Shown: one piece after another, positions 1 to 29,503 of the stretch | Numbering within the stretch: the stretch's first letter is position 1 | How the letters are laid out: the number at the start of each line of letters is the position of its first letter | DNA from: Vermamoeba vermiformis | Taxonomy: Eukaryota | Length of the DNA stretch: 29,503 bases | Reading direction: 5' to 3' | Assembly: GCA_045837725.1 (NCBI GenBank) | Contig: JBEWZL010000096.1 | Coordinates: forward strand, 124,001-153,503 | Program-made: the position numbers and the translations under genes | The notes under the pieces: generated by a model | What the model saw: only the letters and a program-made list of their open reading frames with translations | Told to the model about the DNA's origin: nothing | The model's database searches: none

Positions 1-707
1 CCTATATAGAACTGCGTTGAAATCCGTGGATAAATCCTCTACTGCGCCTATCTGGGACTCTTACTTGACTTTCTGCTTTGAAACTAAGATGCCTTTCGAA
101 GAGCTTCAGGCCATCTTCCAAGTACGTTAAAAGCTATACTGTTACTATATTTAGAGCTATCCTAATCGCACACCATGTTTAGAAAGCCATTGACTCTCGC
201 TCCGTTGGCTTAGAGAAGGTGAAAGAAGACGTTATCGGAAAGGCCATTGAGTACTTGACCACCGAGCAGATCCGTGACTTGTACCAAAGGTATGTCCTTG
301 CCTTACTCGGGCTCGTGATCATCGAAATCTAACCACTGGTCACAGGGCCTTGTTTACTAAGCCATGGAATATCTCCTTAATTGATCGCTGCCTCGACTAT
401 GAGGAGTCAATTCTACCGGATGTAAACAACAAGAGCAACTCCGTTGATTACAGCAAGATTCGCGAACTTTACGAGAAAGCCGTTGGCGAGTATGGCGTTT
501 CATCTCCTGGTAAGTACCATGGTACAGATATGATAGCTAACGGTACTAACCCTCGTGCCATCAGAACTCTGGCTCCGGTACATTACTTGGGAAAACAGCA
601 TTGGACAACTTCAAAAAGGCACTGCATTGTACTGGCGTGCGATGAAAACCGTCAAGGATGCTTCGACATTCTCAACACTGCATTCCCAATACATTAACAC
701 GCAATAA
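1..707 (+). CDS. UTP6: 3' part of a HAT-repeat protein, U3 snoRNA-associated protein 6 (UTP6)-like; 5' end outside the window
   Basis: Exons <1-121, 183-289, 346-509 and 565-707 join in frame across GT-AG introns: ...IWDSYLTFC...IRDLYQRALF...KIRELYEKAVGEYGVSSPELWLRYITWENSIGQLQKGTALYWRAMKTVKD...stop. The ending REyYErA..EfG...LW..Y...YWRAMK resembles the UTP6 C-terminus. AATAAA overlaps the stop. Confidence 0.8.
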
Positions 708-948
708 AGATCTGAATCTGATCGAACAAACAGAGACAAGTTAATGAAACTCCAATAATCTGCAATACCAAATTTCTGTTCGGATAATGATGAAAATTGT
801 GTACGCGGTCCAATTAATCGAAAAGATACGAAGAAGGAGTCTCGCCTTTTTGGAATTCCTCTTAGGTCATATGACTAAACAAGAACTTAAAATTCATGAA
901 GGCGATTTGATTTTGTTCAAACTCTCACACACCACACTACAACACAAC

Positions 949-1718
949 ATGTACCCTTACGGAGGAGGCTATCCCCAAACCACCGTCTATGGTGGCTATC
1001 CTGGTACCACTACCACGACTACTTACGTGTCCATCCCTCAAAGCTATGTTTACAACCCTTCCATGTACTACTATGAAGTTCCTTATGATCCCTTCATGCC
1101 CTTCATTCCTCCCATGGGTACGTACGATTATACATAGCTTCTTGACCAAGTTTATCGCATAAATTGCCGATTTTTGGACCCAAAATTAAATCTACCGAAT
1201 TTTTTTTTATCCTTTCAAAAAATGCTAAAAATATCAAATATGAAATCGTGAACTAACGTGATCGTGTACAGGTGTTCCTCCCCACATTGCTCAAAGAATG
1301 ATGAATGCCTCTGCTGTTTTCCGCAGATTCGACATGAACCGCTCTGGTATGATGGAATATAACGAATGGATGATGGCTATGTCTGCTTTGGGTATGTATA
1401 TCGCGCGATTGCTTATTTCTATGGTTATTTGAGCTAGGGAGCTCGCAGGAATTTCCCTCTTGAATTTGACCGTTTTTTTTTACTTTGGTGCCGATCTTGT
1501 TCTAACCGCCAGTATTTCAGGTTACATGATGAACCCTATGGACGCTCCTCGTTTGTTTGCTATGATCGACAGAGATCGCTCTGGCCGTATTAGCGGTAAG
1601 TGGTCTTTCACGAACGGATGAAACCTGAACCGAAACTTTTTTTTAACAAATCAATCTAATTGAATTTTTATATTCAGAGCGTGAATTCGTTGAATACTGG
1701 GCCCAATACGGCTGGTAA
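949..1718 (+). CDS. Small calcium-binding protein: Gly/Tyr/Pro/Thr-rich N-terminus plus two EF-hands
   Basis: Exons 949-1117, 1272-1391, 1521-1595 and 1678-1718 give MYPYGGGYPQTTVYGGYPGTTTTTTY...VFRRFDMNRSGMMEYNEWMMAMSALGYMMNPMDAPRLFAMIDRDRSGRISEREFVEYWAQYGW*. Two canonical loops: DMNRSGMMEYNE and DRDRSGRISERE. Confidence 0.88.
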
Positions 1719-2000
1719 ACGAGCTGCCTGCAAGCCGTGCAAAGGCGCCTCGAAGCTCGTGCACGAGAAATCCGTCCTTTACTTAGCGGTAAAATAAACT
1801 GTTTTTATTATTTTTCAGAAACGACTGCGTTTAATTATTCATATTTTCTTCGATTTCGGTATCATTACTGAGCTTTGGCCGCACCAAACTAGCTAGAGCG
1901 TAAATTTACGACCTAATCCGGCAAATTACGCCCGCTTGTGCGCGACCGAATCTTTCTATGAAACAAATGAGGTGTGATTTATTTCATATGTACAAGATTC

Positions 2001-2575
2001 TTAGTGCGAAGTAGCACTGGCGTGGGTAAGGTGTTGGATTTGGTTCAGTACGCGTCGAGTAGCAGACATTTTCGTTCCAAAGCGATTAATGCCGTCTTGT
2101 CGCAAGCGAGGAGCGTGTTCCTTTAGGTAGTTATCCAGACTAGCTCTGCGAAGACGGAAGAGATATTAGATTTAGTGGTGATGTTATGCGACAAGATGGT
2201 CAAAAAGTGGACAACATCCGCTTGTCAAGCAGAAATTTTTGAATTCGTACCTGTCCGTAACATAATAATGAACAGTGTGAAGCACTTTACTGTCATCTTT
2301 TGGCTGTCCTTCGTCTTCAGGGTTGCGATTGAACCTAAAATTAGATCCAATTAATTTCAAAAAATCTTTGAGCTTGCTAAAAGACAAAAATTGAATTTTT
2401 GCAATCATTTCATCTTCAATGAGATATATAATAACACGGAAATTTGGACTTACCATCGTGCGTCGACAAATCCAGGACATTTCAAAAGTTCGCCAATGTG
2501 CCCGGGCAACCAGGCGCTAAAATCGGCATTAATGTCCTTATCAATGCTCAAATTAACCTCGTAAACGATGCTCAT
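2001..2575 (-). CDS. DUF4286-family small protein
   Basis: Exons 2575-2454, 2334-2251 and 2145-2001 give MSIVYEVNLSIDKDINADFSAWLPGHIGELLKCPGFVDARWFNRNPEDEGQPKDDSKVLHTVHYYVTDRASLDNYLKEHAPRLRQDGINRFGTKMSATRRVL...*. YEVNL, W..HI.E.L..PGF and L..YL.EHAPRLR..G..RFG are typical DUF4286 motifs. The ORF track does not recover this gene correctly. Confidence 0.82.
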
Positions 2576-2684
2576 TTATCTTTGGAAGTAAAATACTGTT
2601 GTGGTGCTTGGTTTCAATAGTTATTTTTATGTTGAGAAGTCATACACAGCTCAAATAGAGTTTAGACGCACGGAAATAACGTCA
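2576..2684. promoter_or_regulatory. Short divergent intergenic region, probable bidirectional promoter
   Basis: Only about 110 bp separate the start codons at 2575 (-) and 2685 (+). Confidence 0.5.
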
Positions 2685-3795
2685 ATGGCATTGAATATAA
2701 TATTAGTGATATTTGCACTGCTATTTGGATTAGTTGTCACTCAGCAACTTCCAATTCCCGCGAGGTACGACGGAATGTCCATTGGTAAGTCCGTCATAGT
2801 GCAAGCATTAATAACTCAAAAAGTATTATAGGTATTATAGAAATATTATATGTAATGGAATGAATTAAGCTGTTCAATTAATGCTTTTAAATATAAAATT
2901 CCCTCGACCTTTCTTGATCTGTTTGTCTTTGCCGACGAAAGGATCCTAATAGCCCAATAATTTGATAGGAAATCCTACTGCGCCTATTTGGATCGAAGAG
3001 TTCGCCGATCTGCAGTGTCCGGGTTGTCAATCCGCTCATCCAGTCATCAAACAAGTCTTAGCACACTATGGCCCCAACACCGTATATTTCACTCAACACT
3101 TGTACCCTTTGCAGTTACATAGACAAGCATGGGACGCGCACAAGGTACATATTTTGTACAACATATCCTTTTATAATTTTGATTTTTTAAGGCCGCTGCA
3201 ATTGTTGCCAAATACTCTCCTAAACGTATGTTCGAGGTTCAATATAATAATATGGTTAGTATAGTCGTATTAACGCTATTATAAGAATACTGGAACTTCA
3301 TCGACTACATGTTCGCGCATCAAAGCGAGTTCTACAATTCAGTCTACTTCAACAAGACTGAAAAAGATCTCTTCGATCAATTTGCAGGCTATGCTAAAGG
3401 CTTTGGAGTCAGCACTTCAACGTTTTTAACTGAAATGAACGGAAATTACGCTTACAGCGTCGCCGATAGGTAACTAAACCGCCCTTATTCGAACAATTAT
3501 TATGATACATACAGATATCGTTGATGACATAAAAATCGTATATTAGAATATTTTCATCGATAGAAGTTGTTTTGTAACGAATTCTTTTCAGCGGTAAAAA
3601 CACCGGAATTTCGCGTCAAGTGTACGGCACGCCTACCTTCTTTGTGAACGGAGTTAAAGCTACACAGATTGATTCGAGTTGGGGCATTGACGACTGGACC
3701 GGTTTTATCGGTAAGATAATTCGTTCCGTACATTTCTTGGTTTAAGGTTTTGACCCACAAATTTTTCAGATTCGCTGCTTGGAAACAATAACTGA
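2685..3795 (+). CDS. Secreted DsbA/Thioredoxin_4-type disulfide oxidoreductase
   Basis: Hydrophobic signal peptide MALNIILVIFALLFGLVVT, then GNPTAPIWIEEFADLQCPGC (CxxC), YPLQLHRQA, YWNFIDYMFAHQ and VYGTPTFFVNG (cis-Pro loop). Multiple GT-AG introns; stop TGA at 3793-3795. Confidence 0.88.
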
Positions 3796-3810
3796 TGTCG
3801 TGCTTGGTAG

Positions 3811-3840
3811 AGCCAATAAATGTTTGAAATAGCCAATAAA
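3811..3840 (+). terminator. Tandem polyadenylation-signal-like repeat AGCCAATAAA x2
   Basis: AGCCAATAAA at 3811-3820 and 3831-3840, directly after the DsbA-like stop codon. Confidence 0.45.
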
Positions 3841-3951
3841 GGCAATTATTCTGGCAAGTGCGGATCCTGTTTCGTGCTCGCTTTATTATAAGTTAGATGG
3901 GTCATCAAACAAACTATGGTGGCGAAATGCCAAAAGTGGTTACTAAAATAT

Positions 3952-6900
3952 TTAATTTGTACGAGAATCGAAATCCAAGACAATCATGCTCGTTGAACCG
4001 GATTCACGATCCGCTGAAAACGCTGCGTATCGAGAATTTAAAATTGGATGACCAACAGAACCGCTAGGCAAGATGAGTGTATCATCCCAAGTATTGTTCT
4101 TCAAGTTCCATACGATTCCTACTCCTCGATCCGAAGTGATCGTACGATAGGCACCGTTGGTGAACCGAGAATTCTACGATTAATTAGGAAACATTTCCAA
4201 GTATTTAGCATTGATTTAACGTACGATTCTATTATTCTGGTGTAGTATCTTCATAGTTCTAATGTCAATGACGGCACTGCGAGAGGGATCCGGGGATGTA
4301 GCACTAATCAAATGTTCGTCTAAAATATCAATAGACTGATATTCCATTCGATTTGTCTGGCATGTTTGCAACTTCGCGTAAGTGCTCATCGTAAATGTTA
4401 ATGCTGTTTTTCGAGTTACTGATAATATAGTCTCCGGCGATGTGTTTCTTTGCTTCTAAAATACCTCTATCGGGGAATGTTGCCACTACACTTTGTAATT
4501 CGATGTCGAAGACCACTGCCATATAGCGTTAATACTGGCGAATGTATTTGAAGTGTTTCGCACAGATCTTATGAATTTGAATGCGTGAATTGACGCGTGT
4601 CAAACATGTCATTTTGACACTATTTTCAGGTTGTAACATTTTTTGAAGAAGTTATTCAATGCAATCACTTTGACACGTGTCAAACGTCAGACTTACTGTA
4701 GCCGACAATGAATGTCTTAGGCGTCAATGGAGCCACAGATGGGTATTCAATGCCAAGCAGTGGCTCAATCCCAAATTCTGCTACCGTGTGGTACATCGAT
4801 TTGTAATTGACATAATACGAAAATTTGGTGTTGGACGATGCCACGAAACTCGGAATTTCGTCCGGTGTTGAATTCAAGTAGCCCACATGATTCGGGACGA
4901 ATGGCATTGCATGATATTGGATCTTATCATCGATACATTTCCAAAATACCAAGCCAGAGGGACTACTAGCACACAACCAATTTTCGTCGAATTGAAGTCC
5001 AGTCACATTTGCGTTGTTTTTGAACTTTAAAATCTTCTTGGTGAATTTTCCTTTCCTTAAATTCTCTGTAGCCCTATCGATATTAAAAGTCAATACCTAA
5101 TATAAGCCATGCCGATTATTACATCTGGACGTAATTTCAAGCTGTTCGATGACAGGTGTCACAATTTTTTTTCGTTCATGAACGAGCGTACCTCACCACC
5201 GATTCAGTTTTTTCGCGCCATGTTCTGTCGGAAGCGTCATTGTGAAGTCGCGAATACATTACTGGAAACGCAGTCTTCAGTGTTGTCTTCCAAAAGTACT
5301 CGCCGAATGATTCAGGCAACTTCTTCATCGTTTTGTTGACCGAGGCGAGGACTGCACGATCACGTGCTGGTAAGTGCATAAAAATCATTTCGGAGATTTC
5401 CAGAGGCAAGTGTTCGAATGGAAATTCCGTGTTGCCGTTAAACGTCATATCGTTTGTTTGAGGAGGCTCAAGGCTTTTCCAATGCGCTTAAAAAAATAAA
5501 GTATTGTTAATAGTGCTCGTAAAAATGTTCGTTAGGTGTTAAATACTTCGTTGGGCTTCCAATATTAGTGGCGAAGAGCGACCGTTGGTAAACGGAACCA
5601 GAAATTCTTCAGGAAACAATTTTTCGATTTTCTCGACCGATATGTCGTTATTTTCTAGCAAGAGCTCTTTGACAGCCGTTACGAAGTCTGAAAAAAAGTT
5701 AAAGATTAAAATTTTGGTTCGTAACGGGACCGGAGTGACATACTTTCCAAATGATTACTATTCAAAGGATGTTTTAGTCCGTATAAAGGACGGTAATCTC
5801 CATCCCTTTTAAAAAAAGTGTAAATAACGTAACAGGTCGCGGATCGATTACGTACCATTTCAAAAGGTGCTTGAATTGTTGCACCGTTAAGTGGGGCATA
5901 AACACATCATAATCATTAGCTCGCTTAATAAGCTCTTGAAGTAGATTATTGCTAGGTCCGAATTGCACTGAAAAAAAATAAGTCGTTAGATCGTGACTTT
6001 TTGACGACCTGGATCTCAATCTAATACCAAATATGTTGATGATAATGATAGCTTACATTTTTCTGCACCAACGGCTCGAATAATATATGGTAATGCGTGG
6101 GTTCTTGTTTGATCTTGAAGACAGATCCTGACCGGTGAATTGCAGCACGGATCTTCCACCAACAGATTTTTCTCCGCTAAATGATGGAGCAAATGAATTC
6201 GTTTTTCTTTTGTTAGTCTTCTTGACTTCACTATGGAATAGGTAAGCGTTTTCGAGTACGCTTTATTCCTGGCGAGTTTTGTTTCGAACGGATCCGCTCC
6301 AAGTTTCAGCATTGTGAACAATACTTTTGGATAGTGCTTTGCTCGGAATAGCGATAGTTGTTTTGCTTGATACAACAATTTCATTGACTCGTGACGTTGT
6401 TCTGCATCCAGTTTTTTCCTTCGCTTAATGTCGAAATCTGATAAATATCCAAGGTTAGCAACTAGCCTAATATTAGACAATTTTATTACGAAATTTAATC
6501 GCCATCATATTTTTCATTGAGAGGTTTATTTATGTCCCGTAAATTAGTACCCTTCAAAAAATCAACTTTGATGAAACATACCGAAATACTTTTCCCACGG
6601 CATGTATACTTTGAGAATAGCTACCAAATTTTCTTTTGTAATTTTATGCCATAACGCAGCACGCTGATCATCGTTCAGAGGCGAGATCAGGAAAATCAAT
6701 TTTGACAATGATTCAGCGAGCTCAAAATATTTATTATTCTGGGTTTCTACAGCCTATTAGATATGGTTCGAATTAATATCGCTAAATACAGTAAATGAAT
6801 TTTTAACATTATTTTTTCTGGGATGACTTACAGAACGTATTGAGGTGTCCATTGCTCGACGTAAAATAGCTGTATCGGGCACTTTCATATTGAAGATCTA

Positions 6901-6979
6901 ATGTTTTTTGTAGAGCGTTAATCAAGTGCTCTTCAGAAACGCATCTGATTAAGTCTAAGACAATGTCACTGTCTTCCAT
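3952..6979 (-). pseudogene. Paralogue A: helical N-domain + F-box + degenerate WD40 (FBXW-like), with two apparent frameshifts
   Basis: Exon structure matches paralogue B. Contains the F-box FEHLPLEISEMIFMHLPARD, the linker RATENLRKGKF..VTGLQFDENWL and the C-terminus MIVLDFDSRTN*. Relative to B the frame breaks near 6892 and between about 4372 and 4331. Confidence 0.7.
4669..4684. repeat. Palindrome TTTGACACGTGTCAAA (intronic)
   Basis: Perfect 16-bp palindrome in an intron of paralogue A. The variant TGACGCGTGTCA lies at 4591-4602 in the same intron. Confidence 0.85.
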
Positions 6980-7121
6980 GGGGCTTAATGTACGTAGATC
7001 TATTGGCTAATTTGTATGTATGTAGTGCATTAATCATACATATCACTTACAGGGTGATAAAAATCGCTGCAATCAATTTGTATTTTTTTAGGTCGCACGT
7101 GTCATGAAATTTCATGGGCTG

Positions 7122-7133
7122 TGACACGTGTCA
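7122..7133. repeat. Palindrome TGACACGTGTCA (intergenic)
   Basis: Perfect copy between the two F-box paralogues. A partial copy, GCACGTGTCA, lies at 7095-7104. Confidence 0.85.
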
Positions 7134-7203
7134 TTACAGTTGTCTTTCTCAGATCCAAAAGTACGATCGATACGTGGTAATTCACGGCAATCTTGCACGT
7201 GGT

Positions 7204-10087
7204 TTAATTTAAAATTGAGTCAAAGTCCAAAACGATCATTTTGGAGTACCTCGGCTCGGCGTGTAATGGAAATACAGCGTATCGTGAGTTACTAATATGG
7301 TTGTAAAGATTTGCTTCATTTGGCAGGGCAAAATTAGTCTCCCAAGTGTTGGTCTTCAAGTTCCATACGGTGCAGACACCTTTTTCAACTAACAATGAAC
7401 GGTACGCGCCATTTGTATTACCAAGCCACTGAAAAAAAAGTTGTTAGCGTTTTAATCTAACGCTTTTTTTTTGAATTAAATATTACCACTTTCATGTTGG
7501 TGTGTAAAGCCTGCATTGTTCTAATGTCAATGACTGAGTTGTCGTTATTGAGGTAGACCAAATTATCATCCAAAATTGTTAGCGAGCGTGTGAAGTGATG
7601 ATTTTCAGATCCCGGAAAATGATATTTGGCGACTTCTCGAAGGTCTTTGTCGTATATGACCACATCAGTTTGAGTAACGCCCACGATGTTATCGCTAAAA
7701 AGCTGTTTTTTGGCTGAGTGGACGTCGTCTTTTGGAAAGTTCGCCACTACTTTCTCTAGTTCAATATCGAAAATGCCTAAGGTAGCAAAAATTAATATCG
7801 TTCGGTATTTCCAAATCGGCTAAAATGAATACGCGCACTGTTGTAAAGAGCGTATAAAATTTAAGGAAGAAAAACTTACTGTGACCGAAAATAAATTTTC
7901 TTGGTGACAATGGCGTAGCGAACGGGGACATTCCGAATGTGCGTTTGAGTTTTAAGTCCGCGATATTGAAGCACTTTGATGTATTGTTAATATGATAGTA
8001 GATCTTGTCGCGATCGTAGCAAACAATGCTCGGAACTTCAAAGGGAGTCGAGTTCAAATACTTAACGCTATAAGGCGAAAATGGTAGTTGATGACAATGG
8101 TCAAATTCGAGGCCGCCATCGTTGCAGTTCCAAAACATCAAGTTTGATCCCGTACCAGCGCATAACCAATACTCGTCAAAGTTCTGTGCAGTGACACTTG
8201 ATACGAATTTTTTGAACGTGAGCGTCTTTCGAACGAATCTTCCATGCTTTAAGTTTTCAGCCGATCTACATGTTACTGCAGTTACTAAGAATTCATGAAA
8301 ATGACAGGAAATGTCAAAGTGTCATTTTGAATGACACGTGTCAACGACTTGGCAATAACATACCTTATTGCTGATAATGTCCTTTCGTGCCACGTTTTGT
8401 CCGATGTACCGTTTTGAAGGTGCGAGTACACGACTGGAAAGGCTGTTCTTAGTGTAGTTTTCCAAAAGTACTCGCCGAAGGAGTCTTTCAGCCTGTGCAT
8501 GTACTTGTTCACAGATAATAGTTGAAATCGATCGATTGCTGGCAAGTAGGTACAGATCATCTCGGAGATTTCAACGGGTAAATGTTCGAACGGAAATTCA
8601 GTACTGCCGTTGAACCTCAGATTCGCTGTAGGTTTGACGGATAGTTGGGCGTTTCTCCAATATTCTAATAATATATAAGTAAATAACAAGCATTATTTTA
8701 GTTAGTTGGAAAATTTTGGATCGTACTTGTTGCGGCATCCGCAAGTTTAGAGCATTCTTGGTTGCTGTATTGGACGAAAAATTCAGCAGGCAGTAAGTGT
8801 AACAGTCTTTCCACAGAAATAGTAGGATGTTCTTGCAATAACTCCTTGATTGCCGTAAAGAAATCTGATAAAAAATTAAGAATTGTTTTCGCGTGCGCAA
8901 TTTATCAAACGTACTCTCAAAATTAACGCATTTTTTGGGCGTCTCCATCGAATAAAGGGCTAGAAAAGAATTATTCGGCCTGAGAATAAGGCGTTAATTA
9001 TTGAAAAATACGACGCTCTTTTCATGAACGAACTTACTGCCGTAATAACAATTTGATTTGTTCGACAGTTAAATACGATAATATATTCTCGTACTGGCGA
9101 CTTTTGCGACAATCTTGCAGAATATTATCTCCTTGGAATTGCACTACGTAGTTTCAAAAGTGAGTTTGACACGACGTTTTGAAGACCAAAGCTTAGTATA
9201 GTAATACACTATAATATCGTATTTGACTTACCTTTATCAATGGTGCCGGCCTTTAACATAAATTTCAATGCGTACCGTTTACGATCATCAGTAAGGCAGA
9301 TCTGGATCGGTGAAATGTTGTCTGGACCACTCGGATCTGCTCGCAATAAATTTCTTAGTGATAATTGACGCAGTAACTCCAGTCGTTTCTGTCTTTTTAG
9401 CTTTTTTGATGTCAATATGGCGCATGTAAGCGTTTTCGAGTACGTGTTATTCTTGGCAAGTTTCTTTTCGAACGGATCTGCTCCAAGTCTCAATAAGGTG
9501 AATAACACTTTTGAGTAATGCTTGGCTCGGAATAGTGAAAGTCTTTTTGCATTGTAAAGTGCTTTCATTGGTTCGTAACATTGTTTTGCGTTCAAACTGT
9601 GTTTTAACTCCCAATCTGCAACGCGTTAACGACGGATCTGATGCAGGAAAAAAGTCAAGTGACAGATCTTACCAAAAAATTTCTCCCAAGACCATCTTTC
9701 CTTTTCCTCTTCAATAAGAGCTGGTGTTTTATCTCCATCTAGTATTTCCGTCCAAATTAACCCGCGTTGATCCGTTTTCAGTAGTGGGATCACGCTTAGC
9801 CATAGTGCTAACGATTCAGCAAATTCAAAATATTTATTTTCTTGCTTTTCTACCGCCTAAATATATTATACGAGTTACTAACACGCGAATGTCATTAATT
9901 GAATTAAATTCTATTTTGAGATGAGACTTACTAATACAATTGAAGCGTCCATTGCTTGGCGCAAAATTGTAAAATTCGGGGCAATCATATTTTGTTTTAA
10001 TATTTGTTGAAGATTTTTGTTTGCGTCCTCAGCAACAGCGCATCCAACAATGTCAGTCACGAGTTTGAAGTTTTCAACTGCTGCCAT
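7204..10087 (-). CDS. Paralogue B: helical N-domain + F-box + degenerate WD40 (FBXW-like), apparently intact
   Basis: All exon joins checked stay in frame from ATG 10087 (MAAVENFKLV) through LLRLGADPF, the F-box FEHLPVEISEMICTYLPAID and RSAENLKHGRF..VTAQNFDEYWL to MIVLDFDSILN*. The ENxxxGrF linker and terminal VLDFD recall FBXW7/beta-TrCP-type proteins. Confidence 0.8.
8332..8343. repeat. Palindrome TGACACGTGTCA (intronic)
   Basis: Perfect copy in the intron after the F-box exon of paralogue B. The equivalent intron of A has TGACAGGTGTCA at 5150-5161. Confidence 0.85.
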
Positions 10088-10393
10088 GGTGAATTAACAC
10101 TAGTCAGAGAAATCTATGGAATACTGCAGTATTGGCTCGTGTTCGACGGCACGGCCCAACGAAAATAATCGGATGAAAAACAAGAATCTTTTATCGCTTA
10201 TTTTGACGATCACATTCACAAGATTACAACAAAGAAATACCCAAACGAAAATTAGTAATGTAATTGGTTGCTAAAAAATTACTGCTAGAGTTTTACGGAC
10301 GTTCAGCCTTTTCTTGGCACTTTCAAATGCCAACCCGCGAAATAGTCTCGTTTAATAATTTGCAAAATATTGTTATATTATCGATAATATAAG

Positions 10394-13300
10394 ATGGATG
10401 TTCAGAAGACGAAAGATAGGCGAAAAAGAAAGAGAAAGACGGATTTCAAGCAGATTCAACAAGAAGACGAACCAGCAGCAAAAAGACAGAAAGTCACCTT
10501 TGAAGTACCTACAGAAATATTATTAGAAATATTCAAATACCTTGGACCAACAGATTTGATCGTGGTTGGTCGGGTTTGTCAACTTTGGAACGAATGCACG
10601 GGAGCTACTTCCTGCTGGCGCTTATATTCCACCTGCTTCGCGACACCTACTGGCATATCATGGGAAGTGGATAGATATTTCAAGGAGCACGACGGTGAGT
10701 TAGATTTTAAAGCAAGTTTTTACGATCTCGGATCTAACTCGCTTTATAGGATTTCTCAAGGCTGATGTTAAGTACATAGAGCCTAAATATGAAAATTTGG
10801 GATACCGTGACGTGCATTCATGTAAGTACCAGCCTTTGTTATCGACAGTTCTCATTTTGCTGACATTTTTTATTCTCGATAAGTTGAGCTGTCTTACAAA
10901 GGAGAATATTTGGCTCGATATGAAGTCATCAAGTTCAAAAATAGTTTCATAAGATTTGGCAATGCGAATGTTTTAGAGGATTTTATTTTGATCGATCCGG
11001 AATCTAGCCACGACACATCCTGTTGGGCGATCGAGGCTCGAATTATTCCGCAAGACACTACGTACCAAGATTCACAATATACAATAGGGTTTAGTTTGTT
11101 TTTCAACGAGCTAGTGTAAGTTAAATGTCTACAAAGGTTCGTTTTATTGATCTTTTTCTTAGATTACTCTCGTCGCTCAAAAAGAAAAGAAAATTCCCGA
11201 AACAAGAATTGCTATTAAAGGGACTCGATACATCACATGTGCATAATAATAAGATGTACAATCTCTGTTGGAACATTACGACTCATCCCTGCGTAAGTAG
11301 TGCTTTACTTTGACACGTGAAAAATATCGAATGACACGTGTCACTTTTACTTCGTACAATTATTTTTAAAAATCATTATTTTATTATAATTAGAGCAAAA
11401 CAATATATAGATCCTTCTTAACAATTTAATTTTGTTTAGGATCCAATTTTGGTCGGTCCTGACATGTTCGGAGATAACGTCAAATTATACGATCATCAAT
11501 ATCGAGCCGTTAATTGGATGTTATATATAGAAAGTTTACCAGGTATAAATAACAATCACTTCTATTGACTTATTTCATAATTAATCTAATCCATTTACAG
11601 CAATTTCGTACTCGACCTTGCTACCGAGCACAATATCGCCAAATATCTTCTTTGATTTACGAGACGCTGAAAAACGAGAAATAGTGCCAATCGATGACAT
11701 AAAAAATTATCAAATTTCGTTCAAACCAAAAGGCGGAATACTCGCGGATGACTTTGGCTTAGGAAAAACTATCTCAGGTAATATTTAAAATAAAACGACT
11801 CAATTTATTAAGATGCAACAACTAATATTTAAGTCAAGCTATATGCCTCGTGCTTGCAGATAAAAAATTAAACAAAATCGAGTTGGATCTGCCGACCAAA
11901 AATAGCGACAAATTTTCGTCCAATGCAACGTTAGGTATGATCCAAAAATAGTACTAGAAATGAATTCTAATACTAACGTTATTTTATAAGTGATTTGTCC
12001 TTCCACTCTGATTGACCAATGGGAAGAAGACATCGCGCGGTTCAGTGAATTGTCGTCTATGGTCATTACCGAGCCATTTCAAATTCTCTCAAAAGCAGCA
12101 GGTAAAAATCATTCAAAAGGTCCATATTATTCGATCATTTATTAATATTCAATTTTTATTAATTTTAGATCTCGTCCTGCTTTCGACTGAAGTAATGCAG
12201 GAACACTTTAAGATAGGCTCGCCATTGTTCAACGTGACTTTTAGGAGAATAATATTAGACGAGTCACACTTGCTATTTTCAAGAGGTAAGGAGCTCAAGG
12301 AAAAAAATTTTAAGTTCGGATCCGATTAATTTACCCTTTAATTTTAGGCGCTGCATGGAATGATTTTCATCGCGATACTATTCAATGCTTATCTAAGACA
12401 TATGCGTGGTGTTTATCAGCCACGCCATTTCCTGATGAATACGAGATGAAACCTCTGCAGAAAAAATGTGCGGCCTTGACGATGGAGTTTCTGGAATTTC
12501 CTCCCCTTTCTAAAGACCTTAAAAGGGAAAGCCGATGGGACATAAATCCTCGGAATGATTTTGAGGCTATATCTAGGTATATATAATTGAATCGAGTTTC
12601 CTGCTTCAAATTCCGGATCGAGATCCATTCTAACGTATATTTTAATTTAGGTATAATCAACAATGGACTATGATGAGTACGTTAATGTGGTGCACTAAGC
12701 GCGGTCATTCGCCTGAATTGAATTTCTCTTCGTCAACTCCTGAAATTATCCGGATCGATCTGACACCTTTCGAACAAGCCGTCGTAAATATGTGTAAGTA
12801 TCGTTATATAAAATTCAAAATATATTTCAAGACATATGCATAACTAATACTAGATATTTAGCGAGAGATGAGGCAAAAAAAATTGCGATTATTGCTGGCG
12901 TAGGTTGTTTCCATAAACCGCTGGATACGTTGAAAGAGGAAGAAGAGAAAGAATCTTTACGCGTATGACTATATAGTGTTATTAATAATATTATCTTAAT
13001 TATCATAACTATACTAATAAATATTCAATTTAGAACTTTTTTCCGAACTTTGGTGGTGCCATTGAAGCGTTTACTACGCTACAGTTTATTGACAAATTAG
13101 AAAGCATTGTAAGTATATATTTAAATATTTTATAATAGTACTAAATATCTAACTTGCGTTCATTTCAGCCATTCCTTGCAGCGGATCCAAACGTTGAAGC
13201 GAAAATTCAAATGATTAATCTGTTTGGGTCAAAATTAGCGGCTATTATTACTTGGGTTAAAGAAAATATCGTTGACAAGAATAAGAAGTGCATAATGTTC

Positions 13301-13845
13301 TCGAGGGTAATTATTTAGATTTAATTTCCATTTTAAGAGGGTTTTTTGTACTGACGGATCTATTGCAGTACTCAAAGTTTTTGCAATACTTAAGCTTTTC
13401 ACTGGATCACTATGGCATTGATACTACTGTAGTCAATTCGTGAGTCCTAACAAATTTATGCCAAAGGAATCAAGTCTAATTCTTTCACAGATTTTCCGAG
13501 GATTTGCCACCAGACAACCAAGGCAACATCAAAAAGTTTAAACAAGCAAACACAGGAATATTATTAATAGCCTTGGACCCCAAAATACTATCGGGACTTC
13601 ATTTCAAAGACGTGGACTACATCGTATTGTTGGATCTGCTCAGTGAATTGCCATCGAGAGAAGACAGTTACGTCAAATTAGCATTAGGACGTGTCACTAG
13701 CATTGGCACTGAACCACGTGACATTAAGCGAGTGAGATTTATTGTTAGCAATAGCATGGATGAAACTTGGTACGAGTCGCCGGAAGAAGTTAACGGTAAC
13801 ACTACTTGGGTGGTCAACAAAGTCATGGAAAGTTTCAGAAATTAA
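10394..13845 (+). CDS. F-box + SNF2-family (Rad5/16-like) ATPase-domain fusion protein
   Basis: Basic NLS-like N-terminus and F-box EVPTEILLEIFKYLGPTDLIVVGRVCQLW. Spliced SNF2 motifs: LYDHQYRAVNWM, GGILADDFGLGKT (about 11732-11770), TLVICPSTLIDQWEEDI, RRIILDESH (DESH 12258-12269), WCLSATP, SKLAAII..KCIMFSR, SGLHF..VDYIVLLD and LALGRVTSIG. Confidence 0.88.
11332..11343. repeat. Palindrome TGACACGTGTCA (intronic)
   Basis: Perfect copy in intron 11293-11439 of the F-box/SNF2 gene. A partial copy, TGACACGTG, lies at 11311-11319. Confidence 0.85.
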
Positions 13846-14007
13846 TTAAAGCATGTATATAAAGAGTTTTTGCAAACCACTTTACTGGCGAAGAATAATA
13901 TGCAATACAAAAAGGTTAAAATTTTGTTGTCAACGGATCCGATTCGAATTGCAACTCTTTATTAGAGATCGTACGCTATTACGTATATTATACATGAGGT
14001 CTATAGA

Positions 14008-16185
14008 CTATTTGATGCGTTCAAGTTGTTCTTTGAAAGTTTGATCATCAACAAAACTGAGTGTCACTCAATCAATGACAGCCAATAATTCTCCGAATTG
14101 AATCTTATTGTTGGGACCGACGCGAGCAAAGACGTACCAATACTTTGATAGATCTAATAATTTCTTAGCCATAGTATCATCTCGTTGAAGCACATTTTGC
14201 TTTGGTGAGCAGATCCAGCAATTTCCTTCATATTCGAAAACTCCTAATGTCCGATATCAATAACGACATATTTGGTATTTTCAATTTATAAGACGTACCT
14301 ATGTAATGGAAATCGCAATTGAAAATAGCGGTGAACATTGGATGATTACTATCAGAGGTGGGCCACGAACACAGCTCGTTCAGCATTGGATCCGTGCACG
14401 GCCAGAAGACAACTCGTTCAGTTCTAATATCGATTATAGTGCCCATGCATTGTGTCAGGAAGAGATTCATTGAACGACCTATGAATTACGATTTGAATTA
14501 GTTTTCATGAAAATTAAATTTTTAACCCCGTTCGTTTACAAAAATCTACCTTCTTCATCAGATTTGAACATGTTTAAGTAGTCCTTGTTAATTATGACCG
14601 CGTTGTCATTGAACTCGCCAATAACATCGAGTTTCATTTTTTCTACGTAGAATAACTCTCGTTCTGTGTATTTTTCTTGCTCGCGTTTGATAAATTTCAT
14701 CAAATGGGGCGATTTTTGAATAATTTCCTTTTTTGTATAAATCTCTGTGCCTTGAGTCAACCAAAAGGTTTGAGCCAAATGAAAAGCAATTAACTTCCAA
14801 TCATCTTTGTCCAAATGATCGCCTAACTTTGTCAAATCAATGTCTTGCAGCACATCCGCTCGTTTTTTCAAACTTGTGGAATTCAACGCTTCAATAACTT
14901 TTTCACGAATCGATTCTATTCGTCTCAGCGTGATCAAACTAAGTAATACTCGGTAATCAGTTTCGGTTGCAATGAGAATAATAAAAATGATAAGTCACTT
15001 ACATAACGCGAATGCAAACAGAAGTTCGTGTGATAACTGAACGAGGAAGTTTTCGCTTAATTGGCAAGGGATATTTCTTATAAAAAAACAAACAAAAATT
15101 AATATCATAATTAGTAAGACCTTGAAGAAGAATAACTTTGAAGAATAAAGATTGTCGGATAGTAAGAATAGCCTACTTAGGTTTACGTACTTGTTCATGA
15201 AGCGGATAAGTTGCCAATAACGCATTATTGACTTCATCAGGAATTCCTCGGTGACAATCTTTCACGACACCAGCAGTGGTATCAATAGTAAATATATTCC
15301 GATCTTCATCGCCACTGCCACGTTCAAAATTCAAAATCGTTTCGTTGTCTGGCATCTTGGCGAACTGATAAAGAACATCTACATCTCGCGAATCTTGAGA
15401 TCCATGTCTAAAAAAGGCAATGTATTCTTTTTCTTTTGTAGTATTGTTATTATTGTCGTTATTTTGCTGATCAATAATCTTCTTCCAGTCCATCAACGAT
15501 GACACTCGGAGAACGTCTCCGAAATCGGTCGACTTGTTGTACGATGTATTTACTATCACTGGCTTCCAGCCCACTTATTTAATAACAAGATTTAATGCGA
15601 TGTATAAGATTAATGTTATTTGCTCGAGACTTGCCTGCAGATCCAAAGGTTTGTGTGTCGAGGAAATAATCTCCTTTCAATAGCGTTTTATCCTACGGAT
15701 ATCAAGTGTTAGCTTTATGTATAAATAGGGAGAATGTAAATTACTTTGATCACGATAATCCGCTCGATCCAGTCAGCGCCAAGTTTAGTTCCGATCCATT
15801 CCACTTTTTCACCGATAAGATTGTGGTTCATTACAATTTTAATATCTAGACCGTATGACTTCATTTGATGTAGGGCATTGAGGGCGTTAGGAAACGGATT
15901 AACGTTGGAAATTAAGCCTTTCTGAGAAAGAAATTCGAAAATAAATTACCTGACACTCCTCATGTAATTAATAATGTTATTTACCTCCAAATATATTTTT
16001 TCTAATTTTTGCTGCAATTTACTGGGCAATTGACTCGCTATTTCAAAGTTTGGACGCGAATCTGGTTCTTCGAGCTCTCGTGTTTGATTAGGAAAGTATT
16101 CTCGTAGTTTATCGCATGCTGATTTATCAATATTGGCTATTAGTCTTTCAAAGTCAATAAAAACGATGGGCTGTTGTGCTTCCAT
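14008..16185 (-). CDS. Multidomain fusion: NT5C-like HAD domain (degenerate) + Pol-beta-type nucleotidyltransferase with helical domain + Rnl1-like ligase domain (degenerate); in-frame TGA at 14068-14070
   Basis: Spliced protein: IVFIDFERLIAN...NPFPNALNAL...EKVEWIGTKLGADWIERIIVIKDKTLLKGDYFLD (NT5C-like); FFRHGSQDSRDVDVLYQF (hGS..DxD); RGIPDEVNNALLATYPLHEQ; WKLIAFHLAQT..GTEIYTK; LTQCMGTIIDIRTERVVFWP...IGVFEYEGNCWICS...YVFARVGPNNKI..LLAVID. Confidence 0.68.
15574..15634 (-). other. GC-AG intron (61 nt)
   Basis: Donor CAG|GCAAGT and acceptor ATAAG|TG. Removing it joins ...FGSA to VGWKPVIV in frame. Confidence 0.7.
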
Positions 16186-16294
16186 TTTGCAAGGATGCGA
16201 TCTGACACTTTAAAAATATCGAGCACGATCTAACGAGCGACTGTTTAACTTAAAGTTGAATATAAGATCGATTATTTACAATATTACATTAATA

Positions 16295-18027
16295 TTATAC
16301 AGTATTTTCGATTAAAACTGAATCGTCTTCAGTTTTTTCTTTGACACCAGCCCACAACTTGTGCAATTCTTTGCGAGAATTTGCAATGACGATCAACGTG
16401 ATTAAAGTAGTGGGTACTAAATATAGCAGGGCTGGTTGGGCGATGTGATACACAAAGGCGAAGACAATGGCCATGAACAGACCAGCCGCGTAACCCCACA
16501 TACTGTAGTAGAAGTAGCCCTTTGGCTGCGATGAATTTTGATCTATTTTTAGTGCGTACGCAATTAAGAACCCGGGAACTACCTAAAAATATACTTAGGG
16601 TTAATATATAACTCATTCATATCGTATCGCAATTGACTCAAAAGCAGATCTCGCACAACTTTTTCATCGTAAAAATGTACAAAATTTAGCTGCTAATTTC
16701 GTGGAATAATATAATGAATATTTTCCTATTTAAAGTGCTAATAAACTAAATTTGTAATATTTTTTTAAAGCTGATTGGCTTACGATGTCTCCAAGACCCA
16801 ACATGTGATGCCAATAAATTAGTTTCATCGGTAACTGCAGCTCAGGTACCACGCCTTGAATGTTCAACGACTGCGCGACAGTATTGATCGGATTGACTGT
16901 TGGTTTAGTCGCTACTGTCACCATCACATTGTCACCGAACAAGTACGGCGAGATGAACACCCAGAAGATGTCGTAGAAGAATAGGCAGACTAAGATTATA
17001 GTAGCCACTTTGATGTTTGGCAACTTAATGAAGCTATGCAAATAAAAATAGAGATTAATTTGGGAAATTTTAAACGAGATCTGGATGTGACATCCAATTT
17101 TTAGCCTGAGAGACATTATGCAATACGAGACGCCCATAACTAATTTAATACGATTAAATATTGAAATATAAGCGTACTGATGCTACATACTGTTGTTTAG
17201 TATCCAGTGGCCTGTAATTAACCACAAAAACAATCCGCTGAAAGCTAGAGGCACAATGATCAAATAAATTGCAGTTGTTTTACCACATAAAGGCAGTCTA
17301 TATAACGGTAATGATTAATAATGCGTTTCAATTATATTCAAGTCGTTTGGAGGAAATTTAGGTTTGACAGATTTTGAAATCTGATCTGGATCACCCCTTA
17401 CGTTATTTCGCGAGAAGCTAGCGAGGGAAAATATCGTTCTAACACAGGGTATAATACGAATGCCATGCTAGTGATGGAAGTGAAGAGCGTCATGACCAAA
17501 ATCAAAAATGAAAACGTGCCGAAGAAATAAAATAGGCACAACATCATAATAGACGCTACTATCGGGTATATTATAGCCTTCTTATCCGTAATAACGAGCT
17601 CTGTAATAAATAAAAAGTTATTATTTTGTTTTTACACGGAAATTCGTAACGGATGGCAAGAGAGAATTTCACAAAAATGAAGTAAAGTATCGAATAATTT
17701 ATACAGCAATATAATATTGGTATATTAAATGTAAATAATGACATAATAAAGGTTAATATGCAATGGTAATACTGCCTACGTCGTCCAAAATTTTTACCTT
17801 CATACTCGGGCTGAGACTTTAATACACGTTCATAAATTATAGAATATTTGCTTCCCAAATATACAGTGCCTACTGCAGTGGCATAAATACATAGCGAGGG
17901 TAAACTGAACAGATCAGCCCTTGAAAAAATACCAAACATTAGAAAAAAAGTTCTTGATGGCTGAGAGACGGAGAAAGGAAAATATTATATTGATTACATA
18001 CCAACCAGACGTTTGAGTTTCGGCCAT
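16295..18027 (-). CDS. SPPL3: Signal peptide peptidase-like aspartyl intramembrane protease (peptidase A22B), SPPL3-like
   Basis: Catalytic motifs FFYDIFWVF, LGLGDIVVPG (spanning an intron) and QPALLYLVP. IKLPNIKV, VMVTVATKPTVNP..LQLPMKL and a short N-terminus without a PA domain resemble SPPL3. Confidence 0.85.
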
Positions 18028-18125
18028 AGCGGACTGTGTTCTCTCGTCTAAAATTAGGCTAATAATAATTTTCCAATTTTCGCTCAAAACTTCATTGCAC
18101 AGTTTCAGATCCTCTCTCAACCACT
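18028..18125. promoter_or_regulatory. Short divergent intergenic region, probable bidirectional promoter
   Basis: About 98 bp separate ATG 18027 (-) and ATG 18126 (+). Confidence 0.5.
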
Positions 18126-26789
<8,664 letters not shown>

Positions 26790-26892
26790 AAGTAACTACA
26801 ATACGTTTATATTTTGCAAGACATGTCATTAAAATCTTCGTCTGGGGGATATTTTTTTCGCTGTGTTAAAATCATATTCTGTTACTTGCACA

Positions 26893-29503
26893 TTAAGTTG
26901 TTTCAGCTTCTGTACACAGAATCTCATCCAAGCCAGCACTGAAATCTTTCAGGTTTGATTGATTGATGTAAATTCGAACAGTTTTCTCATCAATGACATC
27001 CTTTTGATACTTGTGAGCATTTGGCATGGTGACATGAAGCATTAAGGTGTGAGTGGGCAATCCAATTTGGTCAAAGACTCTCTTTGCACTGATTGGCTTG
27101 AGAACTTTGCAGAGATCTAAATTTTCTTTCTTTGCCTTGGCTTCATCTTCTTTTGTTAACTGTGCGTAGAAATAAGTTCGGGTTCTTGCTTGTACTTGTT
27201 TTTGTCATGTTCTTTCTTGAACTCTGACATATTGAGTGTTGGTGTAAAAGTTAATGACACTAGCACCAAGACTTCATTTCCATCAGCAGTTTCTGCATAA
27301 TGTCAATAACAATCAAAAGTAACTATAGCTACTCACTGCAAAATCCAACAAGATCTGGTCCCATGCTCACTGATGGTCGTAGTAGAACAGTTGTTGGTCT
27401 TGCAAACATAAACAGCAGATCCATGGCAACACTTTCTGATTCCTGGTACTTAGCTCCAATCTCCAATAATAATTCAATGTCTTCGTCAGGAATTAGCACA
27501 TTTGGATAATTATGGAATAATTTCATGCCAATCAAATCAGCGAAGCCCTGTTTGCAGGGCAACATCATTTCTATCTTTTGCAGCTATTTTGGTCAGTTCC
27601 ACAAGCTTGTTCATAGCATGCTGGAGTTCTGAAATGGAGTTTCCATAATCAACATTGTCCCAAGTTACTTTCAAATTCTTGCACCAGGTAATGCCTTCAG
27701 AGTGTTTAGACAAGAAAACATAAAATTTTGGGGCCATCTAAAAGCAGGATAGTTATTTTTCAAGAATTTGCAGCACCATTAAGAAGCTTACCATAAATAT
27801 TCCAAAAGTGAATTCCCAACATGCACTCAGAACAGCTGCTCCCTTCTTTTGTGACAAAGAGTTCAATGCTTTTTGTGGAAAGTAGTTTCCTAACATGTTG
27901 ATGACAAAAGGCACAAGCTGAGGTTCTTTGATGGAATAGATGTACCTGTATGCCATTATTTTGTCTTTAAATAACAGTGAGCATAAGTCAAATGATGTTA
28001 AAAGGTGACGTACCAGGATTGGGAACTTTATAAAAATAGAGAAATCCTGTTTCTTCAGGTGCAAATCCATAGTGTCGTGTTAAATACTCAGCCTCCCAAG
28101 ACAAAGCTTCACCAGACAGAAAAGCCATTAACACTGTTAAAATGTGCTCTGGAACTAATACAAGTGAATAATGCAGATTACAGTGTAGTGTACTTACAAC
28201 TGATGGCAGGACTTACCAGCCCTCCACCCCTTGGCCCCATCTGATATCTTTTAATCACTCTCTTCCACTGATCATAAATATTTTGTTCCAAATCAGCTAA
28301 CAATTGATTAAGAGCTGTAACAAAGACTTTGTTCTTTTGTTCAACATTTGTCATATCTGCATGTGATCTAGATGCAGCCATATATAGAAAGCGCAAATAT
28401 GCAAATACATAACGTAATCTGCCTTGCAGCTTGGATCTTGCCAACTGCAAGTTCTCTTCTGAGATACCATCCAAATTAATCCATTCTGATAGATGACTGA
28501 TGGCTTCATCAGGTGTGACATAGGGATATGCCTCTTGAACCTCACTCAATTTGAATAGAGAGCTTCCTTTGCCACCATGTGAGCTTGTTGGCTTTTCAAA
28601 TTGTGACACTCTTGTTCCAGCAACCAATGCTAATGCTCGTTGTGGTAACGACTGAACAATCAGCATATTAAGTAGGTTGCTATTATGTAATTGTTAGTCT
28701 TTAAAAATGTTTCTGAGAGCTTACTTTGCATGTGCTGTAGCTCCTTCACCAGAAACTAAGTGCTCTTCAAAACATGTTTGAATGACAGGTGCCTCATCAA
28801 CAGCAAACCAGACATTTGGAAATTGTTCACAGTAGACAGCCATTAGATAGGAGAGTGCCTTGCTTATTTCAATCCAACTATGTCTGCTTTGCATGTCCCT
28901 GCAAAAATTGGTTAAGAAACATAACCACTGGTAATCAACAACATACCTAAGGGCATAAAATGCCTTATTCTGCAATGAAGATAGTACCTGCTGCCCATTG
29001 TTACTGTTGGTCCACCAAATCCATTGCTCAGGTGTCAAGTCAGGATATTTGTTTTGCATGGCCTCAAGTAGCATCAAGCGACAAAGCCAAAAAGTTTGGC
29101 AATAGGCACGACAAAAGACCGTCTTTTCCTCCTTGTCTTCAGTTTTGGGCATGTCAATTCTTAAACTTCGATGAAACTCTTTAAAGCACGTGTCAACCTG
29201 TCAAGTTTGCAAAAGTTGATTAGATCTAATTATTTAATAATCGAAGTTTGTTGCTTACGTAGTCCTTGCTCTCCCTATTCTCCTGCTCAATATCGCATTG
29301 GACGTAAAATAAAAAAGCATGCCGACCAATAGCGTTCAAAATTGTGCCTATTTTCGTCGTTAAAAAACAATTGCTCGTAGCCATGTTACACGCACCTGTT
29401 TTACCAGCGCCCGACACCGCACGGACTAAATACAGGTTCGCTGTTTTTTGGTGGGCAGCAGCTTCTGTTTGAAACCACGAGTAGACTGGATCAGCAACTT
29501 GCC
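26893..29503 (-). pseudogene. Crinkler-like P-loop NTPase + PD-(D/E)xK nuclease-like gene, frameshifted; 5' end outside the window
   Basis: Walker A AVSGAGKT, Walker B WFAVDEAP, LVAGT, KLQGRLRY, SIKEP, LRPSVSMGPDLVGF and terminal IYINQSNLKDF. Frame breaks near 28250, 27540-27570 and about 27175. Confidence 0.62.

Follow-up and report, generated by a model that had tools for sequence, protein, structure and literature searches.

We analysed a gene on the minus strand of a 29,503-nucleotide stretch of Vermamoeba vermiformis DNA (the window; contig JBEWZL010000096.1, positions 124,001 to 153,503) and found that it encodes a three-part protein, in which a strongly conserved central domain, a candidate nucleotidyltransferase (NTase), lies between a domain resembling 5'-nucleotidases and a shortened one resembling RNA ligases, both of the flanking domains being changed at key catalytic residues. 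The interpretation that we favour, with modest confidence and by analogy, is that the protein is an RNA 3'-end-restoring transferase that would work like RlaP, outside the RlaP family, and that would carry two pseudoenzyme domains.

The gene extends from 16185 to 14068. Joining its open reading frames in silico gave a 545-amino-acid frame of eight exons, running from the ATG at 16185 to a TGA at 14070-14068, with seven introns of 52-114 nt, six of them GT-AG and one GC-AG. The orthologue P0158 (a 575-amino-acid gene model from a related genome) is identical at 379 of the 545 residues and aligns without gaps at all seven junctions. The features of the gene, from its 5' end, are:

15985..16185, minus strand: exon 1, amino acids 1-67; start codon 16185-16183; the NT5C-like domain begins
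16147..16155, minus strand: remnant of HAD motif I, D11-F12-E13; nucleophile Asp retained, Asp at +2 replaced by Glu (phmmer alignment of P0158 with cdN)
15745..15921, minus strand: exon 2, amino acids 68-126; NT5C-like domain; the following intron 2 is skipped in a contig of sequencing run X1
15635..15692, minus strand: exon 3, amino acids 127-145 plus 1 base; followed by the GC-AG intron, 15634-15574
15654..15659, minus strand: remnant of HAD motif IV, D138-T139 in place of DD; YFLDT in the window (phmmer alignment of P0158 with cdN)
15191..15573, minus strand: exon 4, amino acids 146-273; end of the NT5C-like domain, Asn-rich linker, candidate NTase core
15374..15406, minus strand: HGSQDSRDVDV, with G203, S204, S207, D209 and D211; the invariant GS...DxD block of the family
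15003..15076, minus strand: exon 5, amino acids 274-297 plus 2 bases; the helical domain begins; colinear with P0158, RNA coverage nil
14550..14938, minus strand: exon 6, to amino acid 427 plus 1 base; helical domain; the following intron 6 is skipped in a contig of run X1
14299..14478, minus strand: exon 7, first part of the ligase-like C-terminal domain (QCMGTIID...ERVVFWP)
14309..14320, minus strand: N-C-D-F where ligase motif I has K-x-D-G; catalytic lysine lost (mafft alignment)
14068..14243, minus strand: exon 8, remainder of the ligase-like domain, ending ...LLAVID, then the TGA at 14070-14068
14008..14067, minus strand: tail after the TGA, 19 in-frame codons (VTLSFVDDQTFKEQLERIK) and then TAG; matches the C-terminal tail of the orthologue

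Spliced transcripts of close relatives support five of the seven introns (1, 2, 3, 6 and 7), coverage being nil for introns 4 and 5 and for the final 180 nt. Contigs of run X1, which are 95-99% like the window (X1 itself being only guessed to be RNA), skip exactly intron 2 (52 nt), intron 3 (61 nt, GC..AG) and intron 6 (71 nt); the skip at intron 3 covers 15574-15634 and has the ends CT..GC on the plus strand. At intron 1 the X1 contigs skip 66 nt with 3 letters between, which equals the 63-nt intron plus two mismatches at the exon edges, and the same joint is matched by raw RNA-seq reads, three of run X4 and one of run X6. Six reads of X5 and X6 pass from exon 8 into loose ends that we judged by eye to be exon-7-like coding sequence; if they are exon 7, this would mean that intron 7 is removed. 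The word shares of runs X1, X2 and X3 with the stretch are 0.09-0.11, and no listed run that contains the stretch is recorded as RNA. Between the window and the X1 contigs there are 28 single-base differences, 19 synonymous and 9 non-synonymous, four of the latter falling in the Asn linker, where indels abound. The gene is real, spliced and of protist type, and its protein family is found in amoeboid protists. A sequence-only reading of the window had proposed that several short open reading frames are spliced into one protein, and the 545-residue frame, the transcripts of the relatives and the gapless alignment with P0158 bear this out; the peptide strings that it quoted are indeed encoded on the minus strand where it had placed them, HGSQDSRDVDV exactly at 15406-15374.

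The central domain of the window protein retains 25 of the 25 positions conserved in its family, those of the HGS.DS.D.D block among them. As can be seen from an alignment of 130 rows, the G, S, S, D and D of this block are each present in 128 rows (the other two having gaps), and N247, D267, E268 and N271 are near-invariant; in the helical domain that follows, the conserved residues encoded by exon 6 are K346, Q354, E363, T366, K367 (YTK) and R383. The window has H-G-S for the hG[GS] signature of NTases and D-V-D-V, on a predicted strand, for [DE]h[DE]h, and either E244 (E or D in 97 of 130 rows) or D267 (126 of 130) may supply the third carboxylate. The model of P0158 is predicted to contain a strand, a 7-residue loop, a strand, a helix, two more strands and a helix, and then the helical domain. 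In the canonical NTase core, as described by Kuchta (2009), there is a short second helix and [DE]h[DE]h stands at a strand start; here that helix is missing, the DxD comes just four residues after the GS, and stand-alone forms begin 8 residues before HGS, with no helix before the first strand. Profile comparison by hhalign with the minimal nucleotidyltransferases of NTP_transf_2 (PF01909) placed GS on GS and DxD on DxD over 21 columns (P 0.0037, Prob 9%), with a 6-residue gap that takes out the helix after GS; a control comparison of RlaP with NTP_transf_2 gave Prob 81.6%. None of 131 family members matched the Pfam NTase families, and PDB chains, searched by sequence and by profile with the family member P0001 and the alignments A2 and A4 as queries, yielded no relative among NTases or ligases. 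The motifs, the secondary structure prediction and the weak profile match together make the central domain a candidate for the Pol-beta-type NTase fold.

The family defined by this domain comprises 528 representative clusters (50% identity) matching at E<=1e-3, and ranges over Clostridia and other bacterial metagenome-assembled genomes (MAGs), Lak megaphages, Bacillus phage G, and heterolobosean and amoebozoan protists. Within the class of the genome G001 it is sparse, the A2 profile being found in one of 399 sampled genomes, namely G001 itself. All named members are annotated 'hypothetical', and scans of six to eight family proteins against Pfam, NCBIfam, PHROGs and PADLOC found no family model and nothing meaningful for the NTase. 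By its sequence, the window gene appears to be a eukaryotic member of a large, conserved and unnamed family of putative nucleotide-adding domains.

We analysed gene neighbourhoods in the prokaryotic and phage relatives, and what follows concerns these and not the window gene. An AAA_33 kinase adjoins the stand-alone NTase in 10 of 30 non-viral loci, with an Rnl1-type (RNA_lig_T4_1) ligase next in line in seven of them; one locus (L033) has the order LigA, Rnl1-type ligase, NTase, kinase+HD. The remaining 20 non-viral loci, and all 6 loci from IMG/VR, are without a kinase or ligase neighbour, seven of these contigs being shorter than 2 kb. Thg1 adjoins the NTase in two loci (L018 and L038), tRNA arrays of at least seven genes lie within about 2.5 kb of it in 5 of the 28 loci scanned, and megaphage NTase genes adjoin tRNA arrays or Thg1. 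Polynucleotide-kinase-like and Macro genes were noted as other neighbours. The surroundings of gp208 in phage G and the Lak-A2 locus were searched for a kinase or ligase, and neither was found. An ORF upstream of the NTase in locus L019 was considered as a further Thg1 and rejected as not Thg1-like. Of the two roles suggested for the window protein from sequence, RNA end repair fits the prokaryotic and phage neighbourhoods, with their AAA_33 kinase, Rnl1-type ligase, Thg1 and tRNA arrays.

An RNA-repair system combines ligases and end-healing enzymes with a transferase that restores the ends. To our knowledge, RlaP is the sole named family of such transferases; it was reportedly first assayed in a 2025 preprint. 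According to PMC12776372, RlaP consists of an NTase and a helical domain and has been shown biochemically to add one or two NMPs to an RNA 3'-OH; its genes are described as sharing operons with those of RNA ligases and end-healing enzymes, and as occurring in large phages (PMC12776372, PMC7824862). The family described here resembles RlaP, as portrayed in these sources, in the size of its stand-alone forms (about 240-260 amino acids) and in its layout, a catalytic core at the N-terminus with a helical domain after it, and its prokaryotic members resemble it also in their neighbourhood of RNA ligases and end-healing enzymes (the 10 kinase and seven Rnl1-type ligase loci above). By profile, however, it does not belong to RlaP. 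The RlaP model PF10127 matched 0 of 131 family members at E<=0.001, hhalign of the central family with RlaP gave Prob 1.2% (five RlaP sequences) and 0.6% (20 sequences), and the spacer from GS to DxD is about 10 residues in the RlaP sequences that we fetched versus four here. Three genomes that carry this NTase were also searched, and gave no match to PF10127.

Is the central domain a nucleotidyltransferase at all? It is possible, though we consider it unlikely, that it is another fold in which GS and DxD occur by chance, and which binds RNA or nucleotides without catalysis or carries out some other chemistry, the protein then being an RNA repair scaffold. The short spacing, the absence of a helix before strand 1 or between strands 1 and 2, the low hhalign scores with both RlaP and NTP_transf_2 and the lack of any Pfam or PDB sequence match would agree with such a domain, but the near-universal G, S, D and D together with N247, D267, E268 and N271 form a typical active-site pattern, and the NTP_transf_2 alignment, weak as it is, falls in the right register. 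Moreover, the [DE]h[DE]h motif lies at a strand start, as described for the NTase fold (Kuchta 2009), and the family fills the operon slot that is held by RlaP in the other repair systems treated in PMC12776372.

The N-terminal domain has a HAD Rossmann-like fold with an NT5C-type cap. In Foldseek, the whole-protein model matched cdN (NT5C) and mdN (NT5M) with E about 1e-11 and TMt 0.73-0.79; these whole-model searches of PDB structures returned HAD chains only, and are silent on the other two domains. The likeness extends to sequence: phmmer aligned the domain with cdN at E 5.5e-11, and the Pfam family of these enzymes, NT5C (PF06941), recognised P0158 with 35.8 bits (cut-off 24.8). The window was scanned exon by exon, and exon 2 alone gave E 0.057, under the cut-off. 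At motif I the v-f-i-D-f-E-r of P0158 stands on v-l-v-D-m-D-g of cdN, and the window has the same IDFER; at motif IV, g-d-f-f-i-D-T stands on g-d-l-l-i-D-D. The N-terminus therefore follows the NT5C pattern with DFE at motif I and DT at motif IV, just as had been read from the sequence, and where cdN and mdN have DMD and DD the catalytic DxD and DD pairs are incomplete. It differs from these enzymes further in being fused to two more domains and in its nucleophile, which is not conserved among relatives: Asp occupies the nucleophile column in 3 of 17 family N-termini, and the DxD pair is found in 0 of 17. When the N-domain of P0158 (residues 1-190) served as query in a word-index search, none of 370 candidates matched at E<=0.001. 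The domain appears, from these alignments, to be a degenerate 5'-nucleotidase-like domain; because the window copy retains the Asp that acts as nucleophile, the Lys of motif III and one Asp, the first, of motif IV, that this copy is dead is something we can only infer.

The same retained residues (the two Asp in P0158 as well as the window, the Lys in the window) would suit a domain that is still a phosphatase and heals RNA 3'-phosphate or 5'-nucleotide ends, making the protein a two-enzyme machine for healing and extending. HAD phosphatases are, according to Iyer et al. (2021, PMC7824862), regular components of RNA repair systems, and a protein of Pelomyxa, P0142, has a HAD_SAK_1 domain. We nevertheless regard this as decidedly unlikely, with Glu for the Asp at +2 and Thr for the second Asp of motif IV. 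With the nucleophile present in only three of the 17 sequences and DxD in none, selection is therefore maintaining something other than phosphatase chemistry.

The C-terminal domain is related to T4 Rnl1-type ligases (PF09511). Using hhalign, we compared 16 sequences of this remnant with the ligase domains of six NTase-ligase fusions and obtained Prob 99.2% and E 9.6e-20 over 114 columns; the fusions in turn match Pfam RNA_lig_T4_1 and align with bacterial Rnl1-type ligases at Prob 98.2%. Direct comparison of the remnant with three bacterial ligases was weak (Prob 38%, 33 columns), and Pfam gave no ligase match for the window exons or P0158. The domain aligns with the N-terminal half of the ligase adenylyltransferase domain and has the blocks Q-[CS]-x-G-x-I-I-D...ER.V, Y-x-F and R..LT in common with it, but is without the KFF motif, the K of KxDG and, mostly, the motif III Glu. 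In a mafft alignment, NCDF stands opposite the EKIDGS or EKVDGS of the six fusions and three bacterial ligases, and the chain stops before motifs IV and V. Indeed, K[LIVMF]DG[ST] is found in 0 of 50 remnant-type proteins as against 9 of 10 full-ligase types (an hmmalign of the remnants to the full-ligase HMM gave mostly gap columns and was excluded from these counts). Judged by these alignments, the domain would be the first half of an Rnl1-type adenylyltransferase domain, shortened and lacking the catalytic lysine, which agrees with the dead Rnl1-type C-terminus first proposed from NCDF at the KxDG position and the missing KFFN. Likewise, it had been suggested that the transferase domain alone keeps its residues, and of the three domains it is the central one that is intact at its conserved positions, both flanking domains having lost key residues.

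The end of the gene had earlier been placed at 14008. This boundary is the TAG that lies 19 codons past the in-frame TGA, and under the standard code the protein ends ...LLAVID. Where the window has the TGA, the orthologue P0158 has Arg and continues into a similar tail, which in its predicted model is a helix (residues 564-574); the 19 codons were compared with P0158 and P0001. Reading TGA as a sense codon was considered and dropped; the other long exons in the window are open under the standard code, and the gene has no second in-frame TGA. The stop removes a conserved 19-residue C-terminal helix, and the window copy might accordingly be a gene in decay or cut short, on its way to becoming a pseudogene and no longer encoding a working enzyme. 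The reads of all runs leave 13900-14142, and with it the stop, uncovered. We think such decay improbable: the remaining 545 codons are open, the splice sites of all seven introns are intact, the central domain has kept every conserved position, synonymous differences from the transcripts of the relative outnumber non-synonymous ones (19 against 9), and the gene is transcribed and spliced in relatives. To account for the stop, one C-to-T change or an error in base calling would be enough.

In the RlaP-like interpretation that we favour, the sole likely catalytic part of the protein would be the central domain, whose small beta-sheet core bears GS and DxD and leads into a helical domain with many conserved Lys and Arg residues. 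The family would add one or a few nucleotides to the 3' ends of damaged RNA or tRNA, and the extended ends could then be resealed or reused. The NT5C-like domain and the ligase remnant would be pseudoenzymes that may bind nucleotides, RNA ends or a partner protein. That the transferase instead makes a nucleotide second messenger, as cGAS/CD-NTases do, with flanking domains that sense ligands, is very improbable: the generic GS...DxD motif and the nucleotide-binding type of the N-domain are all that speak for this signalling option of the sequence-only reading, PADLOC matched 0 of 6 family members, and the neighbours are RNA ligase, polynucleotide-kinase-like, Thg1, Macro and tRNA genes rather than effector-type genes.

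A broader proposal is more tentative. It is possible that an unnamed, trimmed NTase family took on, separately from RlaP, the part of end-restoring polymerase in the Rnl1/kinase tRNA-repair modules of bacteria and megaphages, and that in amoeboid protists it works as a repair polymerase guided by pseudoenzymes. There, the dead NT5C-like domain and the lysine-less half-ligase would read RNA ends, phosphorylated or broken, and bring them into place for the single active site that is still live. If this is true, the slot of RlaP is filled in Rnl1/kinase operons by a repair transferase of a second, independent family, and a function can be given to genes that stand unannotated next to the tRNA arrays in the largest phages known. 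The protist protein would then be a natural case in which two domains that were once catalytic in repair have become pseudoenzyme modules on either side of a live one, and the role of the dead ligase and dead phosphatase domains becomes directly testable.

Burroughs and Aravind are said to have described, in 2016, 'Swiss Army Knife' proteins, multi-domain RNA repair proteins with the HAD_SAK_1 domain (PF10307). The window protein is, like these, a multi-domain eukaryotic fusion of HAD, RNA ligase and NTase, and may be compared with the Pelomyxa protein P0142, in which RNA_lig_T4_1, the same NTase family and HAD_SAK_1 are fused; however, its HAD domain is of NT5C type and both of its flanking domains have lost key catalytic residues. 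HAD_SAK_1 was present only in P0142 and absent from P0158 and the window exons, which have NT5C only. Our literature search found no paper on a protein composed of NT5C, NTase and ligase remnant, which may nonetheless be mentioned in Burroughs and Aravind (2016). As for the origin of the fusion, an ancestral polyprotein for healing and sealing had been suggested. The suggestion holds for the C-terminal side in so far as NTase-ligase fusions occur in bacteria (P0055, from a Myxococcota MAG), but not for the N-terminal side, the NT5C-like domain being absent from all prokaryotic relatives examined. The lysine-less ligase-like domain is already present in a bacterial MAG (L007).

A string of short open frames runs along the minus strand across 14008–16185 and contains every peptide string quoted in the sequence-only reading, with HGSQDSRDVDV exactly where it had been placed, at 15406–15374. 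Joining the frames at the sole in-phase splice signals present gave eight exons and seven introns, encoding a protein of 545 aa.

Exons of the gene under study and neighbouring genes
16185–15985, minus strand, exon 1
15921–15745, minus strand, exon 2
15692–15635, minus strand, exon 3
15573–15191, minus strand, exon 4
15076–15003, minus strand, exon 5
14938–14550, minus strand, exon 6
14478–14299, minus strand, exon 7
14243–14068, minus strand, exon 8
16298–17182, minus strand, neighbouring signal-peptide peptidase gene (Peptidase_A22B domain match)
about 19900–26800, plus strand, large neurobeachin-like BEACH/WD40 gene (domain matches DUF4704, PH_BEACH, Beach, NBCH_WD40)

The introns are 52–114 nt long and AT-rich (GC 0.28 versus 0.39 in the coding sequence). 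Six are GT-AG and one, intron 3 (15574–15634, minus strand), is GC-AG with the donor GCAAGT, backed by a relative's spliced contig. The GC3 of the gene (0.39) lies inside the range of neighbouring exons (0.35–0.67), F-box genes are also among the neighbours, and the surroundings are an ordinary eukaryotic nuclear context. Elsewhere in the window a two-gene unit is duplicated in tandem (4683–6504 and 7764–9625, minus strand), its paired ORFs sharing 42% and 51% amino-acid identity; an F-box-like ORF (8288–8692) adjoins the second copy.

We tested splicing with sequencing runs of relatives, which gave no coverage of introns 4 and 5 or of any position below 14143. Contigs of run X1, which are 95–99% alike to the window and whose run kind is only guessed to be RNA, skip introns 2, 3 and 6 precisely; the gap at intron 3 has CT..GC ends on the plus strand and so reads GC-AG in the direction of the gene. 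Intron 1 is skipped too. Here the aligner gives a gap of 66 nt with three letters between, which we read as the 63-nt intron plus two mismatches at the exon edge, and the joint recurs unchanged in raw RNA-seq reads (90–95% alike), three from X4 and one from X6. X5 and X6 reads over the start of exon 8 run into loose ends that, judged by eye, encode a peptide resembling that of exon 7, suggesting that intron 7 is removed. Independent support for the gene model comes from P0158, a 575-aa orthologue from a related genome (in the same 90% cluster as P0001, the family protein used as query), which is identical to the window protein at 379 of 545 residues and aligns with zero gaps at all seven exon junctions. 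Differences between the window and X1, counted on 28 of 32 single-base rows (four rows present only in X4–X6 reads were omitted), comprise 19 synonymous and 9 non-synonymous changes, four of the latter in the Asn-rich linker, a stretch full of indels that does not align reliably. Given the introns skipped in relatives, the colinearity with P0158 and the synonymous excess, the gene is real, is spliced from short ORFs into one protein as first supposed, and is under purifying selection.

Stand-alone relatives of exon 4, which encodes the core of the central nucleotidyltransferase (NTase) domain, are about 245 aa long and 48–51% identical, and exhaustive phmmer with P0001 found 528 representative clusters at E≤1e-3 (325 at ≤1e-10). 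None of 131 members matched a Pfam NTase family, the Pfam matches among them being NT5C (11), RNA_lig_T4_1 (8), RNA_ligase (4) and one stray; a precomputed Pfam domain was found for 0 of 120 among the matches listed. NCBIfam, PADLOC and PHROGs scans of family proteins gave nothing for the NTase, and PDB sequence searches gave no match for the central domain. Within HGS.DS.D.D, each of the residues G, S, S, D and D is shared by 128 of 130 aligned rows. Conservation is also high at N247 (129/130), D267 (126/130), E268 (118/130) and N271 (130/130), and the helical domain has its own group of conserved Lys, Arg and Gln residues. The window protein keeps 25 of 25 family-conserved positions, in agreement with the earlier proposal that the middle domain retains its putative catalytic residues.

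It is unlikely that the central domain is not of transferase fold. In favour of the Pol-beta type, hG[GS] and [DE]h[DE]h are both there, with DxD opening a strand, as in the NTase fold (Kuchta 2009). In addition, hhalign against 29 NTP_transf_2 sequences put GS on GS and DxD on DxD with a 6-residue gap (P 0.0037). Against the Pol-beta type, that match was weak (Prob 9%), compared with 81.6% for a control, RlaP (the RNA 3'-end-extending transferase family, Pfam PF10127), against NTP_transf_2. Only 4 residues separate GS from DxD, so the short second helix would be gone; the first helix would be missing as well, since the stand-alone proteins have just 8 residues ahead of HGS.

For the N-terminal domain, window exon 2 alone gave a sub-threshold NT5C match (E 0.057). 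Residues 7–176 of P0158 pass (35.8 bits versus a cut-off of 24.8), and a direct search with P0158 retrieves the mouse/human cytosolic 5'(3')-deoxyribonucleotidase (2jao_A, E 5.5e-11); by homology, the domain is an NT5C family member. Despite this homology it fails the NT5C catalytic-motif test. Indeed, residue-level alignment places D-F-E opposite the enzyme's D-M-D and D-T opposite D-D, which bears out the DFE at HAD motif I and the DT at motif IV picked out earlier by eye. We aligned the window protein by mafft with 16 relatives sharing this N-terminus. DxD at motif I occurs in 0 of 17; three have Asp in the nucleophile column (the others Q, N, S, A, R, E, G, L, V or I), and at +2 ten have Glu and three have Asp. 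Phosphatase chemistry is thus not the property conserved in the family. The window copy itself still has the Asp nucleophile, the Lys of motif III and one of the two motif IV Asp residues, so that 'dead' can only be inferred for it; set beside the family-wide survey, it is quite unlikely that this domain is still a phosphatase.

Pfam RNA_lig_T4_1 directly follows the central domain in 8 of 131 relatives, one such fusion being the Myxococcota MAG protein P0055. We aligned the sequence after YTK from the window protein, 15 same-type relatives, six NTase–ligase fusions and three bacterial stand-alone operon ligases. Window type and ligases have in common a Q-[CS]-x-G-x-I-I-D...ER.V.(F/Y)P block, a W.P stretch, a Y-x-(V/I)-F block and an (A/G)-x-R-x-x-(L/V)-T block. 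In the window type the KFF motif is absent, the ligase K-I-D-G position reads N-C-D-F, the motif III Glu is mostly missing, and the chain stops before motifs IV (EG.V) and V (VKIK), leaving a lysine-less first half, or remnant, of the ligase. By hhalign, 16 remnants match the six fusion ligase domains (Prob 99.2%, E 9.6e-20, 114/117 columns) and the fusions match the bacterial ligases (Prob 98.2%, E 5e-14); a direct comparison of the remnants with the bacterial ligases gave a weak match (Prob 38%, 33 columns). At the level of alignments and profiles, homology to Rnl1-type ligases is confirmed, as is the Rnl1-like domain with NCDF for KxDG and no KFF that had been proposed, although this domain fails the Rnl1-type catalytic-motif test.

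HMMs built from our alignments divided 151 family proteins into NTase only (89), NTase with remnant (29), the window architecture of NT5C-like domain, NTase and remnant (21), NTase with full ligase (10) and NT5C-like domain with NTase (2). None of the 50 remnant types contains K[LIVMF]DG[ST], against 9 of 10 full-ligase types. A FastTree tree built on the NTase region of 130 sequences and rooted at the midpoint (topology only) has stand-alone forms and one full-ligase-fusion clade on one side, and on the other most remnant-bearing forms, including all NT5C-like-bearing ones. A lysine-less, shortened ligase-like domain likewise follows the NTase in a bacterial MAG (L007/P0048). The remnant is thus old and has been kept, and is more than eukaryotic decay.

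The reading frame closes at TGA 14070–14068 (minus strand). The boundary first drawn at 14008 stands insofar as 19 further open codons (14067–14008) lead to a TAG there; it falls insofar as the in-frame TGA comes first. P0158 and P0001 have Arg at the TGA position and then a closely similar tail, which in the structure model of P0158 is a confident helix (residues 564–574). This is compatible with a nonsense change from CGA to TGA, with an error in base calling and with read-through. A nonsense change is what a decaying copy might show; with the central positions intact and synonymous differences in excess, that the window gene is such a copy is distinctly improbable.

Among reference-genome loci (Clostridia MAGs), the stand-alone gene adjoins an AAA_33 P-loop kinase and an RNA_lig_T4_1 ligase on the same strand in four of seven; one operon (L003) has a calcineurin-like phosphoesterase in addition. 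We scanned 36 loci (30 non-viral, 6 IMG/VR) with HMMs of the operon kinases and ligases. The kinase adjoins the NTase in 10 of 30 non-viral loci, with the ligase present too in 7 of these 10 and three of the ten contigs ending before it could appear (7 of 23 metagenome contigs are <2 kb); 0 of 6 IMG/VR loci had either neighbour. The order in L033 is LigA, Rnl1-type ligase, NTase, kinase+HD. Among the phage loci, Thg1 is directly upstream of the NTase in L018 and L038, and arrays of 7–12 tRNA genes lie within about 2.5 kb of it in 5 of 28 loci scanned (L018, L019, L030, L042, L093). A tblastn search of 50,697 phage records located the family in 18, namely 15 from Prevotella Lak megaphages, two from Bacillus phage G and one from an uncultured phage of 636 kb. 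The phage G member is the unannotated gp208, 4.6 kb from a tRNA nucleotidyltransferase gene. Named eukaryotic members are from Willaertia magna, Acrasis kona, Arcella intermedia, Soliformovum irregulare and Pelomyxa schiedti, the Pelomyxa protein combining RNA_lig_T4_1, the central NTase and a HAD_SAK_1 'Swiss Army Knife RNA repair' domain.

The protein thus has a conserved central active-site-like cluster and two flanking domains without their defining catalytic residues, and its family is recurrently linked to Rnl1-type ligases, polynucleotide-kinase-like enzymes, Thg1 and tRNA genes. We somewhat favour the view that the central domain would mend damaged 3' ends of RNA or tRNA by adding back a single nucleotide or a few, and that the NT5C-like and half-ligase domains may bind nucleotide or RNA ends, or partner proteins. 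That the protein acts instead in nucleotide signalling is, beside these repair-related neighbours, scarcely credible. Nucleotide restoration at 3' ends is carried out by RlaP (PMC12776372), and an end-restoring role is predicted for such enzymes in jumbo phages (PMC7824862). The action proposed here is like that of RlaP, yet the window protein and its relatives are not members of that family: 0 of 131 pass the Pfam membership test, profile–profile comparison gave Prob of only 1.2% and 0.6%, and three genomes carrying the central NTase contain no PF10127 match. A literature search whose scope did not take in Burroughs and Aravind 2016, the paper likeliest to mention them, found neither the architecture nor the NTase family described. 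With the RlaP tests failed, and with flanks homologous to NT5C and Rnl1-type ligases but lacking their catalytic motifs, we therefore regard the protein as a putative RNA-repair transferase of the ligase-associated kind, belonging to a separate family and flanked by presumed pseudoenzyme domains.

Several loci carry further genes. The operons of L001 (2753–10632) and L002 (2937–9782) also contain a WCX/WYL-like regulator and a DUF2828+DUF7788 protein, and look like a larger RNA-repair or quality-control cassette; an ADP-ribosylglycohydrolase is present in L001 and absent from the L002 operon, and no Rfam RNA reached gathering score in either except a glycine riboswitch in L002. L041 (5001–6287) encodes a 429-aa NTase-containing protein preceded by a Macro-domain gene, and L040 (3018–6008) an open frame of about 1000 aa with the NTase on a 67%-GC contig; the extra parts of both matched no Pfam family. 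L042 (6155–10375) is on a 153-kb metagenome contig that probably represents a very large phage; there the NTase gene is closely followed by seven tRNA genes and one tmRNA gene, from which a YqeY-like gene separates it. In the 541-kb megaphage Prevotella phage Lak-A2 (L093, MK250019.1), whose record carries no annotation at all, 11 tRNA genes (156–3703), one read as tRNA-His with anticodon ATG, lie directly upstream of an unannotated NTase homologue at 4986–5732.
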